In this document: positions 1 through 64,000 of the stretch, piece by piece
How positions within the stretch are numbered: position 1 is the first letter of the stretch
Layout of the letters: each line of letters opens with the position of its first letter
Assembly (NCBI GenBank): GCA_964551595.1
Contig: CAZKCU010000002.1
Location: forward strand, 3,081-67,080
Source of the DNA: an uncultured Candidatus Saccharibacteria bacterium
GTDB lineage: Bacteria; Patescibacteriota; Minisyncoccia; Minisyncoccales; CAZKCU01
Reading direction: 5' to 3'
Length of the DNA: 64,000 nucleotides
The notes under the pieces: generated by a model
Seen by the model: only the letters and a program-made list of their open reading frames with translations
Databases searched by the model: none
What the model was told of the DNA's origin: nothing
Translations under genes and position numbers: made by a program

Positions 1-1
1 A

Positions 2-1060
2 TTTCCAATTTTTAAAACTAAAATCGAGGGCGTAAATCAAAAGTTTCAGCTCGCCGATCCTCAGGAGCGGCAGAGATATTTTGAGCTGAAAGCAGGACTG
101 GAGATTGAAAAGCTAAAGGAGTATCTCAAAGATAACACATTTATTGCTTATCTTTTGGGCAAGAAGAATTCGGGTAAAGGTACTTATTCAAAAATGTTTG
201 GAGAAGCTGTCGGGAAAGAAAAAGTTGGCCATTTTTCCATTGGCGATATAGTTAGAGACGTTGATAAAGAAATCAGAGACAAAAAAAAGAAAAAAGATTT
301 AATTACTTTTTTGGAAAAAAACTATCGGGGCTGGCTTTCTCTTAAAGAAATAAGCCAGACCTTAGAAAAGAGAAGCACCAAAACTCTTTTGCCAACCGAT
401 TTAATTTTGGCCCTTGTAAAACGAGAAATTGCCAAAAGAGAGAAAAAAGCCATTTTTATTGACGGCTTTCCCAGAGATTTGGGACAAATTTTTTATTCTT
501 TATTTTTTAGAGATTTAATTGGTTATCGTGACGACCCTGATATTTTTGTTTTGATTGATGTTCCTGAAGCAGTAATTGATGAAAGAATCAAGTGGAGAAG
601 AGTTTGTCCCCTTTGCCAGACCTCAAGGAATTTAAAACTACTCCCGACCTCAAAGATTGGATATGATAAAGCAAAAAAAGAATTTTATTTAATTTGTGAT
701 AACCCCGACTGCCGAGGAGTTAAGATGGCTTCAAAAGAAGGAGATGAATTTGGCATAGCGCCAATAAGAGAAAGATTAAAAAAAGACTCTGAGTTAATTC
801 AGCGGGCTCTTTCTCTTTACGGTATTCCTAAAGTTTTTCTCCGCAATTCTGTTCCAGTAGTAAAAGCAAAAGAATTCGTCGATGATTATGAGATTACCCC
901 CGAATATCATTATGAATGGGATGAGAAAGAAGAAAAAGTAAAAATAGAAGAGTTATCCTGGATTATGAAAGATGATGAGGGTAATGCGTCTTATAGTTTA
1001 TTAGCCCCGCCAGTGGTGGTCTCTTTAATTTCCCAGATAGTTGAAGTATTGAATCTTTAG
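2..1060 (+). CDS. adenylate-kinase-family protein, atypical paralog (5' end outside window)
   Basis: The frame is open from base 2, with no stop upstream of the TTG at 155, so the gene is 5'-truncated by the window. It has a P-loop GKKNSGKGT, an FIDGFPRD motif and a Cys4 lid (CPLCQ...CDNPDC) as in Zn-lid adenylate kinases. A canonical adk sits separately at 18535. Confidence 0.6.
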   Translation, partial: FPIFKTKIEGVNQKFQLADPQERQRYFELKAGLEIEKLKEYLKDNTFIAYLLGKKNSGKGTYSKMFGEAVGKEKVGHFSIGDIVRDVDKEIRDKKKKKDLITFLEKNYRGWLSLKEISQTLEKRSTKTLLPTDLILALVKREIAKREKKAIFIDGFPRDLGQIFYSLFFRDLIGYRDDPDIFVLIDVPEAVIDERIKWRRVCPLCQTSRNLKLLPTSKIGYDKAKKEFYLICDNPDCRGVKMASKEGDEFGIAPIRERLKKDSELIQRALSLYGIPKVFLRNSVPVVKAKEFVDDYEITPEYHYEWDEKEEKVKIEELSWIMKDDEGNASYSLLAPPVVVSLISQIVEVLNL

Positions 1061-1064
1061 GGGC

Positions 1065-1094
1065 TTGACTTGGTTCTGTTCCAAGCGCTATAAT
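1065..1094 (+). promoter_or_regulatory. sigma70-type promoter TTGACT-18nt-TATAAT
   Basis: TTGACT at 1065-1070 and TATAAT at 1089-1094. It points into a region with no credible ORF. Confidence 0.6.
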
Positions 1095-1100
1095 AAAAAT

Positions 1101-1272
1101 AGCCCTGCCAAAACTTCTAGTTATATCTGGTACAAACATTTTTTTTGGGAGTCTGATATGATTATGGCCTCTGGGCTATATCTTGGACACCCACCTGGAT
1201 TTTTTTCCGGATACGATTCTCTAGAAGTGGAAACAGGGCTCCAAAAATCTCGGAAATATCCGAGTTTTTTTG
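1101..1272 (+). ncRNA. candidate small ncRNA with 6S-RNA-like rod/bubble architecture
   Basis: Bounded by the promoter at 1065-1094 and an intrinsic terminator at 1249-1271. Closing helices are 1101-1107/1234-1240 and 1113-1120/1221-1228. A U-rich bubble of about 16x16 nt (1131-1146 vs 1191-1206) is followed by an apical stem at 1147-1192. Confidence 0.5.
1249..1272. terminator. intrinsic terminator hairpin, possibly bidirectional
   Basis: CTCGGA-AATA-TCCGAG followed by T7 on the + strand. An A-run precedes it, so the reverse strand reads hairpin plus ATTTTT just downstream of tRNA-Pro. Confidence 0.65.
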
Positions 1273-1277
1273 TTTTC

Positions 1278-1352
1278 TGGTCGGGGCGCTGAGAATCGAA
1301 CTCAGATCACAAGACCCCCAGCCTTGCATACTAACCGTTGTACTACGCCCCG
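1278..1352 (-). tRNA. tRNA-Pro (anticodon GGG), CCA encoded
   Basis: Hand-folded cloverleaf. Acceptor stem CGGGGCG/CGCCCCG gives C1:G72 and A73, the bacterial Pro identity elements. Anticodon loop is CUGGGGG and the T-arm is GAGTTCGATTCTC. Confidence 0.9.
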
Positions 1353-1354
1353 AT

Positions 1355-1576
1355 TTACTTCCTTTTTCCCATTGCTTTAATGCATTTGGTGCAGGCTAAA
1401 ATTCTTTTCCCAGCAAATTTTTTATAAGATTCTTTTTTTATACCAACAGGAATCTTGACCCATTGTAAATTTGGGTATTTTCTTTTTTTGATGGTTGGAT
1501 TATATTTCCCTCGAAGTTTTTTTAACTTCCAGACCATCCCTGATTTTTTACCGCAAATTAGACATTGTTTTGCCAT
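1355..1576 (-). CDS. rpmB: 50S ribosomal protein L28
   Basis: The 73-aa basic protein MAKQCLICGKK...PNLQW matches the L28 pattern. Confidence 0.85.
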   Translation of the reverse strand: MAKQCLICGKKSGMVWKLKKLRGKYNPTIKKRKYPNLQWVKIPVGIKKESYKKFAGKRILACTKCIKAMGKRK

Positions 1577-1593
1577 GAATTTATTTAATCTTC

Positions 1594-1751
1594 GGGCAGC
1601 TTCCCTCGGGTGACACGCAGTCAGCTTTAGAGATAATGTAAAAGTTATTTCCCAGCTGCTGCTATTTCTCGCCGAGCCATCACTATCTTAGAAGAAAATT
1701 CAAAGAAGATACTACGGCTCGGCTCCGAAGTGTCACCCTCGGCAACTGCCC
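1594..1751. repeat. palindromic GC-rich intergenic element, family C copy 1
   Basis: Outer arms GGGCAGCTTCCCTCGGGTGACAC and GTGTCACCCTCGGCAACTGCCC. Inner stem is GCCGAGCC/GGCTCGGC. It shares TTCTCGCCGAGCC...GGCTCGGCTnCGAAGTG with 3428-3591. Confidence 0.7.
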
Positions 1752-1763
1752 TCAGATTATTTT

Positions 1764-2447
1764 ATGCCATACGTTTTCATTTTAAACTTTTTATTAATTT
1801 TTGCAAGGCATTTATTAATATGTTATAAAAAAAACATGGCTTCAACTACTATCTTTTTCTTAATCGTTTTACTTTTTTCGATTGTTATTCATGAGGTTTC
1901 TCACGGAAGCATGGCTAATTTGTTGGGCGATCCTACGGCAAAATACGCCGGTCGTCTTACTCTAAATCCAATCAAACATTTAGATTTAGTTGGGTCTATT
2001 TTTGTGCCGTTGTTTTTGCTCATCCTAAGAAGCCCCATTTTATTTGGCTGGGCAAAACCAGTACCAATTAATCCTTATAATTTTAGAAACCCAAAATGGG
2101 ATGGAGCCAAGGTAGCCATAGCTGGCCCCGGAGCAAATATTCTGATAGCTTTAATTTTCGGACTGGTTATTAGATTTTTCCCTTTACCTGCTTCAATTTT
2201 AACCATTTTTAGCATTATTGTTATTTTAAATCTCATCCTAGCCATTTTCAATTTAGTTCCCATTCCGCCTTTAGATGGTTCCCATATTCTCTTTACTTTT
2301 TTGCCAGAAAAATTTGCCAACATAAAATTATTTTTACATCAATTTGGAATTTTTATTTTAATCTTCTTTATATTTTTTGCTCTGCGTTGGGTATTTTCAG
2401 GAGTGATGATACTTTATTATTTAATTACCGGCCAGCCCTTTATTTAG
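1764..2447 (+). CDS. M50-family (site-2 protease-like) membrane zinc metalloprotease
   Basis: HEVSHG zinc motif, multiple TM segments and NLVPIPPLDGSH. An internal ATG at 1836 (MASTTIFF...) is an equally plausible start. Confidence 0.8.
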   Translation: MPYVFILNFLLIFARHLLICYKKNMASTTIFFLIVLLFSIVIHEVSHGSMANLLGDPTAKYAGRLTLNPIKHLDLVGSIFVPLFLLILRSPILFGWAKPVPINPYNFRNPKWDGAKVAIAGPGANILIALIFGLVIRFFPLPASILTIFSIIVILNLILAIFNLVPIPPLDGSHILFTFLPEKFANIKLFLHQFGIFILIFFIFFALRWVFSGVMILYYLITGQPFI

Positions 2448-2476
2448 TTGACATTTTTAGATTTATTTTATAATAT
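2448..2476 (+). promoter_or_regulatory. sigma70-type promoter TTGACA-17nt-TAATAT upstream of rpsL
   Basis: TTGACA at 2448-2453 and TAATAT at 2471-2476. The leader has a TAAGCGC-AAA-GCGCTTA hairpin at 2483-2499. Confidence 0.6.
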
Positions 2477-2523
2477 AAAACGTAAGCGCAAAGCGCTTAA
2501 CTTTTAATTTAAGCGAAACAAAT

Positions 2524-2934
2524 ATGCCTACTATTCGCCAACTAATTAAAAAAAGAAGAAAAAAAATCATTAAACGTCACAAGATGCCAGCTTTGACATT
2601 TAGTTTTAACGTTTTAAAGAATCGACCCCAAAAACATCCCTCTCCATTTAAAAGAGGAGTTTGTCTTAAGGTTTTTACAGTAACTCCTAAAAAACCAAAC
2701 TCGGCCTTAAGAAAAGTAGCAAGGGTCAAACTTACTAATGGGATGGAAGTTACTGCCTATATCCCCGGGGAAGGTCATAATTTACAGGAACACTCAATAG
2801 TTTTAATTAAAGGAGGAAGGGTAAGAGATTTGCCCGGGGTAAGATACCATATTGTTCGTGGTGTTCTTGACACAGAGGGAGTAGAAGGAAGGAAACAGGA
2901 GAGAAGTAAGTACGGAACAAAGCGGGGAAAATAA
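2524..2934 (+). CDS. rpsL: 30S ribosomal protein S12
   Basis: [19 protein letters not shown]...[17 protein letters not shown]; str-operon position. Confidence 0.97.
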
Positions 2935-2957
2935 TTAAGAGGAGTTTTAAAAATTCA

Positions 2958-3425
2958 ATGAGAGGAAAAAAGAAAATAAAACAAGAAATTTCGCCTGACC
3001 CCGTTTACAATAACGTTATCGTTGCCAAATTTATAAATCAGGTGATGAGATGCGGCAAAAAAACTATAGCCAGAAAAATTGTCTATGGAGCATTTGACAT
3101 TATTAAAACTAAGACCAAAAAGGAGCCTTTAGAAGTTTTTGATTTTGCCTTTAAAAATGCCTCGCCTTTACTTGAAGTAAAATCAAAAAGAGTCGGCGGA
3201 GCAACCTATCAGGTTCCCCGAGAAGTAAAAGGGGAGAGAAGGTTAACTTTGGCTATGCGCTGGATAATTCAGGCGGCGAAATCAAGAAAGGGAAAGCCAA
3301 TGAGAGAAAAATTGGCTGAAGAATTAATTGCAGCCGCAAATAATACTGGAGCGGCAGTTAAGAAAAAAGAAAATACCCACCGTATGGCTGAGGCTAACAG
3401 GGCTTTTGCTCATTTTTCCTGGTGA
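2958..3425 (+). CDS. rpsG: 30S ribosomal protein S7
   Basis: S7-like sequence ([14 protein letters not shown]...[14 protein letters not shown]). SD AAGAGGAG lies upstream. Confidence 0.97.
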
Positions 3426-3427
3426 AT

Positions 3428-3591
3428 CACTCGGCAAGTCTGCTTCGGGAAGCCCGCCGTCGGCCTTTAGTAGTAATACAAAATTTGTTTCGGCCGCGGC
3501 TTTTCTCGCCGAGCCTTAAAATCTTTAACTAAAAGGCAAATTAATTCTCTGGCTCGGCTGCGAAGTGCTTTCCTTAGTAGTCTTGCCTCGC
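3428..3591. repeat. palindromic GC-rich intergenic element, family C copy 2
   Basis: CTCGGCAAG...CTTGCCTCGC termini. The inner TTCTCGCCGAGCC / GGCTCGGCTGCGAAGTG stem is shared with 1594-1751. It widens the normally short rpsG-fusA gap to 212 nt. Confidence 0.7.
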
Positions 3592-3637
3592 TTTAAAGAA
3601 TTTATTATTCGTATAAATTCGTAATTCGTAGGAAGTT

Positions 3638-5761
3638 ATGCCACGAAAATACCCAATCGAGAAAACTAGAGATATCGGAATCATTGCTCATATTGATGCC
3701 GGGAAAACAACCGTGACAGAACGGGTGCTTTTTTATACCGGAATTTCCCATAAAATTGGAGAAGTTCACGATGGCCAGGCTATTATGGATTGGATGGAGC
3801 AAGAAAGAGAAAGAGGAATTACTATTACCTCTGCTGCCACCACCTGTTTTTGGAATCCACAAGATTCGGACGTCACCCTTCCACCAACCCCAAAAAAAGG
3901 AAATGAATATCGAATCAATATCATTGATACTCCGGGCCATATTGATTTTACCGCCGAAGTTCAAAGGTCTCTAAGGGTTTTAGATGGAGCAGTTGTGGTT
4001 TTTGATGGAGTAGCTGGAGTAGAACCTCAGTCAGAAACTGTTTGGCGTCAGGCTGACAACTTTAAAATTCCCAGGATCTGTTTTATAAACAAAATAGACA
4101 GGATTGGTGCCTCTTTTGAAAAAAGCTTTGAATCTATTCTGGAAAAATTATCTCCAAATGCTCTAGCTCTTCAGCTACCAATTGGCCAAGAAAATAAATT
4201 TGAAGGGGTGATTGATCTTTTAAATCTGAAAGCTCTAAAATTTGAAGGTGATTTTGGTCAAATGGTAAAAAAAGAAGATATTCCCGAAAGTTTATTACAA
4301 ATAGCTAAGGAATGGCGGACAAAATTAGTTGAGAAAATTGTTGCTGAAGACGAAAGACTTTTGGAGAAATTTTTAGCCAAAAAAGAAGTTTCTATTGATG
4401 AGCTAAGAAAAGTTTTAAGAAAAGCTGTTTTAGACTACAAACTCGTTCCAGTTTTTTGCGGAGCAGCTCTCAGAAACATAGGAATCCAGCCTCTCTTAGA
4501 TGGAATTTGTTATTATCTTCCCAGTCCTTTAAATCTTCCACCGGTTAAGGGAACTGATCCTAAAACTGGAAAAGAAATTGAAAGAAAACCGGAGGATTCA
4601 GAAAAATTTTCTGCATTAGTCTTTAAAATTGCGGATGACCCTTATGTTGGAACCCTAACCCATTTTCGAGTTTATTCTGGTTTCTTGACAAGAGGCTCTT
4701 ATTTATTAAACTCAACAACAGGAGAGAAAGAAAGGATTGGCCGGATTTTAAGAATGCATGCTTCGGAAAGAGAAGAGGTAAAAGAAATTTTCACCGGGGA
4801 TATTGCTGCCACTGTAGGGCTGAAAAAAACGTCCACCGGACATACCCTTTGTGATAGTAATAATCCCATTGTTCTTGAAAAAATTAGCTTTCCCGAACCG
4901 GTTATCTCCATACGCATTGAGCCAAAAACCCGGGCTGATCAGGAAAAGATGAGTTTGGCTCTAAGAAGATTGTCGGAAGAAGACCCAACTTTTAAAACCA
5001 AAAGTGATTTAGAAACTGGAGAGACAATTATTTCTGGAATGGGAGAATTACACCTTGAGATTATTGTTGAGCGTATGAAAAGAGAATTTAAAGTAGAAGG
5101 CCTGGTGGGAAAACCTCAGGTAGCTTATAAGGAGACTATCAAACAGACAGCTGAAGCTGAAGGAAAATATATTAGACAATCGGGAGGACGAGGTCAATAT
5201 GGTCATGTTTGGCTAAAGGTTGGACCTAAAAATAGGGGAGAGGGATTCGAATTTATTGATGAAATTAAAGGCGGAATTATTCCCAAAGAATTTATTCCGG
5301 CAGTGGAAAAAGGAGTAAAGGAAGCTATAGGGAAAGGAATTCTGGCTGGATACCCGATGGTTGATATGGAAGTTAGACTATATGACGGTTCTTTTCATGA
5401 GGTAGATTCTTCAGAGGTCGCTTTTAAAATTGCAGGTTCCATAGCTCTTCAAGAAGCTTCAAAGAGAGCAAAACCAGTGATCCTCGAGCCAATTATGCGG
5501 CTTGAGGTTATTGTTCCTGGGGAATTTTTTGGTGATGCTATTGGAGATTTATCAGCCAGAAGAGGAAAAATTGAAGAGACTAAAGATAGATTAAATCTAA
5601 AAGTTATTGATGCTATTGTTCCTTTAGCTGAAATGTTTGGCTATGCCACTGCCCTACGTTCCTTGACTGAAGGCAGAGGAACCTTTACAATGGAATTTAA
5701 TTACTACGATGAAGTACCGGCAAATATTGCTCAGGAAATTATCGAAGGGCGAAGAAGATAA
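3638..5761 (+). CDS. fusA: elongation factor G
   Basis: GTPase motifs [14 protein letters not shown] and NKIDR, with full EF-G domain order. Confidence 0.98.
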
Positions 5762-5777
5762 TTTTTATCCACACCCA

Positions 5778-5806
5778 TTGACTTTATTTTAAAAATTTAA
5801 TAAAAT
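5778..5806 (+). promoter_or_regulatory. sigma70-type promoter TTGACT-17nt-TAAAAT upstream of tuf
   Basis: TTGACT at 5778-5783 and TAAAAT at 5801-5806. Confidence 0.5.
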
Positions 5807-5819
5807 AATAATATAATAT

Positions 5820-5908
5820 CCTACGAATTACGAATATCTACAAATCTACGAATAAAATGCATTTTTTAAAAAAATTCGTATATTCGTATTAATTAGTAAT
5901 TCGTAGGG
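5820..5908. repeat. AT-rich imperfect palindrome built from TACGAAT/ATTCGTA heptamers
   Basis: Left arm CCTACGAATTACGAATATCTACAAATCTACGAAT. Right arm ATTCGTATATTCGTATTAATTAGTAATTCGTAGG. Confidence 0.75.
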
Positions 5909-5918
5909 AAATAAAATT

Positions 5919-7118
5919 ATGGTAGCAAAAGAAAAATTTGAGAGGGTAAAACCCCATCTCAATATTGGAACCATTGGCCATGTTGACCATGGTAAAACCA
6001 CCCTAACAGCAGCCATTCTTAAAATTTTGGATATGAAAGGGTTCGGGACCTCAAAGAAAACGGTGGAAGAAATTGATTCAGCTCCCGAAGAAAGGGCCCG
6101 GGGTTTGACCATTTCTGTTTCCCATCTTGAGTATGAAACAGAAAAGAGGCACTATGCTCACATTGATTGCCCTGGTCACGCCGACTATATCAAAAACATG
6201 ATTACCGGAGCTGCTCAAATGGATGGAGCAATCTTAGTGGTTTCTGCTCCTGATGGTCCCATGCCTCAGACCAGAGAGCACGTTTTATTAGCACGGCAGG
6301 TAGGATTACCTTCACTCGTTGTCTTTTTGAACAAAGTTGATATGGTGGATGATCCAGAAATTATTGATTTAGTTGAGTCTGAAGTAAGGGAACTCTTGAA
6401 AAAATATGGTTATTCAGGAGATAAAATTCCGATAATTCGGGGGTCTGCTCTAAAAGCTCTGGAGGCAAAATCTCCGGATGACGAGGCAGCTCGACCTATT
6501 CTGGATTTGGTCAAAGCCATAGACGAACATATACCTGAACCAGTTCGAGAGGTTGATAAACCTTTCTTAATGGCCATTGAAGATGTTTTCTCAATTGCCG
6601 GACGTGGTACGGTGCCTACTGGAAGAATTGAAAGAGGAGTAATCCACCCAGCCGAAGAGGTTGAGTTAGTTGGTCTCCGGCCTACTGTTAAAACTGTGGC
6701 AGTGAGTATTGAAATGTTTAATAAAATGCTTGATGAGGGAAGGGCAGGAGATAATGTTGGAGTTCTGCTTAGAGGTCTTAAAAAAGAAGAAGTAGAAAGA
6801 GGTCAGGTTCTGGCAAAACCAGGAACTATTACTCCTCATACTGAATTTGAGGCCGAAGTTTATATCTTGACCAAAGAGGAAGGTGGTCGGCATACTCCTT
6901 TCTTCTCTGGTTATAAACCTCAGTTTTATATACGAACTACCGATGTGACTGGAGATGTAACCTTACCAGAAGGAACAGAGATGATTATGCCTGGTGATAC
7001 GGCTAATTTAAAAGCTAAATTAATTGCCCCAGTTGCTCTTGAGGAAAAACAGAGGTTCGCCATCCGCGAAGGAGGAAAGACAGTGGGAGCAGGAGTAGTA
7101 ACCAAAATATTGAAATAG
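5919..7118 (+). CDS. tuf: elongation factor Tu
   Basis: [22 protein letters not shown]; full-length EF-Tu. Confidence 0.98.
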
Positions 7119-7204
7119 TTTAAATCGTTAAGAGGTGACGGTAACGAAGCCCGTATCGTAACCCCTAATCGCTAAACATAACCGACGTTTAATGTTCTTT
7201 TAAG

Positions 7205-7546
7205 ATGGCTAAGAAAAAAGCAGTAGCAACCGAAGAAGAAGTAAAATCCAGGCTTCGGATTAAACTCCGTGCCTATGACCACAAAGTTATTGATAATAGT
7301 ACTCGACAGATTGTTGAGATAGCTTTGCGCTATGGGGTTGAAATTTTAGGGCCGGTTCCCCTTCCAACCGAAACTCATAAATATACAGTGAATAGGTCCT
7401 CTTTTGTTCATAAAGATTCGAGAGAACAATTCGAAATGAGAGTTCACAAAAGATTGGTTGATATTTTAAATCCTACCCCCAAAGTTATTGATGCTTTAAT
7501 GAGCCTGACTCTACCAGCGGGAGTTGATATCGAAATAAAAATGTAG
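7205..7546 (+). CDS. rpsJ: 30S ribosomal protein S10
   Basis: [15 protein letters not shown]...[30 protein letters not shown]. Confidence 0.97.
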
Positions 7547-7609
7547 TATAATTAAAATGTTGAAATTATTAAGTTTTTAGAATTTAAGTTATATAAATAG
7601 TCACGGAAG

Positions 7610-7632
7610 AAAACCGGGCTATGCCCGGTTTT
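7610..7632 (+). terminator. terminator-like hairpin between rpsJ and rplC (possible attenuator)
   Basis: AAAACCGGGC-TAT-GCCCGGTTTT, a 10-bp stem ending in a U tract, 11 nt before the rplC ATG. Confidence 0.45.
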
Positions 7633-7643
7633 CAATTACCAAA

Positions 7644-8294
7644 ATGGCAAAGTTTATTTTAGGATTAAAATTAGGAATGAGTCAAATCTTTGATGAGAAA
7701 GGTAATGTTATCCCAGTAACAGTTATTAAAGCAGGCCCTTGTTATGTTACCCAAATAAAGACAAAGGAAAAAGATGGATATTCAGCTGTTCAGATTGGTT
7801 TTGGTGAAGCAAAAAAAATAACCAAAGCTTTAGCTGGCCATTTTAAAAAAGCAAAAGTTGGGAAATTGATGTTTTTGAGAGAATTTCGAAACGAAACACC
7901 TAAAATTGATGATAAAGAGCTAAAAATAAAGGACAAGATTGATATTTCAATTTTTAAAGAAGGGGATAGGGTTAAAGTTTCTGGAATCTCAAAAGGCAAG
8001 GGTTTCCAGGGGGCAGTTAAAAGATGGGGGTTTTCAGGAATGGGGGCTAGCCATGGAGTAAAGCATGAGCACCGGACCTTGGGTTCGGTCGGAAGCAGCT
8101 TTCCGGAAAGAGTAATCAAGGGCAAGAAGATGCCTGGTCGGATGGGAAGCGAAAGAGTAACAGTTAAAAATTTAAAAATAGTTAAAATTGACAAAGAAAA
8201 TAATATACTTGTAATAAAGGGAACGGTGCCAGGAGTAAAAGGAACGCTCTTAGAGATTCGCTCACTTACCTTATATGAAAACCGTAGTTTATAA
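7644..8294 (+). CDS. rplC: 50S ribosomal protein L3
   Basis: L3-like sequence (GKGFQGAVKRWGF...HG..H..RTLGS.G); S10-operon order. Confidence 0.97.
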   Translation: MAKFILGLKLGMSQIFDEKGNVIPVTVIKAGPCYVTQIKTKEKDGYSAVQIGFGEAKKITKALAGHFKKAKVGKLMFLREFRNETPKIDDKELKIKDKIDISIFKEGDRVKVSGISKGKGFQGAVKRWGFSGMGASHGVKHEHRTLGSVGSSFPERVIKGKKMPGRMGSERVTVKNLKIVKIDKENNILVIKGTVPGVKGTLLEIRSLTLYENRSL

Positions 8295-8904
8295 CCAAGA
8301 GGGAAAAAAAATCAGCCAGACTTTATTACCTAAAGAAATTTTTGATGTGAAAATGAATTCTGATTTGGTTCATCAGGTAGCTGTTTCTCAAATGGCAAAT
8401 CGGAGACAAGTTTCAGCCCATATCAAGACTAGAGCTGAAGTCAGGGGAGGGGGCAGAAAACCCTGGCGGCAAAAAGGAACTGGAAGGGCAAGAGCAGGTT
8501 CAATTCGTTCCCCAATTTGGAGAGGCGGAGGAGTAACCTTTGGGCCTACAACTGAGAAGGTTTTCAAGAAAAGAATTCCTAAAAAAATGAGAAGGAAAGC
8601 TTTATTTATGGTTTTATCGGCTAAAGCAAAAGAGAACTTACTTTTAGTTTTAAATAATTTAAAGATTGAAAAACCTAAAACAAAATTAATGAGAGAGATA
8701 TTAGATAAATTATTCTTGAAAAAAGGTTCGGGTTTAATCGCTTTAGCCCAGAAAGATGAGAATATAATTAAAGCAGCCAGAAATATTCCAAAAACTGAGA
8801 CAATACAAGCTAAAGATTTAAATGTTTTAGATTTGCTTAGTTCTAAATATTTAGTGATGCCAAAAGAAGTAATAAAAGTAATAAAAGAAACGTTTATAAA
8901 ATAA
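8275..8904 (+). CDS. rplD: 50S ribosomal protein L4
   Basis: L4-like sequence (RGGGRKPWRQKGTGRARAGSIRSP.WRGGG). Confidence 0.97.
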   Translation: MKTVVYNQEGKKISQTLLPKEIFDVKMNSDLVHQVAVSQMANRRQVSAHIKTRAEVRGGGRKPWRQKGTGRARAGSIRSPIWRGGGVTFGPTTEKVFKKRIPKKMRRKALFMVLSAKAKENLLLVLNNLKIEKPKTKLMREILDKLFLKKGSGLIALAQKDENIIKAARNIPKTETIQAKDLNVLDLLSSKYLVMPKEVIKVIKETFIK

Positions 8905-8914
8905 GTGAAAAAAT

Positions 8915-9337
8915 ATGTCAGCATTCAATGTTTTCAAAAGAAAAAAACCAGAGAAGAAAAAGATAGAAAAAAAGGAGGTTAAAAAGACCCCCGAAGTTAA
9001 AGGGAGGCCGTCTGAAAAAATGCAAAAAGCTGAATTACCAGTAAAAAAAGGCTTTAATGTTGCCTATCGCACTTTAAAAACGCCCCACATTACAGAAAAA
9101 GCGGGAGATTTGGCTAAAAAAAATCAATATGTTTTTAAAATTTGGCCAGGGGCAAATAAAACTGAAATAAAAAAAGCGATTCAAGATATTTATGGAGTAG
9201 ATGTTTTAGATATAAGAATTATTAAGATTTCGAGAAAACCCAGAAGATTGGGAAGGCAAAGAGGTTGGAGAGAAGGATATAAAAAGGCTATTATAAAAAT
9301 AAAAGAGGGGCAAAAGATGGAAATATTGCCAAGGTAA
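8915..9337 (+). CDS. rplW: 50S ribosomal protein L23 with Lys-rich N-terminal extension
   Basis: The C-terminal ~95 aa are L23-like (LKTPHITEKA...YVFKI...ANKTEIKKAIQDIYGV). About 45 aa of basic extension precede them. Confidence 0.93.
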   Translation: MSAFNVFKRKKPEKKKIEKKEVKKTPEVKGRPSEKMQKAELPVKKGFNVAYRTLKTPHITEKAGDLAKKNQYVFKIWPGANKTEIKKAIQDIYGVDVLDIRIIKISRKPRRLGRQRGWREGYKKAIIKIKEGQKMEILPR

Positions 9338-9349
9338 AAACTAATTTCT

Positions 9350-10135
9350 ATGAAATCTCCAAAATTACTAACAAAAAAAGAACCGGAAAAAAAGCTGCTA
9401 AAGTTTATAAAGAAGAAAGCAGGAAGGGCTCGTTCGGGCCGGATAACTGTTCGTCATCGGGGGAAAGGAGCAAAAAGACTTTATAGAATCATTGATTTCG
9501 GACAGGAAAAACTCGGTCTCCAGGCTAAAGTTGTTGCTTTAGAATACGACCCTTACAGAACCAGTTTCATTGCTCTTTTGGGATACCAGGATGGAGAAAA
9601 AAGATACATTTTAGCCCCCCAAAATTTAAAGATTGGGGATAAAATTATTATTTCAGAAAAAGCTGAAATCCGGCCGGGGAATCGAAGGAAACTAAAAAAT
9701 ATTCCAGTAGGAACTCAGCTCTATAATATTGAGATTGAGCCTGGCAAAGGAGGGAGATTGGTCAGGGGAGCAGGAACTGCTGCAAGAATCCTGGCTCAGG
9801 AAGGAAAGTTCGTCCATTTGGAAATGCCTTCTTCAGAAATTAGGCGGATTTCTCAAGAATGTTTTGCCTCAATTGGGATGGTTTCCCGACCCGAGCATAA
9901 ATTTACTACTCTTTCAAAGGCAGGCAGAGCTCGTCATATGAGACGGAGGCCAACTGTTCGAGGAACAGCTATGGTTCCTGCTGACCATCCTCATGGAGGA
10001 GGTGAAGGTAGAGCCCCAATTGGATTAAAACACCCAAAGACTCCCTGGGGAAAACCAGCTCTAGGAAAAAAAACAAGAAAAAAAAAGTGGACGGATAAAT
10101 ACATTATTCAAAGAAGACGTAAGAAAAAGAAATAA
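9350..10135 (+). CDS. rplB: 50S ribosomal protein L2
   Basis: [16 protein letters not shown]...[11 protein letters not shown]. Confidence 0.97.
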
Positions 10136-10137
10136 CT

Positions 10138-10458
10138 ATGGCAAGGTCACTCAAAAAAGGTCCATATGTGTCAGAAAAACTTTTAGAAAAGATTAAGAAA
10201 TTAAAACCAGGCACAAAGGAAATTATAAAAACTTGGTGCCGGGCTTGTGTCATTACTCCAGAAATGATTGGTTTAACTTTTGGCGTCCATAATGGAAAAG
10301 AACACATCCCTGTTTATGTGACTGAAGATATGGTTGGTCACCGACTTGGGGAATTTGCTCTGACGACTAAATTTTCAAGGCATGGCGGAAGAATGCAGAG
10401 GGAATTAGAGCAAAAAACAACTGAAAAGGAAGTAGAGAAACTTAAAGAATCTGAGTAA
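10138..10458 (+). CDS. rpsS: 30S ribosomal protein S19
   Basis: SLKKGPYV...[27 protein letters not shown]. Confidence 0.97.
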
Positions 10459-10514
10459 AGGAAACAGCTATCATAATTCTTATTATTAATGCTAAACACA
10501 ATCTTTTTAATAAT

Positions 10515-11012
10515 ATGTCAGTAATTGCTAAATTAAAATATTTACGGATTGCCCCTAGAAAAGTTCGCTTAGTCGCTAATCTCATTCTAGGAAAATCAAC
10601 TAAGGAAGCTCAGAGTATTTTAGATTTTACTGTAAAAAAAGCGGCTCAGCCCCTTTTAAAACTCTTAAAATCTGCCCTTTCTAACGCTAAACATAATTTC
10701 CAGTTATTAGATGAATCAAATCTTTATATCTCTAAAATTATAGTTGAGGAGGGGCCAAAATTAAAAAGATGGAGGGCTCGGGCCCGGGGAACAGTTGCCT
10801 CAATTCAAAAAAAGACTTCTCATATAACAATAATTCTTGATGAAATTTCAAAAAAACCCAAAAAAGTAAAAAAGGTTAGAAGGGTTGAAAAAGCTAAAAA
10901 AGTGAAAAGAATTCCCCGGCTGAAAAAACCAAAACTAAAAGCTGAGATGGAAATATCCAAACCAAAAATTGAAAGGGGAGTAAAAAGAATATTTAGACGC
11001 AAGGCTTTCTGA
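10515..11012 (+). CDS. rplV: 50S ribosomal protein L22 with Lys-rich C-terminal extension
   Basis: L22-like core (LRIAPRKVRLVANLI.GKS..EA..IL.F) followed by a KKPKKVKKVRR tail. Confidence 0.95.
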   Translation: MSVIAKLKYLRIAPRKVRLVANLILGKSTKEAQSILDFTVKKAAQPLLKLLKSALSNAKHNFQLLDESNLYISKIIVEEGPKLKRWRARARGTVASIQKKTSHITIILDEISKKPKKVKKVRRVEKAKKVKRIPRLKKPKLKAEMEISKPKIERGVKRIFRRKAF

Positions 11013-11015
11013 AAC

Positions 11016-11654
11016 ATGACTCATAAGGTTCACCCAAAAGCATTTAGAATAAAAGAAGCAACTGACTGGGATTCTCGTGGATTTTATAAAAAAAACCTTC
11101 CAGAATACCTGAAAGAAGATTTTGAAATTAGAAAATTTCTAAGAAAAAAATTAAAGAATATGGGGGTTGAAAAAATTGAAATTGAAAGGTTTCCAAAGAA
11201 ATTAAATATTATTATTTCGAGTGTTAGGCCGGGTCTTATCATTGGCAGAGGAGGAGGGGGAGTTGAAGCATTAAAAAAAGAATTAGAAAAAGTTTTGACT
11301 ACGTCCTCTTCGGAATTGAGAATTGAGATTAGAGAAATTAAAAATCCTTGGCTTTCCGCTGTCTTGGCTGCAGAGTGGATGGCTCAACAAATCGAGAAAA
11401 GAGTTCACTACCGAAGAGTATTAAAACAGGCTTTAGATAAAATTACAGCTAATAAGGCTGCCCAGGGAGCGAGAGTAGAGGTTGCTGGTAGATTAAACGG
11501 AGTAATGATTTCCCGGACTGAATGGTTAAAGAAAGGTCGTCTTCCTCGCCAAACTCTGAGAGCTGTGATAGATTATGGGAAAGCAAGAGCTTATTGCTCC
11601 TATGGAGTGGTGGGGGTTAAGGTCTGGATATATAAAGGAGAGAAGTTTGAATAA
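11016..11654 (+). CDS. rpsC: 30S ribosomal protein S3
   Basis: HKVHPKAFRI...KH-domain GRGGGGVEALKKEL. Confidence 0.97.
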   Translation: MTHKVHPKAFRIKEATDWDSRGFYKKNLPEYLKEDFEIRKFLRKKLKNMGVEKIEIERFPKKLNIIISSVRPGLIIGRGGGGVEALKKELEKVLTTSSSELRIEIREIKNPWLSAVLAAEWMAQQIEKRVHYRRVLKQALDKITANKAAQGARVEVAGRLNGVMISRTEWLKKGRLPRQTLRAVIDYGKARAYCSYGVVGVKVWIYKGEKFE

Positions 11655-11660
11655 AGAAGG

Positions 11661-11829
11661 ACATCCCAAATTGGAGAGGGGTCGGGAGAACCCTTCGGTT
11701 CTCCCGTATAGGAAAATATTAAAAACAGAGGGTTTTTAAAGAGCGAGCCCGAACCGAGCACATAATACTTTATGTTCTTGGGCCAGCCGTAAGGCTGGAT
11801 GAGGGCGAGCGACTAACTTGGTATTACCA
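11661..11829 (+). repeat. family A structured element, copy 1 (rpsC|rplP gap)
   Basis: 5' module GGAGAGGGGTCGGGAGAACCCTTCGGTTCTCCCGTATAGGAAAATATTAAAAAC. GNRA hairpin CCAGCC-GTAA-GGCTGG at 11783-11798. 3' module GAGGGCGAGCGACTAACTTGGTATTACCA-ATG. Confidence 0.85.
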
Positions 11830-12240
11830 ATGGCTATATTAATTCCACGAAAAGTTAAACATCGAAAATGGCAAAAAGGAAGAAGTAAAGGGAGAGAGAC
11901 TCGGGGGACTGAGCTGGTTTTTGGCAGTTATGGTTTAAAAAGTCTGCAAGAAGGGTGGATTAGTTCTCGCCAAATAGAAGCAGCTAGAAGAACTATCATT
12001 AGATATCTAAAAAAGGGAGGAAAACTCTGGATTAGAATTTTTCCTCAAAAACCAATAACTAGGAAAGGAACAGAAATTCCCATGGGGGGAGGAAAAGGGA
12101 GTGTAGATCATTATGTTTTTCCAATAAAGCCTGGTCGAATTATTTTTGAATTAGAAGGAATAAAAATAACCGAAGCTCAGGAATCTTTAGGGAAAGCAGC
12201 TGACAAATTATCGGTTAAAACAAGATTTATTAAAAGATAA
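11830..12240 (+). CDS. rplP: 50S ribosomal protein L16
   Basis: [18 protein letters not shown]. The start is moved from the TTG at 11818 to the ATG at 11830, because the TTG lies inside the repeat. Confidence 0.95.
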
Positions 12241-12260
12241 ATCATTAATTTTTGTGAAAA

Positions 12261-12360
12261 TAGGAACCTTTCGCTTCGCGAAAGAACCTTGATTTCATAA
12301 TTTTCGCTTCGTTTCCTTAATTGCGAAGCAATTACAGTAGAGCTAAGCGAGCGGTTCCTA
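12261..12360. repeat. palindromic element bounded by TAGGAACC/GGTTCCTA carrying the core box in reverse orientation
   Basis: TTTCGC-TTC-GCGAAA and TAATTGC-GAA-GCAATTA hairpins. The reverse complement of 12315-12360 matches the core box AACCnGTCGCT..CTGTAATTGCTTCGCAATTAAG seen in family A. Confidence 0.75.
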
Positions 12361-12367
12361 AATTTTT

Positions 12368-12544
12368 ATGAAAATAACAGAATTGAGTCAAAAGTCAAAA
12401 AATGAATTGCAGACTTTACTATCTGAAAAAAGAGAGAGATTGCGACAATTAAGATTTAACATATCTTCAGGCAAAGTTAAGAATGTCAGAGAAATTAGAA
12501 TAATAAAGAAAGATATCTCCAGAATATTAACAATATTAAAATAG
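12368..12544 (+). CDS. rpmC: 50S ribosomal protein L29 (58 aa; below ORF-track cutoff)
   Basis: Hand translation gives MKITELSQKSKNELQTLLSEKRERLRQLRFNISSGKVKNVREIRIIKKDISRILTILK. It sits in the expected slot between rplP and rpsQ. Confidence 0.9.
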   Translation: MKITELSQKSKNELQTLLSEKRERLRQLRFNISSGKVKNVREIRIIKKDISRILTILK

Positions 12545-12545
12545 A

Positions 12546-12682
12546 ACATCCCACATCGGAGAGGGGTCGGGAGAACCCTTCGGTTCTCCCGTATAGGAAA
12601 ATATTAAAAACCGAGGGTTTTTAAGAAGCGGTGTTAGTCGAGCGAAGCGAGACGTGCCGCGACCTAACTCGGTATTATCACT
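12546..12682 (+). repeat. family A structured element, copy 2 (short form; rpmC|rpsQ gap)
   Basis: Same 5' module as copy 1. A divergent middle section is followed by the 3' end CTAACTCGGTATTATCACT-ATG. Confidence 0.85.
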
Positions 12683-12916
12683 ATGGTAAAAAGAAAATTA
12701 CAAGGCACAATCATTTCAACTAAAATGAAAAAGACGGTAGTAGTTAAAACAGAGCGAATAAAAGAACACCCGAGATACAAAAAGAGATACAAAGTTCACA
12801 AAAAATATAAAGCCCATGATGAAAGCGAAAAGTGCAAAGTAGGAGATAAGGTTATTATTGAAGAATGTAGGCCAATATCAAAAGATAAGAGATGGAGAGT
12901 AATAAAGAAAGCTTGA
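12683..12916 (+). CDS. rpsQ: 30S ribosomal protein S17
   Basis: KLQGTIISTKMKKTVVVKTERIKEHPRYKK...HDE...GD.V.I.ECRPISK.K.W. Confidence 0.96.
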   Translation: MVKRKLQGTIISTKMKKTVVVKTERIKEHPRYKKRYKVHKKYKAHDESEKCKVGDKVIIEECRPISKDKRWRVIKKA

Positions 12917-13130
12917 ACCACATCGGAGAGGGGTCGGGAGAACCCTTCGGTTCTCCCGTATAGGAAAATATTAAAAACCGAGGGTTTTACAAACCAGTCG
13001 TCGCTCCGCGCCTCCTTGTAATTGCTTCGCAATTAAGAAAGAGCGAGCCCGAAGCGAGGCTGAGATTGTCGAAGCCGAGCGCCAGCCGTAAGGCTGGATG
13101 AGGGCGAGCGACTAACTTGGTATTACCACT
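12917..13130 (+). repeat. family A structured element, copy 3 (long form; rpsQ|rplN gap)
   Basis: Contains the 5' module, the core box (12992-13038), the CCAGCC-GTAA-GGCTGG hairpin (13082-13097) and the 3' module ending ...GGTATTACCACT-ATG. Confidence 0.9.
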
Positions 13131-13502
13131 ATGATACAGCCCCGAACAATGTTAAAAGTTGTCGACAATACCGGAGCTAGAGTCATCCAGTGTTTTCGAG
13201 TTTTGGGTGGTAGCCGCCGGCGTTATGCTCGAATTGGAGATATTATAGTTGCCACCGTAAAAGAAGCTGAACCAAGGAGGATTGTTAAAAAACACGATGT
13301 AGTTAGGGCAGTAATTATTCGGCAAAAAAAAGCCTACAGGAGAAATGATGGTTCTTATATTAGATTTGATGAGCCAGCCGCCGTAATTCTTGAAGGGAAA
13401 ACAAAAGATCCAAAAGGAGGAAGAATTTCCGGACCCGTACCAAAGGAATTAAAAGAAAAGGGATTTGAAAAGATTGCCGCCTTGGCCGAAGAACTAGTAT
13501 AA
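13131..13502 (+). CDS. rplN: 50S ribosomal protein L14
   Basis: [24 protein letters not shown]. Confidence 0.97.
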
Positions 13503-13645
13503 CGCTCGGCAACAAGTTTTAAAGTACCGATAGTTCAAATCCCAGCGAGATTTGACTATCTACATTCTCGTCCCGTCGCTCCGACTTCGTCGGAGACCGT
13601 GTCGACGGGACTGCGAAAGTTACTTTAAAACTTGTTGCCTCGCTT
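13503..13645. repeat. family B palindromic element, copy 1
   Basis: About 20-bp outer stem GGCAACAAGTTTTAAAGTAC/GTTACTTTAAAACTTGTTGCC. Inner hairpins are GATAGTTCAAATC..GATTTGACTATC, GTCCCGTCG..CGACGGGAC and CTCCGAC-TTC-GTCGGAG. It appears near-identical by eye, with scattered substitutions, to 21777-21920. Confidence 0.85.
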
Positions 13646-13707
13646 AAAAATTATTTGTAATTCCGAGCAAAGCGAGGAATCAAGGTTCTGGCGAAGTCAG
13701 GTTCTTA

Positions 13708-13734
13708 TATTCGTAAATATTCGTAATTCGTAGG
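13708..13734 (+). repeat. ATTCGTA heptamer repeat immediately upstream of rplX start
   Basis: TATTCGTAAATATTCGTAATTCGTAGG-ATA-ATG. The same ATTCGTAATTCGTAGG box precedes fusA (3610-3632) and tuf (5893-5908). Confidence 0.7.
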
Positions 13735-13737
13735 ATA

Positions 13738-14043
13738 ATGAAAATAAAAAAAGGCGACCAGGTTCTTATAATTTCCGGTAAAGACAAAGGTAGAAAAAGT
13801 AAGGTTTTAGAGGTTCTTCCTAAAGAGCAGAGAGTTGTAATAGAAGGCGTTAACATAAGAAAAAAACATGTCAGACCGAAAAAGACGGGGGAAAAGGGTC
13901 AAATTATAGAAACACCCGGTTCCGTCCATATTTCTAATCTAAAGCTTATTTGTTTGAAATGCGGAAAAGCAACGAGGGTGGAATATAAAATTGTAGAAAA
14001 GAAAAAATATCGAATTTGTAAAAAATGTGGGCAAGAAATATGA
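13738..14043 (+). CDS. rplX: 50S ribosomal protein L24 with C-terminal Cys4 zinc ribbon
   Basis: KOW motif IKKGDQVLIISGKDKG; C-terminal CLKCG...CKKCG. Confidence 0.95.
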   Translation: MKIKKGDQVLIISGKDKGRKSKVLEVLPKEQRVVIEGVNIRKKHVRPKKTGEKGQIIETPGSVHISNLKLICLKCGKATRVEYKIVEKKKYRICKKCGQEI

Positions 14044-14600
14044 TTACCAAATTACCAGAAAAATATAAAAAAGAGGTTATACCTCAGATGAAAGAAAAAT
14101 TCGGGTATACTAACAAGATGGCTGTTCCAAAGATTGAAAAAGTTGTAGTCAATACTGGCTTTGGTAGATTGATTGCCGATAAAACTTCAGAAGAACAGAA
14201 GAAAATTTTTGAAGCTGTTTTAGAAGATTTTAGCTTAATTACCGGGCAAAGACCTGTTTTAACGAGAGCAAAAAAGTCAATTTCTGGCTTTAAAATTCGT
14301 CAGGGCCTTCCAATTGGGGCTCGGGTTACATTGAGGGGAAAAAGAATGTTTGATTTTTTAGAAAGATTAATTAATATTGCTCTTCCCAGATCTCGTGATT
14401 TTCAGGGGATTGACTCAAAATCATTTGATAAAAAGGGAAATTTAACTATTGCTATTCGAGAGCACATTACCTTTCCCGAAATTTTAATAGAAAAGGCAAA
14501 AAATATTTTTGGCCTTGAAATTACCGTGGTAACTACGGCAAAAAAAAGAGAAGAAGGGATAGAATTATTAAAGTTACTCGGCTTTCCAATTAAGGCTTAA
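14040..14600 (+). CDS. rplE: 50S ribosomal protein L5
   Basis: L5-like sequence ([12 protein letters not shown]...[23 protein letters not shown]). The start is set at an ATGA overlap with the rplX stop instead of the upstream ATG at 14025. Confidence 0.95.
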
Positions 14601-14604
14601 AAGT

Positions 14605-14790
14605 ATGGCGACGAAAGCTAAAATAGTAAAATCTAAAAAGAAACCTAAATTTAGTTCGAGAATAGTTCGGCGTTGCTTTAGATGTGGGAGAAAAAGAGGA
14701 TATATGAGAAAATTTGGATTATGCCGGATATGTTTTAGAGAGATGGCAAACCAAGGGCTGATACCTGGAGTAAAGAAATCGTCATGGTAA
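14605..14790 (+). CDS. rpsN: 30S ribosomal protein S14 type Z (zinc-binding, 61 aa)
   Basis: [23 protein letters not shown]. Confidence 0.96.
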
Positions 14791-14805
14791 AAATCCAAAA
14801 TAAAT

Positions 14806-15222
14806 ATGACTGATCCTATCACTGATATGCTCAACCGAATAAGAAATGCTCAAGCTGTTTTGAAAGAAACGGTTGATATTCCTTTTTCTAATTTAAAATA
14901 TGAAATTTCTATAATTTTAGAAAAGGAAAATTTTATTGAGAAGGTCGAAAAAAAAGGAAGGAAAACTAAAAAATTCATTAAAATTAGCTTAAAATACTTG
15001 CCTTCTTCCCGAGTTTTGCAAGATAAAACAAAAGTGGCAGCAATTTCTGGTTTAAAAAGAATTTCCAAACCAGGCCAAAGGATTTACCTTTCAGCTAAAA
15101 AAATGCGGAGAGTAAGAGGGGGTTATGGAATAGCAATAATCTCAACACCAAAAGGATTGATGACTGATAAAAAAGCGAGGAGGCAGAAATTGGGAGGGGA
15201 AGTTTTATGTGAAGTCTGGTAA
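14806..15222 (+). CDS. rpsH: 30S ribosomal protein S8
   Basis: MTDPITDMLNRIRNA...GGEVLCEVW. Confidence 0.97.
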   Translation: MTDPITDMLNRIRNAQAVLKETVDIPFSNLKYEISIILEKENFIEKVEKKGRKTKKFIKISLKYLPSSRVLQDKTKVAAISGLKRISKPGQRIYLSAKKMRRVRGGYGIAIISTPKGLMTDKKARRQKLGGEVLCEVW

Positions 15223-15227
15223 ATATT

Positions 15228-15773
15228 ATGTCTAGAATAGGCAAAAAACCAATTTTAATACCAGAACGTGTAGAAATTAAAATAGAGAACCAGAAAGTTA
15301 AAATTTTAGGTCCCAGAGGGGAACTCGAGAGAGAAATTCGCCCGGAGATTAGAGTTGAGTTAAAAGAAGGCAAGATTTTTGTTTTACCAAAAATCGAGAC
15401 TAAAAAAACCAAGGCTTTTTGGGGTTTGACTCGGGCCCTCCTCGCCAACGCAATAGAAGGAGTAACCTGTGGTTTCGAGAAGAAATTACAGATAGAAGGA
15501 CTTGGTTTTAGAGCAAGTTTGGAGGGAGATAATTTAGTATTGCAAGTTGGGTTTACCCACCCCGTTAAATTAAAAACGCCGGAAGGTATAAAATTTTCAG
15601 TCGAAAAAAATATTATTACTGTTTCTGGAATTAATAAAGAATTAGTGGGCCAAGTTGCTGCCAAAATAAGAAAAGTAAAACCTCCTGAACCCTACAAAGG
15701 AAAAGGAATTAGATATTTAGGAGAAGTAATTAGGAAGAAGGTAGGAAAGAAAGTAGCAATTGCTACCGAGTAA
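15228..15773 (+). CDS. rplF: 50S ribosomal protein L6
   Basis: MSRIGKKPI.IP..V...GFTHPV....EG. Confidence 0.97.
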   Translation: MSRIGKKPILIPERVEIKIENQKVKILGPRGELEREIRPEIRVELKEGKIFVLPKIETKKTKAFWGLTRALLANAIEGVTCGFEKKLQIEGLGFRASLEGDNLVLQVGFTHPVKLKTPEGIKFSVEKNIITVSGINKELVGQVAAKIRKVKPPEPYKGKGIRYLGEVIRKKVGKKVAIATE

Positions 15774-15789
15774 CAGCTTGGCTTATTAA

Positions 15790-15850
15790 TAGGAACCATT
15801 CGCTTCGCTCACTGTAATTTATTTCGTAATTAATGCTTCGCAAATTAAAG
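15790..15850 (+). repeat. degenerate core-box copy in the rplF|rplR gap
   Basis: TAGGAACCATTCGCTTCGCTCACTGTAATTTATTTCGTAATTAATGCTTCGCAAATTAAAG, to be compared with the reverse complement of 12315-12360. Confidence 0.6.
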
Positions 15851-16270
15851 ATGTTAAAAAAACAACAAAAACGCTATAGACGTCATAAAAGAGTAAGGGC
15901 CAAAATTTTTGGCAGGGTTTCTCGACCACGACTTTGCGTTTTCAGGTCTCCAAAACATATTTACGCTCAGTTAATTGATGATGAAAAGGGAATAACCTTG
16001 GTGTCAGCTTGTGACTTGGAATTAATCCCTCAACCCAAGACTAAAAGAGAAACGAAGGAAAGAGCCGGAATCAGGCGCGAAAAAAACAAAAAAGAGACAA
16101 AAATTTTAAAAGGAAAGATTGCTTTAGCTTCCGAGGTAGGAAAGTTAATTGCTAAAAAAGCCCTGAAAAAGAAAATTGAAAAAGTGGTTTTTGACAGGGG
16201 AGGATATACTTTTCATGGAAGAGTTAAGGCTCTATCAGAAGGTGCAAAGAAAGGAGGTCTGAAGTTTTAG
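15851..16270 (+). CDS. rplR: 50S ribosomal protein L18
   Basis: [20 protein letters not shown]...[17 protein letters not shown]. The start is trimmed from 15833, where the upstream ATG lies inside the repeat. Confidence 0.9.
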
Positions 16271-16296
16271 ATTTATTTTTAATCTTAAATCTATTC

Positions 16297-16770
16297 ATGG
16301 CAAAAGAAAAACTCATAGAAAAAGAAAGACCAAAGGAGGAGTTTGAATCCAAACTGCTTGATTTGGCTCGGGTAGTTCGGGTGGCGGCCGGCGGCCGGCG
16401 TTTTCGCTTTCGCGCGGTAATGGTGATTGGAAATAAAGAAGGGAAGGTTGGAGTGGGGGTAGCTAAGGGAGCAGACGTTGCTCAGGGAGTTGAGAAAGCG
16501 ACAAGAATGGCTAAGAAAAATTTAATAGAGGTTCCCATTATAAATGGTTCTATTCCTCATCAGGTGGAAGCAAAATTTGGACCAGCTAAAGTTTTACTCA
16601 AACCCCAAAGAAAAGGAAGAGGATTAGTGGCCGGGGGAACAGTTAGGGTTATTTGCAATTTAGCCGGAATAAAAAACATTTCTTCAAAAATCTTGGGAAG
16701 AACAAGTAACAAATTAAACAATGCCAGAGCAACCATCAAGGCTCTACAAGAATTAAAAATAAAAACGTAA
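16297..16770 (+). CDS. rpsE: 30S ribosomal protein S5
   Basis: VVRVAAGGRRFRFRAVMVIGNKEGKVGVGVAKG. Confidence 0.97.
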   Translation: MAKEKLIEKERPKEEFESKLLDLARVVRVAAGGRRFRFRAVMVIGNKEGKVGVGVAKGADVAQGVEKATRMAKKNLIEVPIINGSIPHQVEAKFGPAKVLLKPQRKGRGLVAGGTVRVICNLAGIKNISSKILGRTSNKLNNARATIKALQELKIKT

Positions 16771-16777
16771 AACCACT

Positions 16778-17209
16778 ATGCAGTTACACGAATTACGTCC
16801 AAAATATAAATTAAAACGACGAAAAAGAGTTGGTCGTGGAGGCAAAAGGGGGACCTATTCTGGCCGGGGCCAAAAAGGCCAAAAATCTCGGGCAGGCAGA
16901 AGGTTAAAACCGGTAATTCGCGAGCTTATAAAAAGATACCCAAAGTTAAGAGGATATAAGTTTAGGCCCTTAAAATTAAAGCCAGCCATAATTAATCTGG
17001 AAACTCTTGAAAAAAAATTTAAAGGAGGTGAAACTGTTAATCCTCAAATCTTGATTAAACAACAGCTAATCCGTAGAATAAAAGGAAAGATTCCAAAGGT
17101 TAAGATTTTGGCAAAGGGAGAACTAACTAAAAAACTGATTATTGAAGGTTGTGAGGTATCAAAAGGAGCAAAAGAGAAAATAGAGAAAGCCAGCGGCACC
17201 ATAAAATAA
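16778..17209 (+). CDS. rplO: 50S ribosomal protein L15
   Basis: VGRGGKRGTYSGRGQKGQKSRAG. It follows rpsE after 7 nt, so there is no room for rpmD. Confidence 0.96.
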   Translation: MQLHELRPKYKLKRRKRVGRGGKRGTYSGRGQKGQKSRAGRRLKPVIRELIKRYPKLRGYKFRPLKLKPAIINLETLEKKFKGGETVNPQILIKQQLIRRIKGKIPKVKILAKGELTKKLIIEGCEVSKGAKEKIEKASGTIK

Positions 17210-17210
17210 T

Positions 17211-18491
17211 ATGCGGTGGTTAAATAAAATTACCCAAATATTTAAAATCCATGATTTAAGAAACAAGATATTATTTGTTTTAGGAATTTTTTTGATTTTT
17301 AGAATAATGGCTAATATTCCTATGCCTGGAATTGATGCTCAAAAAATGCGGGAATTTTTTGAGGGATTTCAGATTTTCGGTCTTTTAAATATTTTTACTG
17401 GCGGCGCTTTAGACAGACTTTCCATTATTATGCTTGGCTTGGGTCCTTATATTACGGCAGTTATCGTTATTCAGCTTCTAACCATGATATTTCCCAAACT
17501 TGAGAGACTCTACAAAGAAGAAGGAGAGCAAGGCCGCCAAAAATTTAATCAATATGGAAGATTGCTAACTGTTCCATTTGCCATGCTTCAGAGTTACGCG
17601 ATGTTAATTTTATTCCAGAGACAAAATGTTATAGGTAGCCTTTCTCCTATTTTACTTTTAACTTCAATTTTAACAGTTACCGCTGGAGCCGTATTTTTAA
17701 TGTGGCTTGGGGAGCTAATTACTGAAAAAGGGATTGGTAATGGAATTTCGCTCTTAATTTTTGCTGGAATTGTTTCTGCCGTTCCAAATAATATTCGGCA
17801 GCTAGCTTTAACCTGGGATCCGGCTAAAATCCCAGCTTATTTACTCTTTTTTAGTATGTCTTTGATTATTATTGCCGGAGTAGTTTTAATTAATGAGGGT
17901 AGGCGAAATATTCCAGTTTCTTATGCCAAGCGAGTCAGGGGAATGAAAATGTATGGCGGTGTCTCTACTTATTTACCTTTAAATGTTAATCCAGCCGGAG
18001 TAATCCCTATAATTTTTGCCTTATCGCTTTTACTCTTCCCCGGGATGATAGCTAATTTTTTGGCCGGAACAGAAGGAGCAGTTGGAAAGATAGCTCAGGG
18101 AATAGGAGAATTCTTCCAAAATGTCTGGGTTCATGGAATTTTGTATTTTCTCTTAGTTTGTCTCTTTACCTATTTTTATACCGCCGTAACTTTTGACCCC
18201 AAGGCTATTGCTTCTAATTTGAAAAAAATGGGTGGATTTATTCCTGGTATCAGGCCCGGAGACTCAACTGCCAACTTTTTATATTATATTTTAAACCGAA
18301 TTTTACTTATCGGAGCCTTATTTTTAGGGACGATTGCTGTCCTTCCATCAATTATTGGAGGCATAACCGGAGTGATGGTTTTTCAATTTTTAATTGGAGG
18401 AACTTCTCTGCTTATTGTAGTAAGCGTAGTTCTTGAGACCCTTCGTCAAATCAATGCCCAGCTTCAGATGAGAGAATATGAGACGTTTTGA
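17211..18491 (+). CDS. secY: preprotein translocase subunit SecY
   Basis: Ten-TM profile, with GIGNGISLLIFAGI and conserved operon position. Confidence 0.97.
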   Translation: MRWLNKITQIFKIHDLRNKILFVLGIFLIFRIMANIPMPGIDAQKMREFFEGFQIFGLLNIFTGGALDRLSIIMLGLGPYITAVIVIQLLTMIFPKLERLYKEEGEQGRQKFNQYGRLLTVPFAMLQSYAMLILFQRQNVIGSLSPILLLTSILTVTAGAVFLMWLGELITEKGIGNGISLLIFAGIVSAVPNNIRQLALTWDPAKIPAYLLFFSMSLIIIAGVVLINEGRRNIPVSYAKRVRGMKMYGGVSTYLPLNVNPAGVIPIIFALSLLLFPGMIANFLAGTEGAVGKIAQGIGEFFQNVWVHGILYFLLVCLFTYFYTAVTFDPKAIASNLKKMGGFIPGIRPGDSTANFLYYILNRILLIGALFLGTIAVLPSIIGGITGVMVFQFLIGGTSLLIVVSVVLETLRQINAQLQMREYETF

Positions 18492-18526
18492 CCCTACGAA
18501 TTACGAATTATTACGAATATACGAAT
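18492..18526 (-). repeat. TACGAAT heptamer repeat (reverse orientation of ATTCGTA box) upstream of adk
   Basis: CCCTACGAATTACGAATTATTACGAATATACGAAT. Confidence 0.7.
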
Positions 18527-18534
18527 AAAAATTT

Positions 18535-19200
18535 ATGAAAAAACCTTTAGTAATAATTATTCTGGGGCCGCCGGGTTCTGGTAAAGGAACCCAGGCCAAA
18601 CAGCTTGTTAAAAAATTTGGGTTCGAATATTTCGGGTCAGGTGATGCTCTCAGAAATAGACAAAAAGCAGCTGATTTTACTGGAGGCAAACTCATAAAAG
18701 TTATGAATCGCGGGGAGTTAGCTCCTTCTTTTGTGATTTCTAAGCTCTGGATAGATAAATTAGAAAAATTTGGACGGAGGGCAAAAACCAACGGTTTTGT
18801 TTTTGATGGTAGTCCAAGAAAAATCATTGAGGCTAAATTTTTTGATGAAGCCTTGATTTGGTACGAATTGCAAAAAAAAGTAAAAGTTATCTTCATTAAT
18901 ATTTCAAGAAAAGAATCACTCCGTCGTTTAATAAAAAGAAGAATCTGTAAAAAATGTGGCAGACAAATTCCTTGGATTGGGAAATGTAAGTCACTTAAAA
19001 AATGCGACAAATGCGGAACAAGACTTATAGTTAGAGCTGATGATAAACCAAAAGCCATAAAAAAGCGCCTGGAAGAATTTAAAAAAGAAGTGATACCAGT
19101 AATAAATTATTACAGAAAACAAGAAAAGTTAATTGAAATAAATGGAGAGCAAAGTATTAAGAATGTTTTTCAAGATATTTTAAAAAAGATTAGTCGATGA
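18535..19200 (+). CDS. adk: adenylate kinase (Zn-lid type)
   Basis: ILGPPGSGKGTQA, VFDGSPR, lid CKKCG...CDKCG. Confidence 0.96.
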   Translation: MKKPLVIIILGPPGSGKGTQAKQLVKKFGFEYFGSGDALRNRQKAADFTGGKLIKVMNRGELAPSFVISKLWIDKLEKFGRRAKTNGFVFDGSPRKIIEAKFFDEALIWYELQKKVKVIFINISRKESLRRLIKRRICKKCGRQIPWIGKCKSLKKCDKCGTRLIVRADDKPKAIKKRLEEFKKEVIPVINYYRKQEKLIEINGEQSIKNVFQDILKKISR

Positions 19201-19964
19201 TTTCAATCAAAACTCCAGAAGAAATTACCATAATGGCTGAGGGTGGTAAAATCCTGGCAAAAATTATGGCTGAGATAGGAAGAAAAGTTAAGGCGGGAAT
19301 TAAAACTCGCGAATTAGACAGGCTTGCTGAAAGCCTGATTTTAAAATCTGGAGGAAAGTGTTCGTTTAAAGGACATGAGGGATATCCTTTTTGTCTTTGT
19401 ACTTCAATAAATGAAGAGATAGTTCATGCTTTGCCTTCTGACAGAATCTTGAAAGGAGAAGATATAATTTCCCTTGACCTGGGAATTCTTTACAAGGGCT
19501 TTCATACTGATATGGCAGTTACCCTCCCAGTTACGCGACCCAGCCGCGTAGAGAAAATTGATCCAGAAACTCAAAGATTAATTCGGGTAACAAAAAAATC
19601 CTTGAAAAGAGGAATTAAAAAAGTTCACCCGGGAAATACTTTTGGAGATATTGGAAATACCATTCAAAGATATGTTGAGGGCCAGGGATTTAATGTTGTT
19701 AGAGACCTTTGCGGTCATGGGATTGGTAGAGAATTACATGAAGACCCCCAAATTTTAAATTATGGGAAAAGACATACCGGTCCAGAAATTAAAGAAGGAA
19801 TGGTTTTTTGTATTGAACCAATGGTAACAATGGGGGATTGGAGAATAAAAAAAACCAAAGATGGTTTTGGTTACCAGACAGAGGACGGGTCTCTGTCAGC
19901 TCACTTTGAGCATATGATGGCGGTAACCCAAAATGGATGTCAGATATTGACAAATTTAAAGTAA
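19197..19964 (+). CDS. map: type I methionine aminopeptidase
   Basis: GHGIGRELHE, FCIEPM, SAHFEHMMAVT; ATGA overlap with adk. Confidence 0.96.
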   Translation: MISIKTPEEITIMAEGGKILAKIMAEIGRKVKAGIKTRELDRLAESLILKSGGKCSFKGHEGYPFCLCTSINEEIVHALPSDRILKGEDIISLDLGILYKGFHTDMAVTLPVTRPSRVEKIDPETQRLIRVTKKSLKRGIKKVHPGNTFGDIGNTIQRYVEGQGFNVVRDLCGHGIGRELHEDPQILNYGKRHTGPEIKEGMVFCIEPMVTMGDWRIKKTKDGFGYQTEDGSLSAHFEHMMAVTQNGCQILTNLK

Positions 19965-19989
19965 TACTAATTTATGTTAAAATAATCTA

Positions 19990-20739
19990 ATGTCAGAAAT
20001 TTATTTATCCGTCATCATTCCTGCCTATAATGAGGAAAAACGGTTGCCGAAAACTTTGCGGGAAATCGACAAATATTTAAGGATAAAAACTTACCCTTCG
20101 ACAGGCTCAGGGCAAGCTAGTTACGAAATTATTGTTGTTTCTGATGGGTCAAAAGATAGAACAGTTGAAGTTGTCAAGAATTTAATGACCGAAATTAAAA
20201 ATCTAAAAATCCTTGATTTTAAAGAAAATCAGGGTAAAGGTTTTGGTGTCCGCCAGGGAATGCTAAAAGCCAAAGGCGAATATCGATTATTCATGGATTC
20301 TGACAATTCAACTTCGATTGACCAAGTTGAAAAAATGTGGCCAGAATTCAAGAAGGGCTATGATATTGTTATTGGTTCAAGAGATGTTAAGGGAGCGGTT
20401 TTAGATCCGTCCCAATCCTGGCTTCATGGATTTTTGGCTGACATTTTTAAGTTATTACGAAAAATAATTGCTGGCCTTTGGGAACTTGAAGATACTCAAT
20501 GTGGTTTTAAATGCTTTACTAAAAAAGCAGCTGAAAGCATTTTTCCCAAGTGTAAAATTAATCGTTTTGCTTTCGACCCAGAATTTTTAATTATTGCTAA
20601 AAAAATGGGATATAAAATCAAAGAAATCCCGGTTTATTGGAAAAATGATCCCGAAAGCAAAGTGAAGTTCAAAGGCATGGTGAAAATGGGCATTGATTTG
20701 TTGAAAATAAGGTGGAATTTAATAACAAAAAAAATATGA
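19990..20739 (+). CDS. family 2 glycosyltransferase (polyprenol-phosphate hexosyltransferase-like)
   Basis: LSVIIPAYNEE...YEIIVVSDGSKD...FMDSDNS GT-A signature. Confidence 0.85.
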   Translation: MSEIYLSVIIPAYNEEKRLPKTLREIDKYLRIKTYPSTGSGQASYEIIVVSDGSKDRTVEVVKNLMTEIKNLKILDFKENQGKGFGVRQGMLKAKGEYRLFMDSDNSTSIDQVEKMWPEFKKGYDIVIGSRDVKGAVLDPSQSWLHGFLADIFKLLRKIIAGLWELEDTQCGFKCFTKKAAESIFPKCKINRFAFDPEFLIIAKKMGYKIKEIPVYWKNDPESKVKFKGMVKMGIDLLKIRWNLITKKI

Positions 20740-21773
20740 ATGAGAAATTTAATCAGAAGAAATTTCCTTCCGAATTACGGTTTGATTTAACTTCAAGAGA
20801 TTGGGTTGTTATTGCTACAGGTCGAGCAAAAAGGCCGGAAACTTTCAAGAGAGAAAAGCGGAAAAAAGAGGAAGTTCCTAAAACTCTATGTCCTTTTTGT
20901 CAAATTTCTACTCAAGAAACCCCTACTTTAATTTTTTCCCATGGAAAAAAAATACCTCCAGACATGGGAATTCCTAAAGATTGGACTACTATTTCTATTC
21001 CTAATAAATTTCCAGCTTTTCTCCCTTTTAAAAAATTAAATCCAAGAGTTGAAGGAAAATTTTATAAAACAATAAATGCGGTAGGTTTCCATGAAGTAGT
21101 AGTTACCAGAGACCATAAAAAATCAATGGGCCAATTTTCAATCAGCCAGATTAAAGAAGTAATTGATGTTTACCAGGAAAGATATTTAGAATTAATGAAA
21201 GAAAAATTTGTTGATTATGTTTCTATTTTTCATAACCATGGAGCTGAAGCCGGAGCTTCAATAGCTCATCCTCACTCCCAAATTATAACTACTCCTTTAA
21301 TTGATGTTGACCTTAAAAAAGCTCTCTCCAATTCAAGAAAATATTACAGAGCCCATCGAAAATGTATTTATTGTCAGATGAATAATTGGGAAAAGAAAAA
21401 TAAAAAAAGAGTAGTTTTTGAAAATAAAGATTTTTTGGTAATTTGTCCTTTTGCTTCAAAAGCTGCCTTTGAGCTTATTATCTCTCCCAAAAAACATTTA
21501 GCTTATTTTGAGAAAATAACCGAAAAAGAAAAAAAGTTTTTATCTGAAGCTTTCCAGATAGCCTTAAATAAACTTTACAAAGCCTTAAATAACCCAGCTT
21601 ATAATTTCTATTTGCATACTTCCCCTTGCGATGAGAAAAAATATCCCTTTTACCACTGGCACTGGACAATATTACCAAAAACCGCCACCTGGGCTGGTTT
21701 TGAAATCGGCACCAGAATGGAAATTTCTACCATTGAACCTGAAAAAGCAGCTGAATATTTAAGAAAACAATAG
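20736..21773 (+). CDS. galT: galactose-1-phosphate uridylyltransferase-like (GalT/HIT superfamily)
   Basis: CPFCQ zinc site and the HPHSQI histidine triad. The start is set at an ATGA overlap with the upstream stop. Confidence 0.8.
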   Translation: MNEKFNQKKFPSELRFDLTSRDWVVIATGRAKRPETFKREKRKKEEVPKTLCPFCQISTQETPTLIFSHGKKIPPDMGIPKDWTTISIPNKFPAFLPFKKLNPRVEGKFYKTINAVGFHEVVVTRDHKKSMGQFSISQIKEVIDVYQERYLELMKEKFVDYVSIFHNHGAEAGASIAHPHSQIITTPLIDVDLKKALSNSRKYYRAHRKCIYCQMNNWEKKNKKRVVFENKDFLVICPFASKAAFELIISPKKHLAYFEKITEKEKKFLSEAFQIALNKLYKALNNPAYNFYLHTSPCDEKKYPFYHWHWTILPKTATWAGFEIGTRMEISTIEPEKAAEYLRKQ

Positions 21774-21776
21774 TGA

Positions 21777-21920
21777 CGCTCGGCAACGAAGTTTCAAAGT
21801 ACTGATAGTTCAAATCCCAGCGAGATTTGACTATCTACATTCTCGTCCCGTCGCTCCGACTTCGTCGGAGACCGTGCCGACGGGACTGCGAAAGTTACTT
21901 TAAAACTTATTGCCTCGCTT
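21777..21920. repeat. family B palindromic element, copy 2
   Basis: Near-identical by eye to 13503-13645, with the same inner hairpins and a slightly decayed outer stem. Confidence 0.85.
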
Positions 21921-21939
21921 TATTAATTTTTTAAACACC

Positions 21940-22773
21940 ATGAAATCTATCATCATAGGAAATTGGAAGTGCAATCCCACAACTTTACAGGAAGCAAAGC
22001 TTATTTTTAATTCAGTAAAAAAAGGAATAAAAAATATCAAAAATGTGGAAGTAATAATCTGTCCGCCTTTTGTTTATTTGTCGGTATTAAGAGATGCTTC
22101 TACCTTCGCTCGCCAAAAGGCGAGCTTCGGCGCCATCAGTTTTGGCTCGCAAAATTGTTTTTGGGAAGAGAAGGGAGCTTTTACAGGTGAGATTTCTCCT
22201 CGAATGCTTAAAGATATAGGGGTGAAGTATGTTATTTTAGGGCATTCTGAAAGGCGGCTTCACCTTGGTGAAACCGACGAGATGATAAATAAAAAAATAA
22301 AGTTAGTTTTGAAAGCAAAATTAAACCCTATTTTATGTATCGGAGAAACTGGAGAGGAGAGAAGTCAAGGAAGAACCCAGGAGGTTTTAAAAAATCAATT
22401 AATATCTGCTCTTTCGAACATTTCTAAATCTATAATTCAAAAGCAATCCTCCGGGGAGTCCCTCACTTCGTTCGGTTCAGCAAAATTCTCAATTGCCTAT
22501 GAACCAATTTGGGCAATTGGGACAGGAAAAGCTTGTGAAACTAACGAAGCTCAAACTATGGGTTTATTCATTAGAAAAATTATAGCCCAGCTTTATGGAG
22601 GTTTTATTTCTAAAAAGGTTCAGATACTATACGGAGGAAGCATAAACTCCAAAAATGCGCTGAGTTATATTAAAGAAGCAAGAATGCAAGGGCTTTTAGT
22701 GGGGGGTGCTTCTTTAGACCACCAAGAATTTATCAAATTGGTTGAAAATGTCAGCAAGGGTCGGAGAAGATAA
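21940..22773 (+). CDS. tpiA: triosephosphate isomerase
   Basis: GNWKCN, GAFTGEISP, GHSERR, AYEPIWAIGTG. The start is trimmed to the ATG at 21940, because the TTG at 21910 lies inside repeat B2. Confidence 0.95.
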   Translation: MKSIIIGNWKCNPTTLQEAKLIFNSVKKGIKNIKNVEVIICPPFVYLSVLRDASTFARQKASFGAISFGSQNCFWEEKGAFTGEISPRMLKDIGVKYVILGHSERRLHLGETDEMINKKIKLVLKAKLNPILCIGETGEERSQGRTQEVLKNQLISALSNISKSIIQKQSSGESLTSFGSAKFSIAYEPIWAIGTGKACETNEAQTMGLFIRKIIAQLYGGFISKKVQILYGGSINSKNALSYIKEARMQGLLVGGASLDHQEFIKLVENVSKGRRR

Positions 22774-22808
22774 ATCTTCTTCTTCTCCCTTCGCTGTAGC
22801 TTGGGAGG

Positions 22809-22837
22809 TTGATTTTCTTTTTTATTTTTGTTATTCT
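22809..22837 (+). promoter_or_regulatory. possible promoter TTGATT-17nt-TATTCT
   Basis: Hexamer spacing only; the -10 box is weak. Confidence 0.3.
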
Positions 22838-22857
22838 AATTAGGTGATACCACTACT

Positions 22858-23379
22858 ATGGAAAATTTTTCTAAAGGCCATTTTTATAATCCAACCCGAG
22901 GAAATTTAACATTGCCAGAGGTAATTGAAGAGATATTAAATTATATTACCGAAAAGCCAGAGAAATTTTATGACATTATTGTTGGCTGTGATTCATCTTC
23001 AGACCTTCAACAACCTCATTTCCCCGTGGCAGTAGTTATTTTGAGGACAGGAGAGGGAGGGAGATTTTTTCTTAAAAAAATAAGTTATCCGTTTTCTTCA
23101 AAAAAGAAATTTTATAGCTGGAAAGAAAGAGTCCTGGAAGAAGTTTTGCTATCTTGCCAGCTGGCCTTATTTTTGAAGGAAAATTTAGAAAAACAAATCA
23201 AAAAGTTAGTTCCTCCACCTAATTATCAGTTTCGATATATCCATGCTGATATTGGAGAAAATGGGCAGACAAAAGATATGATAAAAGAAGTGATTGGTCT
23301 TATTCAGGGAAATGGGTTTGAGCCCAAAATAAAACCAGAATCTTTTGCTGCCTCAACAGTGGCAGATAGATATACCTAA
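22858..23379 (+). CDS. YkuK/DUF458-like RNase H-fold protein
   Basis: FYNPTRGNLTLPEVIEEI...IIVGCDSS resembles the B. subtilis YkuK family N-terminus, as far as I recall that family. Confidence 0.6.
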   Translation: MENFSKGHFYNPTRGNLTLPEVIEEILNYITEKPEKFYDIIVGCDSSSDLQQPHFPVAVVILRTGEGGRFFLKKISYPFSSKKKFYSWKERVLEEVLLSCQLALFLKENLEKQIKKLVPPPNYQFRYIHADIGENGQTKDMIKEVIGLIQGNGFEPKIKPESFAASTVADRYT

Positions 23380-23388
23380 AAATAAAAG

Positions 23389-25122
23389 ATGAATTCAAAA
23401 GAGCTTCGTCAGAAATTTTTGGAGTTTTTTGAAAAAAGAGGGCATAAAGTAGTGCCCTCAAGTTCGTTATTATCAACTGACCCCAGTGTTTTGTTTACTA
23501 GTGCTGGAATGCAGCAATTCAAAGTTTATTATTTAGGCGAGAAATCACCCTATGGGTTGGATGTTGTTTCCTGTCAGAAATGTTTCAGGACCTCTGATAT
23601 TGAGGAGGTAGAAAATGAAAAACATTTAACCTTTTTTGAAATGCTGGGCAATTTTTCTTTTGGGGGATATTTTAAAAAAGAAGCGATAAATTGGGCTTAT
23701 GAGTTTCTTTTTGAAGAATTAAAATTGCCAATAGAAGAAGCTATTTTCACGTTTTTTAAGGGTAACAAAGATGTTCCAGAAGATAAAGAATCGATTAAAA
23801 TTTGGAAAAAATTAGGAGTTCCCGGAAATAAAATAAAAAAATGTGGAAGAGCAGATAATTTTTGGGGGCCGATCGGCCAAGTCGGTCCTTGCGGTCCAAC
23901 AACCGAAATTCATCTTCGAGGCATTGAGATTTGGAATTTGGTTTTTAATGAATATTATCAAGGTAGAAACAGGAAATTAACACCATTAAAACAAAAGGGA
24001 GTAGATACTGGAATGGGTCTGGAAAGGTTAGCTATGGTTGTTCAGGGCAAAAATTCAGTTTATGAAACTGATTTATTCAATTCTATAATAAAAGAAATCG
24101 AAAAGAGAGAAGCTAAACCCTATTCCCTAAACCCTAAACCTTATCGTATTATTACTGACCACATTAAGGGTTCGGTTTTTTTGATAGCAGAGGGAATTTT
24201 TCCTTCTAATGTGGAAGAAGGTTATGTTCTAAGAAGGATTCTACGAAGAGCGATAAGATTTGGCAAACTTTTAGATTTACCCCAGGGTTTTTTAATTCCT
24301 TTGGCTCAAAAAGTTATTGAAATTTATCAAGACATTTATCCCGAAGTAAAATCCCGAGAAGCTGATATCTTAACTGTTATTCAAAAAGAAGGAGAGAAGT
24401 TTGAAAAAACTTTGGGAAAAGGGCTCAAAGAGTTTGGGAAAATTGCAGCCAAAGGCGATATTAAGGGAGATGAAGCCTTCCATCTTTATGATACTTACGG
24501 TTTTCCATTGGAGTTGACCGGAGAGTTGGCTAAAGAAAAGGGACTGAAAATCGATGTTAAAGGATTCGAGGAATCCTTTAGAAAACACCAAGAAATTTCA
24601 AGAGCAGGTGTAGAAAAAAAATTTGGCGGAGTAGGAAAAGAAGTAACTTACGAATCAACTAAACTTCATACAGCTACCCATTTACTTCACTCAGCTTTGA
24701 GAAAGATTTTGGGTCTCCATGTTAAACAAATGGGCTCAGATATTACTCCCCAAAGGCTTAGATTTGATTTCTCTCACTTGCAGAAAATGACACCAGAAGA
24801 AATTAAAAAAGTTGAGGCTTTAGTTAATCAAAAAATTAGAGAAAATTTGGAGGTAAAAAAGGAAGAGATGTCATTGGAAGAAGCTCTAAATTCAGGAGCC
24901 TTATCTTTTTTTAAAGAAAAATACCCGGAAAAAGTAACTGTCTATTCAATAAACAATTTTTCAAAAGAAATTTGTGCCGGTCCCCATGTTAAAAAGACAT
25001 CCGAATTAGGCAGTTTTAAAATTATAAAGGAAGAATCTTCTGGAGCAGGCATAAGAAGAATCCGGGGGATTTGTTCGTCTTTGGCGAAGAAATCTTCAGC
25101 TAAGCGGAACATTTTAAAATAA
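23389..25122 (+). CDS. alaS: alanyl-tRNA synthetase, shortened form (577 aa; no C-Ala domain)
   Basis: SAGMQQFK, FEMLGNFSFGGYFK, GMGLERL. The editing-domain motifs HTATHLLHSAL and CAGPHV are present, and the protein ends shortly after. Confidence 0.9.
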   Translation: MNSKELRQKFLEFFEKRGHKVVPSSSLLSTDPSVLFTSAGMQQFKVYYLGEKSPYGLDVVSCQKCFRTSDIEEVENEKHLTFFEMLGNFSFGGYFKKEAINWAYEFLFEELKLPIEEAIFTFFKGNKDVPEDKESIKIWKKLGVPGNKIKKCGRADNFWGPIGQVGPCGPTTEIHLRGIEIWNLVFNEYYQGRNRKLTPLKQKGVDTGMGLERLAMVVQGKNSVYETDLFNSIIKEIEKREAKPYSLNPKPYRIITDHIKGSVFLIAEGIFPSNVEEGYVLRRILRRAIRFGKLLDLPQGFLIPLAQKVIEIYQDIYPEVKSREADILTVIQKEGEKFEKTLGKGLKEFGKIAAKGDIKGDEAFHLYDTYGFPLELTGELAKEKGLKIDVKGFEESFRKHQEISRAGVEKKFGGVGKEVTYESTKLHTATHLLHSALRKILGLHVKQMGSDITPQRLRFDFSHLQKMTPEEIKKVEALVNQKIRENLEVKKEEMSLEEALNSGALSFFKEKYPEKVTVYSINNFSKEICAGPHVKKTSELGSFKIIKEESSGAGIRRIRGICSSLAKKSSAKRNILK

Positions 25123-25163
25123 TCAATGTTTGTTTTTAGATAAAGAGAATGATAAAATAAGCA

Positions 25164-25207
25164 AACCGGTCGCTTCACTCCCCTGTAATTATTCCATAAT
25201 TAAAGGA
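25164..25207 (+). repeat. degenerate core-box copy upstream of ftsA-like gene
   Basis: AAACCGGTCGCTTCACTCCCCTGTAATTATTCCATAATTAAAGG. Confidence 0.55.
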
Positions 25208-25208
25208 G

Positions 25209-26411
25209 ATGATAAATTTCTCGTTATTCAAAAAAGACAAAAGGAAAATATTTTTAGGATTGGATATCGGCACAGAAGCAGTAAAAGCTATAATTTTTTC
25301 TCTCTCAGAAAAAAAAGATAAAAAGATTACTATTTTGGGAAACTCTCTTTCCTATTTTGACAGCTACGGGGTATTTGACAGTCAGGATTTTGAAGCTGAT
25401 GTTGTTAAAAAAACTATTTCAAAAACGATTAATGAGGCTAAAAGTCAAATTAATCAAAAGCCTAACCGGACATTACTTGAATTGCCAGCTAACATTTTAA
25501 AAGGAAGAATTGTTTTTCAGTCTTTTAAAAGAAAAAATCCTCAATCGATTATTGATAAAAAAGAGAAAGAAGTGATTTATCAGAAGATTTTAAGCAAAGC
25601 TCAAAATGAAATTTCCCAGATTTTTGCTACAGAATCCGGCATTTTGCCAAAAGATATTCACATTATTAACCTAAAAATCTTGGAAATAAAAATTGATGGA
25701 TATGTAGTACCAGCTATTCAAGGGTATAATGGAAAAAATTTAGATTTTAGGATTTTAGCTATTTTTTTACCGAAATATTATCTAGAGAATATCAAAAAAA
25801 TTATTCAGGGTTTAATCTCTGAGGAATTAGAAATTCTTAACCTTGCACAAGCCCTACCTTATTTCTTTAGAAGGAAAGTGGTTGATGGAATTTTTCTTGA
25901 TGTTGGAGGAAATTTGACCCAGATTTTTTTAGTAAACAATGGAAAACTAAATAATGTCGATGAATTCGAAATAGGAGGAAAAACTTTTTCCCAAGCTCTT
26001 TCTCAAAGTTTGGGAATAGGAATTTCAGAGGCAAGAGTTTTAAAAGAAAATTATTCTAAAGGAGAATTATCAGAAGAAGTGAGAGAAAGAGTTAGAGAGA
26101 TTTTTTCTCAATCTTTAGGAGATTGGTTCAAAAATCTAAAACTAAAATTAAAAACCCAAAGGATTTTTGACAGAGAAAGGAAATCCGGAGGTGTACTACT
26201 TCCATCAACTTTTTTTCTTTTCGGGGGAGGAAGTCAACTGCCTGAAATTCAGGAAATTTTAGAAGAGGGGAATTGGGAAAGTTTTTCTTTTTTTACTCCC
26301 CCAAAAGTAAAATTTATTTATCCAAAGGACTTCAGAAATATTGAAGATATGACAAAAAAATTAAATAGCCCTCAAGACGTCCCTGCCTTATTACTTTGTT
26401 ATGCCTGCTAA
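25209..26411 (+). CDS. ftsA: actin-like ATPase, FtsA/PilM family
   Basis: FLGLDIGTEAVKAI, FLDVGGNLTQIF, FGGGSQLPEI; SD AAAGGAG. Confidence 0.75.
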   Translation: MINFSLFKKDKRKIFLGLDIGTEAVKAIIFSLSEKKDKKITILGNSLSYFDSYGVFDSQDFEADVVKKTISKTINEAKSQINQKPNRTLLELPANILKGRIVFQSFKRKNPQSIIDKKEKEVIYQKILSKAQNEISQIFATESGILPKDIHIINLKILEIKIDGYVVPAIQGYNGKNLDFRILAIFLPKYYLENIKKIIQGLISEELEILNLAQALPYFFRRKVVDGIFLDVGGNLTQIFLVNNGKLNNVDEFEIGGKTFSQALSQSLGIGISEARVLKENYSKGELSEEVRERVREIFSQSLGDWFKNLKLKLKTQRIFDRERKSGGVLLPSTFFLFGGGSQLPEIQEILEEGNWESFSFFTPPKVKFIYPKDFRNIEDMTKKLNSPQDVPALLLCYAC

Positions 26412-27750
26412 ATCTAAACCCAAAAAAATTTTTGATATTTTTCCTCCGGAAACTCCGACTACCTTTAGGCCGGACTTTCAGGTTCCAAAATCTTCAGCTC
26501 AGCTAGAGATTTCTTCGCCAAAGGTGAACAAATTACCGACTGGAAAGTATCTGAGAGGGAAGAGGGGTTTAATTTTAGCCCTTGGAGTTTTAGTTTTAAC
26601 CGGGATTTTGGGTTATTTTTTATTACCTCGAGCTCAAATAGAAATTTGGCCGGAAACTCAAACTTTAAATTTTAAAGAAAAAGTAGAGGTTTCTTCAGAA
26701 GTAATTCAGCCTAATTCCGGCTTTTGGCTAAAGAAAGGGGCTATTCCTGGAAAAGTTTTTTATAATCAAAAATCTTCTTCTCAAGAATTTCTTTCATCGG
26801 GTAAGCTAATTAAAAAAGAGAAGGCCAGGGGTATAATTCGAGTTTACAATGCTTATTCTACCTCTTCTCGATCGTTAATACCTTCTCGTTTTATTTCGGC
26901 TGATGGAAAATTATTTTGGTCATTGAAAAAAGAGGTGATTCCCGGGGCAAAATATGAAGAGGGAAAGCTTATTCCAGGTTACGCCGACATTGAGGTTCAG
27001 GCAGCTGAAGCCGGAGAAGATTATAATATTAAACCCTCTACTTTTGCTCTTCCTGCTCTTGCCGGAAGTCCATTATACACTACCATTTATGGAAGATCTT
27101 TCTCTCCTATGACAGGTGGCTTTAAAGGTGAAGTTCCTCAGGTTACTCAGGAAGATTTAGAGAGGGCAGAAAATATTTTAGCCACTAAACTTTTTGAAGA
27201 GGGGAGTAAAGCTTTAAAAAATGAGCTCCAGTCGAATAAAAATTCCTCAGATTTTATCTTGCTTAATGAAGCTCAGAGTCAAGAAATTGTTGAGGGTTTA
27301 TCTTCGAAAAAAACAGGCGAGGAAGCTCAAACATTTAATTTCCAGGTTAAAGTTGATTCAAAGACTTTAGTATTTAAAAAATCTGATTTAGAAGATTTTT
27401 CTAAAGAATTTATTCTTTCTCAAGTACCTCAAAATGATTTAGAGCCAAATATCTTCTGGTTAAATAAAAAAATTCACAATGAAAGTCTAAAAATAGATTT
27501 TAGACCAGAATCAATAGACTTGGAATCAGAGAAGATTGTCTTAAATTTAAACATCACTGCTAAAATTTATTCAGATATTAATGAGGCTATTCTAAAAAAA
27601 GCCCTTTTCGGGAAGCCTTTAGAAGAAACCCAAATTCTTTTGGAAGATCAGCCTCAAGTTACTAAAGTCCAGGTAAAATTTTGGCCATTTTGGGTAAAGA
27701 GAGTTCCCAAAAATATGGAAAGGATTAAAATAAAACTAAATATTGACTAG
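26401..27750 (+). CDS. membrane-anchored hypothetical protein (possibly baseplate-J-like fold)
   Basis: A single N-terminal TM (LILALGVLVLTGILGYFLL). The IEVQAAEAGEDYNI segment is reminiscent of baseplate-J-like proteins. No firm assignment. Confidence 0.5.
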   Translation: MPAKSKPKKIFDIFPPETPTTFRPDFQVPKSSAQLEISSPKVNKLPTGKYLRGKRGLILALGVLVLTGILGYFLLPRAQIEIWPETQTLNFKEKVEVSSEVIQPNSGFWLKKGAIPGKVFYNQKSSSQEFLSSGKLIKKEKARGIIRVYNAYSTSSRSLIPSRFISADGKLFWSLKKEVIPGAKYEEGKLIPGYADIEVQAAEAGEDYNIKPSTFALPALAGSPLYTTIYGRSFSPMTGGFKGEVPQVTQEDLERAENILATKLFEEGSKALKNELQSNKNSSDFILLNEAQSQEIVEGLSSKKTGEEAQTFNFQVKVDSKTLVFKKSDLEDFSKEFILSQVPQNDLEPNIFWLNKKIHNESLKIDFRPESIDLESEKIVLNLNITAKIYSDINEAILKKALFGKPLEETQILLEDQPQVTKVQVKFWPFWVKRVPKNMERIKIKLNID

Positions 27751-27785
27751 TTTAGGAAAATTTGTTATTGTAAACAATTATCGTA

Positions 27786-28022
27786 ATGATAAATTCAAAT
27801 AAAAAATTCTTACGAAAATCTGGTCAGGTGATAGAAGCTCTGCCCAGTATCCATTTCAGGGTAAGGTTAGATGATGGGAAAGAAATAATTGCTCATCTGG
27901 CTGGGAAATTAAGACTTTATCGAATAAAAGTTTTACCTGGTGATAGGGTAACAGTAGAAATGAGCCCTTACGATGAAACGAGGGGAAGGATTGTGTATAG
28001 AGGAAAGTATAGAGGAAAGTAG
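27786..28022 (+). CDS. infA: translation initiation factor IF-1
   Basis: GQVIEALP...FRVRLDDGKEIIAHLAGKLR..RIKVLPGDRV.VEMSPYD..RGRIVYR. Confidence 0.96.
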   Translation: MINSNKKFLRKSGQVIEALPSIHFRVRLDDGKEIIAHLAGKLRLYRIKVLPGDRVTVEMSPYDETRGRIVYRGKYRGK

Positions 28023-28034
28023 ATTGCGTTCTCG

Positions 28035-28069
28035 GCCTGTCTGTCGGTATCAAATACCGACAGACAGGC
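28035..28069. repeat. perfect 16-bp hairpin, family E copy 1 (post-infA)
   Basis: GCCTGTCTGTCGGTAT-CAA-ATACCGACAGACAGGC. A related copy lies at 46326-46348. Confidence 0.8.
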
Positions 28070-28093
28070 AAATAATATATCGTGGAAAATAAA

Positions 28094-28207
28094 ATGAAGG
28101 TTCGCGCATCAATTAAAAAAATTTGTAAAAATTGTAAAATAGTTCGGCGAAAAGGCCGACTCTATGTTATCTGTAAAAATCCCAAACATAAACAACGCCA
28201 AGGATAG
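28094..28207 (+). CDS. rpmJ: 50S ribosomal protein L36 (37 aa; below ORF-track cutoff)
   Basis: Hand translation gives [37 protein letters not shown]. It sits in the expected slot between infA and rpsM. Confidence 0.93.
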
Positions 28208-28218
28208 TTTTTATAAAT

Positions 28219-28424
28219 AACCCATCTCGGAGAGGGGTCGGGGGAACCCTTCGGTTCCCCCGTGTAGGAAAATATTAAAAACAGAAGGTTTTACAAACCA
28301 GTCGTCGCTCCGCGCCTCCTTGTAATTGCTTCGCAATTAAGAAAGAGCGAGCCCGAAGCGAGGCGAAGCCGAGTGCTGGAGTAAAGCTCCAGAGAGGGCG
28401 AGCGACTAAATTTGAACTACCATT
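28219..28424 (+). repeat. family A structured element, copy 4 (rpmJ|rpsM gap)
   Basis: The 5' hairpin carries a compensatory change (GGGGGAACC-CTTC-GGTTCCCCC, 28240-28261). The distal hairpin is CTGGAG-TAAAG-CTCCAG (28376-28392). The 3' end is GAGGGCGAGCGACTAAATTTGAACTACCATT-ATG. Confidence 0.9.
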
Positions 28425-28814
28425 ATGCCGAGAATAGCTGGTGTAAACATACCAGAACAAAAACAAATAGAAATTGCCTTAACCTATATTTTTGGAATAG
28501 GACTGTCTTTGAGTAGAAAAATTTTAACTACAGCCGGTATTGAAAAGCAGAGACTGGCATCTGAGTTAACTCCAGAAGAAATAAACCTGCTTAAAGAAAT
28601 TATTGAAAAAAAATATAAAATTGAGGGGAATCTTAAAAGAGAGATAATGATGAATATTAGAAGATTAAAAAATATATCTTCTTTTCGAGGAATTCGTCAT
28701 ATTAAAGGGTTACCGGTAAGAGGCCAAAGAACCCGAACAAATACTCGGACTGTGCGAGGAAATGTCAGAAAAACAGTAGGATCTGGCAGAAAAGCAGCCC
28801 CAGCCCCGAAGTAA
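28425..28814 (+). CDS. rpsM: 30S ribosomal protein S13
   Basis: [22 protein letters not shown]. Confidence 0.97.
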
Positions 28815-28821
28815 TACCACT

Positions 28822-29274
28822 ATGGGGAAAAAACGCATTATTCAAAAAACTGAAGAGGAGTTGCTTAAAGAAAGAGAAAAAGTAGAAGAGAGCTTAAAAA
28901 AAGAGGTTAAACTCAAACCTTCTCAAAAGATTAGAGAAGGCAGAATTTATATTTTAGCTTCTTATAATAATACCATTATAACTTTAACCGATATTCGGGG
29001 AAATGTTTTGGCCTGGGCCAGTGCAGGCAATATTGGATTTAAAGGAACAAAAAAGGCTACTCCTTTTGCCGCCTCGAGAGTAGCGGAAGTTTTAGCTCAG
29101 GCTGCTAAAAAATTAGGAATTGAGAAGGTAGCCGTTTTAGTAAAGGGAATTGGGTCAGGCCGGGAATCAGCAGTTAGATCTTTGGCTGCCAGAGGTCTTG
29201 ATATCGTTTCAATTAAAGACATCACACCGATTCCCCATAATGGATGTAGGCCGCCAAAAGTTCGCCGAGCTTAA
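28822..29274 (+). CDS. rpsK: 30S ribosomal protein S11
   Basis: [32 protein letters not shown]. Confidence 0.97.
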
Positions 29275-29283
29275 CGTTTATTT

Positions 29284-29916
29284 ATGCAGAATTCTAAATG
29301 TAAAATATGTCGCCGCTTAGGAATGAAGCTCTTTTTGAAGGGTGAACGTTGTTTAACCCAAAAATGTCCAATGGTAAAAAGGTCCTATCCGCCTGGTCAG
29401 AAGAAGAAAAGAAGAATCAGAGCTCCTTCTGAATATGGGAAAGAATTAAGGGAAAAACAAAAATTAAAAAAATGGTATAATTTAGGAGAAAGGCAATTTC
29501 GGAAATACGTGAAAGAAATCTTAGAGTCTCCTCCTGGAGAAAAAAAAGATGTCCTCACTTTATTAATTAAAACTTTAGAAAGTCGTTTAGATAATGTGAT
29601 TTTTCGGTTGGGAATTGCCGCTTCCAGATCTCAGGCAAGACAATTAATCTCCCACGGTCATTTTTTAGTTAACTCAAAAGCAGTTAACAACCCAGGATAT
29701 CTTGTAAAAAAAGGAGACAAAATTAGAATCTTCCCGTCTTCTCGTAAAAAAATTATTTTTCAAAATCTTCCTACTTTATTAAAAAAAAGAGAGCTGCCTT
29801 CTTGGATTTCCTTAGATGTTGAAAAGTTAGAAGGGAAGGTGATAGGTACCCCTTCTTTAGAAGAGGCTGTTCCTCCGGCTGAAGTTTCACTAATATTTGA
29901 GTATTATTCAAGATAA
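29284..29916 (+). CDS. rpsD: 30S ribosomal protein S4 (zinc-ribbon type)
   Basis: CKICRRLG...CLTQKC; LESRLDNVIFRLG.A.SR.QARQLISHGH. Confidence 0.97.
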   Translation: MQNSKCKICRRLGMKLFLKGERCLTQKCPMVKRSYPPGQKKKRRIRAPSEYGKELREKQKLKKWYNLGERQFRKYVKEILESPPGEKKDVLTLLIKTLESRLDNVIFRLGIAASRSQARQLISHGHFLVNSKAVNNPGYLVKKGDKIRIFPSSRKKIIFQNLPTLLKKRELPSWISLDVEKLEGKVIGTPSLEEAVPPAEVSLIFEYYSR

Positions 29917-30018
29917 AATTCTAAAATAACTAATAGCTAATAAGTAATTTCTAATCAAATCCCAATGACCAATTACTAAATTTTAGAAATTAGGTCAATT
30001 AGAAATTAGACATTTACT
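29917..30018. repeat. AT-rich imperfect palindrome built from TTCTAAT/ATTAGAA units
   Basis: Left arm ..CTAATAAGTAATTTCTAAT..; right arm TTTAGAAATTAGGTCAATTAGAAATTAGAC. Confidence 0.6.
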
Positions 30019-30861
30019 ATGATTTCTTTACCATCTCAACCAAAAATTATTGAAAAAAAAGGAAATAGGGCAATTTTTCAGACAGAGGCCCTCTACCCAG
30101 GTTATGGAGTGACCATTGGGAATTCTCTGAGAAGAGTTTTACTCTCTTCTTTAGTGGGAGCAGCGGTTACTCGAGTAAAAATCAAAGGAATTCAGCACGA
30201 ATTCTCAACAATACCAGGAATTTTGGAAGATGTGATTGAAATCATACTAAACTTAAAGCAGTTGAGATTTAAACTTTTTACTTCAGAAATCCAAAAAGCC
30301 AGATTAAAGGTAAAAGGCGAAAAGGAGGTGAAGGCCTCGGATTTTGAATTGCCCTCACAGGTTGAAATAGTAAATAAAACAGCTCATATAGCTACTTTAA
30401 CTGCCAAAAAAGCTGAACTTGAAATGGAAATCCAAATTGAAAAAGGGCTGGGATATCAGCCAAGAGAATCAAGAGAGGAGGAAAAATTAGAAATAGGAGA
30501 AATTTCCCTTGATGCTATTTTTACCCCGGTAAAAAAAGTAAGTTATGAAATTGAAAATATGCGAGTGGGGAAAAGAACAGATTTCGATAGACTAAATTTA
30601 GAAATTGAAACCGATGGTCAGATTACTCCCGAGGAAGCTTTTAGCCAGGCTTCAGAAATTTTGGTAAAACACTTTTCTTTATTTGCTGAAGTATTTAAAA
30701 AGCCAGAAGAGAAAGTGATAGGGGTAGCTCCAGTCAAAAAGAAAAAAACTATAGCTCGACGAAAAATTCCCTCCAAAAAACATATCAAAAAACATATGAA
30801 GGCGGGAAAAAGGAAAAAACCTTCGGTTCAGCGCCGTACCTCTAAAAAAATAATTAAATAA
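30019..30861 (+). CDS. rpoA: RNA polymerase alpha subunit, NTD only with Lys/Arg-rich tail
   Basis: The alpha-NTD is recognisable (GYGVTIGNSLRRVLLSSL.GAAVT.VKI.G..HEF). The last ~55 aa are KKKKTIARRKIPSKKHIKKHMKAGKRKK, with no helix-hairpin-helix CTD. Confidence 0.9.
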   Translation: MISLPSQPKIIEKKGNRAIFQTEALYPGYGVTIGNSLRRVLLSSLVGAAVTRVKIKGIQHEFSTIPGILEDVIEIILNLKQLRFKLFTSEIQKARLKVKGEKEVKASDFELPSQVEIVNKTAHIATLTAKKAELEMEIQIEKGLGYQPRESREEEKLEIGEISLDAIFTPVKKVSYEIENMRVGKRTDFDRLNLEIETDGQITPEEAFSQASEILVKHFSLFAEVFKKPEEKVIGVAPVKKKKTIARRKIPSKKHIKKHMKAGKRKKPSVQRRTSKKIIK

Positions 30862-30863
30862 GC

Positions 30864-31232
30864 ATGCGGAAACGTAAACAAGGACGAAAATTAAGTCGAA
30901 AAAGGGGCCAACGCCAGGCATTATTGAAGGCAGAAATTTCTGCTCTTTTATCGAAAGAAAAAATTAAGACCACTGAGGCTAAAGCAAAAGAAGTACGGCC
31001 CCTTGTAGAGAAATTTATAACTCGGGCCAAAAAGCCCACTGTTTACACACGGGGAGATTTATCTTCGAGGAGGTTATTGGCAAAATTTTTTTCTCCGGAA
31101 ATAGTTACAAAATTATTTAAAGAAATTGGACCAAGATACAAGGAAAGGAAAGGAGGATATACAAGGATTATTAAACTTGGGCCGAGAAAAAGTGATGGAG
31201 CAAAGATGGCAATTATTGAGTTAGTTAAATAA
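30864..31232 (+). CDS. rplQ: 50S ribosomal protein L17
   Basis: MRKRKQGRKLSRKRGQRQALL...GGYTRI.KLG.R.GD.A. Confidence 0.96.
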   Translation: MRKRKQGRKLSRKRGQRQALLKAEISALLSKEKIKTTEAKAKEVRPLVEKFITRAKKPTVYTRGDLSSRRLLAKFFSPEIVTKLFKEIGPRYKERKGGYTRIIKLGPRKSDGAKMAIIELVK

Positions 31233-31346
31233 AATCCAAATGCCAAAGCTCAAATGTCAAATCAAATCCAAAACTCAAATGTCAAATTTTTGGATTTTGG
31301 ATTTTGAGCTTAATTTGAAATTTGGATTTTGAAATTTGGATTTTCT
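31233..31346. repeat. long AT-rich palindrome with 7-nt periodicity (AAATCCA.../...TGGATTT)
   Basis: The left arm holds heptamers AAATCCA AATGCCA AAGCTCA AATGTCA. The right arm holds TTGGATT TTGGATT TTGAGCT.. TTTGGATTTTG. Confidence 0.75.
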
Positions 31347-31694
31347 ATGAGAAGAGAAACCCATACAATTGATGCTACAGGCAGGGTCTTGGGCAGATTA
31401 GCAGCAGAAATCGCAATTTTGTTACGGGGCAAACATAAGCCCGATTTTGTCCCTTATAAAGATATGGGTGACGTTGTTGTTGTTAAAAATATTAATAAAA
31501 TAAAATTTACTGGTAAAAAATTTGAGAAGAAGAAATATTTCCGCCATTCAGGGTATCTCGGCAGTCTAAAAGAAATTCCCCTAAAAACACTTTTTAAGAA
31601 GGATTCTCCTAAAGTTTTGCAGAGAGCAGTTTTTGGGATGCTGCCGAAAAATAAACTAAGAGCAAAAATGATAAAGCGTTTAAAAATAAAGTAA
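31347..31694 (+). CDS. rplM: 50S ribosomal protein L13
   Basis: IDATGRVLGRLAAEIA.LLRGKHKP.F.P. The start is trimmed to the ATG at 31347, because the TTG at 31329 lies in the repeat. Confidence 0.95.
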   Translation: MRRETHTIDATGRVLGRLAAEIAILLRGKHKPDFVPYKDMGDVVVVKNINKIKFTGKKFEKKKYFRHSGYLGSLKEIPLKTLFKKDSPKVLQRAVFGMLPKNKLRAKMIKRLKIK

Positions 31695-31705
31695 CGCGAA
31701 TTAAT

Positions 31706-32230
31706 ATGAAGAAAGTTAAAAAGATAAAAAAAGCAGTTAAAAAAAAGCCTGCCCTTAAAAAAGTTAAGGAAGCAAAAATTGTAAAAAAAGCCAAAAAGCC
31801 AACTCCTAAGAAAAAAATTAGAAAACCAGCGCCGCCGCCAGCTCGCTATTTTGAAGCAGTGGGTAAAAGAAAAACAGCGGTAGCCAGGGTGCGTCTATTT
31901 ACCCGGGGAGAAAAAGTATTTTTAGTTAATGAAAAACCTTTTACTGTTTATTTTCCCACTCTTAATCTTCAACAAATTGCTACAGCCAGCTTAAGAAAGA
32001 TGCGATGTCTTGATAAATTCAGAGTTTTAGTTAAAGTTAGGGGAGGAGGAGTAAATGCTCAGGCCGAAGCTTTAAGGCATGGGATAAGCCGAGCCCTTAC
32101 CCTTTTTAATCCTGATTTTAAAAAAAGATTAAGAAAAGCAGGTTATTTGACTCGTGACGCTAGAAAGAGAGAAAGAAAGAAATTCGGATTAAAACGAGCA
32201 AGGAGAGCCCCCCAGTGGGCAAAACGCTAA
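31706..32230 (+). CDS. rpsI: 30S ribosomal protein S9 with Lys-rich N-terminal extension
   Basis: GKRKTAVARVRL..G.....GGG...QAEA.RHGI.RAL...LTRD.R..ERKK.G..RARR..Q..KR. Confidence 0.96.
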   Translation: MKKVKKIKKAVKKKPALKKVKEAKIVKKAKKPTPKKKIRKPAPPPARYFEAVGKRKTAVARVRLFTRGEKVFLVNEKPFTVYFPTLNLQQIATASLRKMRCLDKFRVLVKVRGGGVNAQAEALRHGISRALTLFNPDFKKRLRKAGYLTRDARKRERKKFGLKRARRAPQWAKR

Positions 32231-32250
32231 AGATTTAATAGAAAAGGAAA

Positions 32251-32279
32251 AGCACCGAAGTCAGTTGACGTTCGGTGCT
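32251..32279. terminator. hairpin between convergent rpsI and small minus-strand ORF
   Basis: AGCACCGAA-(11 nt)-TTCGGTGCT. An A-run lies 5' on the + strand, which becomes a T-run on the - strand. Confidence 0.5.
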
Positions 32280-32369
32280 ATAAAATAGGTGATTAAAATT
32301 TCGATTCTATTTAGATTTAAATATCCAGTAACCACCTAGGGTCGTGAGCATTCCTCCTATGATGCCTAG

Positions 32370-32468
32370 TCATTCATTAGAGTCTGTTATTCTGGCAAGT
32401 AAGGCGCCAAAGATAGTAAGGCCAATGGTAGCAAAAAACAAGCCAAGAAACCCTAAAATATTCTTCAT
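32370..32468 (-). CDS. putative 32-aa hydrophobic peptide
   Basis: Hand translation gives MKNILGFLGLFFATIGLTIFGALLARITDSNE. SD AAAGGAG sits 6 nt upstream of the ATG, and there is a single predicted TM. Confidence 0.4.
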   Translation of the reverse strand: MKNILGFLGLFFATIGLTIFGALLARITDSNE

Positions 32469-32577
32469 TTTGTTCTCCTTTCTGTAAAAATTATAGCATA
32501 GATTAAAACATCTGTCAAATTCCGAACAAAGTTGAGCCCCCAGTAGCAAAAAAGTTAAATTTAAATTATTAACAAAA

Positions 32578-33270
32578 ATGCTAAAAGAACTTATTGATAA
32601 ATTTTATTTGGACAGAAGAAAAGATAAAGAACAGCAGCATTTTTATATCAGCGAGGCGGGGAAATGTCCCCGACAAATTTTTTTTAAATTTAAAAACGCC
32701 CCCCGGAAAGAAATGGAGGCAAATATTTTAAGGTTATTTGACCATGGCGACCATATGCACCAGCTTATTATGAAGCCTCTTTTAAGCACAAGGGAGGTAC
32801 GAGTGATATCAGCTGAAGTGGAAATTCCTCCTCAAGAGCTTGTGAGAGGGAGGGCGGATGCAGTAATTAGTGACGGTAAAGAGCTTTATGTTTTAGATAT
32901 TAAAAGTATGAATAGTATGATTTTTAGAAATTTAACTTCTCCCAAAGAAGAAAACATTAATCAAATTCAGCTCTACCTTCATTATTTTAAAATACCAAAG
33001 GGGATACTTCTTTATGTCGATAAAGATAAATTGAATTTGAAAGAATTCATAATTGATTACAATAAGACATTAGCCGAGAAAATTTTAAGCGATTTAGGTT
33101 ACCTAAAAAAACAAATTGATTCCAATATTATTCCTCCGAGAATCCCTGATTATTCAAATAATTGGCAGTGTTCATACTGCCAATTTAGAGAACTTTGCGA
33201 TATGGGCGAAGCAGGCGAGATGAACTGGGAAGATTTTAAAAAGAAAATCGAAGCCCAAAATACAAAATAA
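32578..33270 (+). CDS. Cas4-like PD-(D/E)XK nuclease with 4-Cys cluster (stand-alone)
   Basis: N-terminal Cys (EAGKCPRQ), the nuclease core GRADAV...LDIKS, and a C-terminal CSYCQFRELC (C-x2-C-x5-C). Confidence 0.7.
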   Translation: MLKELIDKFYLDRRKDKEQQHFYISEAGKCPRQIFFKFKNAPRKEMEANILRLFDHGDHMHQLIMKPLLSTREVRVISAEVEIPPQELVRGRADAVISDGKELYVLDIKSMNSMIFRNLTSPKEENINQIQLYLHYFKIPKGILLYVDKDKLNLKEFIIDYNKTLAEKILSDLGYLKKQIDSNIIPPRIPDYSNNWQCSYCQFRELCDMGEAGEMNWEDFKKKIEAQNTK

Positions 33271-33332
33271 ACGATTATTTTTTATCTCTGATAGGATAAC
33301 AAAATGGGCTAATCTTTTTTTAAAGGATGATT

Positions 33333-34760
33333 CTAAGGTATTAACTTTTCTGAGACGTATAAATTTCCCTCATCCAAGAGATATAATTTCTCATTTTTTT
33401 GATTAAAAAACATTTCTGGATTTTGAAACTCTGTCAAATCCCAGGTCTGGATTCTATCTCGGTCGTCAATTTCGGCGATTTTTATTTTGTTTCCGGTATT
33501 AAAAATTAAATAATGACTTGTTAGCCAAAAAACTTCTCCAATTTTTTCTGAAAAACGAGTTAGAAAAATTTCTTCTCCAGCTTTTTTGGGGGGCTGATCC
33601 AATTTTTCTTCCAGAAATAAAATCCAGATTTCATAGTTGTTAAAATAAACAATTTTTTTGAAATCTGGAGAAAAACTAAAACTATTAGCCGGGGCAGAAA
33701 GCTTTTTAAAATTTCCTAAATCCTGATTAAAGAAATAAAGATTATCATCTTCTTTAAGTAAAATTTTAGGAAAGCTTACCAGGAGTTGATAATTAACTTT
33801 CTCTTTAACCGGGAATGGTAAGAAAGAAAGTTGCTCCTGTTTTTTTCCAGAAAGGTCGGTTCTAAAAAGAAACCCTTCATTTGAAATCAATAACATATTT
33901 CCTTCGGAAATCCCGTAAGTTACTAAATTATCCAAGATAGCTTGAGAGATTTCTTTGGTTTCCCAGTCAGCTTCAAAGAGCTCTGTTTGGGAAATTTTGT
34001 TTTCCTTAATTTTCTTTTCAGATAGCTTAGTAAAAAATATTTTTTGGGGAACTTGAGAATTAAAAGAGATATCCTTAATGTCAGCTCCTAAAAAATCGAG
34101 GGAAATTAAGTCGGGAGGAGTTTTCTCCAGGTCCAAAATAAAATATTTCTCTTTCCCTTCAAAACCGACTTTTAATAAAATCCTTTTAGAATCTGGAGAA
34201 AATTCTAAACTAAGAAAATCAACTTTAATTTTCTTACCTTTGGCGATGTCTTTTTCTCCAATCAAATAACTTTTAACATTGTTTTTTAAATCATAAAGAT
34301 TAATCTGCCAACCGTTTTCTCTGATTTCTTCAAGAATTATTTTTTTCCCATCGGGTGAAAAAAAGAAATCTTTTACTTCTTTGCTTAAAACAGCAAAGCC
34401 GGGGTTTTCAGGGATTAAGACAATATTTTTTGCCTCAGTAACTTGTTTTTCTTTTATTTCTAAAGTTTTTTCCCAACTGATGTATCCTTCCTTCTTTATT
34501 TGGATGTTATAGGTTTTGGGTAAGAGATTTTCAATCAGAGTTGAACCAAAGAGAAAATCAGTTTTCTTTTTTAGTTTGCCGTCAAAATAAATTTGGGTGC
34601 TTTTTGGCAAAACCTTAAAATAAAAAGCCCCAGTTTGGGTAACCTTTTTCTTTTCGAAGTCAAACCTATAACCCTGAGAATAAAAAACAACTGCTGGAGC
34701 AATTAAGAGAAATAAAAAGAGACAAATAAAGAATAAAATAGTTCGAGTTTTCCGAGTCAT
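33333..34760 (-). CDS. membrane-anchored PEGA-domain / beta-propeller-repeat protein
   Basis: The start is trimmed to MTRKTRTILFF (34760) to avoid overlapping murA. It has an N-terminal TM, a PEGA-like YNIQIKKEGYISWEKTLEI segment, and repeated FSPDGKKI/FSPDSKRI/FSPDFKKI TolB-like blades. Confidence 0.7.
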   Translation of the reverse strand: MTRKTRTILFFICLFLFLLIAPAVVFYSQGYRFDFEKKKVTQTGAFYFKVLPKSTQIYFDGKLKKKTDFLFGSTLIENLLPKTYNIQIKKEGYISWEKTLEIKEKQVTEAKNIVLIPENPGFAVLSKEVKDFFFSPDGKKIILEEIRENGWQINLYDLKNNVKSYLIGEKDIAKGKKIKVDFLSLEFSPDSKRILLKVGFEGKEKYFILDLEKTPPDLISLDFLGADIKDISFNSQVPQKIFFTKLSEKKIKENKISQTELFEADWETKEISQAILDNLVTYGISEGNMLLISNEGFLFRTDLSGKKQEQLSFLPFPVKEKVNYQLLVSFPKILLKEDDNLYFFNQDLGNFKKLSAPANSFSFSPDFKKIVYFNNYEIWILFLEEKLDQPPKKAGEEIFLTRFSEKIGEVFWLTSHYLIFNTGNKIKIAEIDDRDRIQTWDLTEFQNPEMFFNQKNEKLYLLDEGNLYVSEKLIP

Positions 34761-34827
34761 AATAAATAATTTTAACCTTTCTAAAAGGATTTGCCAAGTT
34801 TTGAATTTTAATATAAGATAAATTATA

Positions 34828-36093
34828 ATGGCTGAAAAATTTATAATTGAAGGTAAAAAACCTCTTGAAGGAGAGATTGAGGTGAGGGGCTCTAAAAATG
34901 CGGCCGGAGCCCTTTTGGCTGCCACTTTACTTACTGATGAAGAATGCCTAATTGATAATCTTCCTCGAATTTCTGATATTTTTAATCTGCTGGAAATTTT
35001 GAAAGAAATGAGAGCAAATGTAGAGTGGATTAATGAAAGGAAGGTTAGAATTAAAGCCGGAGGGAAAGTTGACCCGGAAAAAATAGATTTTGAGAAGATT
35101 TCTAAAGCTCGAATTTCTGTACTTTTAATTGGCGCTCTTTTGCCAAGATTTAAAGAATTTAAGATTTCCAGACCGGGGGGAGATAGAATTGGATTAAGAC
35201 CAATTAGTACTCATTTACAAGCCCTCAAACAATTAGGAGTTGAAATTAAAGAAACTGGTGATTTTTACTATTTTAAATCAACCGGTCTTCGCGGAAAAGA
35301 AATCGTTTTACCGGAATTTAGCGTTACCGCAACTGAAAATTTAATGATGGCAGCTACCTTATCCGAAGGCGAAACCATAATAAAAGGAGCAGCCTGCGAG
35401 CCTCATGTTCAGGATTTGTCTAAAATGTTAAATAGTATGGGTGGAAATATAAAAGGAATAGGGACTCATACCTTGAGAATCCAAGGAGCGAAAAAACTAA
35501 AAGGGACAGTTCACAAAACTATTCCTGATTACCTTGAAGCCGGCACATTTATTATTATGGGAGCTAGCTGTGGCAAAAAACTTAAAGTAGATAACATAGT
35601 ATCTGGACATTTAGATCTTTTTTTAGCCAAATTGAAAGAAGTAGGAGTTGAATTCAGAAGAATAGATGACTCAATTGAAGTTTTGGGGGGAGGAGATTTA
35701 AAGTCAGCTCGAGTTCAAGCTCTTCCTTATCCTGGTTTCCCAACTGACTTATTGCCGATTATTGTTCCTCTTTTGACCCAGGCAAAAGGCAAAAGTTTAA
35801 TCCATGACCCCTTATATCCGAATAGATTTAGTTATGTGGATGAATTAAGGAAAATGGGGGCTGATATTGAAATAGTTGACCCACATCGAGCTTTTGTTTT
35901 CGGCAAAACTCCTCTGAAAGGATTTAGAATTGAATCATGGGATATAAGAGCTGGAGCGGCTCTGGTTTTAGCTGGGCTTTTAGCTCGAGGCAAGACTATA
36001 ATTGAGAATGTGGAGCAAATTGATAGAGGATATGAGAGAATAGAGGAGAGACTCCAAAAGTTAGGAGCAAACATAAAACGAGTAAGTGTTTAA
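34828..36093 (+). CDS. murA: UDP-N-acetylglucosamine 1-carboxyvinyltransferase
   Basis: G.I.V.GSKNAAGALLAATLL; full-length EPSP-synthase-fold protein of MurA type. Confidence 0.95.
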   Translation: MAEKFIIEGKKPLEGEIEVRGSKNAAGALLAATLLTDEECLIDNLPRISDIFNLLEILKEMRANVEWINERKVRIKAGGKVDPEKIDFEKISKARISVLLIGALLPRFKEFKISRPGGDRIGLRPISTHLQALKQLGVEIKETGDFYYFKSTGLRGKEIVLPEFSVTATENLMMAATLSEGETIIKGAACEPHVQDLSKMLNSMGGNIKGIGTHTLRIQGAKKLKGTVHKTIPDYLEAGTFIIMGASCGKKLKVDNIVSGHLDLFLAKLKEVGVEFRRIDDSIEVLGGGDLKSARVQALPYPGFPTDLLPIIVPLLTQAKGKSLIHDPLYPNRFSYVDELRKMGADIEIVDPHRAFVFGKTPLKGFRIESWDIRAGAALVLAGLLARGKTIIENVEQIDRGYERIEERLQKLGANIKRVSV

Positions 36094-36101
36094 AAATAAA
36101 C

Positions 36102-36310
36102 AACCCAAATCGGAGAGGGGTCGGGAGAACCCTTCGGTTCTCCCGTGTAGGAAAAGATTAAAAACAGAGGGTTTTACAAACCAGTCGTCGCTCCGCGCCT
36201 CCTTGTAATTGCTTCGCAATTAAGAAAGAGCAAGCCCGAAGCGAGGCCAAAGACCGAGCGCTGGAGCGAAAGCTCCAGAGAGGGCGAGCGACTAACTTGG
36301 TATTACCACT
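36102..36310 (+). repeat. family A structured element, copy 5 (murA|mreB gap)
   Basis: Long form with the 5' module, the core box, the CTGGAGC-GAAA-GCTCCAG hairpin (36261-36278) and the 3' module ...GGTATTACCACT-ATG. Confidence 0.9.
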
Positions 36311-37318
36311 ATGTTCGTCACAAAAATCGGCATCGATCTTGGAACCTGTAATTCATTAGTTTTTATCCCTGGTAAAGGGGTGGTTTTAGAAGAACCTTCA
36401 GTGGTAGCGGTGACTCTTTCCGAAAATAAAATTTTAGCAGTGGGAGCTGAAGCTAAAGAGATGACTGGCCGGACTCCTGATACTATCAGAGTTTACCGCC
36501 CCCTAAAAGATGGAGTTATTGCTGAATACCGAATTACTGAGGCCATGTTGAGATATTTTATTACCAAGACAAGTGGTAAGTTCCGGCTTTTCAAGCCTGA
36601 GTTAATAATTGGAGTACCGGCCGGTATTACCTCCACTGAAAGAAGGGCGGTAATTGAAGCTGGTCTTGCTGCTGGAGCTAAGGCTGTCTATGTGGCAAAA
36701 GAGCCAATTTTAGCAGCCATTGGGGCCGGTATTCCTATTAATTCTTGTTCCGGACATATAATTATTGACATTGGCGGTGGGACATCCGAGGTGGCGGTAA
36801 TTTCTCTTGGAGGAATAGTTGCCTCTAATTCAGTAAGGACTGCCGGTGACAAAATGGATTCGGCAATCGCAGATTATATTAAGAAAAAATATAATTTAGC
36901 CATAGGTTCCCAGACTGCCGAGGAAATAAAAATAAAAATCGGCACCGCCTCAACCGAGGAAGAGGAAAGATATTTGGAAATTCGGGGGAGGGATTTAATT
37001 TTAGGGTTACCACGAACGATTAAAATTTCTTCTAATGAGGTCTGCGAAGCAGTTTCTGATGTCTTGACTGAAATTATTCAGGTAGTTAAACAAGTTCTAA
37101 GAGACACTCCGCCTGAGTTATCTGCTGATATTATGGACAAAGGAATGATTCTTTCAGGAGGTGGAGCCTTGCTTAGAAATATTGATGAGATGGTAGCCCA
37201 GGCAACCGGGATACCCTGTTTTATAGCTGAGGAACCTTTGTTATGCGTGGCTAAGGGAACAGGAATCGTCTTGGAAAACTTAGATGTATATAAAAAGAGC
37301 ATAATGTCAAAAAAATAA
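36311..37318 (+). CDS. mreB: rod-shape protein MreB (paralog 1)
   Basis: IGIDLGTCNSLV, EPSVVA, IIDIGGGTSEVAVISLGG. Confidence 0.93.
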   Translation: MFVTKIGIDLGTCNSLVFIPGKGVVLEEPSVVAVTLSENKILAVGAEAKEMTGRTPDTIRVYRPLKDGVIAEYRITEAMLRYFITKTSGKFRLFKPELIIGVPAGITSTERRAVIEAGLAAGAKAVYVAKEPILAAIGAGIPINSCSGHIIIDIGGGTSEVAVISLGGIVASNSVRTAGDKMDSAIADYIKKKYNLAIGSQTAEEIKIKIGTASTEEEERYLEIRGRDLILGLPRTIKISSNEVCEAVSDVLTEIIQVVKQVLRDTPPELSADIMDKGMILSGGGALLRNIDEMVAQATGIPCFIAEEPLLCVAKGTGIVLENLDVYKKSIMSKK

Positions 37319-37320
37319 AC

Positions 37321-37395
37321 GCGATACTAATATGCTAATACATACTAATGATACTAATAAAATTCGTATAATTAGTATCAATTCGTATATTGGCA
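37321..37395. repeat. AT-rich palindrome from ATACTAAT/ATTAGTAT and ATTCGTAT units
   Basis: GATACTAATATGCTAATACATACTAATGATACTAAT...ATTCGTATAATTAGTATCAATTCGTATAT. Confidence 0.65.
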
Positions 37396-37402
37396 TCGAT
37401 TT

Positions 37403-38293
37403 ATGTTGATTGGTCACCAAAAACAATGGCAATTTTTGAGAAAATCCGCAGAAATTGGAAGAACTTCCCATGCTTATTTATTTGTTGGTCAAGCCCAATT
37501 AGGGAAAAAAACTTTAGCTATTGAATTTGTTGAAAGGCTTTTTAATGAGGATATCCAGACAAGACAACATCCTGATTTTATTTTTGTCGAGCCCCAAAAA
37601 GGTGAAATCCAAATTTCTCAGATTAGAGAATTTATCCGGAGGTTGTCTTTCAAGCCCTTAATATCTTCTTTCAAAGCAGCAATTATAGATCAGGCTCATT
37701 GTATGAATCAGGAAGCTCAGAACTGTCTTTTAAAAACCCTTGAGGAACCAAAAGGCAGAGCCATTTTAATTTTAATAACTGAATATCCGGAAATATTGTT
37801 TCCGACCATCCTCTCAAGATGCGAAATCATAAAATTCTATCCGGTGAAGAAAATAGAGATTAAAAAATATTTAGAAAGCCAAGGAATTCCCAAAAAAGAA
37901 ATTGAAGAATTAGTCCGTTCTTCTATGGGGAGGCCGGGAGTAGCCATAGATTTTATTTCTGACTCTCGGAAATTAGAAAATCAAAGAAAAGCAATAAAAG
38001 ATTTAATTAAATTTTCAAATTCAGAATTATCCACTCGTTTTCAATATGCCAAAGATTTGTCTCAAGACCCTCAGAGCTTAAGAAAAATTTTAGATATTTG
38101 GCTGAGATGTTTTAGAAATGTTTTGCTGGCTCAAAGTGCAGGTCAAAAGCCTTCAAACGGCCTTCAATTTAATAATTACTCTTCCTCCAGAATAAGAAAA
38201 ATTCTTAAACTTATTCAAAAAATAAATTTTTTAATTAAAAAGACCAATGTCAATCCAAGACTGGCTTTGGAAATATTAGCGATACAATTATAA
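37403..38293 (+). CDS. holB: DNA polymerase III delta' subunit
   Basis: SHAYLFVGQAQLGKKTLA and SRCEIIKF (sensor-1-like) motifs. Confidence 0.85.
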   Translation: MLIGHQKQWQFLRKSAEIGRTSHAYLFVGQAQLGKKTLAIEFVERLFNEDIQTRQHPDFIFVEPQKGEIQISQIREFIRRLSFKPLISSFKAAIIDQAHCMNQEAQNCLLKTLEEPKGRAILILITEYPEILFPTILSRCEIIKFYPVKKIEIKKYLESQGIPKKEIEELVRSSMGRPGVAIDFISDSRKLENQRKAIKDLIKFSNSELSTRFQYAKDLSQDPQSLRKILDIWLRCFRNVLLAQSAGQKPSNGLQFNNYSSSRIRKILKLIQKINFLIKKTNVNPRLALEILAIQL

Positions 38294-38303
38294 ATTTGAG
38301 AAA

Positions 38304-38864
38304 GTGAACATGCATAAAGAAATTATTAACAAAATCAAACCCGAACTCGACAAAACCATTAATTTTTTAGATAGGGAATTAGCTAAAATTCGAACCGGAC
38401 GGGTTTCAACCTCCTTGGTTGAAGATTTAATGGTTGATTACTACGGAAAAAAAACTCCCTTAAAACAACTATCTTCAGTTTCAACTTCTGGTCCCAGAAC
38501 TCTTTGCATTCAACCCTGGGACCAATCAATTCTTCTAAATATTGAAAAAGCCATCTTGGAATCAAATTTGGGTATAAATCCAATTGTTGAAAAAGATTTA
38601 ATTAGACTTTCTTTTCCTCCTCTAAGCGAAGAATATCGAAAGAATCTTCTCCGGGTTTTAAACGAAAAATTAGAAGCAGCTCGTTTGACTTTCAGGCGCT
38701 GGAGAGAGGAAGCCTGGCGCCAGATTCAAGAGGGGTTTAGGCAGGGAAAAATTCGAGAAGATGATAAATTTCGGGCAAAAGACGAACTTCAAGAATTGAT
38801 TGCTGAGTACAATGAAAAGATTAAAAAGATTGAGGAGAGAAAAAAGAAGGAGATAATGGAGTAA
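38304..38864 (+). CDS. frr: ribosome recycling factor
   Basis: L..IRTGR.S..L.E.L.V.YYG..TPL.Q. The start may be the GTG at 38304 or the ATG at 38310. Confidence 0.93.
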   Translation: MNMHKEIINKIKPELDKTINFLDRELAKIRTGRVSTSLVEDLMVDYYGKKTPLKQLSSVSTSGPRTLCIQPWDQSILLNIEKAILESNLGINPIVEKDLIRLSFPPLSEEYRKNLLRVLNEKLEAARLTFRRWREEAWRQIQEGFRQGKIREDDKFRAKDELQELIAEYNEKIKKIEERKKKEIME

Positions 38865-38868
38865 AAAT

Positions 38869-39984
38869 ATGATTCTCACAATTTTTATTGCTTTTATCAG
38901 TCTAATAGGTTTAATAATTTTACATGAGTTTGGCCATTTTATTTTAGCCAAGCGCTTTGGAGTGAAAGTTGAGGAATTTGGAATTGGCTATCCTCCTAGA
39001 TTATTTGGGAAAAGAATTGGCGAGACGATTTATTCTTTAAATCTTTTACCTTTTGGAGCATTTGTTAAAATTTATGGAGAGGAAGGCGGAATTGAGCACG
39101 AGCGAAGTTTTTCTCAAAAACCAATCTGGCAGAGAGTTTTTATTGTTTTAGGTGGAGTGGTTAGTTTTTGGATAATTTCAGCAATTTTGTTAAGCATCGT
39201 GATGAGTTTGGGAGTGCCGACCGCTATTTCTGATGAAGAAAATGGTGAATTGATAAATCCGAGAGTTCAGATTGCCGCTGTCGCTCCAGGCTCGCCGGCT
39301 GAGAAAGCTAACTTGGAAGTTGGTGATACGATAAAAAAATTAACAATTGACCCCGAAAAGAAATCAGAGATTTCTAACGAGGCAAGCGGCCAGCAATTAA
39401 TAATCAATAAGGTAAAAGAAGTTCAAGAATTTACAAATTTACATAAAGGAGAAGAGATAACTTTAATGATTGAAAGAGGGAAAGAAGTTTTTGATGTTTC
39501 TTTAGTTCCGAGAGTTTCACCGCCAGCCAGAGAGGGGGCAATGGGAGTAGCTTTAGTCCGGACAGCGATTAAAAGTTATCCCTGGTACAAAGCTCCCTTT
39601 CAAGGAATTTTGGCTACTGGGAATTTAACAATAGCAGTAATTCAGGGTTGGGCTCAGGCCTTAGGCAATCTAATAAAGGGATTACCAACCGGAGTTCAAT
39701 TAATGGGGCCGGTAGGAATTTTTTCTTTATTTACCCAGGTTAGTCAATTGGGAGTAATTTATTTTTTACAATTTATTGCCATTATTTCTATTTATTTTGC
39801 TTTGTTCAACATTTTACCAATTCCAGCTTTAGATGGAGGAAAACTTTTATTTTTAGGAATTGAAGCAGTAAGAAGAAAACCAGTTTCTCAAAAAATTGAA
39901 CAAAATATAACTTTTGCTTTCTTTATGATATTGATTGTTCTAATGGTTTTGGTAACAATAAAAGATATCACCAGATTATTTTAA
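38869..39984 (+). CDS. RseP-type M50 site-2 protease with PDZ domain
   Basis: HEFGHF zinc motif, a central PDZ (PGSPAEKANLEVGDTI) and NILPIPALDGG. Confidence 0.9.
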   Translation: MILTIFIAFISLIGLIILHEFGHFILAKRFGVKVEEFGIGYPPRLFGKRIGETIYSLNLLPFGAFVKIYGEEGGIEHERSFSQKPIWQRVFIVLGGVVSFWIISAILLSIVMSLGVPTAISDEENGELINPRVQIAAVAPGSPAEKANLEVGDTIKKLTIDPEKKSEISNEASGQQLIINKVKEVQEFTNLHKGEEITLMIERGKEVFDVSLVPRVSPPAREGAMGVALVRTAIKSYPWYKAPFQGILATGNLTIAVIQGWAQALGNLIKGLPTGVQLMGPVGIFSLFTQVSQLGVIYFLQFIAIISIYFALFNILPIPALDGGKLLFLGIEAVRRKPVSQKIEQNITFAFFMILIVLMVLVTIKDITRLF

Positions 39985-39988
39985 ATAT

Positions 39989-41431
39989 ATGAAAAAAAAG
40001 TTCGAAAAAGAACAACTTATTAAAAAATCAAAAGATTTTTCTCAATGGTATGTTGACGTAATATTAAAAGCGGGATTAGCTGATTATGCTCCAGTCAAAG
40101 GATGCCAAATCTTCAAACCTTATGGTTATGCTATTTGGGAAAATATTCAGAAAGTTTTAGATGAGCAGATTAAGAGAGCCGGGGTTAAAAGTGCCTATTT
40201 TCCTCTTTTTATTCCAGAAAAATTTTTAAAAAGAGAAAGAGCTCATATCAAAGGATTTTCACCAGAATTAGCAATAGTGACAATTGGTGGAGGGAAAAAA
40301 CTGAAAGAAAAACTTGTTCTTAGGCCAACATCGGAGACGATTATATATGAGATGTTTGCTAAATGGATAAAATCTTGGAGAGATTTACCAGTTTTAATAA
40401 ATCAATGGTGTAATGTTATTCGCTGGGAAATGAGAACCCATTTGTTTTTAAGAACAACTGAATTTTTATGGCAAGAAGCTCACACTGTTCATGAAACCCA
40501 TGAAGAATCTCTGACAGAAGTAATGAGGGCTTTAAATAATTATGTTAAACTTTACCAAGATTTTTTTGCGATCAATGGAATTTGGGGTAAAAAGTCCGAA
40601 GCTGAGAAATTTCCCGGAGCAAAAGACACTTATGCTTACGAAATGTTAATGCCCGATGGTAAAGCTCTTCAAGGATGTACTTCTCATGATTTGGGTCAGA
40701 ATTTTGCTAAAGTATTTAATATTAAATTTTTAGGAAGAGATGGAAAAGAAAAAATACCTTGGCAAACCTCTTGGGGTTTATCTACCAGAAGTATTGGAGC
40801 CTTGATTATGGTTCATGGCGATGATTCCGGACTGGTAATTCCTCCAAAATTAGCTCCAATTCAAGTTATTGTCATTCCGATCTTTCAAGGTAAATCAAGT
40901 GATAAAGATTTACAAAAGAGATCAGAAGACCTTAAAGATATCTTAAAAGATTTTAGGGTTGAGACTGATAATAAAAAAGAATATTCAGTAGGGTGGAAAT
41001 TTAATGAGTGGGAATTAAAAGGAGTGCCTTTAAGAATTGAAATTGGGCAGAGAGAAATAAAAGAAGGGAAATTAAAGTTAGTTAGAAGAGATAATGGTAA
41101 AGAATATTATGCTTCTTTTAGTTCTTTGAGCTCTAAAGTAAAAAAGGTTTTAGATTTAATTCAAAAAAGTTTATTTGAAAAAAGCAGCCAATATCTTAAA
41201 AAAAATACAAGACAAACTTTTAATTATAGAGAATTTAAAGATATAATGAGTAGAAACAGAGGTTTTTTGAAAGCTTTTTGGTGCGAAAATTCTAAATGTG
41301 AAGCGAAAATAAAAGAGGAAACCAAAGCAACTATTAGATGTTTACCCCTTGATGCTCCACAAAAACAGGGAAAATGTATTTACTGCGGAAAGAAAGCCAA
41401 GAGACAGTGGATTTTCGCCCAGGCCTATTAA
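39989..41431 (+). CDS. proS: prolyl-tRNA synthetase, archaeal/eukaryote-like type (480 aa)
   Basis: FSQWY.DV...A.L.DY.PVKGC.I..P.GY.IWE, a C-terminal Zn-binding domain ending ...AY, and no bacterial INS domain. Confidence 0.93.
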   Translation: MKKKFEKEQLIKKSKDFSQWYVDVILKAGLADYAPVKGCQIFKPYGYAIWENIQKVLDEQIKRAGVKSAYFPLFIPEKFLKRERAHIKGFSPELAIVTIGGGKKLKEKLVLRPTSETIIYEMFAKWIKSWRDLPVLINQWCNVIRWEMRTHLFLRTTEFLWQEAHTVHETHEESLTEVMRALNNYVKLYQDFFAINGIWGKKSEAEKFPGAKDTYAYEMLMPDGKALQGCTSHDLGQNFAKVFNIKFLGRDGKEKIPWQTSWGLSTRSIGALIMVHGDDSGLVIPPKLAPIQVIVIPIFQGKSSDKDLQKRSEDLKDILKDFRVETDNKKEYSVGWKFNEWELKGVPLRIEIGQREIKEGKLKLVRRDNGKEYYASFSSLSSKVKKVLDLIQKSLFEKSSQYLKKNTRQTFNYREFKDIMSRNRGFLKAFWCENSKCEAKIKEETKATIRCLPLDAPQKQGKCIYCGKKAKRQWIFAQAY

Positions 41432-41451
41432 TAAATTATTAATTAATTACT

Positions 41452-42504
41452 ATGTTAAATAAAATTTGGAGGACATTTTTTCAAGACATTGCCATTGATT
41501 TGGGAACAGCCAATTCTCTTGTTTATGTCAGAGGCCGGGGGATTGTGATTGCAGAACCTTCGGTAGTAGCTATAAACCGAAAAACTGGTCAAATTTTAGC
41601 CATAGGAGAAGAGGCTCGAAAGATGGTTGGTCGAACTCCGGCTCATATTGTAGCTACCCGGCCTTTGGTTTCAGGAGTAATTTCTGATTTTGATGTTACT
41701 GAACAAATGTTGAGATATTTTATTGAAAAAGTTCATAAAAGAAAATTTATCCTCAGTCCCAGGCCTCGAGTAATTATTGGTATTCCTTGCGGGGTAACTG
41801 AGGTGGAAAAAAAGGCAGTTGAAGATGCGGCAAAAAATGCTGGAGCAAGAGAAGTCTATTTAATTGAACAACCGATGGCAGCTGCTATCGGCGCTCGGCT
41901 CCCGGTTCAAGATGCCGGAGGTAATTTTATTGTTGACATTGGAGGAGGAACAACTGAAGTAGCAGTAATTTCTTTAGGGGGAATAGTTATTGCCAAAAGC
42001 CTGAGAACTGCCGGAGATAAACTTAATGAAGACATAATTCAATTTGCTCAAGAAGAATATAAGTTATTAATTGGAGAAAGAACGGCCGAGGAAATTAAAA
42101 TTAACATTGGTTCTGCCTATCCGCTCAAAGAAAAAAAAGAAATGCCTCTTCGGGGAAGAAATTTAGTTACAGGTCTCCCTGAAGAAATTTTAGTCTCTGA
42201 CGAAGATATTAGAAGGGCTTTAAAAAAATCGGTTAGCCAGATTATTGCAGCCATAAAAACTACAGTCGAGGAAACTCCTCCAGAACTTCTTGCTGATGTT
42301 ATGGCAAGCGGTATTTATCTTGCTGGCGGCGGTAGTCTCTTGCGGGGGTTGGATATCCTGGTTGCAAAAGAGACAAAAATTCCTGCCAAAATCGTTGATG
42401 ATCCTCTGACAGCGATGGTTAGGGGAGGAGGGTTGGTTTTAGAGAATCTTGATGAATTACATGAGGTGTTGGTAGAGACAGAGTATTTAGAATCACCAAA
42501 ATAA
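41452..42504 (+). CDS. mreB: rod-shape protein MreB (paralog 2)
   Basis: IAIDLGTANSLVYV, EPSVVAI, IVDIGGGTTEVAVISLGG. Confidence 0.93.
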   Translation: MLNKIWRTFFQDIAIDLGTANSLVYVRGRGIVIAEPSVVAINRKTGQILAIGEEARKMVGRTPAHIVATRPLVSGVISDFDVTEQMLRYFIEKVHKRKFILSPRPRVIIGIPCGVTEVEKKAVEDAAKNAGAREVYLIEQPMAAAIGARLPVQDAGGNFIVDIGGGTTEVAVISLGGIVIAKSLRTAGDKLNEDIIQFAQEEYKLLIGERTAEEIKINIGSAYPLKEKKEMPLRGRNLVTGLPEEILVSDEDIRRALKKSVSQIIAAIKTTVEETPPELLADVMASGIYLAGGGSLLRGLDILVAKETKIPAKIVDDPLTAMVRGGGLVLENLDELHEVLVETEYLESPK

Positions 42505-42514
42505 CCGCGATTCT

Positions 42515-42802
42515 ATGATTTCCAAACAAGAAGTTGAACATATTGCCAAACTTGCCAGAATTGGCATAACCAAAAAGGAAGAAGAAAAGTTTACCAGGGA
42601 GCTTTCTTTGATTTTGAATTATGTGGAAAAATTAAAAGAAGTTGATATTTCAAAAACTCTACCAACCAGCCACTCAATTAAAATCGAAAATGTAATGAGA
42701 AAAGATAAAAGTCCAAAGTCCAAAGTCCAAAGTCCAAAGTTATTGAAGTTAGCGCCCGAGACTAAAAACGGCTATTTAAAAGTAAAATCTATTTTCAAAT
42801 AA
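42515..42802 (+). CDS. gatC: Asp/Glu-tRNA amidotransferase subunit C
   Basis: V.HIAKLARI.....E...F...L..IL.YVE.L.EVD. It contains a 4x GTCCAAA tandem repeat at 42711-42738. Confidence 0.9.
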   Translation: MISKQEVEHIAKLARIGITKKEEEKFTRELSLILNYVEKLKEVDISKTLPTSHSIKIENVMRKDKSPKSKVQSPKLLKLAPETKNGYLKVKSIFK

Positions 42803-42854
42803 AAGTTGGACAAAAGTATACCGTTATGTAGCAGCATACTTTTGCACTAAATCT

Positions 42855-44273
42855 GTGGAATTAAAAAATTTAACAATAAAAGAAATTCATGATAGTTTAT
42901 TGAAAAAAGAGTTTTCAGCCTTTGAACTCTGTAAAATTCATTTAGAGAAAATCAAAAAAGAAGACAAAAAATTCCGAGCTTTTTTAACTATAAGCAAAGA
43001 TTTAGCAATTAATCAGGCAAAGGGAATTGACGAAATGATTTCTCAAGGAAGAGAGACCTCAATTCTGGCCGGTATTCCCCTGGCAGTTAAAGATAATATT
43101 TTAGTTGAAAATATTAAATGCACGGCTGGCTCAAAAATTCTGGAAAATTATATTGCCCCTTATGATGCCACTGTCATAAAAAAACTTAAAGAAATTGGGG
43201 CAGTAATTTTAGGAAAGACAAATATGGATGAATTTGCCATGGGTTCTTCGACTGAAAACTCAGCTTTTGGCTCTACCCGTAATCCCCATGATTTGACCCG
43301 GGTCCCTGGAGGCTCTTCTGGGGGATCGGCAGCTGCTGTCTGTGCCAATCTTTGTTGCTATGCTTTAGGTTCTGATACAGGAGGATCTATTCGTTTACCA
43401 GCTTCTTTTTGCGGAGTAGTTGGACTAAAACCAACCTATGGAGCAGTTTCTCGTTATGGCTTGATTTCTATGGCTTCTTCCTTAGACCAGATAGGGACTA
43501 TTACTAAAACAGTCAAAGATGCTAAAATAGTTTTTGATGCAATCTCGGGAAAAGACCCATTAGATTCGACTTCGGTCGAATCTAAAATTGCAGGTTCCAA
43601 ATTCCAAATTCCAAATTTACGCATTGGAATTCCTAAAGAATATTTTATTAAAGGAATGGATGCTGAGGTGGAGAGAATAATAAAAGAGGCAATTAAAAAA
43701 ATTGAAGCTCTGGGAACGAAAATTGAAGAAATAAGCTTACCTCACACCGAATATGCTCTTGCCACTTATTATTTAGTGATGCCTTCTGAAGCCTCGGCTA
43801 ATTTAGCGAGATACGATGGAATAAAATATGGATATTTCCCGGAGGAGACAGATAGTTTATTAGATGTTTATTTAAAATCAAGGGAAAAAGGTTTAGGCCC
43901 AGAGGTGAGACGCCGAATTATGCTCGGAACCTATGCTTTATCTGCAGGTTTCTATGAAGCTTATTATTTAAGAGCTCAAAAAGTTCGGACTAAGATTTTA
44001 GAAGATTTTAATAAGGCTTTTGAGATGGTTGACCTTATTTTGACTCCTACTTCGGCAGCTCCGGCTTTTAAGATTGGAGAAAAAATTACCAATCCCTTGA
44101 CAATGTATCTATCTGATATTTTTACTGTTTCAGTAAATTTAGCCGGATTACCCGCTCTTTCTCTGCCTTGCGGTAAAACTCATGGTCTTCCGGTAGGGCT
44201 CCAAATCATTGGAAAGGCTTTTGAGGAAAACAAAATTTTAGAGTTTGGGGAAGTTTTTGAAAAATTATGTTAG
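42855..44273 (+). CDS. gatA: Asp/Glu-tRNA amidotransferase subunit A
   Basis: Amidase signature GGSSGGSAAAV...GSDTGGSIR; GTG start. Confidence 0.95.
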   Translation: MELKNLTIKEIHDSLLKKEFSAFELCKIHLEKIKKEDKKFRAFLTISKDLAINQAKGIDEMISQGRETSILAGIPLAVKDNILVENIKCTAGSKILENYIAPYDATVIKKLKEIGAVILGKTNMDEFAMGSSTENSAFGSTRNPHDLTRVPGGSSGGSAAAVCANLCCYALGSDTGGSIRLPASFCGVVGLKPTYGAVSRYGLISMASSLDQIGTITKTVKDAKIVFDAISGKDPLDSTSVESKIAGSKFQIPNLRIGIPKEYFIKGMDAEVERIIKEAIKKIEALGTKIEEISLPHTEYALATYYLVMPSEASANLARYDGIKYGYFPEETDSLLDVYLKSREKGLGPEVRRRIMLGTYALSAGFYEAYYLRAQKVRTKILEDFNKAFEMVDLILTPTSAAPAFKIGEKITNPLTMYLSDIFTVSVNLAGLPALSLPCGKTHGLPVGLQIIGKAFEENKILEFGEVFEKLC

Positions 44274-44773
44274 AGAATTTAATTTATTTAAAATTCATTA
44301 CCCCGGGAATTTTGCTCTCCCTAAAAATTCTTTTTATAGTTATTTCTTTGTTTTTACTTGTTATTATTTTTCATTCTCTTAGAAAAAGTAGCTGGCTAAA
44401 ATATAGATTTTTGCAAGATATGGTAGAGATTTTAACTTACCGGCCTTATGGAATAAAAAAAATGGCCAAAATTTGGTCAAAGATTAAGGGAAGATTAGAA
44501 CTTGGCGCTGAATCAGAATATAAGCTGGCAGTGATTGAGGCAGATAGTATGTTGAACGACGTCCTGGAAAGAATGGGTTTTAAGGGAGAGATCCTGGGAG
44601 ATAGGTTAAAGCAGGTGACCACAGATATCCTTCCAAACGTTGAAGAAAGCCGGGAAGCTCATGAGGTTCGCAACAATATTGTCTATGACCCGGATTACAA
44701 GTTAACCTTAGACCAGGCCCAAAAAGTATTGAAAATTTATGAACAGGCCCTTCAGGATTTACAGGTATTTTAG
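44267..44773 (+). CDS. hypothetical membrane-anchored protein
   Basis: N-terminal TM followed by a helical soluble domain; no recognisable motif. Confidence 0.6.
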   Translation: MLENLIYLKFITPGILLSLKILFIVISLFLLVIIFHSLRKSSWLKYRFLQDMVEILTYRPYGIKKMAKIWSKIKGRLELGAESEYKLAVIEADSMLNDVLERMGFKGEILGDRLKQVTTDILPNVEESREAHEVRNNIVYDPDYKLTLDQAQKVLKIYEQALQDLQVF

Positions 44774-44780
44774 GGTTTGA

Positions 44781-44847
44781 CCCCGTAGAGAAATTTTAAA
44801 AAAATAAATTAATTCGAGCGAAGCTCATTCAAAATTCTTCTACGAGG
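44781..44847. mobile_element. 67-bp MITE-like palindromic element, family D copy 1, flanked by TTGA/TTGA
   Basis: Termini CCCCGTAGAGAAATTTT...AAAATTCTTCTACGAGG. TTGA lies at 44777-44780 and at 44848-44851. Confidence 0.6.
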
Positions 44848-44876
44848 TTGATTTTTATTAAAAACTACGATATAAT
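44848..44876 (+). promoter_or_regulatory. sigma70-type promoter TTGATT-17nt-TATAAT for the tRNA cluster
   Basis: The -10 box ends 5 nt before the first tRNA nucleotide. Confidence 0.6.
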
Positions 44877-44881
44877 AACGC

Positions 44882-44952
44882 CGCGGGGTGGAGAAGTAGT
44901 ATCTTGCGAGGCCCATAACCTCGAGACGCTGGTGCAATTCCAGTCCCCGCAA
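44882..44952 (+). tRNA. initiator-like tRNA-Met (CAU) with non-canonical D/T loops
   Basis: C1-A72 mismatch (CGCGGGG...CCCCGCA-A), as in bacterial tRNA-fMet. The anticodon loop is CCCAUAA, the D-loop AGUAGUA has no GG, and the T-loop is UGCAAUU rather than UUCNANN. No CCA is encoded. Confidence 0.7.
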
Positions 44953-44960
44953 CTAGTTTA

Positions 44961-45032
44961 GCCGGTGTAGCTTAATGGTTAAAGTGGGGCTCTCATAAGG
45001 CCTAGATGAAGGTTCGATTCCTTCCATCGGCA
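44961..45032 (+). tRNA. tRNA with CAU anticodon (elongator Met or Ile2)
   Basis: Canonical cloverleaf with acceptor GCCGGTG/CATCGGC, D-loop AATGGTTA and T-arm GAAGGTTCGATTCCTTC. Confidence 0.85.
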
Positions 45033-45035
45033 CAT

Positions 45036-45112
45036 GGGGATGTAGCTCAATTGGCTAGAGCACATGCTTGTCGAGCATGGGGTTGTGGGTTCGAGTCCCA
45101 TCGTCCCCGCCA
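45036..45112 (+). tRNA. tRNA-Asp (GUC), CCA encoded
   Basis: Acceptor GGGGATG/CGTCCCC, anticodon loop TTGTCGA, G73 and T-arm GTGGGTTCGAGTCCCAT. Confidence 0.92.
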
Positions 45113-45133
45113 GTTGGAAAAAGTCAACAATTT

Positions 45134-45198
45134 CGCCTCGCCGCTTCGCGGCTCGGCGGTCAAATTTTTTGGAAGCCGTAAAACCGGCGTTTTTTTTA
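45134..45198 (+). terminator. two hairpins with T-runs after the tRNA cluster
   Basis: CGCCTCGCCGC-TTC-GCGGCTCGGCGG followed by AAATTTTTT, then GCCG-TAAAAC-CGGC followed by G-T8. Confidence 0.5.
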
Positions 45199-45259
45199 TT
45201 CTTCAAATTGAGTTCAAATTTTGACCATATTTTAGTAGTAGTTATCCACATATTTTTAC

Positions 45260-45288
45260 TTGAAATCTGTTCAAAATTAAGGTAAAAT
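45260..45288 (+). promoter_or_regulatory. promoter TTGAAA-17nt-TAAAAT placed 6 nt before the pheS ATG (leaderless-type layout)
   Basis: Hexamers at 45260-45265 and 45283-45288, with the ATG at 45295. Confidence 0.45.
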
Positions 45289-45294
45289 GAAACA

Positions 45295-46323
45295 ATGAAG
45301 ATGCTAAAAATTAACCTTAAATTACTCAAAAATCAAATCAAAAAAGCCATTGATTCGGCAAAGGATTTAAAAGAGTTGAATGATATTTTTAAAAGATATT
45401 TAGGGAAGAGGGGAGAGCTTACCCAGATTTTGCGTTCTTTAGAAAAGTTGCCAAAGGCAAAAAGGGTTAAAATTGGCAAAGAGGCAAATGAACTTAAAAA
45501 TTTTCTGAGAATTAAATGCGACCAAAAAGTACAAGAGATTAAAGAAAAAATTAAAAAAGAGACTGCTAAAATCGAATGGATTGATATAACTCGGCCGGGA
45601 AAAAAGCCAGTTCTTGGGCATTTACATCCTCTATCGCAAGTTAAAAGTAAAACCGAGGAAATTTTTCAATTAATGGGTTTTTCAGTGGTTGAAGGTCCGG
45701 AGATTGAAACTGAATGGTACAATTTCGACGCCCTAAATATTCCCAAAGACCATCCAGCTAGAGACCTTTGGGACACTTTTTATCTTAAAAACGGTCTGCT
45801 TTTAAGAACTCATACTTCACCAGTTCAAATTCGTTATATGAAAAAAAATAACCCTCCCTTACGTATTATTGTTCCTGGTCGAGTTTTCCGCCATGAAGCC
45901 ACTGACGCCAGCCACGAAATTAACTTTTATCAAATTGAGGGATTAATGGTTGATAAAAAAGTCACAGTAGCCAATTTTAAAGCAATTATCCAGGAATTTT
46001 TTCAGAAATTTTTTGAAAAACCGATTAAAATTCGCTTAAGACCAGGTTTCTTCCCTTTTACTGAACCTTCATTTGAAGTTGATATGACCTGCCTAAATTG
46101 TAAGGGAAAGGGTTGTTCTGCCTGCCAAAGAACCGGCTGGATGGAGATGATGGGAGCTGGGATGGTTCACCCTAATGTTTTTAAAGCAGCCGGGCTTAAC
46201 CCAAAAAACTGGCAGGGATTTGCCTTTGGAATAGGTTTAGATAGATTAGCTATGATGAAATACAAAATCAACGATATTAGATTGTTCTATTCTGGAGACC
46301 TCCGCTTTCTCCACCAATTTTAA
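45295..46323 (+). CDS. pheS: phenylalanyl-tRNA synthetase alpha subunit
   Basis: HPARD.WDTFY, RTHTSPVQIR, GFAFG.GLDRLAM. Confidence 0.96.
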   Translation: MKMLKINLKLLKNQIKKAIDSAKDLKELNDIFKRYLGKRGELTQILRSLEKLPKAKRVKIGKEANELKNFLRIKCDQKVQEIKEKIKKETAKIEWIDITRPGKKPVLGHLHPLSQVKSKTEEIFQLMGFSVVEGPEIETEWYNFDALNIPKDHPARDLWDTFYLKNGLLLRTHTSPVQIRYMKKNNPPLRIIVPGRVFRHEATDASHEINFYQIEGLMVDKKVTVANFKAIIQEFFQKFFEKPIKIRLRPGFFPFTEPSFEVDMTCLNCKGKGCSACQRTGWMEMMGAGMVHPNVFKAAGLNPKNWQGFAFGIGLDRLAMMKYKINDIRLFYSGDLRFLHQF

Positions 46324-46325
46324 GC

Positions 46326-46348
46326 CTGTCGGTATCAAATACCGACAG
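46326..46348. repeat. hairpin, family E copy 2 (post-pheS)
   Basis: CTGTCGGTAT-CAA-ATACCGACAG, the same core as 28035-28069. Confidence 0.75.
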
Positions 46349-46355
46349 ACAAAAT

Positions 46356-48407
46356 ATGATATTTTCATACGATTGGCTACAATCATTTTTTAAAAAAAGA
46401 TTACCTAAACCAGAAAAATTGGCTGAGCTTTTGACTATGCATTTTTTTGAAGTAGAAAGTCTAGAAAAAAAAGGTAAAGATTGGGTTTTCGATATCGATG
46501 TCTTGCCAAATAGGGCTTCTGATTGCTTTTCTCACTTAGGAATAGTAAGGGAAATAGCAGCCATCATAAACGCTAATTGTCGACATCCGATGTCCATTAT
46601 TGAAGAAGACCAGAAAATAAAAGCTAAAGACTTTGTTTCGGTCGAGGTCAAAGATAAACCAGCTTGTCCTCGATATACCGCCAGAGTGGTCACTGATGTT
46701 AAAGTTGGTTCTTCGCCAAAATGGGTAAAGGCGAGATTGAAAATTTGCGGTTTGCGGCCAATTAACAATATTGTTGATATAGCAAACTATGTAATGTTGG
46801 AAACTGGTCAACCTTTGCACGCCTTCGACCTTGATAAGGTCTCAGGCGCAAAAATCCCAAATCCCAAATTAAAAACAATAATTGTGAGGCGAGCCAAAAA
46901 AGGAGAAAAAATTTTGACCCTTGACGATGAAAAATATGATTTAGATGAGAATGTTTTAGTAATTGCTGATTCAGAAAGTCCTTTGTGCGTTGCTGGAATA
47001 AAGGGGGGCAAAAAAGCCGAAATTGATTCAAAAACTAAAAATATAATTATTGAAGCTGCTAATTTTAATCCTCAGCTTACTCGGAAAGCTTCTCGAAGAT
47101 TAAAATTAAAAACCGATGCCTCCTGGAGATTTGAAAATGGCATAGACCCTAATTTATGTGAGTTTGGTCAGAAAAGAGTTTGCAGTTTGATTCAGGAAAT
47201 TGCCGGTGGCAGGATAGCCCAGGGTTTAATTGATTTTTACCCCAAAAAAGTTTCCCCAAAAAGAATTAAATTGGATTTGGATTATGTTGAGAGATTATTG
47301 GGAGTAAAAATTCCCCAAAACGAAATAAAAAACATTTTACAAAGATTAGGTTTGAAAATTGAAAAGTGTAAATTGAAAATTCTAAATGTGGTTGTGCCCA
47401 CATTTAGGCGCGATATTTCAATTCCGGAAGATTTAATTGAGGAGATCGGCAGGATTTATGGATATCAAAAAATTCCTTCCATTTTCCCAATAGCAGCTTT
47501 AATTCCGCCAAAAAGAAATCTTGATATTTTTTGGGAAAATATGGCAAAAGATATTTTAAAGCAAGCTGGATTTACTGAAGTTTATAATTATTCTTTCATT
47601 GGTGAAAAGGAGGCAAAGATTTTTCGAGCCAAAAATCTAATTGAAGTAGAAAACCCGGTAAGTATAGAACAAAAATATCTGAGAGCGAGTTTGATTCCGA
47701 ATTTATTAAAAAATATCAGAAATAATATAAAACAGTTGCCAGAGATTAAGATTTTCGAATTAGGGAAAGTGTTTAAGAGAACTAAAGATTTAAAAGAAAA
47801 AAGGATGCTTGGAGGAGCAATTATCGGCGATGCCTTTTTTGAAGCAAAAGGAGTCATCGATTTGTTGCTCAATAAATTTGGGATTTCAAATATTTGGTAC
47901 GATTCCCATCAACCAACTCCAGAGGAAAGTAAATTATCAATTTGGCAGCTACAAAAATGTGCTGAAATTAAAGTCAACCATACGGAAATCGGATTTTTAG
48001 GAGAGATTTTGCCAAAAATTTTAGATGATTTTAAAATAACCAGCAAAGTAGTCCTTTTTGACCTAGATTTTGAGAAATTACAAAAATTAACCTCTGAAGA
48101 ACAGGAATATCAGCCAATTTCTTCTTATCCAGCAGCAGTCAGAGACATAGCTATCTTAGTTCCTCGAATGGTTAGAGTAGAGGAAGTTTTGAATATGATT
48201 GAGGTTACTGGCAGCTCTCTAATTAGAGATGTTGACCTTTTTGATATTTATGAAGGAGAGGAGTTGCCCGAAGGAAAAAAGAATTTAGCCTTCCATATAG
48301 TTTATCAGTCAGAGACGAGAACTTTATCTTCAAAAGAAATTAATAAAATCCACCAGAAAATAATTAAGACCTTGGAAGAAAATCCAGGGTGGGAAGTAAG
48401 AAAATAA
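46356..48407 (+). CDS. pheT: phenylalanyl-tRNA synthetase beta subunit (short form, no N-terminal tRNA-binding OB domain evident)
   Basis: MIFSYDWL...B3/4 HAFDLDK, B5 and anticodon-binding-like C-terminus. Confidence 0.93.
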   Translation: MIFSYDWLQSFFKKRLPKPEKLAELLTMHFFEVESLEKKGKDWVFDIDVLPNRASDCFSHLGIVREIAAIINANCRHPMSIIEEDQKIKAKDFVSVEVKDKPACPRYTARVVTDVKVGSSPKWVKARLKICGLRPINNIVDIANYVMLETGQPLHAFDLDKVSGAKIPNPKLKTIIVRRAKKGEKILTLDDEKYDLDENVLVIADSESPLCVAGIKGGKKAEIDSKTKNIIIEAANFNPQLTRKASRRLKLKTDASWRFENGIDPNLCEFGQKRVCSLIQEIAGGRIAQGLIDFYPKKVSPKRIKLDLDYVERLLGVKIPQNEIKNILQRLGLKIEKCKLKILNVVVPTFRRDISIPEDLIEEIGRIYGYQKIPSIFPIAALIPPKRNLDIFWENMAKDILKQAGFTEVYNYSFIGEKEAKIFRAKNLIEVENPVSIEQKYLRASLIPNLLKNIRNNIKQLPEIKIFELGKVFKRTKDLKEKRMLGGAIIGDAFFEAKGVIDLLLNKFGISNIWYDSHQPTPEESKLSIWQLQKCAEIKVNHTEIGFLGEILPKILDDFKITSKVVLFDLDFEKLQKLTSEEQEYQPISSYPAAVRDIAILVPRMVRVEEVLNMIEVTGSSLIRDVDLFDIYEGEELPEGKKNLAFHIVYQSETRTLSSKEINKIHQKIIKTLEENPGWEVRK

Positions 48408-48410
48408 AAT

Positions 48411-50429
48411 ATGCCAAGAAAATCCAAAAAAATAAAAAAGCCAACCATAATCAGAAAGAAAACCAGAAAAAAGGCAACTTCGGATTATACAGCTAAAGAT
48501 ATTTATGTTCTCAAAGGTCTTGAGCCAATCCGCAAGAGGCCGGGAATGTACATAGGGTCTACTGGTCCCGATGGTCTTCATCATTTAATATATGAAACCT
48601 GTGACAACGCATTAGATGAATTTATGGCCGGATACGGAAATCAGATGGAAGTTATACTTTTACCGAATAATCAAGTTAAAACTGTAGATAATGGGCGTGG
48701 TATCCCGGTAGAAAAACATCCCCAGACAAAAAAATCAGCCTTAGAGACAGTAATGACTACCTTGCATGCCGGAGCAAAATTTGGAGGTAAAGCTTACAGG
48801 GTAGCCGGAGGGCTTCATGGAGTTGGAGTTTCGGTAGTTTGTGCTTTATCTAAATGGATGAAGGTTGAGGTTTGTCGGGGGGGATTAAAATATTCTCAAG
48901 AATATTCAAGAGGAAAAACGAAGACTAAAGTTAAAAAAATCGGCAAGTGCCGGGAGACAGGAACCACGGTTATTTTTGAGCCAGATCTAGAAATTTTTAA
49001 GGAAATAAATTTCGACCTCAAAAAAATTTTAAACCATCTTCGCCAGCAAGCCTATCTAACCAAAGGAATAAAAATAACTGTTTCAGATGAAAGAACAAAA
49101 CAAAAGCAAAGTTATGCTTTTTATTTTGAAGGAGGCTTAGCTGCCTATATTAGGTACCTGGTTGGAGGGGCGGTTCCCCGTCACTCAAATATTTTCTGTT
49201 GTTCGGGCCTAAAAAATGGAATAATTGTGGAAGCTGCTTTTCAATACACCCAAGAGTATGAATGTTATGAAGAAAGCTTTGCCAACAACATCTGGACCCA
49301 GGAAGGCGGCACTCATTTAACAGCTTTCCGGACTGCCTTGACCCGAACTTTTAATGATTATGCCAGAAGATTGGGCTTACTTAAGGAAACCGATGAAAAC
49401 TTATCAGGCAAGGATATAAGAGAAGGTTTTACCGGAGTGGTTTCAGTTAAAATAAAAGAGCCCCAATTTGAAGGGCAGACCAAGGCGAAATTGGGAAACC
49501 CTGAAGCTAAGGTGGTGGTTGAGGGAGTAGTTTCTGAAAGTTTGACTGATTTTCTGGAAAGGAATCCTGCAGACGCCAGAGCTATCATTGAAAATTGTCT
49601 CTTAGCTCAAAAAGCTAGAGCGGCAGCTAAAGCTGCTCGAGAAACAGTTTTAAGAAAAGGAATTTTGGAAGGTTTAGCCCTACCGGGGAAATTAGCTGAT
49701 TGCGCCTCAAAAAAACCTGAAGAGTCAGAACTTTACATAGTGGAAGGCGAGTCAGCCGGCGGAAGTGGAAAACAAGGCCGAGATAGAAAGTTTCAGGCTA
49801 TTTTACCTCTCCGGGGTAAAATATTGAATGTAGAAAGAGCTCGCTTAGACAAAATTTTAGCCTCAAAAGAAATAAAATCTCTAATAATTGCTTTGGGAAC
49901 AGCCATTGCCGAAGATTTTAATTTAGAGAAACTAAGATATCATAGGGTAATCTTGATGGCCGATAGCGATGTTGATGGTCAACATATTCGGACTCTGCTT
50001 TTAACTCTTTTTTACCGTTATTTTAAACCAATTATTGAAAAAGGTTATCTTTACATCGCTCAACCCCCGCTCTATAAAATTCAGGCTGGGAAAAAGATTG
50101 AATATGCCTATACTGAAGCTGATAAAGCTGAAATTCTTTCAGAATTTCGCAAAGGCAAAAAGCAAAAGAAAAAGGGCAAAAAAGAAGAGACAAAAGAAGA
50201 AAAATTCACTGGTATAACTATTCAGCGCTACAAGGGTTTGGGAGAAATGAACCCTTCTCAACTCTGGGAGACAACCATGAACCCAGAAAACCGAATCTTA
50301 TTAAAAATCAATATTGAAAACGCCAAACAGGCAGATCGAATTTTTGATACTCTGATGGGAAAAGAGGTATTACCGAGAAAGAAATTCATCCAGACCTATG
50401 CGAAAAAGGTTAAGAATTTAGATATCTAA
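48411..50429 (+). CDS. gyrB: DNA gyrase subunit B
   Basis: GLEPIRKRPGMYIGS, GGLHGVG, EGESAGGS, PLRGKILNVE. A basic N-terminal extension precedes the core. Confidence 0.96.
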   Translation: MPRKSKKIKKPTIIRKKTRKKATSDYTAKDIYVLKGLEPIRKRPGMYIGSTGPDGLHHLIYETCDNALDEFMAGYGNQMEVILLPNNQVKTVDNGRGIPVEKHPQTKKSALETVMTTLHAGAKFGGKAYRVAGGLHGVGVSVVCALSKWMKVEVCRGGLKYSQEYSRGKTKTKVKKIGKCRETGTTVIFEPDLEIFKEINFDLKKILNHLRQQAYLTKGIKITVSDERTKQKQSYAFYFEGGLAAYIRYLVGGAVPRHSNIFCCSGLKNGIIVEAAFQYTQEYECYEESFANNIWTQEGGTHLTAFRTALTRTFNDYARRLGLLKETDENLSGKDIREGFTGVVSVKIKEPQFEGQTKAKLGNPEAKVVVEGVVSESLTDFLERNPADARAIIENCLLAQKARAAAKAARETVLRKGILEGLALPGKLADCASKKPEESELYIVEGESAGGSGKQGRDRKFQAILPLRGKILNVERARLDKILASKEIKSLIIALGTAIAEDFNLEKLRYHRVILMADSDVDGQHIRTLLLTLFYRYFKPIIEKGYLYIAQPPLYKIQAGKKIEYAYTEADKAEILSEFRKGKKQKKKGKKEETKEEKFTGITIQRYKGLGEMNPSQLWETTMNPENRILLKINIENAKQADRIFDTLMGKEVLPRKKFIQTYAKKVKNLDI

Positions 50430-50467
50430 AAATCTTGACCTCCGCACATAATAAGTTATGTGCGGGG

Positions 50468-50496
50468 TTGACATATAAATTCTCTTTGGCTATCAT
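50468..50496 (+). promoter_or_regulatory. sigma70-type promoter TTGACA-17nt-TATCAT upstream of secE
   Basis: Hexamers at 50468-50473 and 50491-50496. A hairpin ATGGCC-GGGGA-GGCCAT plus T5 follows at 50505-50525, at the predicted 5' end of the transcript. Confidence 0.55.
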
Positions 50497-50549
50497 AAAA
50501 CTTGATGGCCGGGGAGGCCATTTTTAAAACTTCGAAAAGTTTTATAACT

Positions 50550-50750
50550 ATGAATATTCGCCAGTTTCCTAAAAAAATCTTAACGTTTCTAAAAGAAGTC
50601 CGCCTGGAGATGAAAAAGATTAATTGGCCAACAAGGCAAGAGACTTTAAGATATACTCTGATTGTCATTGGGGTTTCAATAGCCGTCGCTATATTTCTGG
50701 GAGGAATAGATTTTATATTCACAACCTTATTAAATAAATTTATATTGTAA
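50550..50750 (+). CDS. secE: preprotein translocase subunit SecE
   Basis: FLKEVRLEMKKINWPTRQETL followed by a single TM. The start is trimmed to the ATG at 50550. Confidence 0.9.
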   Translation: MNIRQFPKKILTFLKEVRLEMKKINWPTRQETLRYTLIVIGVSIAVAIFLGGIDFIFTTLLNKFIL

Positions 50751-50753
50751 AGT

Positions 50754-51299
50754 ATGCCAAAACAGCGTTTACCACAACAAAAAAATTGGTATGTTATTCA
50801 CACTTATTCTGGATATGAGGACGCAGTTACCAAAAATTTAAAACAAAGAATTGAATCTTTAGGCATGGAAGATAAAATTTTTAATGTCCTGGTACCAAAA
50901 GAAAAAAAGATTAAAATTAAAAATGGGAAAAGAAAAGTAGTTGAAGAAAAAATTTACCCGGGTTATGTTTTAGTTGAGATGATTGTTACTGATGATTCTT
51001 GGTATGTGGTTAGAAATACTCCTAATGTAACCGGTTTTGTGGGAGCAGGAACTATTCCTGTTCCAGTTTCCGAAAAAGAAATAGATATTTTAAAAAAGAG
51101 AATGGGAGTAGAAACTCCTCAATATAAAATTGATGTTAAAATTGGGGATCCAGTAAAGATTATTGACGGACCATTTAGAGACTTTGATGGAAAAATTTCA
51201 GAAATTGATGCAGAAAGAGGGAAAGTAAAAGTTTTAGTCAATATGTTTGGCCGCGATACACCGGTGGAATTGGATTCATTACAAATTAAGAAAATGTAA
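50754..51299 (+). CDS. nusG: transcription termination/antitermination factor NusG
   Basis: [11 protein letters not shown]; KOW domain [18 protein letters not shown]. Confidence 0.96.
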
Positions 51300-51306
51300 A
51301 ATATTT

Positions 51307-51729
51307 ATGAAAAAAATTAAAGCAGTAATTAAGCTTCAAGCCCCAGCTGCAAAAGCAACACCAGCACCGCCAGTTGGTCCAACTTTAGCTCAGTATGGTT
51401 TAAATATTGCTGAGTTTTGCCAAAAATTTAATGAAGCAACAAAAAACCAAGAAGGTTTTACTATTCCGGTAGAAATTACAGTTTATGAAGACCGGACTTA
51501 TGATTTTAAATTAAAATCTCCACCAGCTTCTGAATTTTTAAAAAAAGCTGCCGGGATTGAGAAAGGCTCTGGCGAACCTAATAAAACAAAAGTCGGAAGG
51601 ATTACCAGAGAGCAATTGAAAAAAGTAGCTTTGCAAAAAATGGCCGATTTAAATACCGATAATATTGAAAAGGCAATAAAGATAATCGAAGCGACTGCCA
51701 AAAACATGGGAATTGAAATCAGCGACTAA
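51307..51729 (+). CDS. rplK: 50S ribosomal protein L11
   Basis: [28 protein letters not shown]. The start is trimmed to the ATG at 51307. Confidence 0.96.
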
Positions 51730-51744
51730 CTTAACATTATCACT

Positions 51745-52323
51745 ATGATTTTGTCTGATAGAGAAATTAAAAAATATTTAAAAACAGGTCAGATTAAAAT
51801 AACTCCAAAACCAAATTTAAAAGAGCAATTAGGCCCTTGTTCCTTAGATTTGCGATTAGGAAATGTTTTTAAAATATTTAAACGCACTAAATTCCCGTAC
51901 ATTGACCTTAAACAGGAACTACCTATTGATGAAATAATGGAGGAAATTAAAATTAAAAAGCCCGACTCTTTGATTATGCAGCCTGGAGACTTTATTTTGG
52001 CTGTAACTAAAGAAGAAATTATATTGCCTTCGGATTTGATGGCGCGACTTGATGGCAGGTCTTCTTTAGGAAGACTTGGAATAGTTGTTCATTCAACTGC
52101 TGCCAGATTTGATCCTGGTTGGAGAGGAAAAGCAGTAATGGAGCTTGGTAATTTGGGGACTCTTCCAATAGCTATTTATCCTGGGATGAGGGTTTGTGCT
52201 CTAACTTTTGAAACTCTCTCTAGCCCTTCTGAAGTTCCATATTTAAAACAGAAAGACCATAAATACGCAAAACAAAAATTTCCCTTAGCGAGTAAAATAA
52301 ACCAGGAACCTAAGAGTCGATGA
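51745..52323 (+). CDS. dcd: dCTP deaminase
   Basis: MILSDREI...PCSLDLRLG...LDGRSSLGRLGI.VH.TA...DPGW.G. Confidence 0.9.
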   Translation: MILSDREIKKYLKTGQIKITPKPNLKEQLGPCSLDLRLGNVFKIFKRTKFPYIDLKQELPIDEIMEEIKIKKPDSLIMQPGDFILAVTKEEIILPSDLMARLDGRSSLGRLGIVVHSTAARFDPGWRGKAVMELGNLGTLPIAIYPGMRVCALTFETLSSPSEVPYLKQKDHKYAKQKFPLASKINQEPKSR

Positions 52324-53933
52324 AACCACTTTTAACTTCTAACTTAAAAGTAAAATTTTTAGGAATTATTCCTATCTTGAAAAAGCAGATAGGACTTTTA
52401 AATCCTCAACAAATTGTGGCCCTCTCCAGCCTGACAACGTTTAAAGGAAGCTCAATCAAAAAACTTTTAAAAGGAATTAAGAAAAAAGGTCAAAATTTAG
52501 ATGAGAGAGTGAAATTAATTTTACAAAAATCTTCTTTAAGGGGGCATGCTTCCTTATCTACTACTCCTAGTCTTTGTTTAACATTTGAGGGAAGTAAATT
52601 CTTAGATTCAGCTTTAACCGGGATTGTTTTTTCTTCGTCTTTAATGGCTTCTGGCCGTCGGACTGATACTGCCATTAAAGATATTGTTTATCCAGATGAA
52701 ATCTTTATCAATAAAAAAGCAAGGAAGATTTACAATAAAGTTTCAGAAAAAATTATTGAAACGTTTAATTATTTTATATTTCAGGGGGTTAGTAAAGACG
52801 AAGCGAGTAAAATTTTACAATATGGAATTCACGGTACAGGTCTTATTCAACTGCCGGTAGAATCAATTATTGCTATAAAGAAAGAATATGAAGTCGAAAA
52901 AGATTGGATGCCGACAGAGATTGGAATACTTTTAAGAAAAATAGAGAAAGAGGCTAAGAAATTAGGGATTGACAGGCTTTATGCTACCCGCCAGGTTGCT
53001 CCGAGAAATGCATATCCTTATCCTAATATTTTTAAAAATCCGAAAAAATCAAATATTGTTCGTGAAATAAGAAAAAAACAAAGATTATTTAAAGGAATAA
53101 AATTAATCTCAATGGACACTTTAATTGGGCCAGCTTTGAAGAAAAAACTTGCCAACTTAGAAAAAAAGAGCCGGAAAACATTTAGTTCTTTAAAACAAAT
53201 TAAAAAAAATTGGATGGAACTTCTTGATTTGCGTCAGGAAATTCTCAGAGACTTCAATTTAGCTTTAAGATTTAAAGTATTGTCTTCTATTCCTTGGCGA
53301 GTCTGGGGAGAAAAAAAACGACATAGAACTGTACCTCAGACTATAGAGTCAATATATTATTGCATTGAAAGAGCAATAAAGAAATTTAACAATTTTAAAG
53401 AGCAAATTGAGAAAACAAAAATTAATAAAAAATTAATAAGAGAAATAGAAGAAGTTTTTTCCATTCCTCCCTCAATCAAAAAAAATCCTGAATTTTTGTC
53501 AGAATATCTTTTAACTGCCTTAAAATCTTTTGAAGGTTATCAAAATTTACTTAAATTAAAAATTAAACCCAGAGAAGCTATTTTTTTAATTCCTCGGGCA
53601 GTAAAAATTGATATTCTGCAGGATTATGATTTCTACAACCTTTTAACCGGATATTATCCAATTAGATTATGCCCAACTGCTGAAGAGGAAATGAGAAGAA
53701 ATACTTTAAAAGAAGTTTTGGAAATTAAAAAGGCCTTAAAAGAAAAAGGATATGGCTGGCTGAATAGATTTATTGGTCCTAAATGTAAAATTATGGGTTT
53801 TTGTCCGGAAGAGAAAAGTTGCGGTATGATTTTGAGTTCAGTTAAAAATTACAATGAAAAATTTCACCAGGAGATGAAAGATGAGTTAAAAAGGAGATTT
53901 AAAAAAAATTTAAAAAATTTAGGTAGGCGATGA
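52320..53933 (+). CDS. tandem ThyX-like (flavin-dependent thymidylate synthase-like) protein
   Basis: The first half, RGHASL..LCLTFEG..FLDSALTGIVFSSSLMASGRR, aligns by eye to the ThyX core HGHETPFEH..FTF....RHRIASYNELSGRY but lacks RHR. The second half, LRFKVLSSIPWRVWGEKKRHRT, keeps RHR. There is an ATGA overlap with dcd. Confidence 0.55.
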   Translation: MKPLLTSNLKVKFLGIIPILKKQIGLLNPQQIVALSSLTTFKGSSIKKLLKGIKKKGQNLDERVKLILQKSSLRGHASLSTTPSLCLTFEGSKFLDSALTGIVFSSSLMASGRRTDTAIKDIVYPDEIFINKKARKIYNKVSEKIIETFNYFIFQGVSKDEASKILQYGIHGTGLIQLPVESIIAIKKEYEVEKDWMPTEIGILLRKIEKEAKKLGIDRLYATRQVAPRNAYPYPNIFKNPKKSNIVREIRKKQRLFKGIKLISMDTLIGPALKKKLANLEKKSRKTFSSLKQIKKNWMELLDLRQEILRDFNLALRFKVLSSIPWRVWGEKKRHRTVPQTIESIYYCIERAIKKFNNFKEQIEKTKINKKLIREIEEVFSIPPSIKKNPEFLSEYLLTALKSFEGYQNLLKLKIKPREAIFLIPRAVKIDILQDYDFYNLLTGYYPIRLCPTAEEEMRRNTLKEVLEIKKALKEKGYGWLNRFIGPKCKIMGFCPEEKSCGMILSSVKNYNEKFHQEMKDELKRRFKKNLKNLGRR

Positions 53934-53975
53934 AGCTGTCGCTTCATCTTCACTCAGCCCTAAAGGGCTTCGTAA

Positions 53976-54515
53976 ATGATTTTTGGGATAAAAAAACTTT
54001 TAGGATTAGTTAAAACAAAAAAATTAGTAGAAAATCTTTCAGAAAGAGAATTAAAGAATCCTGAAGGAGCTGGTTTTGATTTAAGAATAGGGGAGTTATA
54101 TACTTTAAAGGGAAGAGGATTTTTAGGAATTAAAGAAAGAAAAACGCCAGAAATAAAATTAGTTTCTAAATATTATAAAAAGAATCCAAAAAAAGTAATT
54201 CTTCAACCCAAAACCTATTACTTGATGAAAACTATCGAAAAATTAAATATGCCGAATAATCTTTTAGCTCTTTTTACTCCTCGTTCCACTCTTTATCGTT
54301 CAGGGGTTTATATTTTTGGCGGTCAAACTGCCCCTGGTTACAAGGGTGAATTAACCACTGGGATTTATAATTTTAGAGCAGAGCCATTTGAATTAGAAAT
54401 GGGTTCCAGAATTTTACACCTGATGTTTTTTGAAATTAGAGGAGGAACAAATCTCTATCGTGGCCAATGGCAAGGTGGTAGAATTACCACCAGGAAAAAA
54501 GAAAAGCAAATTTAA
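53976..54515 (+). CDS. dCTP deaminase/dUTPase-family protein (second paralog; dUTPase-like candidate)
   Basis: GAGFDLRIGE...TPRSTLYRSGV....G...PGYKGEL; same fold family as dcd. Confidence 0.7.
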   Translation: MIFGIKKLLGLVKTKKLVENLSERELKNPEGAGFDLRIGELYTLKGRGFLGIKERKTPEIKLVSKYYKKNPKKVILQPKTYYLMKTIEKLNMPNNLLALFTPRSTLYRSGVYIFGGQTAPGYKGELTTGIYNFRAEPFELEMGSRILHLMFFEIRGGTNLYRGQWQGGRITTRKKEKQI

Positions 54516-54516
54516 A

Positions 54517-55128
54517 ATGCTTCAAAATCCCTATCCAGGAAAATTCATAGTTATTGAAGGAATTGACGGTGCGGGGTCTGAAACCCAAAGTACCTTATTA
54601 TTTAACTTTTTTAAAAAAGAAAAAATTTCGGTTGAAAGATTAACCTATCCCGATTATGAAGAACCGATAGGAAGATTAATCCACGAATTTTTGCACAAAA
54701 AATATGAATTTTCGCCTGCGACTCAATTTCTGCTTTATCTCACGGACTTTTTAAAAGATAAGGAGAAAATTAAAAAATGGCTTAAAGAAGGAAAAATCGT
54801 AATTTCTGATAGATATTTCCCTTCAACCTTAGCTTATCAATGTTTAAGAAGGTTTCCGCCAGAAAAGGCTTTAAAGATTGCTAAACTTTTGGAACTTCCA
54901 AAGCCTGATTTAATAATTTATTTAAAGGTTTCACCAGAAGTCTCAATGAGTAGAAAATATGAAGAAAAGAAAAATCTTGATAGAAACGAAGCAGATAAAA
55001 AATTTTTGGAAAAAGTAAGGGACTCTTATAAAAAACTAATCAAAGGCAGGATTTTCTCAAAGTGGGTAGTAATTAATGGAGAAAGGCCAATTCCGATAGT
55101 TTTTAAAGAAATTAAAAAAAATCTATGA
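54517..55128 (+). CDS. tmk: thymidylate kinase
   Basis: GKFIVIEGIDGAGSETQS P-loop and DRY motif (SDRYFPST). The start is trimmed to the ATG at 54517, just after the upstream stop. Confidence 0.9.
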   Translation: MLQNPYPGKFIVIEGIDGAGSETQSTLLFNFFKKEKISVERLTYPDYEEPIGRLIHEFLHKKYEFSPATQFLLYLTDFLKDKEKIKKWLKEGKIVISDRYFPSTLAYQCLRRFPPEKALKIAKLLELPKPDLIIYLKVSPEVSMSRKYEEKKNLDRNEADKKFLEKVRDSYKKLIKGRIFSKWVVINGERPIPIVFKEIKKNL

Positions 55129-55781
55129 AAAACATCGCTAAAATTATCGACCACACAAATATAAAACACACTGCGACTGTTAAAGACATCAAAAAAACTT
55201 GTCAGGAAGCCAAAAAATACGGTTTTCGGGGAGTTTGTGTTAATCCAGAATGGGTAAAATTAGTTAAAAAAGAGCTAAAAGGAACTAACATTAAAGTTGT
55301 TTGCTTAATAGATCCGCCAATAGGAGGCAGTTCCCACCAAAAGAGGATGGAGCAATGCCTGAAAGCAAAACAAGATGGAGCTGATAATTTGGATGTAGTA
55401 ATGAAAATTAATGTGGCAAAACAAGGAAAGTGGGATGAGGTTTTAAAAGATTTAAAACAAATCTGCGAAATTGCACCAACCAAAGTAATTATTGGTTCGG
55501 GTTACTTGACTGATGAAGAAATAAAAAAAGCCTCAGAAATTGTCAAGAAAGCTGGTGCTATTTGTGTTAAAACATCAACTGAAAAAGGGCCCTTAGAACA
55601 CCGAGAATTAAAGGAAAAATTCTATCATTTAAAATTGATGAAAAAAGCAGCTCCAGGACTTTTAATTAAAGCTGCTGGAAAAATTAGAAATTTATCAGAT
55701 GCCAAAGAAGCTATCAAAGCCGGCGCAGATATTATTGGAACAAGTTCGGGAGTAGAAATAATAAACGAAACTAAAAATTGA
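55125..55781 (+). CDS. deoC: deoxyribose-phosphate aldolase
   Basis: IDHTNIK, GVCVNP, and the Schiff-base lysine context VKTSTE. There is an ATGA overlap with tmk. Confidence 0.88.
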   Translation: MKNIAKIIDHTNIKHTATVKDIKKTCQEAKKYGFRGVCVNPEWVKLVKKELKGTNIKVVCLIDPPIGGSSHQKRMEQCLKAKQDGADNLDVVMKINVAKQGKWDEVLKDLKQICEIAPTKVIIGSGYLTDEEIKKASEIVKKAGAICVKTSTEKGPLEHRELKEKFYHLKLMKKAAPGLLIKAAGKIRNLSDAKEAIKAGADIIGTSSGVEIINETKN

Positions 55782-55825
55782 CAGAGGACGGGCCTCTGTC
55801 AAACTTACAGAGGACGGGTCTCTGT
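55780..55825. repeat. two tandem short hairpins, family F
   Basis: GACAGAGG-ACGGG-CCTCTGTC at 55780-55800 and ACAGAG-GACGGGT-CTCTGT at 55807-55825. The second is 19/19 identical to a segment inside map (19878-19896). Confidence 0.8.
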
Positions 55826-55833
55826 TGATTAAT

Positions 55834-57276
55834 ATGTATACACCTATTGTTGGTCTCGAAGTGCATGTGGAATTGGATACTAAAACAAAAATGTTTTGTG
55901 ATTGTTTGAATGATCCTAATGAGCGTCATCCGAATGTTAACATTTGCCCAGTATGTACTGCACAACCTGGGACCTTACCAGTAATAAACAGGGAAGCTGT
56001 TAAAAAAGTAATAAAAACGGGTCTGGCCTTAAACTGCCGAATTCCAGAATATTCTAAATTCGATAGAAAAAATTATTTTTATCCTGATTTGCCAAAAGGC
56101 TATCAAATTTCACAGCTTTATATGCCATTCTGCAAGGCAGGTTTCTTAGAAATTGATAATAAAAAAATTAGAATTCGTGAGGTTCATTTAGAAGAAGATA
56201 CGGGAAGACTAATTCATCCAGAAGGCAAAGATTATTCATTAGTTGACTTTAATCGAGCCGGAATTCCTTTAATGGAGTTAATTACTGAGCCAGATTTAAA
56301 ATCGGCTAAGGAGGCTCGAAGATTTGCTGAAGAATTACAACTAATTTTACGCTATCTTAATGTTTCTAATGCAGATATGGAAAAAGGACAACTCAGGGTA
56401 GAGGTAAACATATCTTTATCAAAAACAAAGAAATTGGGGACAAAAGTAGAAATTAAAAATTTAAATTCTTTTCGGGCAGTAGAGAAAGGGATTGATTGTG
56501 AAATTAAAAGACAAACAGAAATTTTAAAATCTGGCAAAAAAGTGACACAAGAAACGCGAGGCTGGTCAAAAATGAAAGGGATGACGATTGGTCAGAGAGA
56601 AAAAGAAGAAGCTCAAGACTACAGATATTTTCCTGAGCCGGATTTACCTCCCTTACATATTAAAGAAGAGTTTATCAATGAAATTAAAGCCGAAATTCCA
56701 GAGCTTCCTCAACAAAAAAGAGAGAGATTTAAAAGAGAATATGAATTGGATAAAAAAAATACTGAAATTTTTGTTCAAAATAAAGATTTTGGAGAGTATT
56801 TTGAAAAAGTGGTTAGTGAATTTAGCCCAAGGCTTTCTCGGGAAAAACTTCCAGGATTAATAAAATTGGCCACAAATTATTTGATTACTGATTTACAGGG
56901 TTTATTAAAAGGAGCTTTAATAACTGGCGAGGATTTTTTAATAACTCCGGAAAATTTTGCAGAATTTATTACCCTAATTTATAGCGGTGCAATTTCAAGT
57001 AAAATTGCCAAACAAGTTCTTGCTGAAATGTTTTCTACCGGTGCTGACCCTTCTCATATTATTGAAGAAAAAGGATTATCGCAAATAACTGATGAAGTTG
57101 AGATCGGAAAAATTATCAAAGAAGTCATTTCTAAAAATCCCAAGGCAGTTCAAGATTTTAAAAAAGGAAAAAAAACAGCTGTCCAATTTTTAATCGGTCA
57201 AATAATGACTCAGACAAAAGGAAAAGCCAATCCCCAAATAGCTAGAAACATTTTGAATAAACACTTGACCCCGTAG
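55834..57276 (+). CDS. gatB: Asp/Glu-tRNA amidotransferase subunit B
   Basis: GLEVHVEL.T.TKMFC, NR.G.PL.E.ITEPD. The start is trimmed to the ATG at 55834. Confidence 0.95.
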   Translation: MYTPIVGLEVHVELDTKTKMFCDCLNDPNERHPNVNICPVCTAQPGTLPVINREAVKKVIKTGLALNCRIPEYSKFDRKNYFYPDLPKGYQISQLYMPFCKAGFLEIDNKKIRIREVHLEEDTGRLIHPEGKDYSLVDFNRAGIPLMELITEPDLKSAKEARRFAEELQLILRYLNVSNADMEKGQLRVEVNISLSKTKKLGTKVEIKNLNSFRAVEKGIDCEIKRQTEILKSGKKVTQETRGWSKMKGMTIGQREKEEAQDYRYFPEPDLPPLHIKEEFINEIKAEIPELPQQKRERFKREYELDKKNTEIFVQNKDFGEYFEKVVSEFSPRLSREKLPGLIKLATNYLITDLQGLLKGALITGEDFLITPENFAEFITLIYSGAISSKIAKQVLAEMFSTGADPSHIIEEKGLSQITDEVEIGKIIKEVISKNPKAVQDFKKGKKTAVQFLIGQIMTQTKGKANPQIARNILNKHLTP

Positions 57277-57335
57277 AAGAATTTCGAATAGACTTCGTCT
57301 AACTCAATATTATTGTTCGAAATTTCTCTACGGGG
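57269..57335. mobile_element. 67-bp MITE-like palindromic element, family D copy 2, flanked by TTGA/TTGA
   Basis: CCCCGTAGAAGAATTTCGAA...TTCGAAATTTCTCTACGGGG. TTGA lies at 57265-57268 and 57336-57339. The left end supplies the last codons and the stop of gatB. Confidence 0.6.
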
Positions 57336-57364
57336 TTGACAAAGATAAAATAAAGGAGTATAAT
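57336..57364 (+). promoter_or_regulatory. perfect-consensus promoter TTGACA-17nt-TATAAT
   Basis: Hexamers at 57336-57341 and 57359-57364. The leader carries the direct repeat GCATATCAA twice (57391-57399 and 57404-57412) and SD AAAGGTGG. Confidence 0.7.
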
Positions 57365-57431
57365 TATTTTAAATACTGTACATTAAGATAGCATATCAAT
57401 ATTGCATATCAACATAGAAAGGTGGTAACAA

Positions 57432-57716
57432 ATGTTTTACTTTTATGGTAAGTGGAACTCTGCCATAGACGAGAGAGGGCGATTTTTTATCCCTTCTGTT
57501 TTTAAAAAAGATTTGAAGGAGTGTATTATTACGGATAATAGTGGCAATATCCGAATTTACCGCAAGAAAGGAAAATTGCCATTTCCTGAGATTTATCGAA
57601 AAATACCAGACAGACAGGGAAGAATCTTAATTCCCCTCCAATTAAGAAAAGGATGGTCTGGAACTGTTGTTACATTAGTTGGAAAAGGGGAATATCTTGA
57701 GATTATAAAGATGTAA
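57432..57716 (+). CDS. mraZ: short MraZ-like (SpoVT/AbrB-fold) protein
   Basis: Two DxxGR motifs (DERGRFFIP and DRQGRILIP) in 94 aa. Confidence 0.6.
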   Translation: MFYFYGKWNSAIDERGRFFIPSVFKKDLKECIITDNSGNIRIYRKKGKLPFPEIYRKIPDRQGRILIPLQLRKGWSGTVVTLVGKGEYLEIIKM

Positions 57717-57901
57717 GAGAATGAAAAAAAGAAGAAAATTGTTGCTATTTAGTATAATTACAGAAGATTGATAAACCCCTCAATTTTGCTTCTATGAGGT
57801 AAGATTGGGGGGCAAGGTTGGAAAGGATTATTGATAATCCTTCCCAACCAAATCGGGGAGAAGCTATTTTTATCGCTTCTTTATTTAGAGCTTCCCCCGA
57901 T

Positions 57902-59839
57902 TTATTTTAGGAATTTTTCAACTAATTTTTCTGCCTCTTTATAATTTTTTACCCAATGAATCTTTTTATTCCGTTTGAACCAGGTCATTTGGCGCTTGGC
58001 ATAATTTTGAAGTTCTATTAAGGAATTTTCAATCATTTCTTTGTCAGTAATTTTATTTTGCAAATATTGGGCTGCTATTCGATAATGTATTCCAAATTCT
58101 TCAATTCTCTGCCAAGAAATGCCAAGTTTCCTCAATTTTAGAATTTCTTTTAAAAATCCCTGTTTTAACCATTTAAAAAATCTTTTTTCTATTAATTTTT
58201 TAAGTTCTTCTTTATCCTTTTTTATTCCAATCATTAAAACAGGGTAGGGAAGTGATTTTTTCTTTAAAATAGGTACTGGTCTTTTTGTTTTCAATATAAT
58301 TTCAATTGCCCGAATTAATCTTCTGGGATTTTTCTTCTCAATTGTCCTTGCTCTTTTGGGATCAAGTTTTTTTAATTGGACGAAAAGTTCTTTTGCTGAT
58401 TTTTTTGCCAAATTTTTCCTTAATTTCCAATCAGGAGGAACTTCCGGAATTAAAATGCCATCGAGCACAGCTTGAATATAAAATCCTGTTCCACCGCATA
58501 AAAAAGGCACCTTCTCCTTTTTAAAAATTTTACTTATTGCCTCAAGTGTCAATTTCCGATATTGAGTCACGGTAAATCTTCTCTTTGGACTGACTACATC
58601 CAGGAGATGATGGGTGATACTCAGCATCTCTTTTTTAGTTACCTTTCCGGTCCCAATATTCATTCCTTTATAAATCTGACGGGAGTCAGCCGAAATAATC
58701 TCGCCGCTGAATTTTTTAGCAAGTTTTATTGCCAGCTCTGATTTACCCGAAGCTGTTGGTCCTAAAATAACAATTAATTTTTTATCCCTTAATTGCGAAG
58801 CACTTATAGGGAGGAAAGCGACTGGTTCCTTTTTTTCAATGATTTCTCTTAAAATTTTTTCTCTCCTCTTTTTTTCTAGTAAAGGAACATTATCTTCTAA
58901 TTGAGAAGCAGCTGTTCCTTCCCGAGGAGAATATTTAGCAATATAGGCCCAGTCAAATTTAATTTCTTTGAATAATTTAACTGTATTTTGAAATTGTTTT
59001 TTCGTTTCTCCAGGAAAACCAACGATGACATCGGTTGATAATTTAATTTCCGGTATTTTTTTTCTAATTTTTCTTACCAAATTTTTATATTCTTTTAGGG
59101 TATAATTTCGGTTCATTTTCTTTAAAATTTTGTCGTTGCCAGATTGGACAGGTAAATTAAAATATTTTCCGAATTTTTCGCAACTAGATAGGACCTGAAT
59201 TAATTCATCTGAAAAATTACTGGGATGAGGAGAGGTAAAAAGAATTTTAAAATCTCCAGGAATATCATTTACCATTTTCAAAAGTTTTGCAAAATTAATT
59301 AAGGAATCTGAAGGGGAGTGGTAGTCATTTACATTTTGGCCCAAAAGCCAAATTTCTTTAAATCCTTTCTTTGCCAAATCTTTAACTTCCTTTAAAACTT
59401 CTTGATGATTACGACAAACCAAAGGACCACGCGTGTAAGGAACAACGCAATAAGAACAGAAATTATTACAGCCATTAGAAATTGGCACAAAAGCTAAAGA
59501 TTTACTTTTGCATTTTGGGGGAATATCAAAATAATTTCTAAAGGACCAAATTGAGTCAAAAATTTTTCTAAATTCCTTTCTATCTTTTTTTAAAATACAG
59601 CCCGTCAGAATAGTTTTAAGTCTTGAATTTTTTTCTTTTAGTTTTTTGAATTTTGGCAAAAGACCATAAACTCTGTCTACCGCCGATTGCCTGACTGAAC
59701 ACATATTAACCACAATTAAATCAGCTTCAGAAATATCAGAAGCTGATTTGTATCCTGTATTCTCTAAAACTGTGGCAATTCTTTCCGAATCTGATTTATT
59801 CATTTGGCATCCGAAAGTAATGATATAATATCTTGGCAT
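57902..59839 (-). CDS. fusion protein: MiaB-like radical-SAM methylthiotransferase (no TRAM domain) + MiaA tRNA dimethylallyltransferase
   Basis: The N-terminal part has YIITFGCQMN and the radical-SAM motif CNNFCSYCVVP. The C-terminal part has ILGPTASGKS...ADSRQIYKGMNIGTGK. The start is trimmed to MPRYY (59839). Confidence 0.85.
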   Translation of the reverse strand: MPRYYIITFGCQMNKSDSERIATVLENTGYKSASDISEADLIVVNMCSVRQSAVDRVYGLLPKFKKLKEKNSRLKTILTGCILKKDRKEFRKIFDSIWSFRNYFDIPPKCKSKSLAFVPISNGCNNFCSYCVVPYTRGPLVCRNHQEVLKEVKDLAKKGFKEIWLLGQNVNDYHSPSDSLINFAKLLKMVNDIPGDFKILFTSPHPSNFSDELIQVLSSCEKFGKYFNLPVQSGNDKILKKMNRNYTLKEYKNLVRKIRKKIPEIKLSTDVIVGFPGETKKQFQNTVKLFKEIKFDWAYIAKYSPREGTAASQLEDNVPLLEKKRREKILREIIEKKEPVAFLPISASQLRDKKLIVILGPTASGKSELAIKLAKKFSGEIISADSRQIYKGMNIGTGKVTKKEMLSITHHLLDVVSPKRRFTVTQYRKLTLEAISKIFKKEKVPFLCGGTGFYIQAVLDGILIPEVPPDWKLRKNLAKKSAKELFVQLKKLDPKRARTIEKKNPRRLIRAIEIILKTKRPVPILKKKSLPYPVLMIGIKKDKEELKKLIEKRFFKWLKQGFLKEILKLRKLGISWQRIEEFGIHYRIAAQYLQNKITDKEMIENSLIELQNYAKRQMTWFKRNKKIHWVKNYKEAEKLVEKFLK

Positions 59840-59846
59840 ATTCAGT

Positions 59847-59875
59847 ATTTTACAATAGAAAAACGGCCTTTTCAA
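59847..59875 (-). promoter_or_regulatory. promoter TTGAAA-17nt-TAAAAT placed 7 nt before the miaB-miaA ATG (leaderless-type layout)
   Basis: The minus strand reads TTGAAA aggccgtttttctattg TAAAAT actgaat ATG. The -35 box sits in the loop of the upstream terminator hairpin. Confidence 0.45.
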
Positions 59876-59886
59876 GGCCGTTTTTC
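59858..59886 (-). terminator. intrinsic terminator after the 538-aa membrane protein gene
   Basis: ACGGCCTT-GAA-AAGGCCGT with a T5 run on the minus strand and A5 on the other side. Confidence 0.6.
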
Positions 59887-60007
59887 TTAAAATCTTATCT
59901 TTTAAGGTTATTCTAAAACACATTTTCCTTTCTTGTATACTGATACATTTTGCTTCGATTGTATTTATAACTGTTTGCGAATTTGCCTACTATTCACAGT
60001 AATATAA

Positions 60008-61624
60008 TTAGTGAATTTCTTCTTTCTTTTCTTTCAAAAAATATCTCCATTGTTCTAAAAATTCCACAAAGACTAAAAAGGGCATATCAATTAAGGCATT
60101 GAAGAAAGCGGCAAAGGCATTATATTTTTTCCACTTGTTAGATAACCACCGTCCTAAAGAAGCCATAGGCAAAGATAAAATATCAAACACAAACCCTAAA
60201 AATCCACCTTTCTTCTCTTCTATCGTAAGTTCCTCACCTCTTTTTCTAATTGCTAATCCTGCAAAACTAATCAGCGCTACAAATATAATATTAATGATAA
60301 CAGAAGTCGGGGGAAATTTTGCAACTTTAAAAATTCCAACTATTACCCCTAGTGAAATACAAGCGCCCAAAAGATAGATGAGGCTAACAATAGATCTTAT
60401 TATAACTCCTCTTTTTTTAGGAATTTTTATTTCGTAAGTATCAATTTTGCCATAAACAATTTTCATTGTTTCCATGATTACTAAATTTAAATTATTTTTT
60501 GAGGGAGGATTAATCGTGGCTACTAAAAGAAACATTAAAAAAGTAGGGCCAAGAATATCTACTAATATCGTAATGGGCATAAAACGGCCGGTAATCAGTC
60601 TAGCTAGAGGTATTTCTAGGATAAATAAAGAAAGACTATTAGCCAACAGGATAGAAAGAGTAGAATAAATAGCCGCCCGAAAAAGGCGTGTTTTTAGAGT
60701 AGAAAATCTCTTTTTATAAGCTTTTTTGATAAGGCCCTCAAAAATTTCCGGTTCAGAGATTTTTTTTAAAATTTCTGCAGGGTTTTCTTCAGATAACACA
60801 TCGCCCAAAAGTAAGTACGGAGTGTCGTATTTTTCGCAAATAGTATAAAATTTTTTGCCAAGAGGATGAGATAAATCTTTTTCAGTATCGTTCCATATTG
60901 TATATATATTTTTAGCTATTTCAGAAAGCCATTCTCCGGTTTTGTTATTCCACTGTGAGAATTTATATTTCAAAAGATTGTAACTTATAATCGGACGGTC
61001 TAGTTTGAAAAGAGCTTGTTGAACTGCAATATAAATTTGAATATTTTTTTCCTCCTCTTTTATTTTTTTAAAAACAAAGACTCCTTCGTTTAAAGTAATT
61101 CGCTCTTTCATCAATTCAAACATATAATCCATTAAGGCTTTTTCCTTGATAAAGGGAGCGAGAGCATCTTCTACTTCGCAGGCAGCAATTTCTAAAATCC
61201 AGTTATAAAATTGTAGTTTCTCACGTCCTGATCTTGCCGGCGGGCTGTTTTTGAGAATAAAAACATATTTATTAATTACTCTTTGGACATCGGCTATTTT
61301 TGATTCCTCAATTTTATCATTTGGAAAATGTCCTCCCCTGATTAATTCCAAAACTAAGGGCTCTGCAATTTCTTTACTTTTAGAAAGATTATTTACTTCC
61401 CAATCTAAAAATCTTCTTTTTAACTTTCTGATGATGGCGGCTCTTCGCATCAAATGTTCTTCCTTCCAGTCAACGATTGTTCTTATTTTTTCATAAAAAG
61501 CAGCTACCCTTGAGGCAACTTCATCTACGTGAATAGTTGACACCCCTTCTTTTGGTTGGAGCGACTGATACCATCCTTGATAATGGGAAATTAATTTTTG
61601 AGTAGGTTGAGATAATTGTGACAT
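60008..61624 (-). CDS. conserved hypothetical multi-pass membrane protein
   Basis: A soluble N-terminal ~300 aa (VDEVASRVAAFYEKIRTIVDWKEEHLMRRAAI) is followed by about 6 TM segments; no firm family assignment. Confidence 0.6.
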   Translation of the reverse strand: MSQLSQPTQKLISHYQGWYQSLQPKEGVSTIHVDEVASRVAAFYEKIRTIVDWKEEHLMRRAAIIRKLKRRFLDWEVNNLSKSKEIAEPLVLELIRGGHFPNDKIEESKIADVQRVINKYVFILKNSPPARSGREKLQFYNWILEIAACEVEDALAPFIKEKALMDYMFELMKERITLNEGVFVFKKIKEEEKNIQIYIAVQQALFKLDRPIISYNLLKYKFSQWNNKTGEWLSEIAKNIYTIWNDTEKDLSHPLGKKFYTICEKYDTPYLLLGDVLSEENPAEILKKISEPEIFEGLIKKAYKKRFSTLKTRLFRAAIYSTLSILLANSLSLFILEIPLARLITGRFMPITILVDILGPTFLMFLLVATINPPSKNNLNLVIMETMKIVYGKIDTYEIKIPKKRGVIIRSIVSLIYLLGACISLGVIVGIFKVAKFPPTSVIINIIFVALISFAGLAIRKRGEELTIEEKKGGFLGFVFDILSLPMASLGRWLSNKWKKYNAFAAFFNALIDMPFLVFVEFLEQWRYFLKEKKEEIH

Positions 61625-61629
61625 AGTTA

Positions 61630-63345
61630 TTATTTATTAAACTCTATCTCTTTTTCAACTTTTTTAATGAATTTATTCAACTTTATCATTCCGACATCAC
61701 CTTTTTTTCTTTCCCTGACTCTGACAGACTTCTCTTTCGTTTCTTTATCTCCAACCACTAATAAATAAGGAATTTTTTGAATTTCACCATTACGAATTTT
61801 TTTGGAAACGGTTTCATTTTCATCCTTGACCTTCACTCGATAGCCGATGTTAGACATCCGATGTCCAACATCTCGGGCGTATTTTTTATGGCGAGAGCCA
61901 ACTGGAATTATCCAGATTTGGACAGGGGCTAGCCACAAAGGCAGGGCGTCGGAATAATGCTCTAATAAAACACCAATAAATCTTTCAATTGAACCCAAAA
62001 TAGCTCTGTGAATCATTATTGGACGCTGTTTTTTCCCTTTCTGGTCAATGTAAGTCATATCAAAGCGTTCAGGTAAGTTAAAATCAATTTGAATTGTTGT
62101 ACACTGCCAAGGTCTGCCCAGAGAGTCTTTAATTTTAATATCAATTTTCGGACCATAAAATACGCCCCCACCCGGGTCAATTTGGTATTTTAACTTCAAA
62201 TTTTTTAAAACATATTTTAAAGCATTTGTAGCTTCCCCCCAACTCTTTAATGTCCCAGCGTATTTTTCTGGTCGGGTAGAAAGATAAATATCAAACTTCT
62301 TAAAACCAAAAGTTTTGAGGATTTTTAAACCATATTTTAAGAGTTTTGTAGTTTGTTCAGATAACTGATCTGGTGTGCACCAAATATGATTATCATCTTG
62401 GGTAAAACCTCTTACTCTTGTTAAGCCATGTAAAACTCCTGATTTTTCGTAACGATAAACCGTCCCCAATTCAGCATATTTAATTGGTAAATTTTTATAG
62501 CTCCGAATTTCAGATTTATATATTTTTACGTGAAAAGGGCAGTTCATTGGTTTTAACAAATACTCGTCCTGGTCAATTTTAATAGGGGAATACATACTTT
62601 CTCGGTATAAATTCCAATGACCAGAAGTCTGCCATAAGTCTAATTTTCCAATATGAGGACTGACTACCCATTGATATCCCTGAGAAGTTAGTTCTTGATA
62701 TAAATAATCTTCAATTATCTTTCGCAAAATTGCCCCTTTTGGATGCCATAAAGGAAGGCCAGCCCCAACTTCTTCATCAAAAGAAAATAATTCTAATTTC
62801 TGGCCTAAAATTCGATGGTCCCTTTTTTCAGCTGTTTCCTGTCTTTCTAAAAATTCATTGAGTTCTTTTTTAGTTTTGAAAGCTATTCCGTAAATTCGGG
62901 TAAGCATCGGGTTCTTTTCTGAGCCTCGCCAATAGGCACCTGCTATTTTAGTTAATTTGAAAGCCTCCGGGTTAATTTCTTTTGTTGATTTTATATGAGG
63001 ACCTTTACATAAATCTGTAAATTTTCCACTTTCATAAATCGTTACATTTTTTCCCTTAAATTTCTTTATTAGTTCTAATTTGTAGGGTTGATTCTTGAAT
63101 ATCTTTTTAGCTTCTGATTTAGTAATAATTTTCTTTTTAAAGACAATATTCTGTTTAATAATTTCTCTCATTTTATTTTCAATTTTTGGCAAATCTTCAA
63201 GCGTTAAACTTTTTGGCAAATCAAAATCATAGTAAAAACCGTTTTCAATAGCAGGCCCAATACCAAATTTGGTTTTAGGATACAACTCCTGAACCGCGGC
63301 AGCTAAAATATGAGCTAAGGAATGGCGAATAGTTTCTATTTTCAT
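61630..63345 (-). CDS. thrS: threonyl-tRNA synthetase lacking the N-terminal TGS domain
   Basis: It starts at the editing-domain HxxxH (RHSLAHILA), has CKGPH, and carries the class II core with an anticodon-binding domain. Confidence 0.95.
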   Translation of the reverse strand: MKIETIRHSLAHILAAAVQELYPKTKFGIGPAIENGFYYDFDLPKSLTLEDLPKIENKMREIIKQNIVFKKKIITKSEAKKIFKNQPYKLELIKKFKGKNVTIYESGKFTDLCKGPHIKSTKEINPEAFKLTKIAGAYWRGSEKNPMLTRIYGIAFKTKKELNEFLERQETAEKRDHRILGQKLELFSFDEEVGAGLPLWHPKGAILRKIIEDYLYQELTSQGYQWVVSPHIGKLDLWQTSGHWNLYRESMYSPIKIDQDEYLLKPMNCPFHVKIYKSEIRSYKNLPIKYAELGTVYRYEKSGVLHGLTRVRGFTQDDNHIWCTPDQLSEQTTKLLKYGLKILKTFGFKKFDIYLSTRPEKYAGTLKSWGEATNALKYVLKNLKLKYQIDPGGGVFYGPKIDIKIKDSLGRPWQCTTIQIDFNLPERFDMTYIDQKGKKQRPIMIHRAILGSIERFIGVLLEHYSDALPLWLAPVQIWIIPVGSRHKKYARDVGHRMSNIGYRVKVKDENETVSKKIRNGEIQKIPYLLVVGDKETKEKSVRVRERKKGDVGMIKLNKFIKKVEKEIEFNK

Positions 63346-64000
63346 TTTTCTACGATTTCTTCGATGTCATCGCAAATTAATTTTGGGATGCCATCTCGGC
63401 TATTAACCCGACCTGAGACCAAGACGATTTTATTTTCCTGAAAAGCTGCGGGATTTTTTTCAATTATTCCGGGAAAGACAATTACTTCGATTTTATCATC
63501 AAGGTCTTCTAATTTCATAAAAAGCATTGGTTTACCTGTTTTAGTAATAATTCTTTTAATTGAAGAAATGAAACCGCCAACTTTAACTGGACGATTTGCC
63601 AAAATAGTTTTTATTTTGAGAATAGATTGGGCTTTCTTTTCTAAGACTTTTTTGAAATTTTCTAAAGGATGAGAACTGACAAAAAGACCCAATAATTCTT
63701 TTTCCCAGGCTAATTTTTCAGCTTTGCCAGCTTCCTTTACCGGATTAAATCGGAAGTTTGTATTTTGACTTATTCCATCAAAAAGACCTCTTTGGCCATT
63801 AGCTTTGACTCTTTGTGTTTCTCTAGCAGATTCCAGTAATCTTTCTAAATTAAATAAAAGTTGATTTCTTTCGGCTAATTTATCAAAAACTCCGGCCTTA
63901 ATTAAACTCTCTAAAGATTTTTTATTTAAATCTTTAGAATTAACTCGGCTAATAAAATCAGCAACTGATTGATAGGGTCCTTTTTCTTTTCTCTCTTGAA
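63342..64000 (-). CDS. dnaE: DNA polymerase III alpha subunit, C-terminal part (5' end outside window)
   Basis: I translated the frame by hand and it stays open to the window edge (…GPYQSVADFISRVNSKDLNKKSLESLIKAGVFD…SSHPL…OB-fold). The TTG at 63692 in the ORF track is internal. Confidence 0.9.
   Translation of the reverse strand, partial: QERKEKGPYQSVADFISRVNSKDLNKKSLESLIKAGVFDKLAERNQLLFNLERLLESARETQRVKANGQRGLFDGISQNTNFRFNPVKEAGKAEKLAWEKELLGLFVSSHPLENFKKVLEKKAQSILKIKTILANRPVKVGGFISSIKRIITKTGKPMLFMKLEDLDDKIEVIVFPGIIEKNPAAFQENKIVLVSGRVNSRDGIPKLICDDIEEIVEK

Follow-up and report, generated by a model that had tools for sequence, protein, structure and literature searches.

The RNA encoded at positions 1101-1271 on the + strand of the window (the whole 64,000-nucleotide stretch of DNA analysed here) is very probably the 6S RNA (ssrS homolog) of a Candidatus Nealsonbacteria/Minisyncoccales-type Patescibacteria (CPR) bacterium. 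The RNA is too diverged for the standard Rfam threshold to recognise. The 6S interpretation, which had been proposed by an earlier sequence-only reading of the same DNA, is supported by a match to the Rfam 6S family (RF00013), by covariation, and by the absence of a competing family. The elements of the locus are as follows, where pRNA denotes product RNA.

1065-1070, + strand: -35 box TTGACT of the promoter TTGACT-18-TATAAT (11/12 matches to the sigma-70-type consensus, 18-nt spacer)
1089-1094, + strand: -10 box TATAAT; the predicted transcription start, at ~1101 and seven bases past this box, is the first base of the closing stem
1101-1271, + strand: predicted 6S-like transcript of ~171 nt, composed of a 140-nt core (1101-1240) plus the terminator hairpin
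1101-1107, + strand: 5' strand of closing stem P1, pairing with 1234-1240; 95.6% paired, 6 of 7 pairs compensatory
1114-1120, + strand: 5' strand of closing stem P2, pairing with 1221-1227; 95.5% paired, 7 of 7 pairs compensatory
1125-1130, + strand: 5' strand of P3, pairing with 1207-1212; 86.8% paired, 6 of 6 pairs compensatory; predicted template of the pRNA body
1131-1146, + strand: 5' strand of the central bubble, UACAAACAUUUUUUUU, with the invariant A1134 and, at C1133, the predicted pRNA start
1147-1149, + strand: GGG of P4, pairing with CCC 1190-1192; near-invariant (64-65 of 65 sequences) and equal to the GGG/CCC of the Rfam 6S consensus
1151-1188, + strand: apical domain, with P5 (1151-1156/1183-1188), P6 (1160,1163-1169/1174-1180,1182) and a loop (1170-1173)
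1190-1192, + strand: CCC of P4, pairing with G1147-G1149
1193-1206, + strand: 3' strand of the central bubble, ACCUGGAUUUUUUU, with an invariant A at 1193 (65/65) and a near-invariant C at 1194 (64/65)
1195-1210, + strand: alternative hairpin 1195-1199/1206-1210, the putative release switch, expected to form when P3 opens
1207-1212, + strand: 3' strand of P3, partner of 1125-1130
1221-1227, + strand: 3' strand of P2, partner of 1114-1120
1234-1240, + strand: 3' strand of P1, partner of 1101-1107
1249-1271, + strand: intrinsic terminator, CTCGGA-AATA-TCCGAG (1249-1264) followed by T7 (1265-1271); scored on both strands

The minimum free energy (MFE) of 1096-1272 (+) is -60.6 kcal/mol, compared with -37.9 ± 3.7 kcal/mol for dinucleotide shuffles (z = -6.1), and none of 200 shuffles folded as well. 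The structure is a rod consisting of the closing stem (P1-P3), a central bubble of 16x14 nt, and an apical stem (P4-P6). P3 adjoins the bubble at its closing-stem end and corresponds to the helix adjoining the bubble in Rfam 6S. The 6S-like layout of closing stem, bubble and apical stem, which the sequence-only reading had drawn by eye, is borne out by this fold together with the covariation described below. Among its helices, 1101-1107/1234-1240 was confirmed and covaries. The second, drawn as 1113-1120/1221-1228, was confirmed for 1114-1120/1221-1227, also with covariation, and the third, placed at about 1121-1130/1207-1216, holds for 1125-1130/1207-1212 and does not extend outward to 1121/1216. 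The bubble had been estimated as about 16x16 nt. Its 5' strand is indeed 1131-1146 (16 nt), and its 3' strand is 1193-1206 (14 nt) rather than 1191-1206, beginning at 1193 because C1190-C1192 pair with G1147-G1149. The apical hairpin extends over 1147-1192 as claimed.

Homologs were collected with the diverged adenylate-kinase-like (AK-like) protein encoded 5' of the RNA as the query, which gave 91 loci (11 from species-representative genomes and 80 from metagenomes). The nearest relative (L001) is the complete Candidatus Nealsonbacteria genome CP179888.1 (639,534 bp), with 95% amino-acid identity in the AK-like protein; the remaining relatives bear the labels Minisyncoccales, Jorgensenbacteria or Patescibacteria. 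In about 80 of the 91 loci, from relatives with 53-95% amino-acid identity, the AK-like gene is followed by a homolog of the RNA, and nearly all loci with sufficient flanking sequence have one 3' of that gene. A MAFFT alignment (A2) in which two deep subclades were mixed gave a poor RNAalifold structure and served only as an nhmmer profile for locating homologs; this profile found 75 matches to the RNA in the 91 AK-linked loci. Covariance model R1 found 78 matches on the + strand, 73 of them with E < 1e-9, and model R2, built from 73 family members, added the distant loci L006, L007, L008 and L010. In the window, the model match (130.3 bits, + strand, 1097-1243) is the sole one within 64 kb. 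The L010 contig (JAUYPG010000032.1) is titled 'Nanoarchaeota archaeon' and carries the AK-like gene, the 6S-like RNA and, further downstream, a tRNA-synthetase-like gene, all as in the Patescibacteria locus L006; its 'Nanoarchaeota' bin label is probably wrong.

The rod-like fold is kept by selection. When the 38-pair structure was imposed on 22 homologs that MAFFT had aligned without structural information (A3), 92.9% of the cells paired, compared with 37-55% when the 3' partners were slid by 1-3 columns; 18 of the 38 pairs had changed on both sides, and the covariation score was 0.403 as opposed to 0.07-0.13 in the slid versions. For the 65 distinct model-aligned sequences (A5), which were selected with a stricter cut-off to keep out weaker antisense matches, 92.7% of the cells were paired (41-54% in slid controls), compensatory double changes occurred in 35 of 38 pairs, and the covariation score was 0.561 against ~0.1; none of 500 shuffles reached any of these measures. 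The three pairs without strong covariation are those of the near-invariant GGG/CCC (1147-1149/1190-1192). The apical helices show 82.9% pairing and 6 of 6 compensatory pairs in P5, and 96.4% pairing and 9 of 9 compensatory pairs in P6. The alignment check suggested by the sequence-only reading thus found the paired regions conserved in syntenic relatives, at about 80 loci and with abundant compensatory changes.

The size of the bubble is constant among the 65 distinct sequences, with modes of 16 nt (range 13-17) for the 5' strand and 14 nt (12-15) for the 3' strand. The column of A1134 is A in all 65, and that of C1133 is a pyrimidine in 63. Partial pairing of the U-rich bubble strands and the ACAAA/UUUU stretches is conceivable and would make the bubble smaller; covariation is uninformative on this pairing because the ACAAA/UUUU and U-rich positions are nearly constant.

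The reverse complement folds nearly as stably (z = -6.0), and the folding energy consequently gives no strand. The covariance model settles the strand of the RNA as +. R1 scores on the + strand are 45.6-152 bits for the closer relatives and 24-33 bits for three distant ones, and the antisense match is lower at every locus, with a maximum of 52.5 bits.

RF00013 (6S/SsrS) was the top non-tRNA match in the window segment. The match lies exactly on the segment claimed by the sequence-only reading (1099-1243), covers the full model (1-187), and has 22.0 bits and E = 0.035 (901 nt searched), under the gathering score of 46.4 bits. With gathering cut-offs, Rfam reported only tRNAs in the window and in the 11 genome loci. 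Further loci were scanned at an E-value threshold and none attains the RF00013 gathering score, the best having 38.5 bits. The expectation that 6S RNAs of reduced candidate phyla may be hard to detect by similarity is borne out by the lack of a gathering-level match in the window and the relatives scanned. At the syntenic RNA, RF00013 scored 27.3 bits in L006, 24.1 in L009 and 22.8 in L007. The highest score was that of L064 (38.5 bits, model 1-187), with E-values of 2.9e-4 in a 65-kb search with 4227 families and 1.1e-6 in a local search, and L064 belongs to the family of the window RNA, scoring 107 bits with model R1. Five independent, divergent loci share this match to RF00013 at the syntenic site. 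Through the intermediate L064, we regard the evidence for homology to 6S as significant, at a score still below that of curated membership.

In the RF00013 alignments of the window and L064, P1 corresponds to the outer closing stem, P3 to the bubble-bordering stem, and P4/P5 to the apical-side stem. Both bubble strands align to the bubble of RF00013, and the helices correspond one-to-one. The best-conserved letters of RF00013, GGGag and CACCCACCUggaA, find their counterparts in GGGAG and CACCCACCUGGA, and the pattern GGGAG...CACCCACCUGG, in which CACCCACCUGG is 1188-1198, fits the 6S consensus. The bubble-flanking GGG/CCC (64-65 of 65) and the CCCACCU of the 3' bubble strand are also features that align to this consensus. 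In the reciprocal test, model R2 with filters off gave no match to E. coli ssrS (L092, NC_000913.3) at E ≤ 10. A strong match to a different RNA family, which would have spoken against 6S, was not found in Rfam; no other family competes for the RNA site. Weak matches to the rimP leader, mir-4766 and SpF41 were discarded since they overlap terminators or tRNAs or are at chance level.

A conserved structured small RNA with another role independent of RNA polymerase, for instance as a scaffold or sponge for proteins, could resemble 6S in the generic manner of a long imperfect hairpin with an internal loop. In favour of such an RNA are the scores under the gathering threshold, a family model that misses E. 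coli ssrS, and the absence of the GG hallmark of pRNAs (see below). The tight association with the AK-like gene, seen at about 80 of 91 loci, could also mean that the function is tied to that gene. We consider this improbable, because the RF00013 match is full length and helix for helix, includes the signature GGGAG...CACCCACCUGGA, and recurs at the syntenic site in five divergent loci with E-values down to 2.9e-4 and 1.1e-6, at a site without a competing Rfam family. A diverged 6S RNA is the preferred reading, and the organisation of the locus bears on it as well.

The AK-like ORF ends with a stop codon at 1060, immediately upstream of the promoter. It occupies 2-1060 (+) in the window and 2995-4059 in L001, and encodes a 354-aa protein with a zinc-finger lid. 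The AK-like protein scores 59.7 bits against a cut-off of 168 and is far under every NCBIfam adenylate kinase cut-off. The linkage of the AK-like gene and the 6S-like RNA persists across protein identities from 53% to 95%. On the other side, a convergent tRNA-Pro(GGG) lies at 1278-1352 on the opposite strand, antisense to the RNA, and is accompanied on the same convergent side by a weak L28 (rpmB) match at 1355-1576.

The promoter TTGACT-18-TATAAT and the CTCGGA-AATA-TCCGAG hairpin with U7, both pointed out by the sequence-only reading, were found at 1065-1094 (11/12 matches) and 1249-1271, respectively. Of 74 distinct homologous loci, 54 have a promoter with at least 9/12 matches in a constant register; its -10 box ends 2 nt before the covariance-model match and 6 nt before the first closing-stem pair. 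The best upstream promoter-like pair has 11 or 12 of 12 matches in 47 of the 74 loci. Across the 74 loci, the promoters ~40 nt upstream of the RNA are unusually near the consensus (TTGACA/TAtAAT), and the spacer is almost always 18 nt, as compared with the textbook value of 17. The terminator hairpin has 6 bp, including 4 G-C pairs, and a 4-nt loop before the U7. Its distance to the 3' end of the convergent tRNA-Pro(GGG) is 6 nt, and it scores as a terminator on the minus strand too; it thus probably ends both units, the RNA gene and the convergent tRNA-Pro/rpmB unit. The 3' end of the RNA takes two forms among the homologs: a separate hairpin with a U-run (39 of 74 loci by a crude script), and a U-run right behind the closing stem (L004, L005, L011 and L042, among others). 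Judged from its sequence, the RNA appears to be its own transcription unit, with a housekeeping-sigma promoter, a predicted start and a terminator.

The position of the RNA directly 3' of the AK-like gene on the same strand would also suit a cis element, either a 3'-UTR stabiliser or attenuator of that gene or the leader of a downstream gene. This is very unlikely given the consensus promoter that separates the RNA from the AK-like stop codon, with a constant register in 54 of 74 loci, and the terminator in which the RNA ends. The downstream neighbour is convergent in the window and varies by locus (antisense tRNA, tRNA-synthetase-like ORF, ABC-type ATPase-like ORF, and others), so the RNA is not the leader of a downstream gene, and in L025, L027 and L029 an extra ORF is interposed that sets the AK-like gene ~1.1 kb apart from the RNA. 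The leader or 3'-UTR reading was rejected on account of the RNA's own promoter and the varying downstream genes.

The sole ORF across the segment (1065-1292, 75 aa) had been dismissed as not credible by the sequence-only reading, and rightly so, as its TTG start lies on the -35 box and it overruns the antisense tRNA-Pro. That this ORF is encoded, or that the segment is a mobile inverted-repeat element of the kind that the same genome does carry, is extremely improbable, since all three + frames contain stops in 50 of the 65 distinct homologs, the substitutions are compensatory in the stems, and there is one copy in the window, at a conserved syntenic position. The protein-coding reading was accordingly discarded, and the segment is taken as the 6S-like RNA in what follows.

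Other structured elements were observed near this locus and elsewhere in these genomes. A subclade (L004, L016, L019, L025/27/29, L034, L036, L083 and L085) has an extension of ~85 nt with two hairpins between the promoter and the closing stem, which is absent from the window. Its motif is GGCgGUGCCC...UGGAAgUUA...UAAUUUCUAAC, and L034 and L085 have a copy of the closing stem's 5' strand (GGCCCG / GGCCCUG) on either side of the extension, as would result from an insertion. The extension was located at the following positions.

L034, 2650-2740: two-hairpin extension
L085, 2630-2720: two-hairpin extension
L016, 2600-2660: two-hairpin extension
L019, 2540-2610: two-hairpin extension
L004, 4135-4220: two-hairpin extension
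L083, 1195-1250: two-hairpin extension
L036, 2660-2745: two-hairpin extension
L025, 3690-3765: two-hairpin extension

A separate element lies at 1577-1763 of the window, between rpmB and an M50-peptidase-like gene, and is an insertion of ~187 nt relative to L001, flanked by TGCCAT direct repeats. It folds with z of about -8 on either strand. A second copy of this repeat is located at 3431-3568 (+) in the rpsG-fusA spacer and is absent from L001, in which the spacer is 27 nt. Copies elsewhere stand in differing contexts, as listed below.

L019, 1220-1418: repeat family copy
L025, 1275-1471: repeat family copy (also in L027 and L029)
L030, 3175-3369: repeat family copy
L053, 3206-3398: repeat family copy
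L069, 26-205: repeat family copy
L078, 367-535: repeat family copy
L077, 1342-1461: repeat family copy

The members of this family are ~140-190 nt long, and an alignment of five copies (78% identity) indicated a long outer stem and two inner hairpins with 7 compensatory pairs. The family has no Rfam match. Forty-eight viral contigs have a 15-mer in common with the repeat, and none of them contains the element itself. The repeat resembles either a non-autonomous element with recent mobility or a new structured RNA. Other long inverted-repeat insertions near the AK-like/6S locus are unrelated in sequence (L077, 2560-2670; L017, 1590-1700; L081, 2365-2470; L091, 1040-1290), and intergenic structured insertions seem to be common in these genomes.

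The central bubble of characterised 6S RNAs holds the initiation site of pRNAs, and pRNAs of sufficient length rearrange the 6S RNA and release the polymerase, with a hairpin forming opposite the 5' bulge (PMC8414754). The adenine adjoining the pRNA start is conserved, and GG at pRNA position 4/5 or 5/6 is reported as shared from E. coli to Aquifex (PMC8414754). By analogy with the E. coli and B. subtilis 6S RNAs, the duplex-flanked bubble of the window RNA would mimic an open promoter and fill the active-site cleft of the RNA polymerase holoenzyme that carries the housekeeping sigma factor. The polymerase would be sequestered in this way when nucleotides or growth are limiting. Upon a rise in NTPs, it may use the 5' bubble strand as template, starting at C1133, just 5' of A1134, and reading into P3. 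The predicted pRNA, 5'-GUACCAGAUAUAAC, is complementary to 1133-1120 and would begin with 5'-GUACCAGAUAU... opposite C1133; it would be purine-initiated because this template base is a pyrimidine. The start site is assigned by analogy (PMC8414754), 63 of 65 sequences having a pyrimidine before the invariant A1134. That the window RNA binds RNA polymerase and templates pRNAs is likewise inferred from the characterised 6S RNAs.

In the proposed release step, the pRNA-6S duplex would open P3, the freed 3' strand (1206-1210) would pair with 1195-1199, and the polymerase would dissociate. This alternative hairpin is the MFE solution when 1120-1133 is blocked in silico. Across the family it is 81.5% paired, compared with 27-66% in slid versions, with modest covariation, and this pairing is at most suggestive of the release switch. 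The predicted pRNA has no GG at positions 4/5 or 5/6, because the template at these positions is GG and gives CC; the dinucleotide CC is absent from the 5' bubble strand and from the 5' strands of P2 and P3.

Few global regulators act on RNA polymerase directly, and 6S RNA is among them; host-dependent Patescibacteria probably retain polymerase sequestration as a growth-state control. A missing Rfam match in small genomes has been taken as the loss of noncoding RNAs (PMC4779614). The present family is relevant to that argument, in that a relative with a ~640-kb genome and dozens of Patescibacteria carry a 6S-like gene missed by the curated threshold. Annotation pipelines based on the gathering score leave this gene blank, and the alignment and covariance model obtained here could seed a better 6S model for the candidate phyla radiation. 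It is speculative to tie the AK-like gene and the RNA functionally to nucleotide status. A wider proposal, which we hold to be rather doubtful, is that the RNA represents a streamlined 6S variant of ultra-small symbionts that departs somewhat from the textbook mechanism, with a pRNA lacking GG, no processing, an AK-like linkage that couples polymerase sequestration to adenylate/NTP status in importers of host nucleotides, and a 5' domain gained in one subclade.

The window RNA shares with 6S/SsrS (E. coli SsrS, B. subtilis 6S-1 and 6S-2) a stand-alone gene, a sigma-70-type promoter, the rod fold and a bubble of 16x14 nt. It further resembles them in the G-C pairs that flank the bubble, the A adjoining a pyrimidine in the 5' bubble strand, the GGGAG...CACCCACCUGGA core, and a 3' bubble strand predicted to form a hairpin once the adjoining helix opens. 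In contrast to 6S/SsrS, the family scores 22-38.5 bits against the gathering score of 46.4, and its predicted pRNA has no GG at positions 4-6. The family core of 134-156 nt is shorter than the 187 positions of RF00013, parts of the closing and apical stems being missing. The primary transcript also seems to need no 5' processing, unlike 6S/SsrS, as its predicted start is at the stem. The neighbour here is the AK-like gene, while E. coli 6S adjoins zapA/fau and the 6S of lactic acid bacteria adjoins rarA/uspA (PMC8414754).

Two other 6S-like types differ from the window RNA. No match to RF01685 was found up to E = 10 in the window segment or the relatives scanned. RF01685 is 6S-Flavo, a lineage-specific 6S-like family that has its own model because RF00013 misses it; unlike 6S-Flavo, the window family matches RF00013 itself. 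Ms1 is longer than the window RNA. Ms1 of Actinobacteria is a 6S-like structured RNA that binds core RNA polymerase and not the holoenzyme (PMC9130861, PMC11077062). The Rfam searches gave no match to any Ms1-type family. A parallel by description is the 6S RNA of Aquifex aeolicus, which Willkomm and colleagues reportedly described in 2005 as compact and found by structure rather than by sequence. Like it, the window RNA is short and divergent, comes from a deep-branching small-genome lineage, and is recognisable mainly by its architecture. In view of the homology to RF00013, and of a literature search that returned no paper linking 6S RNA with CPR, Patescibacteria or Saccharibacteria, the RNA is best regarded as a compact, diverged 6S RNA rather than as a new type of system.

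Follow-up and report, generated by a model that had tools for sequence, protein, structure and literature searches.

The 64-kb window (the whole stretch of DNA analysed here) carries five copies of a structured element, Family A, each filling the junction between two genes. A check of the sequence confirmed the positions and the + strand that the initial annotation had given them, together with its claim that copies begin near the upstream stop codon and end exactly at the downstream ATG: starts lie 0–11 nt past the stop, and 5/5 end at an ATG. The copies, with their model scores, and one tail-like stretch that is not a copy are as follows.

11661–11829, + strand: copy 1, intermediate form, between the S3 stop codon (11652–11654) and the L16 ATG (11830); 142.9 bits. 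5′ strand GGAGAGGGGTC 11673–11683; P1 11684–11705; junction GTATAGGAAAATA 11706–11718; P2 11719–11739; P3 11743–11749 with 11804–11810; apical GNRA hairpin 11783–11798; GAC and tail 11811–11829, the tail being 2 nt under the usual length (TTACCA directly before the ATG).

12546–12682, + strand: copy 2, short form, between the L29 stop codon (12542–12544) and the S17 ATG (12683); 143.2 bits. 5′ flank ACATCCCACATC 12546–12557; 5′ strand 12558–12568; P1 12569–12590; junction 12591–12603; P2 12604–12624; P3 GCGGTGT 12628–12634 with GTGCCGC 12654–12660, including three G·U pairs; GAC 12661–12663; tail CTAACTCGGTATTATCACT 12664–12682.

12917–13130, + strand: copy 3, long form, between the S17 stop codon (12914–12916) and the L14 ATG (13131); 131 bits. 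5′ strand 12925–12935; P1 12936–12957; junction 12958–12970; shortened P2 12971–12991; organism-specific insertion ~12992–13040, containing the hairpin TAATTGC-TTC-GCAATTA at 13019–13035; P3 13043–13049 with 13103–13109; GAC and tail 13110–13130.

28219–28424, + strand: copy 4, long form, between the L36 stop codon (28205–28207) and the S13 ATG (28425); 117.6 bits. 5′ strand 28229–28239; P1 28240–28261; P2 28275–28295; P3 28347–28353 with 28397–28403; tail TAAATTTGAACTACCATT 28407–28424.

36102–36310, + strand: copy 5, long form, between the stop codon of a MurA-like gene (EPSP_synthase family; stop 36091–36093) and the MreB ATG (36311); 127.1 bits. 5′ strand 36112–36122; P1 36123–36144; P2 36158–36178; P3 36230–36236 with 36283–36289; tail 36293–36310.

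51721–51744, + strand: tail-like stretch, comprising the last codons of L11 (stop TAA 51727–51729) and the 15-nt junction CTTAACATTATCACT before the dCTP-deaminase ATG.

Among the window copies, copy 2 is nearest to the family consensus, and P1 of copy 4 (GGGGGAACC/GGTTCCCCC) carries a compensatory change from A-U to G-C. The shared 5′ hairpin described earlier (GGGAGAACC-CTTC-GGTTCTCCC, 22 nt) occurs five times at ≤3 mismatches against 0.00 expected from shuffles, and the 3′ module three times at ≤3 mismatches against 0 expected. The division into short, intermediate and long forms stands, but only this organism has the ~45-nt core box that the long forms add: a core-box pattern scan over the fetched related loci matched only L001, which is the same strain. 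The alternative fold proposed for GCCUC and two GAGG tracts involves an insertion seen only in this organism. Because nearly all window genes lie on the + strand, the window itself says little for a rule that the element keeps to the coding strand, but the rule is kept in ~140 copies on other contigs. The stretch at 51721–51744 was rejected as a sixth copy, scoring only 13 bits (E = 0.45) with the covariance model; as far as sequence likeness goes, it shows that the Family A tail is close to the generic start context of this genome.

A covariance-model search of Patescibacteria/Parcubacteria MAGs and metagenomes recovered ~150 distinct copies, multi-helix units of 110–220 nt. Originally taken for a feature of the S10/spc operon, the family instead spans Parcubacteria and precedes >25 different gene families, among them those of r-proteins (L14, L16, S17, S13, L20, L27, S18, S8, S3 and L15), of SecY, MreB, GroEL, DnaK, ClpP, GlmS, RnpA, AtpE, MraZ, NusA and NusG, and tRNAs. 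A same-strand gene start adjoins 121 of the 141 assessable distinct copies. ORF starts adjoin 110 (92 at an identical offset), and ATG is used in 106 of these, so that AUG starts 96% of element-linked ORFs; the +1 of a tRNA (tRNA-Glu, Tyr, Ala or Lys) adjoins 11, with the same tail. L14, L20, L27, S18, S13 and tRNA-Glu/Ala/Tyr are occupied repeatedly in diverged genomes, and orientation matches the abutting gene even where the upstream gene is divergent (L003 and L010). The initial annotation had recognised no described RNA family here, and comparison with Rfam 15, which includes r-protein leaders, riboswitches, self-cleaving ribozymes and HEARO/IS605-orfB RNAs, agreed with it: at the gathering score the window matched four tRNAs only, region 11600–13800 gave five chance-level matches at E ≤ 10, none on the element strand, and 20 related loci gave tRNA, tmRNA and 5S only. 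Full-text literature searches found no description of Family A.

The sense-strand structure that had been proposed is borne out by compensatory changes in P1, P2 and P3 and by G·U and tandem G·A pairs. When 27 copies were aligned independently with MAFFT, pairing held in 92.8% of cells but in ≤58% once partners were slid; eight pairs change on both sides, a number reached by 0/500 shuffles. The 83 distinct copies from metagenomes contribute 18 pairs with changes on both sides, one P2 pair being divided 41:39 between G-C and A-U. RNAalifold found P1 and P2 unaided. P3 exists in three sequence versions with tandem G·A or G·U pairs that are valid on the sense strand only. Orthologous S17→L14 copies are 76–88% identical in their 5′ 83 nt in 8/9 pairs (61% in one truncated copy) and have nearly identical tails. 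The adjoining L14 four-fold sites are 38–51% identical in 8/9 pairs and are saturated.

P1 is a perfect 9-bp inverted repeat, as might be expected of an operator for a dimeric transcription factor, and the tail CTAACTTGGTATTACCACT is identical at 16/19 positions to the -10/start region CTAACATTGTATTATCACT of the L102 L27 promoter. A promoter or operator acting at the DNA level is scarcely credible all the same. The G·U and tandem G·A pairs of P3 are not palindromic in duplex DNA, and a promoter/terminator scan found no sigma-70-type promoter or terminator inside the elements. Read as a sigma-70 -10, the tail has the wrong spacing and does not conserve the A2 and T6 positions; inspection by eye also rejected it as a sigma-54, ECF or T7-like promoter. 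Visible canonical promoters sit 16–28 nt upstream of GGAGAGG, and the element therefore lies inside the transcript, which in these cases would start within ~10–20 nt of the first helix.

No SD motif was found upstream of window genes. In 52 genes without the element, the frequencies of A-3, A-6 and U-1 are 0.60, 0.62 and 0.65, and G is scarce at positions -8 to -1; the Family A tail has A-3 in 83/93, A-6 in 89/94 and U-1 in 86/94 copies. With A-3, A-6, low G and no SD, the tail has the makings of a Kozak-like, SD-independent start of the Bacteroidia type, though its predicted accessibility is only moderate (unpaired probability 0.3–0.65). In Flavobacterium, A-3 and A-6 promote initiation without an SD (PMC6847099), and the anti-SD is absent in part of the Parcubacteria, overlapping the uL1-less group (PMC9297842). 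Neither an L1 gene behind L11 nor an L30 gene occurs in the window, and the organism is probably without an anti-SD.

Starting from what is directly seen of Family A (structure, strand, conservation, placement and variable occupancy), we tentatively favour, with confidence slightly short of even, the reading that Parcubacteria have in it a structured RNA cassette, cis-acting, conserved and present in many copies, which is transcribed, selected and used as an SD-independent front end of genes. That it is co-transcribed with the gene that follows, and that it influences stability and translation, is our inference. Transcripts of the abutting gene would carry the cassette as a 5′ leader or intercistronic spacer, and it consists of the P1/P2/P3 core followed by the conserved, G-poor tail of 12–20 nt that ends at the start codon. 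The stable core would supply a protected 5′ domain, complete in itself, to the RNA downstream and would block pairing of upstream sequence with the start region (insulation). The tail would set the AUG in the lineage's optimal Kozak-like A-3/A-6/U-1 context, and the gene would then be open to de novo translation without an SD and probably without an anti-SD. Duplication or recombination would move the cassette among gene starts, where selection would keep it; before tRNAs it would be a mere leader, taken off by RNase P.

The idea of an RNA-level role in SD-independent starts, already raised in the initial annotation, thus draws support from the structure, the lack of SD motifs and the match of the tail to the genome's start context, but 11/141 copies precede tRNAs with the same tail, and a purely translational role is therefore not the whole story. 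The tRNA-linked tails have A-3 in 11/11 (read by eye), conserved as in other copies, whereas other tRNA leaders have no such A-3 bias and a U-1 frequency of 0.48. Translation leaves this conservation unexplained, so that gene conversion or a second function is needed.

A processing ('punctuation') signal, cut by an endonuclease at its 3′ edge, would turn polycistronic transcripts into leaderless mRNAs and tRNAs with mature 5′ ends. Consistent with such a signal, the tRNA +1 and the A of the AUG share their position after the tail to within 1 nt (11 tRNA-linked and 92 ORF-linked copies), and nearly all linked ORFs start with AUG. RNase P substrates usually have U at -1. Leaderless starts are tolerated in the lineage, the canonical promoter of tRNA-Met putting the transcript start almost at +1. 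However, the ATG is displaced by -6 to +11 nt in ~15% of ORF-linked copies, and the A-3/A-6 context matters only while the leader stays attached. Ribozyme and tRNA-like models gave no match, neither ARAGORN nor the Rfam tRNA model called a tRNA (and hence a cloverleaf) inside any copy, and no nuclease is known to cut just where an upstream structure ends on its 3′ side. We regard this signal as very doubtful.

The front-end cassette model makes no use of the invariant single-stranded blocks GGAGAGGGGUC and GURUAGGAAAA, which look like a specific binding surface. Near-invariance marks three parts of the element, its 5′ strand, its junction strands and its 3′ tail, and the core combines conserved junction nucleotides with covarying stems in the manner of an aptamer. 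A fourth helix probably closes the P1–P3 core. To form it, the G-rich 5′ strand could pair either with CCC in the 5′ flank or with GACYU in the tail, the two options excluding each other; two-sided covariation was found in neither candidate closing helix because the 5′ strand is invariant.

Such features could belong to a global regulatory leader, riboswitch-like or protein-binding, through which one signal would control elongation of transcription, decay of RNA or access to the start site across a growth regulon of r-proteins, tRNAs, chaperones, NusA/NusG and division genes. The architecture, with invariant junction strands, covarying stems and insertions of variable length at stem tips, is one typical of aptamers, and the exclusive partners of the 5′ strand fit as well. 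One element precedes mRNA and tRNA genes alike and is placed at S17→L14 and L36→S13, which are classical operon boundaries in the E. coli operon map. Against this, neither a terminator nor another expression platform was recognised in the elements, the genome has no SD to sequester, canonical promoters show no upstream enrichment, with 12 among 122 copies and 43 among 562 control gene starts, and the candidate closing helices lack two-sided covariation. We know of no ligand or partner protein for Family A, and judge a leader of this kind to be distinctly unlikely.

More speculatively, and in our estimate rather unlikely, Family A might be an RNA that recruits or hands over ribosomes, or else a riboswitch-like master leader, and in either case a global gene-expression device of a new kind, equipped to spread to further genes by itself. 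In the recruiting version, which would be IRES- or shunt-like, the closing helix could join the upstream stop and the AUG while the invariant purine strands dock on the 30S platform; in the other, one signal may preside over r-protein, tRNA, chaperone and division genes.

Among relatives, occupancy of orthologous r-protein junctions differs widely. The initial annotation had given such junctions as usually ≤20 nt in bacteria, and orthologous empty ones are indeed 1–20 nt long and without TACCACT, so that the tail is part of the element. No single junction requires the element: S3→L16 and S17→L14 measure 0–3 nt in L015 and L101. Copies within a genome have private loops, insertions and tails in common, and one full-length antisense copy lies inside the L16→L29 junction of L101. 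Truncated copies and module-swapped mosaics also occur, and contig breaks are frequent in or near copies. Given the variable occupancy, the private within-genome features and the antisense copy, the family also spreads.

These same observations, including the signs of concerted evolution, speak for a selfish mobile element (ssDNA PATE-like, MITE-like or a retro-element), an alternative that the initial annotation had raised in its ssDNA form, whose hairpins would serve its own mobility and which would survive only in tiny stop–start junctions because its 3′ end offers a usable start context. Sheared G·A and G·T pairs form in DNA hairpins too. The hallmarks of such elements, however, were not found. 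The ends share only GGTC/GACC (4 nt), the inverted repeats of the copies being internal helices rather than terminal ones. Comparison of filled and empty junctions gave no target-site duplication, and across 96 copies own-flank k-mers match the own tail no better than other tails, bar a generic motif; an identical 10-mer on both sides in L059 was accordingly rejected as a duplication. The left flanks, made up of stop codons or of AT-rich sequence of varied kinds, contain no conserved target. A Pfam scan found no transposase, RAYT, TnpA, TnpB or reverse transcriptase among the ORFs of the 64-kb window, and viral contigs gave 0 matches. Reoccupation of the same genes in diverged genomes and an orientation that tracks the abutting gene also argue against it, and we consider a selfish element unlikely.

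Several known systems resemble Family A in part. The BOX elements of Streptococcus pneumoniae are likewise multi-copy, intergenic and modular (boxA-boxB-boxC, with modules lost or multiplied); they are transcribed to stable structures, can affect neighbouring genes and have no identified mobilising enzyme (PMC3049150). They differ in keeping no register with start codons, in occurring in both orientations within a narrow species group, and in lacking deep covarying conservation across genomes with saturated synonymous sites. REP/BIME and Correia-type (MITE) elements are also small, repeated, palindromic intercistronic units that act at the RNA level as stabilisers or RNase III sites. REP units, however, are simple hairpins of ~35 nt, mobilised by RAYT and found in either orientation, mostly 3′ of genes or between convergent ones, whereas Family A is multi-helix and tied to the 5′ end of the next gene, with a single antisense copy. 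Family A also lacks the terminal inverted repeats and the TA duplication of Correia elements. PATEs derived from IS200/IS605 are, like it, small and strand-specific, with subterminal hairpins and neither inverted ends nor duplications; their end hairpins are alike and their left target is a conserved tetra- or pentanucleotide, but P1 and P3 of Family A are unrelated and its left flanks vary.

Among RNA-level systems, r-protein leaders (S10/L4, spc/S8, alpha/S4 and L20) are structured, act on translation starts and occupy the same places (S17→L14, L36→S13, and before L20, S18 and L27). They are single-copy, vary by operon, are tied to a single operon and its regulator, and each mimic one protein's rRNA site, whereas Family A is one element before dozens of unrelated genes and tRNAs. 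T-box leaders also occur in many copies per genome before different genes, with a conserved core and variable stems, but they have a terminator/antiterminator platform and a specifier and precede only aminoacyl-tRNA-related genes; Family A has no terminator and no Rfam similarity. Also comparable are 5′ stabilisers and intercistronic end-defining elements (the ompA 5′ stem-loop, those of B. subtilis and chloroplast protein-binding sites), stable 5′ structures that can protect from 5′-end-dependent decay and keep the start region open. The described cases stand singly and share no sequence, in contrast to Family A, whose repeated copies form one conserved family with invariant single-stranded blocks.

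As a ~150-copy RNA family with a solid secondary structure, invariant single-stranded blocks and a constant spacing to where the most highly expressed genes begin, Family A offers a testable handle on how start codons are chosen and ranked without SD/anti-SD pairing, above all in uncultured Parcubacteria. The usually rigid r-protein operons of these streamlined genomes are here remodelled by structured cassettes gained and lost among lineages, which bears on the spread of regulatory RNAs in minimal genomes. It also bears on gene calling and binning, as copies break assemblies and extend 'intergenic' DNA.

Some further candidate features were set aside. A kissing interaction of the P1 and P2 loops and a pairing of the tail with the 5′ half of P2 were seen, but by-eye comparison found covariation in neither. 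Copies 1 and 3 contain a candidate hammerhead core, CUGGAUGAG, which the remaining copies do not preserve. Read antisense, the 3′ side of P2 is CGCUC(U/C)UUAA(A/C)AA, 11/12 identical to rrn boxA; a boxA reading was rejected, as it lies on the wrong strand for the G·U pairs. Pairing of the tail GUAUUACC with the 16S 530 loop was rejected as well: that loop is not available for pairing, and the single 16S fragment from a relative reads GGUAAGAC there. In L082, a relative, the 16S gene is interrupted by insertions.

All five copies of Family A, a repeated structured cassette of 110-220 nt placed at gene starts, were confirmed in the window sequence where the initial annotation had located them:

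11661-11829, + strand: Family A copy 1, ending at the ATG of L16
12546-12682, + strand: copy 2, ending at the ATG of S17
12917-13130, + strand: copy 3, ending at the ATG of L14
28219-28424, + strand: copy 4, ending at the ATG of S13
36102-36310, + strand: copy 5, ending at the ATG of MreB

The described placement also held: the copies begin 0-11 nt past the preceding stop codon, and their last base directly adjoins the ATG (5/5). The P1 hairpin occurs five times in the window against zero expected. In copy 4, P1 carries a compensatory A-U to G-C change, and the arms of the apical GNRA hairpin differ between copies yet stay complementary. A covariance model recovered exactly these five copies; a candidate sixth (51721-51744) was rejected, being the L11 stop plus a junction resembling the Family A tail. 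Across the loci compared, the ~45-nt insertion of the long forms occurs in this organism only; the candidate alternative fold put forward initially involves it. Two MreB paralogues lie 5 kb apart, and only the first (36311-37318, not 41452-42504) has a Family A leader.

To follow the family beyond the window, we searched GTDB species representatives with the two conserved strands around P1. Of 30 matched stretches, 29 came from Patescibacteria/Parcubacteria MAGs (Nealsonbacteria, Paceibacteria, Minisyncoccia and others), often several per genome; the match in a 'Syntrophus' MAG was a chance hit that the covariance model did not recognise. A related pattern matched more than 119 metagenomic stretches, and JGI metagenome contigs carry the same strain as the window; viral contigs gave no match. 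With a covariance model trained on 27 copies, the search of related MAGs suggested in the initial annotation found the family far outside the window: 96 + 48 matches in fetched loci beyond the five window copies, and 148 distinct sequences in all. Family A is a real RNA family, strongly supported in its structure and widespread within Parcubacteria. It has no Rfam match, in agreement with the earlier view that it resembles no described RNA family, and a full-text literature search found no description of it.

The consensus reads, from 5' to 3':

5' flank: aaCAuCCCAnAUC, often present
5' strand: GGAGAGGGGUC, invariant
P1 helix: GGGAGAAC / GUUCUCCC, loop variable
junction strand: GURUAGGAAAA
inserted hairpin: optional
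P2 helix: UUARAAACC-GNG-GGUUUYUAA
linker: ARGA
P3 helix: 7 bp, variable apical part with 0-2 hairpins
linker: GAC(C)U
tail: RACUNNG-UAUUAC-CACU, followed by the gene start

When copies were aligned independently with MAFFT, 92.8% of cells were paired; with the partners slid, the figure was 58% at most. Eight pairs had two-sided changes. Among 83 distinct metagenomic copies, 18 pairs had such changes (including 9/9 in P2 and 6/7 in P3), in an alignment that was fitted to the model and hence leans towards structure. P3 exists as GCGAGCC/GGCGAGC with tandem G.A, as GCGGUGU/GUGCCGC with three G.U, and as GUCCCGC/GCGGGAC. The G.U and G.A versions are valid only on the sense strand, pointing to RNA, or to that one DNA strand, and arguing against a duplex operator. 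A promoter or operator acting at the DNA level is very improbable; the elements contain no sigma-70-type promoter or intrinsic terminator, and the tail was rejected as a -10 on its unconserved would-be -10 positions. For a closing helix there are two competing candidates, GAG.GGUC with GACYU..CUN (88.7% paired, one-sided changes only) or the 5' flank CCC with GGGG; the invariance of the G-rich strand leaves both unproven. Read antisense, the 3' side of P2 (for example, window 12615-12630) gives CGCUC(U/C)UUAA(A/C)AA, which agrees at 11/12 positions with the boxA of rrn antitermination (GCUCUUUAACAA), on the strand unable to form the G.U pairs.

Placement was assessed on 141 distinct copies. 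A same-strand ORF start follows 110 of them, at an identical offset in 92 and shifted by -6 to +11 nt in the remainder; the start codon is ATG in 106/110. Another 11 precede tRNAs (Glu 4, Tyr 3, Ala 3, Lys 1); there the +1 takes the place of the ATG's A to within 1 nt. The remaining 20 have no recognisable start. The register to gene starts is unusual and almost invariant. Linked genes are chiefly highly expressed housekeeping genes, the same ones recurring in different genomes: L14, L20, L27, S18, S17, S13, S11, S8, S3 and L15 among ribosomal proteins, and SecY, RnpA, GroEL, DnaK, ClpP, GlmS, AtpE, MraZ, NusA and NusG. As initially noted for the window, orientation is strand-specific, tracking the abutting gene even where the upstream gene is divergent (relatives' loci L003 and L010). 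The one full-length antisense copy (L101 6494-6644, + strand, 117.6 bits) lies in the L16-L29 junction of a minus-strand ribosomal-protein operon, with core intact and tail degenerate. Three copies (L076 3537-3726, L099 731-876 and L082 439-628) have an inverted repeat, TGTCAAG..GTGGAAAA / TTTCCAC..TTGACA, on their two sides; what comes after them is not a gene start but a canonical promoter (TTGACA-17-TAAAAT or TATAAT).

We compared junction occupancy in 20-odd ribosomal-protein clusters. S17-L14 was most often occupied and L36/IF1-S13 also frequently; they correspond to the S10/spc and spc/alpha boundaries, respectively, of E. coli. Occupancy was sporadic elsewhere, and S3-L16 was filled only in the window. 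The empty orthologous sites sought do exist: several relatives have S17-L14 or S3-L16 junctions of -4 to +3 nt. Comparing filled with empty sites, the entire unit from aacaUCCCA to UAUUACCACU arrives with the element, with no target duplication and no TACCACT at empty sites. Some copies are partial (L097, 5' module alone; L015 S14-S8, no 5' module; L015 L4-L23, no P2), internal modules recur in other junction fillers, and copies of one genome share private features. Together with the differences in occupancy, these observations show that the family spreads and is homogenised. An insertion of ~100 nt inside P2 (..AAGCTTCCGTTYAYGGAAGC..GGTCAAAGAGATAAATCTCTTT..; L147 6741-7006, L010 5171-5411, L042 and L066 4039-4198) recurs in part in an unrelated junction filler; cassettes exchange modules.

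Family A is also constrained in sequence. Orthologous S17-L14 copies are 76-88% identical over the 5' 83 nt in 8/9 pairs, with almost identical tails; at 4-fold sites of the neighbouring L14 gene, identity is 38-51% in 8/9 pairs. Of the mobile element first offered as an alternative, the spread is real; inverted ends, target duplication and, in the window, a transposase were not found. Copies have no terminal inverted repeats, and the proposed search for TnpA-Y1, RAYT or TnpB, run on the 64-kb window, came back empty (no transposase, RAYT, TnpB or reverse transcriptase encoded). We consider it unlikely that Family A is a selfish element whose sole reason for being tolerated is the start context that its end provides. 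tRNA-finding tools made no call on Family A, which is outside every known family tested; closest in kind are modular structured intergenic repeats and multi-copy cis-regulatory leaders. A global leader, riboswitch-like or protein-binding, is a reading that we rate slightly below the selfish one.

The window has 35.5% G+C, nearly all genes on the + strand, and an S10-spc-alpha ribosomal-protein cluster. L30 is absent between S5 and L15 (16770-16778), and L1 from its canonical place after NusG-L11 (51307-52323), where dCTP deaminase, ThyX(-like) and Tmk genes follow; these absences place the organism in the uL1/uL30-less Parcubacteria (candidate phyla radiation). About half of Parcubacteria, overlapping the uL1-less group, are missing the anti-SD motif, and bS21 is frequently absent (PMC9297842). 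No window gene has an upstream SD; those without the element favour A-3 (0.60), A-6 (0.62) and U-1 (0.65), with G depleted from -8 to -1. The Family A tail has the same features (A-3, A-6, U-1, low G), stronger. In SD-blind Flavobacterium, A-3 and A-6 are positive determinants (PMC6847099).

Canonical promoters, where recognisable (TTGACA-17-TAACAT or TATAAT), have a -10 that ends 16-28 nt upstream of GGAGAGG, which would put the element inside the transcript, near its 5' end. Promoters were no more frequent before copies (12/122) than before other genes (43/562), suggesting that the element serves both as primary 5' leader and as intercistronic spacer. Only 5 nt separate the end of a canonical promoter (TTGATT-17-TATAAT, window 44848-44882) from the tRNA-Met +1, so this tRNA would have almost no leader.

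The best supported reading, which we hold tentatively and at somewhat under even chances, is a selected, transcribed 'front-end' cassette. Its compact, stable multi-helix domain may protect or insulate the RNA, its conserved unstructured tail would place the AUG in the SD-independent context that is optimal for the lineage, and it may have spread via duplication or recombination. The RNA-level role initially proposed is partly supported; the mechanism is only inferred. The 11 tRNA-linked copies pose the main difficulty: their tails are as conserved as ORF-linked ones (A-3 in 11/11) and differ from ordinary tRNA leaders, which requires either that gene conversion homogenises them or that they have a second function independent of translation. 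The invariant purine strands are also left without explanation. A processing or punctuation signal defining 5' ends would sit well with the tRNA register, less so with a tail that mirrors the start context of ORFs, and seems improbable.

S10-spc-alpha operons are unusually plastic in this lineage: in about 25 clusters of related genomes, some junctions are overlaps and others reach about 670 nt, and many of the long ones lack a Family A copy. The window's L16-L29 junction (12241-12367, 127 nt) holds a different structured element ending at the ATG, composed of GCTTCGC/GCGAAGC mini-hairpins (CTTTCGC-TTC-GCGAAAG, AATTGC-GAA-GCAATT). Another filler (L066 3795-3857 and 4039-4198, L019 4003-4103) ends in AATTTTTAATTTAGCGAAGYGCYT directly before the ATG; other cassettes of these genomes thus also end exactly at start codons. 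A 143-nt repeat (13514-13656 and 21789-21931, 94% identical), a long hairpin with arms GGCAACAAGTTTTAAAGTA / TACTTTAAAACTTGTTGCC, occupies the L14-L24 junction and a site upstream of the triose-phosphate isomerase gene. Runs of ATTCGTA/TTCGTAA heptads (3606-3633, 5881-5908, 13708-13735, about 18495-18534 and 37363-37402) closely precede EF-G, EF-Tu and L24; such runs also stand before adk, where they are reversed, and before the gene at 37403. They resemble repeated, putative binding sites of a regulator. The 16S rRNA gene of a relative (L082) is interrupted by large insertions (2897-2993 and 4160-5625), one with an ORF-like stretch, and an Rfam group II intron D1-D4 match nearby. A small hairpin, ACAGAGGACGGGYCTCTGT, occurs three times in the window (19872-19896, 55775-55799 and 55801-55825), the latter two in tandem just before GatB.

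Follow-up and report, generated by a model that had tools for sequence, protein, structure and literature searches.

Family A, a conserved RNA with a defined fold, occurs in ultra-small bacteria of the CPR (Patescibacteria), in lineages of the Minisyncoccia/Paceibacteria (Parcubacteria) type. Support for its structure is strong, Rfam 15 has no entry for it, and copies stand at the starts of core genes for translation, chaperones, and cell division, as well as of tRNA and tmRNA genes. Its probable role is to set or serve the 5' end of the downstream RNA. No description of the family was found in the literature searched, where coverage was incomplete and an earlier description is possible; family A is apparently previously undescribed. 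The CPR/Patescibacteria constitute a large part of bacterial diversity, and their gene expression is almost unknown.

Copies, architecture, and covariation of family A

In the window, which is the whole stretch of DNA that was analyzed (64 kb), family A is present in full five times, each time on the + strand. The copies were delineated by a repeat finder and alignment. A scan with the covariance model R1 gave them scores of 117-146 bits and returned no sixth full copy. A degenerate pattern of the 5' hairpin has five matches in the window, all on the + strand, versus none in 100 shuffles. Each copy fills an intergenic gap, and the distance from the end of the copy to the ATG is 0-3 nt.

Copy 1, 11658..11829, + strand: rpsC-rplP junction; R1 145.7 bits
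Copy 2, 12543..12682, + strand: rpmC-rpsQ junction, with a short type II middle; R1 117.1 bits
Copy 3, 12910..13130, + strand: rpsQ-rplN junction; R1 125.8 bits
Copy 4, 28214..28424, + strand: rpmJ-rpsM junction; R1 138.2 bits, E 1e-34
Copy 5, 36097..36310, + strand: murA-mreB junction; R1 135.5 bits

Copy 4 occupies the gap between the rpmJ stop codon (28205-28207) and the rpsM ATG (28425). Its surroundings are a low-GC ribosomal-protein region with infA (27786), rpmJ (28094), rpsM (28425), rpsK, rpsD, rpoA, and rplQ. The original prediction had the element run from 28219 to 28424. The 3' end is correct, but the 5' end lies slightly farther out, at about 28214.

Two further sites in the window carry only the tail of the element, and both overlap the stop codon of the upstream gene. 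They are probably remnants of lost family A copies.

28811..28821, + strand: isolated tail motif GUAAUACCACU that overlaps the stop codon of rpsM, in front of the rpsK ATG
51722..51744, + strand: tail-only motif GCGACUAACUUAACAUUAUCACU directly before the ATG of the gene at 51745; a weak R1 match of 12.1 bits

Family A is 125-220 nt long. Independent folds of 29 copies gave the same architecture, and the single-sequence folds of the window copies beat shuffles in stability, with z of -2.7 to -4.5. In copy 4, the parts of the element are arranged as follows.

28216..28228, + strand: S1, the 5' lead, consensus AACAUCCCAYAUC; 5' limit of conservation
28229..28239, + strand: S2, a purine strand, GGAGAGGGGUC, near-invariant by alignment column counts
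28240..28261, + strand: P1 hairpin, GGGGGAACC-CUUC-GGUUCCCCC, site of an A-U to G-C change
28262..28272, + strand: S3, GUGUAGGAAAA, near-invariant by alignment column counts
28276..28293, + strand: P2 hairpin, slightly degenerate relative to the consensus UUARAAACC-GAG-GGUUUYUAA
28294..28343, + strand: genome-specific insertion common to copies 3-5, with the hairpin UAAUUGC-UUC-GCAAUUA
28345..28405, + strand: P3 domain, a three-way junction, in which 28345-28354 and 28396-28405 form the P3 stem
28358-28374, + strand: P3a, a hairpin in the P3 domain
28376-28392, + strand: P3b, the distal hairpin in the P3 domain
28406..28424, + strand: tail, CUAAAUUUGAACUACCAUU (family consensus CUAACUUGGUAUUACCACU), with UACCA at 28418-28422 and a 2-nt spacer before the rpsM AUG at 28425

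Positional information climbs only from about -16 relative to S2. The consensus arms of P1 in the family are GGGAGAACC and GGUUCUCCC. S3 takes the nearly invariant form GURUAGGAAAA and is followed by an optional inserted hairpin. P2 is expanded in some copies, and after it come S4 (AARGAGCG), a variable middle, S5 (GCGAC), and the single-stranded tail. The type I middle is a three-way junction with the hairpins P3a and P3b, and at the base of the P3 stem G-C pairs alternate with tandem G.A. The type II middle is one hairpin between GYGUUAG and CGUGCC, and a third form is minimal. Copies end with ...GUAUUACCA, usually followed by 2 nt before the A of AUG. The hairpins are all internal, and no terminal inverted repeats were found in family A. 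The 50-nt insertion of copies 3-5 contains GUCGCUC, which is perfectly complementary to GAGCGAC (28400-28406) in the 3' strand of P3. The minimum-free-energy fold of the insertion-bearing copies takes this alternative pairing, which could be a switch or an accident.

Selection on the RNA helices had originally been proposed from compensatory base changes among the window copies. P1 of copy 4 reads GGGGGAACC-CTTC-GGTTCCCCC at 28240-28261 and is unique among the five copies; the other four have GGGAGAACC-CTTC-GGTTCTCCC (11684, 12569, 12936, and 36123). The A-U to G-C double change is present in the sequence as it was described, and so are the distal hairpins P3b: CCAGCC-GTAA-GGCTGG in copies 1 and 3, CTGGAGC-GAAA-GCTCCAG in copy 5, and CTGGAG-TAAAG-CTCCAG in copy 4. 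The conserved capped helix at this place holds for these four copies, but not for copy 2, which the prediction left unmentioned. Copy 2 has no P3b, and its middle is shorter and unlike that of the other copies. Five window copies alone are too few for covariation statistics.

Relatives were collected with a pattern anchored on the strands on either side of P1, with P1 itself left free. In species-representative genomes, the pattern matched 31 stretches. Twenty-nine are real and belong to Patescibacteria MAGs labelled Nealsonbacteria, Paceibacteria, Minisyncoccia, or Parcubacteria. The remaining two, from a Desulfatiglandaceae bin (L003) and a Syntrophus bin (L011), are chance matches in other phyla. 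The metagenome scan gave at least 120 stretches, and the pattern scan of viral contigs gave no copies. Among the matches listed from genomes and metagenomes, about 130 copies remained after de-duplication. The rpsM contig of the window organism is also present in JGI 3300008516 and 3300028837, ENA ERZ23499165, and SRR7066492. R1, which was built on four copies of the same architecture with the structure assigned by hand, recovers at least 126 copies from 100 sources, which are Patescibacteria loci.

Covariation was scored for 42 pairs in 125 distinct copies from other genomes, with 500 shuffles and slid 3' partners as controls. Standard pairs fill 85.9% of the cells as opposed to 72.6% in shuffles, in an alignment that was fitted to R1 and so favors structure, and 0 of 500 shuffles reached the observed value. 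The slid 3' partners (37-52% of cells paired) and the 29 independent folds are still concordant. Changes on both sides are found in 38 of the 42 pairs, with 390 double-changed cells versus about 90 in shuffles. P1, P2, P3, P3a, and P3b all covary. In P1, 96.5% of the cells are paired, and pair 30/132, the one changed in copy 4, is AU 104 times, GC 9 times, and CG once. P2 has 95.5% of its cells paired, with AU (56), GC (32), and UA (8) at pair 223/327. P3b is paired in 96.5% of the cells and has 2-24 double changes at every pair. Substitutions in the two arms are correlated in this larger structural alignment, and the whole structure exceeds 500 of 500 shuffles and all slid controls, which bears out the proposed selection on helices. 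Read on the sense strand, the helices contain G.U or U.G 117 times and A.C or C.A 24 times. This excess shows that folding, and selection on it as RNA, concern the sense strand.

Comparison with known RNAs gave no relatives. At the gathering score, Rfam 15 has no match to family A in the whole window, Alpha_RBS included. At E<=10, there are only chance-level matches (gltS at 24.6 bits, rydB, and Ms_AS-8), and no Alpha_RBS match over 28190-28440. ARAGORN and Rfam tRNA matches fall only in flanking true tRNAs and none in the element, and no conserved helix adjoining ACCA was found. The likeness of P1 to 16S helix 45, which came from a loose pattern search, is superficial, and different parts of the hairpins align.

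Several additional pairings were tried and rejected. Candidate long-range pairings were S1 with S2 (P0), S3 with CUAUG, S2 with S5, and the tail with the P2 loop. Since the partner strands are invariant, none of the four rises above shuffles. The palindrome UGGUAnUACCA in the tail is not a helix, since its loop would be 1 nt and its first half varies without compensation. The tail GUAUUACC (e.g. 28411-28424) is also the exact complement of GGUAAUAC, the universal sequence of the 16S 530 loop and the site of the 519R primer. Pairing with the 530 loop was given little weight: the middle position of the tail is free to vary, and the one linked 16S fragment, in L111, reads GGUAAGAC without a compensating change in the tail. 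This complementarity is probably a coincidence.

Placement at gene starts and the expression context of the hosts

The 129 unique copies include 98 before a co-oriented CDS, 12 before a tRNA, 12 at contig ends, and 7 without a co-oriented downstream gene. Two of the latter seven precede tmRNA genes, as confirmed by the Rfam tmRNA model. A co-oriented downstream gene (98 CDS, 12 tRNA, and 2 tmRNA) is consequently present for 112 of the 117 copies that are not cut by a contig end. The tRNAs are Glu, Tyr, Ala, and Lys. Of the 65 CDS cases that could be parsed, 49 have 2 nt between UACCA and the start codon, which is AUG in every case; before RNA genes, the spacer measures 1-3 nt. The copies before tRNA and tmRNA genes retain the whole structure and join at the same 2-nt spacing; they represent 14 of the 112 copies with an identified downstream gene (~12%).

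Family A precedes more than 25 different genes. These are housekeeping genes that recur across genomes. Among them are rplN, rpsM, rplT, rpmA, rpsQ, rpsR, rpsC, rpsK, rplK, nusA, nusG, groEL, dnaK, ssb, clpP, ftsA, mreB, mraZ, murG, glmS, rnpA, and atpE; the window adds rplP. Genes that are preceded in more than one genome include rplN, rpsM, rplT, rpmA, nusG, and nusA. Occupancy of a junction differs between genomes: L059 has copies where the window has none, and vice versa. Private insertions are common to the copies of one genome, as in window copies 3-5 and in the copies of the JAZDIT MAG. As far as can be read from sequence, private insertions within a genome and variable occupancy point to gene conversion or recent spread. 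The S10-spc cluster of L059 (1-8470) has six model matches, some of them tandem or partial, located at rplV-rpsC, at rpsH-rplF (two), before rplO, and at rplO-secY (two).

On the upstream side, a co-oriented gene lies directly before 68 of 106 scored copies, with no promoter between. In roughly half of the 68, the stop codon of this gene is ~4-30 nt from S2; the longer distances are inflated, since ORFs of less than 70 aa were ignored. A -10-like hexamer is present 13-24 nt upstream of S2 in about 25-30% of the copies and would start transcripts on S1. Full promoters are found upstream of family A in L025, L065, L073, L093, and L097. A fixed upstream promoter common to the family A copies was not found, and scans of the body and the tail gave no sigma-70-like promoter.

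Gene starts in these hosts have few of the usual ribosome-binding signals. Shine-Dalgarno cores are uncommon and at their peak reach 25 of the 779 gene starts in the window and related loci. None of the related loci contains a 16S 3' end with its anti-Shine-Dalgarno sequence. Canonical promoters put the start site at the A of ATG or at the tRNA +1, with a 6-nt gap, and the -10 consensus is enriched 6-8 nt upstream of ATG. Two promoters in the window are of this kind.

44849-44882: TTGATT-17-TATAAT-6 before G(+1) of the first tRNA in a three-tRNA cluster
45258-45297: TTGAAA-17-TAAAAT-6 before the ATG at 45295

Their spacing implies putative leaderless transcripts, one for a tRNA and one for an mRNA. 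Of 33 tRNAs that are followed within 80 nt by a co-oriented ORF, 12 have the ATG at -1 to +2 nt from their 3' end, and the loci with this abutment include L034, L046, L051, L071, L096, L110, L143, and L146. On this spacing, the abutment is a predicted tRNA-punctuation arrangement that would yield leaderless mRNAs. In the window, many operon-internal genes follow a short spacer that holds neither a Shine-Dalgarno sequence nor family A; internal initiation evidently works without the cassette. The overall picture indicates that expression in these hosts is likely built around leaderless RNAs, some of which would be made by processing.

Possible roles of family A

Before coding and non-coding genes the geometry is identical, which argues for a role at the RNA 5' end rather than in translation as such. 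The same exact junction occurs at AUG and at the 5' ends of tRNA and tmRNA, so definition of the 5' end would explain both. A device for translation alone would have no need of the tRNA junction, and a pure stabilizer or antiterminator would have no need of the junction anywhere. Our tentative proposal is that family A may be a removable punctuation or leader cassette, with a cut at its 3' edge that would free leaderless mRNAs and mature stable RNAs. The element would be transcribed on the sense strand, either between cistrons as a spacer or at the front of a primary transcript as its 5' leader. The invariant single-stranded tail (...GUAUUACCA + 2 nt) would join the body to the first nucleotide of the downstream RNA. 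In mRNAs this nucleotide would be the A of AUG, and in tRNAs and tmRNA it would be +1. An endonucleolytic cut at or beside the 3' boundary would then give the RNA behind it a mature 5' end. Where translation is geared to leaderless mRNAs, this cut would make the downstream cistron translatable alone, and the folded body would stay behind as the 3' structure of the upstream fragment. RNase P cuts exactly in front of tRNA and tmRNA. We infer from the sequences that cleavage may also occur at mRNA junctions, where the candidate cutters would be RNase P, another nuclease that recognizes the body or the tail, or self-cleavage.

The family, fold, strand, exact placement, and leaderless-type signs of the hosts are established, and they are consistent with punctuation. 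Since the tail is not a promoter, cleavage at the boundary would be the simplest reading. There are also observations against it. Family A has no tRNA-like features, so there is no support for RNase P or RNase Z recognizing it as a tRNA mimic. It has no match to the curated covariance models (Rfam) of known self-cleaving ribozymes. No covarying partner was found for the tail, and no candidate long-range pairing exceeds shuffles. The operon-internal genes that are expressed without the cassette also count against it. With a -10-like box in 25-30% of the copies, a plain 5' leader fits equally well as punctuation.

Mitochondrial tRNA punctuation and the 't-elements' of plant mitochondria likewise place a folded RNA against the first nucleotide of a leaderless mRNA. 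The hosts of family A appear to use real tRNAs in the same manner, as seen in the 12 of 33 tRNAs described above. The t-element trait that family A shares is a structure that abuts the mature 5' end (UACCA + 2 nt, followed by AUG, tRNA +1, or tmRNA +1). Unlike t-elements, family A shows no likeness to tRNA in ARAGORN or Rfam searches and has no helix adjoining ACCA; it is bacterial, it lies upstream of tRNAs as well as mRNAs, and its cleavage is only putative. Self-cleaving ribozyme insulators (hammerhead, HDV-like, twister, and hatchet) have a similar size, conserved junction nucleotides, and variable peripheral stems, and a cut by such an insulator would free the downstream RNA from its upstream context. 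In contrast, family A matches no ribozyme in Rfam, and we know of no ribozyme class that cuts its own 3' edge without needing downstream sequence. It is possible, if doubtful, that family A is a bacterial punctuation RNA other than tRNA that makes leaderless mRNAs and mature tRNA and tmRNA ends as a new 3'-edge-cutting ribozyme or nuclease handle.

A cut is not needed if the body recruits or parks ribosomes and shields the 19-nt tail, such that family A is a structured, Shine-Dalgarno-free element for translation initiation or insulation and the AUG is used uncut. The fixed short spacer to AUG and the restriction to AUG starts are in line with this role. The hosts lack Shine-Dalgarno sequences, the invariant S2, S3, and P2 loop carry GGAG, AGGA, and GAGG motifs, and the element precedes housekeeping genes with high expression. 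The E. coli rpsA leader and the dicistrovirus IGR IRES are precedents for structured initiation regions, and like family A they have a 90-200 nt fold that ends at the start codon and GGA-type motifs. However, family A also precedes tRNA and tmRNA genes, and in these 14 of 112 copies, where translation is irrelevant, the structure and the 2-nt junction are kept. We consider the initiation element unlikely.

A lower probability is given to a generic 5' leader of highly expressed units, which would stabilize the RNA against 5'-end-dependent decay or act as an antitermination-type elongation RNA, with the junction being unimportant. Transcripts that start on S1 from the -10-like hexamers would have the hairpins near the 5' end, the full promoters listed above provide examples of this arrangement, and stable RNAs are among the targets besides mRNAs. 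However, such a leader leaves unexplained the exact 2-nt junction that is conserved at AUG and at tRNA +1. A structured leader of 150 nt would also be odd with leaderless mRNAs unless it is removed or gives ribosome entry, and most copies (68 of 106) are directly behind a co-oriented gene without a promoter between.

A global cis-regulatory sensor, riboswitch-like or protein-binding, that tunes the translation apparatus to a growth signal is improbable. Invariant junction strands with variable peripheral stems are typical of aptamers, the gene set (ribosomal proteins, tRNAs, tmRNA, and Nus factors) resembles a growth-rate or stringent regulon, and the insert in copies 3-5 permits an alternative fold. 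However, no expression platform was found: the copies contain no terminator-like site, and a start-sequestering pairing of S3 with CUAUG is not above shuffles. No riboswitch in Rfam matches; c-di-AMP comes closest with 9.8 bits, where the threshold is 38.

Equally improbable is a selfish mobile intergenic repeat of the MITE, REP, or Correia kind that spreads in genomes and is merely tolerated. REP/BIME, ERIC, BOX, and Correia elements are, like family A, multi-copy, intergenic, co-transcribed, folded, and homogenized within a genome. Family A shares with MITE/REP elements the homogeneity within a genome, as in the private insertions of window copies 3-5 and of the JAZDIT MAG, and the variable site occupancy, as between L059 and the window. 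Assemblies also break frequently within the element. In contrast to REP-type repeats, family A is strictly sense, is fused to gene starts, has covariation in multiple helices, and has no terminal inverted repeats. Its core is near-invariant, its helices covary across many MAGs, its orthologous positions recur, and it has no copy in viral contigs. Mobility or gene conversion is in any case compatible with a host function.

Least credible, and rejected, are a promoter at the DNA level in the tail, where the junction has a pyrimidine then a purine as at transcription start sites but the sigma-70 promoter scan of tail and body in the copies is empty for the tails on the + strand, there is no -35 element, and the column equivalent to -11, where A is needed, is G in 102 of 125 copies, and the S4-responsive alpha-operon leader that was originally hinted at for the rpmJ-rpsM site, with which copy 4 shares the place upstream of rpsM and a structured RNA, as opposed to the absence of any Alpha_RBS match or similarity in sequence or structure to this S4-repressed E. 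coli leader. The occurrence of the element before more than 25 other, unrelated genes and before stable RNA genes (tRNA and tmRNA) argues that it is not a regulator specific to one ribosomal protein.

If definition of the 5' end by family A is true, it would explain the expression of operon-internal genes in genomes that are poor in Shine-Dalgarno sequences and adapted to leaderless RNAs, and it could add a new processing or ribozyme principle. Family A would be categorically new as a self-cleaving or nuclease-guiding cassette; otherwise, it would be kin to structured cis-acting leader or punctuation elements. Even as a stabilizer or a ribosome-entry element, it would be a compact, portable expression module and a precise handle for mining metatranscriptomes.

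Other motifs in the window and related loci

The window contains a second structured repeat that is unrelated to family A. Its two copies, at 13514-13656 (after rplN) and 21789-21931 (before the gene at 21910), are ~143 nt in length, are 94% identical, and have a long closing stem. The motif ATTCGTAATTCGTAGG occurs five times versus ~0 expected, at 3617, 5892, and 13719 on the + strand and at 5820 and 18493 on the - strand. The + strand copies are just upstream of fusA, tuf, and rplX, and the motif may be an operator or another leader motif.

In relatives, 16S rRNA genes are interrupted (L111 2897-5625 and L099 435-1268), and one of the interruptions gives a group II intron D1-D4 match. Neither locus includes the 3' part of the 16S gene.

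An identical perfect hairpin, CTGTCGGTATCAAATACCGACAG, is present at 28041-28063 in the infA-rpmJ gap and at 46326-46348 just before the gene at 46356. The rplP-rpmC gap (12241-12368) contains another folded spacer, with a UAAUUGC...GCAAUUA hairpin similar to that of the insertion in family A copies 3-5.

Follow-up and report, generated by a model that had tools for sequence, protein, structure and literature searches.

Can a tRNA that carries the acceptor end of a bacterial initiator serve in translation when its D-loop, T-loop and anticodon loop depart from the canonical pattern, or is such a gene a decaying copy? A gene in a 64,000-nucleotide stretch of DNA (the window) from an uncultured bacterium raises this question. 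In reviews, the L-shape is held together by four invariant positions, G18, G19, U55 and C56, and pseudouridine at 55 is described as universal (PMC7912444); the gene has A18 and G55 in place of two of them. The initial annotation had listed the deviations in the D- and T-loop one by one, for an initiator-like tRNA. Our analysis leads to a different reading, to which we assign a probability of about 0.88: the gene encodes the functional and sole initiator tRNA(fMet) of a Parcubacteria-type CPR bacterium, it heads an fMet-Met-Asp operon, and its elbow has been rebuilt as A18/G55/A57. Within the literature available in full text, outside of which most subscription journals lie, neither an A18/G55 elbow nor CPR T-loops nor bacterial initiators with C33 have been found described, and the gene is apparently an undescribed, real and conserved variant of a very well-known molecule.

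An initiator cloverleaf with an altered elbow

For tRNA scoring, ARAGORN and Infernal with Rfam have been used. ARAGORN calls a tRNA-Met(CAU) at 44882-44953, and the Rfam model RF00005 matches 44882-44952 over its full length with 49.0 bits (gathering score, 29), which is the Infernal scoring that had been proposed for the locus. Direct reading of the gene (Table 1) has borne out its assignment to the initiator type at each identity element: besides the CAU anticodon, the acceptor stem CGCGGGG/CCCCGCA begins with the non-Watson-Crick C1.A72 (C at 44882, A at 44951), which Rfam flags as a non-standard pair, and continues with the Fmt determinants G2:C71 and C3:G70, followed by the discriminator A73, while the D-stem GAGA/UCUU contains A11:U24 (A at 44892, U at 44904). 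The T-stem reads GCUGG/CCAGU, the variable region comprises four nucleotides (AGAC), and CCA is not encoded, CUA being the next three nucleotides. In the anticodon stem CGAGG/CCUCG, two of the three pairs that are G:C in typical initiators are G:C here (A29:U41, G30:C40, G31:C39), as had been noted before, and because of this we class the tRNA as a variant within the bacterial initiator tRNA(fMet) family and not as a textbook member. A single-sequence minimum-free-energy fold differs from the cloverleaf, which is uninformative, as tRNAs often give other structures when folded as single sequences.

The claimed C33 and G55 are both present, and the canonical elbow of G18 G19 and U55 C56 is replaced by A18 G19 and G55 C56. 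The earlier statement that the D-loop lacks G18 G19 is correct for the GG dinucleotide and has to be amended for G19: the seven-nucleotide loop AGUAGUA, numbered A14 G15 U16 A18 G19 U20 A21, retains a G19 able to pair with C56, and position 18 alone is altered. The gene does not correspond to a eukaryote-type initiator either, having U54, U60 and C1.A72 where A54, A60 and A1:U72 would be expected, and sharing C33 alone with that type.

Table 1. Features of the initiator tRNA locus and of the two other tRNA genes of the genome with the altered elbow (positions refer to the window unless contig C1 is given; positions within locus L184 in brackets)
Feature	Position	Strand	Basis or details
-35-like hexamer TTGATT	44848-44853	+	promoter scan
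-10 hexamer TATAAT, 17-nt spacer	44871-44876	+	promoter scan
Initiator tRNA(fMet) gene, nucleotides 1-73 in standard numbering	44882-44952	+	ARAGORN, Rfam, cloverleaf of 74 homologues
A18 G19 of the D-loop (loop 44895-44901)	44898-44899	+	direct reading
Anticodon loop CCCAUAA	44912-44918	+	C33 at 44913, anticodon CAU at 44914-44916
T-loop UGCAAUU	44933-44939	+	U54, G55 (44934), C56, A57, A58, U59, U60
Elongator tRNA-Met(CAU), second gene of the operon	44961-45032	+	Rfam 69.5 bits, GG in D-loop, T-loop UUCGAUU
tRNA-Asp(GUC), CCA encoded, third gene of the operon	45036-45112	+	ARAGORN, Rfam
Hairpin pair with a U-run after either stem, likely operon end	45133-45197	+	fold of 45110-45200
tRNA-Cys(GCA), A18/G55 elbow	C1:132915-132988 (L184:116-189)	+	
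tRNA-Phe(GAA), A18/G55 elbow	C1:133872-133945 (L184:1073-1146)	-	

A single initiator in a core-genome operon

The assembly comprises 543 kb in seven contigs with 36% G+C and is rated 96% complete, and the closest named homologues of its PheS are labelled Patescibacteria, Nealsonbacteria or Parcubacteria. ARAGORN finds 46 tRNAs, only two of which have a CAU anticodon, namely the initiator and the neighbouring tRNA, whose description as fully canonical has held. A canonical initiator, which would have cast doubt on the present gene, has not been found among the tRNAs that ARAGORN reports from this 96%-complete assembly. As tRNA-Tyr has not been detected by ARAGORN in the same assembly, a second initiator could in principle lie in unassembled DNA. 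A tRNA-Ile with a genomically encoded UAU anticodon is located at C1:128203-128275, and a match to the TilS family (PF01171) has not been found in the genome; on these grounds the CAU neighbour is read as the elongator tRNA-Met, its identification as tRNA-Ile2 is unlikely, and the initiator candidate is single. Two ARAGORN calls are unassigned: a "tRNA-???(taaa)" at C1:211317-211394 is without Rfam support, and the other is a genuine tRNA-Ser(CGA).

The order fMet-Met-Asp is conserved in most relatives. Downstream of the operon, folding places a hairpin at 45133-45159 followed by UCAAAUUUUUU and a second one at 45175-45188 followed by U8; these likely terminate the tRNA operon, and a scan for consensus terminators has not reported them. 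The gene order around the operon is GatA, an ORF of 168 amino acids (44267-44773, + strand) in which no Pfam match has been found, the tRNA operon, PheS and PheT, which is a core-genome context.

The enzymes expected to act on an initiator are encoded as well: Fmt (Formyl_trans_C, 94.9 bits), Def (Pep_deformylase, 168 bits), a CCA-adding enzyme, and both subunits of RNase P, with 127 bits for the RNA and 98.5 bits for RnpA. From its identity elements and these enzymes, the tRNA would be charged by MetRS, formylated by Fmt, and used in the ribosomal P site like other bacterial initiators.

Conservation among relatives

Homologues have been collected from 40 related genomes, 39 of them from different families of the same order, and the fMet-Met-Asp operon or its initiator has been found in most of them. 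A pattern scan of a species-representative genome collection has matched 120 further loci, of which 57 are initiator-type tRNAs by ARAGORN and four more by eye, the remainder, about half of the 120, being chance or coding matches. Apparent occurrences in Bacteroidota and Firmicutes in the raw scan have turned out to be such false matches, and all confirmed loci with a named lineage belong to the CPR (Saccharibacteria, Parcubacteria/Paceibacterota, Giovannoni-, Wildermuth-, Staskawicz-, Portnoy-, Zambryski-, Sung- and Pacebacteria).

Across 74 distinct CPR homologues, every stem cell pairs (1480/1480, 100%), and changes on both sides have occurred in 14 of the 20 stem pairs. The observed values for pairing and compensation are reached by none of 500 shuffles, and sliding the partner column by one to three positions lowers pairing to 30-52%. 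The set has been pre-filtered for pairing of the acceptor stem only, so that the D, anticodon and T stems provide an unbiased test. G2, C3, G4, G30:C40 and G53:C61 are invariant, A11:U24 is held in 69 of the 74, and position 1:72 is mostly C.A (38) or A.A (27), with U-A in six.

Position 33 and the anticodon stem vary within the same set. C33 occurs in 28 of the 74 initiators and U33 in 46, and C33 is independent of the elbow, since it is also found in initiators with a canonical one; it is a lineage-variable, tolerated state, and in the genome itself it recurs in six tRNAs (fMet, Arg-CCU, Gln-UUG, Thr-CGU, Val-GAC and Ser-CGA). As to the anticodon stem, 47 homologues have AU/GC/GC, and the remaining forms include AU/GC/UG in 12, GC/GC/UG in eight and fully GC in four, and two of three G:C pairs are, by these counts, the norm in this CPR group.

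A coordinated change at positions 18, 55 and 57

The comparison with related genomes has shown that the changes in the D- and T-loop covary. With a degenerate pattern that admits either purine at position 18 and G or U at position 55, the order sample yields 31 initiators with A18/G55, two with G18/U55 and none that is mixed, and a sample of 401 genomes from the phylum yields 13, 30 and none, both counts covering initiators with a four-nucleotide variable region only. The sampled CPR genomes with a matching initiator (n = 74) divide into 42 with A18/G55 and 32 with G18/U55, again without a mixed case. Both states occur inside single families (f96 and f83) on otherwise near-identical sequences, and together with the cases in the own order and the own class, this implies a minimum of four concerted switches. 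In the 582 distinct tRNAs read from all the loci retrieved, a set enriched by design for initiators of the altered type and therefore informative on the exclusivity of combinations and not on their frequency, GG is combined with U55 in 416 and AG with G55 in 131, and GG with G55 in none; A57 accompanies the change in 130 of these 131 tRNAs versus 144 of the 416 canonical ones (35%). As the loci of this large tally have partly been picked by patterns that demand the change, the degenerate-pattern counts for order and phylum are the fair ones. On this covariation, the changes in D-loop and T-loop are one coordinated event, a swap of a tertiary pair with G19:C56 kept, and neither separate oddities nor decay.

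In the canonical elbow, U55 contacts G18, C56 pairs with G19, and R57 is stacked between them (PMC7912444), so that the three covarying positions are physical neighbours. As far as can be read from covariation, the structural logic is clearly that of a covarying tertiary module: the outer G19:C56 pair is kept, and the inner contact between G18 and pseudouridine 55 would be replaced by A18/G55 together with A57. We infer a direct replacement contact between A18 and G55 from the computed covariation, with a possible geometry in which A N6-H faces G O6 and G N1-H faces A N1. G55 would then assume the U-turn role of U55, similar to the first G of a GNRA loop, residues 55-58 being GCAA, and the L-shape would presumably be preserved. 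Neither pseudouridine 55 nor Gm18 can be formed on this initiator.

The genes for modification and processing, whose inspection had been suggested for the locus, give a divided picture. TruB_N has not been found in the genome, the TruB model having matched 14 of 14 control genomes, nor has a gene of the TrmA type (PF05958), the model of which matched 12 of 14, and both RNase P subunits are present as given above; the case is consequently not one of life without RNase P. A loss of TruB that frees position 55 has been considered and rejected as a requirement. TruB_N is present in 271 of the 401 genomes of the phylum sample (a total in which one count comes from a genome flagged as unpublished, G191, that bears on no conclusion), it is retained in 10 of the 13 genomes with the swap, and it is missing in several with a canonical initiator, so that its loss has been no precondition.

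The swap in tRNA-Cys, tRNA-Phe and phages

Two further tRNAs of the genome combine A18 G19 with G55, namely tRNA-Cys(GCA) with the D-loop AAGUAGCUAA and the T-loop UGCAAUU (Rfam, 62.5 bits) and tRNA-Phe(GAA) with the D-loop AUGUAGUA and the T-loop CGCACGU (54.1 bits), and the elbow is canonical in all tRNAs other than fMet, Cys and Phe. Of the distinct tRNAs collected from relatives, 20 of 23 tRNA-Cys and nine of 26 tRNA-Phe carry the swap. In the T-loop CGCACGU of tRNA-Phe, the reverse-Hoogsteen pair U54:A58 has given way to C54 and C58; this loop is common to the closest relatives (L213), and UGCAAGU is found in most tRNA-Phe with the swap.

A stricter pattern has identified 30 contigs of IMG/VR, in 29 of which the matching tRNA has been confirmed by ARAGORN, mostly with a mismatch at 1:72 (C.A, A.A, G.A or U.U). 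Phage clusters of up to 28 tRNAs have the matched tRNA as their sole carrier of G55, and that none of the adjoining tRNAs shows the swap suggests a connection with initiator identity, in contigs that have been selected via this very tRNA. The IMG/VR loci L154, L161, L164, L169, L173, L175, L178 and L179 carry 11-28 tRNAs each, with one initiator-like tRNA-Met per locus that has a mismatch at 1:72 and alone combines A18 with G55.

A bacterial radiation and many phages would accordingly run initiation on a tRNA in which one anchor of the L-shape is replaced by the covarying A18/G55/A57, which constitutes a natural experiment on the actual requirements of the elbow contact. Such tRNAs also show which enzymes have to tolerate or skip the changed elbow, including TruB, TrmH, RNase P, the CCA-adding enzyme and Fmt. 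In addition, tRNA gene finders score these genes low and could be improved.

Promoter geometry and the 5' end

The promoter TTGATT-17-TATAAT at 44848-44876 matches the consensus in 10 of 12 positions; the rules by which promoters are read here come from E. coli sigma-70 and from an indirect calibration. The hexamer TTGATT or TTGACT is also found upstream of the initiator in many relatives. Five nucleotides (AACGC) separate the -10 box from nucleotide 1; the short distance described in the initial annotation has been reproduced and is conserved in relatives. At 54 initiator loci with a recognisable promoter this gap lies between 4 and 32 nt, 5 nt being the commonest value (eight loci), seven of these eight being from different families of the own order and one from a Sungbacteria MAG. 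The spacer bases differ (AACGC, AACAT, ATCAT, AGGAA, ATTTG, AAAAG, AACAG, CATTC) at constant length. At the heads of the other tRNA operons of the genome, the gaps are 8-14 nt.

For calibration of the start site, strong promoters closely followed by the ATG of a long ORF have been collected from this genome. The ATG follows the -10 box after 6 nt in four cases (including PheS), 7 nt in one, 8 nt in five, 9 nt in two, 10 nt in one and 11 nt in two, and a long ORF starting 5 nt after a strong -10 box has not been found in the genome. PheS is apparently leaderless: in 45260-45297, TTGAAA-17-TAAAAT ends at 45288, and the ATG follows 6 nt later at 45295. At least 15 long ORFs of the genome start 6-11 nt past a strong -10 box, and if these are leaderless or nearly so, the polymerase would begin no earlier than position 7, which is also the case in E. 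coli. Polymerases of the sigma-70 type rarely start less than 6 nt after the -10 box in E. coli. Counted from the -10 box, C1 of the initiator occupies position 6 and G2 position 7. Among loci with a short gap, pyrimidine-first initiators have a gap of 5 (eight loci) or 6 (one), and A-first initiators a gap of 6-8, save one locus with a weak promoter and a gap of 4; position 7-8 is then taken, in either class, by a purine that follows a pyrimidine, the numbers being small and the loci related. This pattern fits, as far as promoter sequences allow, a transcription start at G2 in pyrimidine-first and at A1 in A-first initiators. From this geometry, we consider a start within nucleotides 1-2 slightly more probable than one elsewhere; the narrower proposal that transcription begins at G2 and leaves the initiator devoid of nucleotide 1 is unlikely, with odds of roughly three or four to one against it. 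With a start at nucleotide 1 or 2, it would be transcription initiation, and not RNase P, that generates the 5' end.

Leaderless tRNA genes have been described for Nanoarchaeum equitans, where promoters set transcription to start at the mature 5' end (PMC10100707; PMC3491384). In that organism the arrangement is genome-wide and RNase P has been lost, whereas RNase P is present here, the putative likeness is one of promoter geometry, and the gaps are slightly longer at the heads of the other tRNA operons. If the geometry has been read correctly, the 5' end of a bacterial tRNA would be set by transcription initiation, and the role of nucleotide 1 in initiator identity would become directly testable.

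Alternative explanations

That the gene is a decaying pseudogene or an artefact of sequencing or assembly, with the real initiator missing from the assembly, could be argued from its Rfam score, which is below those of the other three tRNAs in the window, and from the fragmented and slightly incomplete assembly. Both have nevertheless been ruled out as far as comparison permits, and we regard them as extremely improbable: the stems are intact and conserved, identical loops with compensatory stem changes recur in independent assemblies of 31 of the 40 order relatives, the 57 ARAGORN-confirmed loci from public genomes and the 74 distinct sequences in all speak against an artefact, and the gene heads a conserved operon behind a near-consensus promoter, no paralogue or other initiator having been located. 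Neither a canonical copy elsewhere nor an assembly error accounts for the locus. An origin from a phage or mobile element, as a prophage tRNA or an integration target and not as the own tRNA of the host, might be suspected from the initiator-like tRNAs with the swap on the 30 IMG/VR contigs, many of which lie within phage tRNA clusters, yet it is just as remote, given the core-gene neighbours (GatA upstream, PheS and PheT downstream), the synteny of the operon across the order, and the upstream 108 nt, for which blastn within the genome has returned only A-rich scraps and no repeat, and given that the gene is the only initiator of the genome.

The functional initiator with a swapped elbow being the preferred reading, two of its aspects are much more evenly balanced. 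The change to A18/G55/A57 may be neutral, compensated drift in fast-evolving reduced genomes that merely keeps the fold, an explanation to which we give nearly even odds. It agrees with the plasticity of the elbow in this order (C55 with G18, C19:G56 and A19:U56 variants), with the sporadic swap in His, Leu and elongator Met tRNAs, with the alternation of both states within families, and with the lack of a link to TruB. Against it, the swap is strongly concentrated in initiator, Cys and Phe tRNAs, and its restriction to the initiator-like tRNA in phage clusters, the loci having been picked by pattern for that same tRNA, suggests selection tied to identity. Rather doubtful, by comparison, is the far-reaching proposal of an identity-linked initiator module, selected in the CPR and independently in phages, that alters an elbow-reading partner, with the initiator starting at nucleotide 2 or 1; candidate partners would then be TruB or TrmH, RNase P, contacts of the ribosomal P/E sites or a tRNA-targeting nuclease, and the initiator would bear a 5'-triphosphate without passing through RNase P, with the mismatched nucleotide 1 perhaps missing from it altogether. 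As for the 5' end, the close promoter may be unused or only partly used, with RNase P cutting a normal leader that results from read-through or an upstream start, for which the chances are somewhat below even. RNase P is needed for the second and third tRNA of the operon anyway, the gaps at the other operon heads imply short leaders, and the gap among CPR initiators varies widely; on the other side, the initiator promoter is among the best matches of the genome, the exact 5-nt distance is held across families while the spacer bases change, and no leaderless ORF begins closer than 6 nt. Aminoacylation in E. coli tolerates 5' extensions shorter than 8 nt (PMC7049720), and selection on very short leaders may therefore be weak.

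Relation to other initiator and elbow types

The initiator type encoded by metZWV and metY in E. coli shares with the present tRNA the CAU anticodon, C1.A72, G2:C71, C3:G70, A73, A11:U24 and the G:C pairs next to the anticodon loop, and Fmt and Def are encoded in both. In contrast to this type, the tRNA has A18/G55/A57 in place of G18 and pseudouridine 55, C33 in place of U33, A29:U41 in place of G29:C41, a four-nucleotide variable region, no encoded CCA and a promoter abutting nucleotide 1. Initiators with fewer than three G:C pairs, with stems AU/GC/GC or AU/GC/GU, occur in mycoplasmas and some alpha-proteobacteria; to our knowledge, these keep the canonical elbow and U33. Mitochondrial tRNAs with degenerate contacts between D- and T-loop also depart from the G18 G19/U55 C56 rule. 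There, contacts have been lost in eroded tRNAs, whereas here a precise, conserved and covarying replacement is placed in an otherwise perfect cloverleaf.

The cytoplasmic initiator of eukaryotes resembles the tRNA in combining an initiator-specific departure in the T-loop with C33 (PMC9023262; PMC7912444), the latter being a peculiarity of initiators in eukaryotes (PMC9023262). Eukaryotic initiators, however, alter positions 54 and 60 (A54:A58) and keep G18 and U55, whereas positions 18, 55 and 57 are altered here and 54, 58 and 60 are standard, and their 1:72 pair is A:U instead of a C.A mismatch. The likeness is an analogy and not a homology.

Further elbow variants in the order

As read from the collected genomes, this order has an unusually plastic elbow, which changes in a compensated fashion. 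Covariation of the outer pair has been observed in tRNA-Leu(UAA) (L187, L199, L205), in which a D-loop with ..UGCU.. is combined with a T-loop UUGGA, corresponding to C19:G56, and in tRNA-Val(UAC) (L231, L235), in which ..GAUUA is combined with UUUAA or UUUGA, corresponding to A19:U56. C55 (UCCGA or UCCAA) stands uncompensated beside an unchanged G18 G19 in 17 distinct tRNAs of relatives, with examples in elongator tRNA-Met (L003, L004, L010, L021), tRNA-Ile(UAU) (L213, L218), tRNA-Val (L201, L218, L230) and tRNA-Arg (L214).
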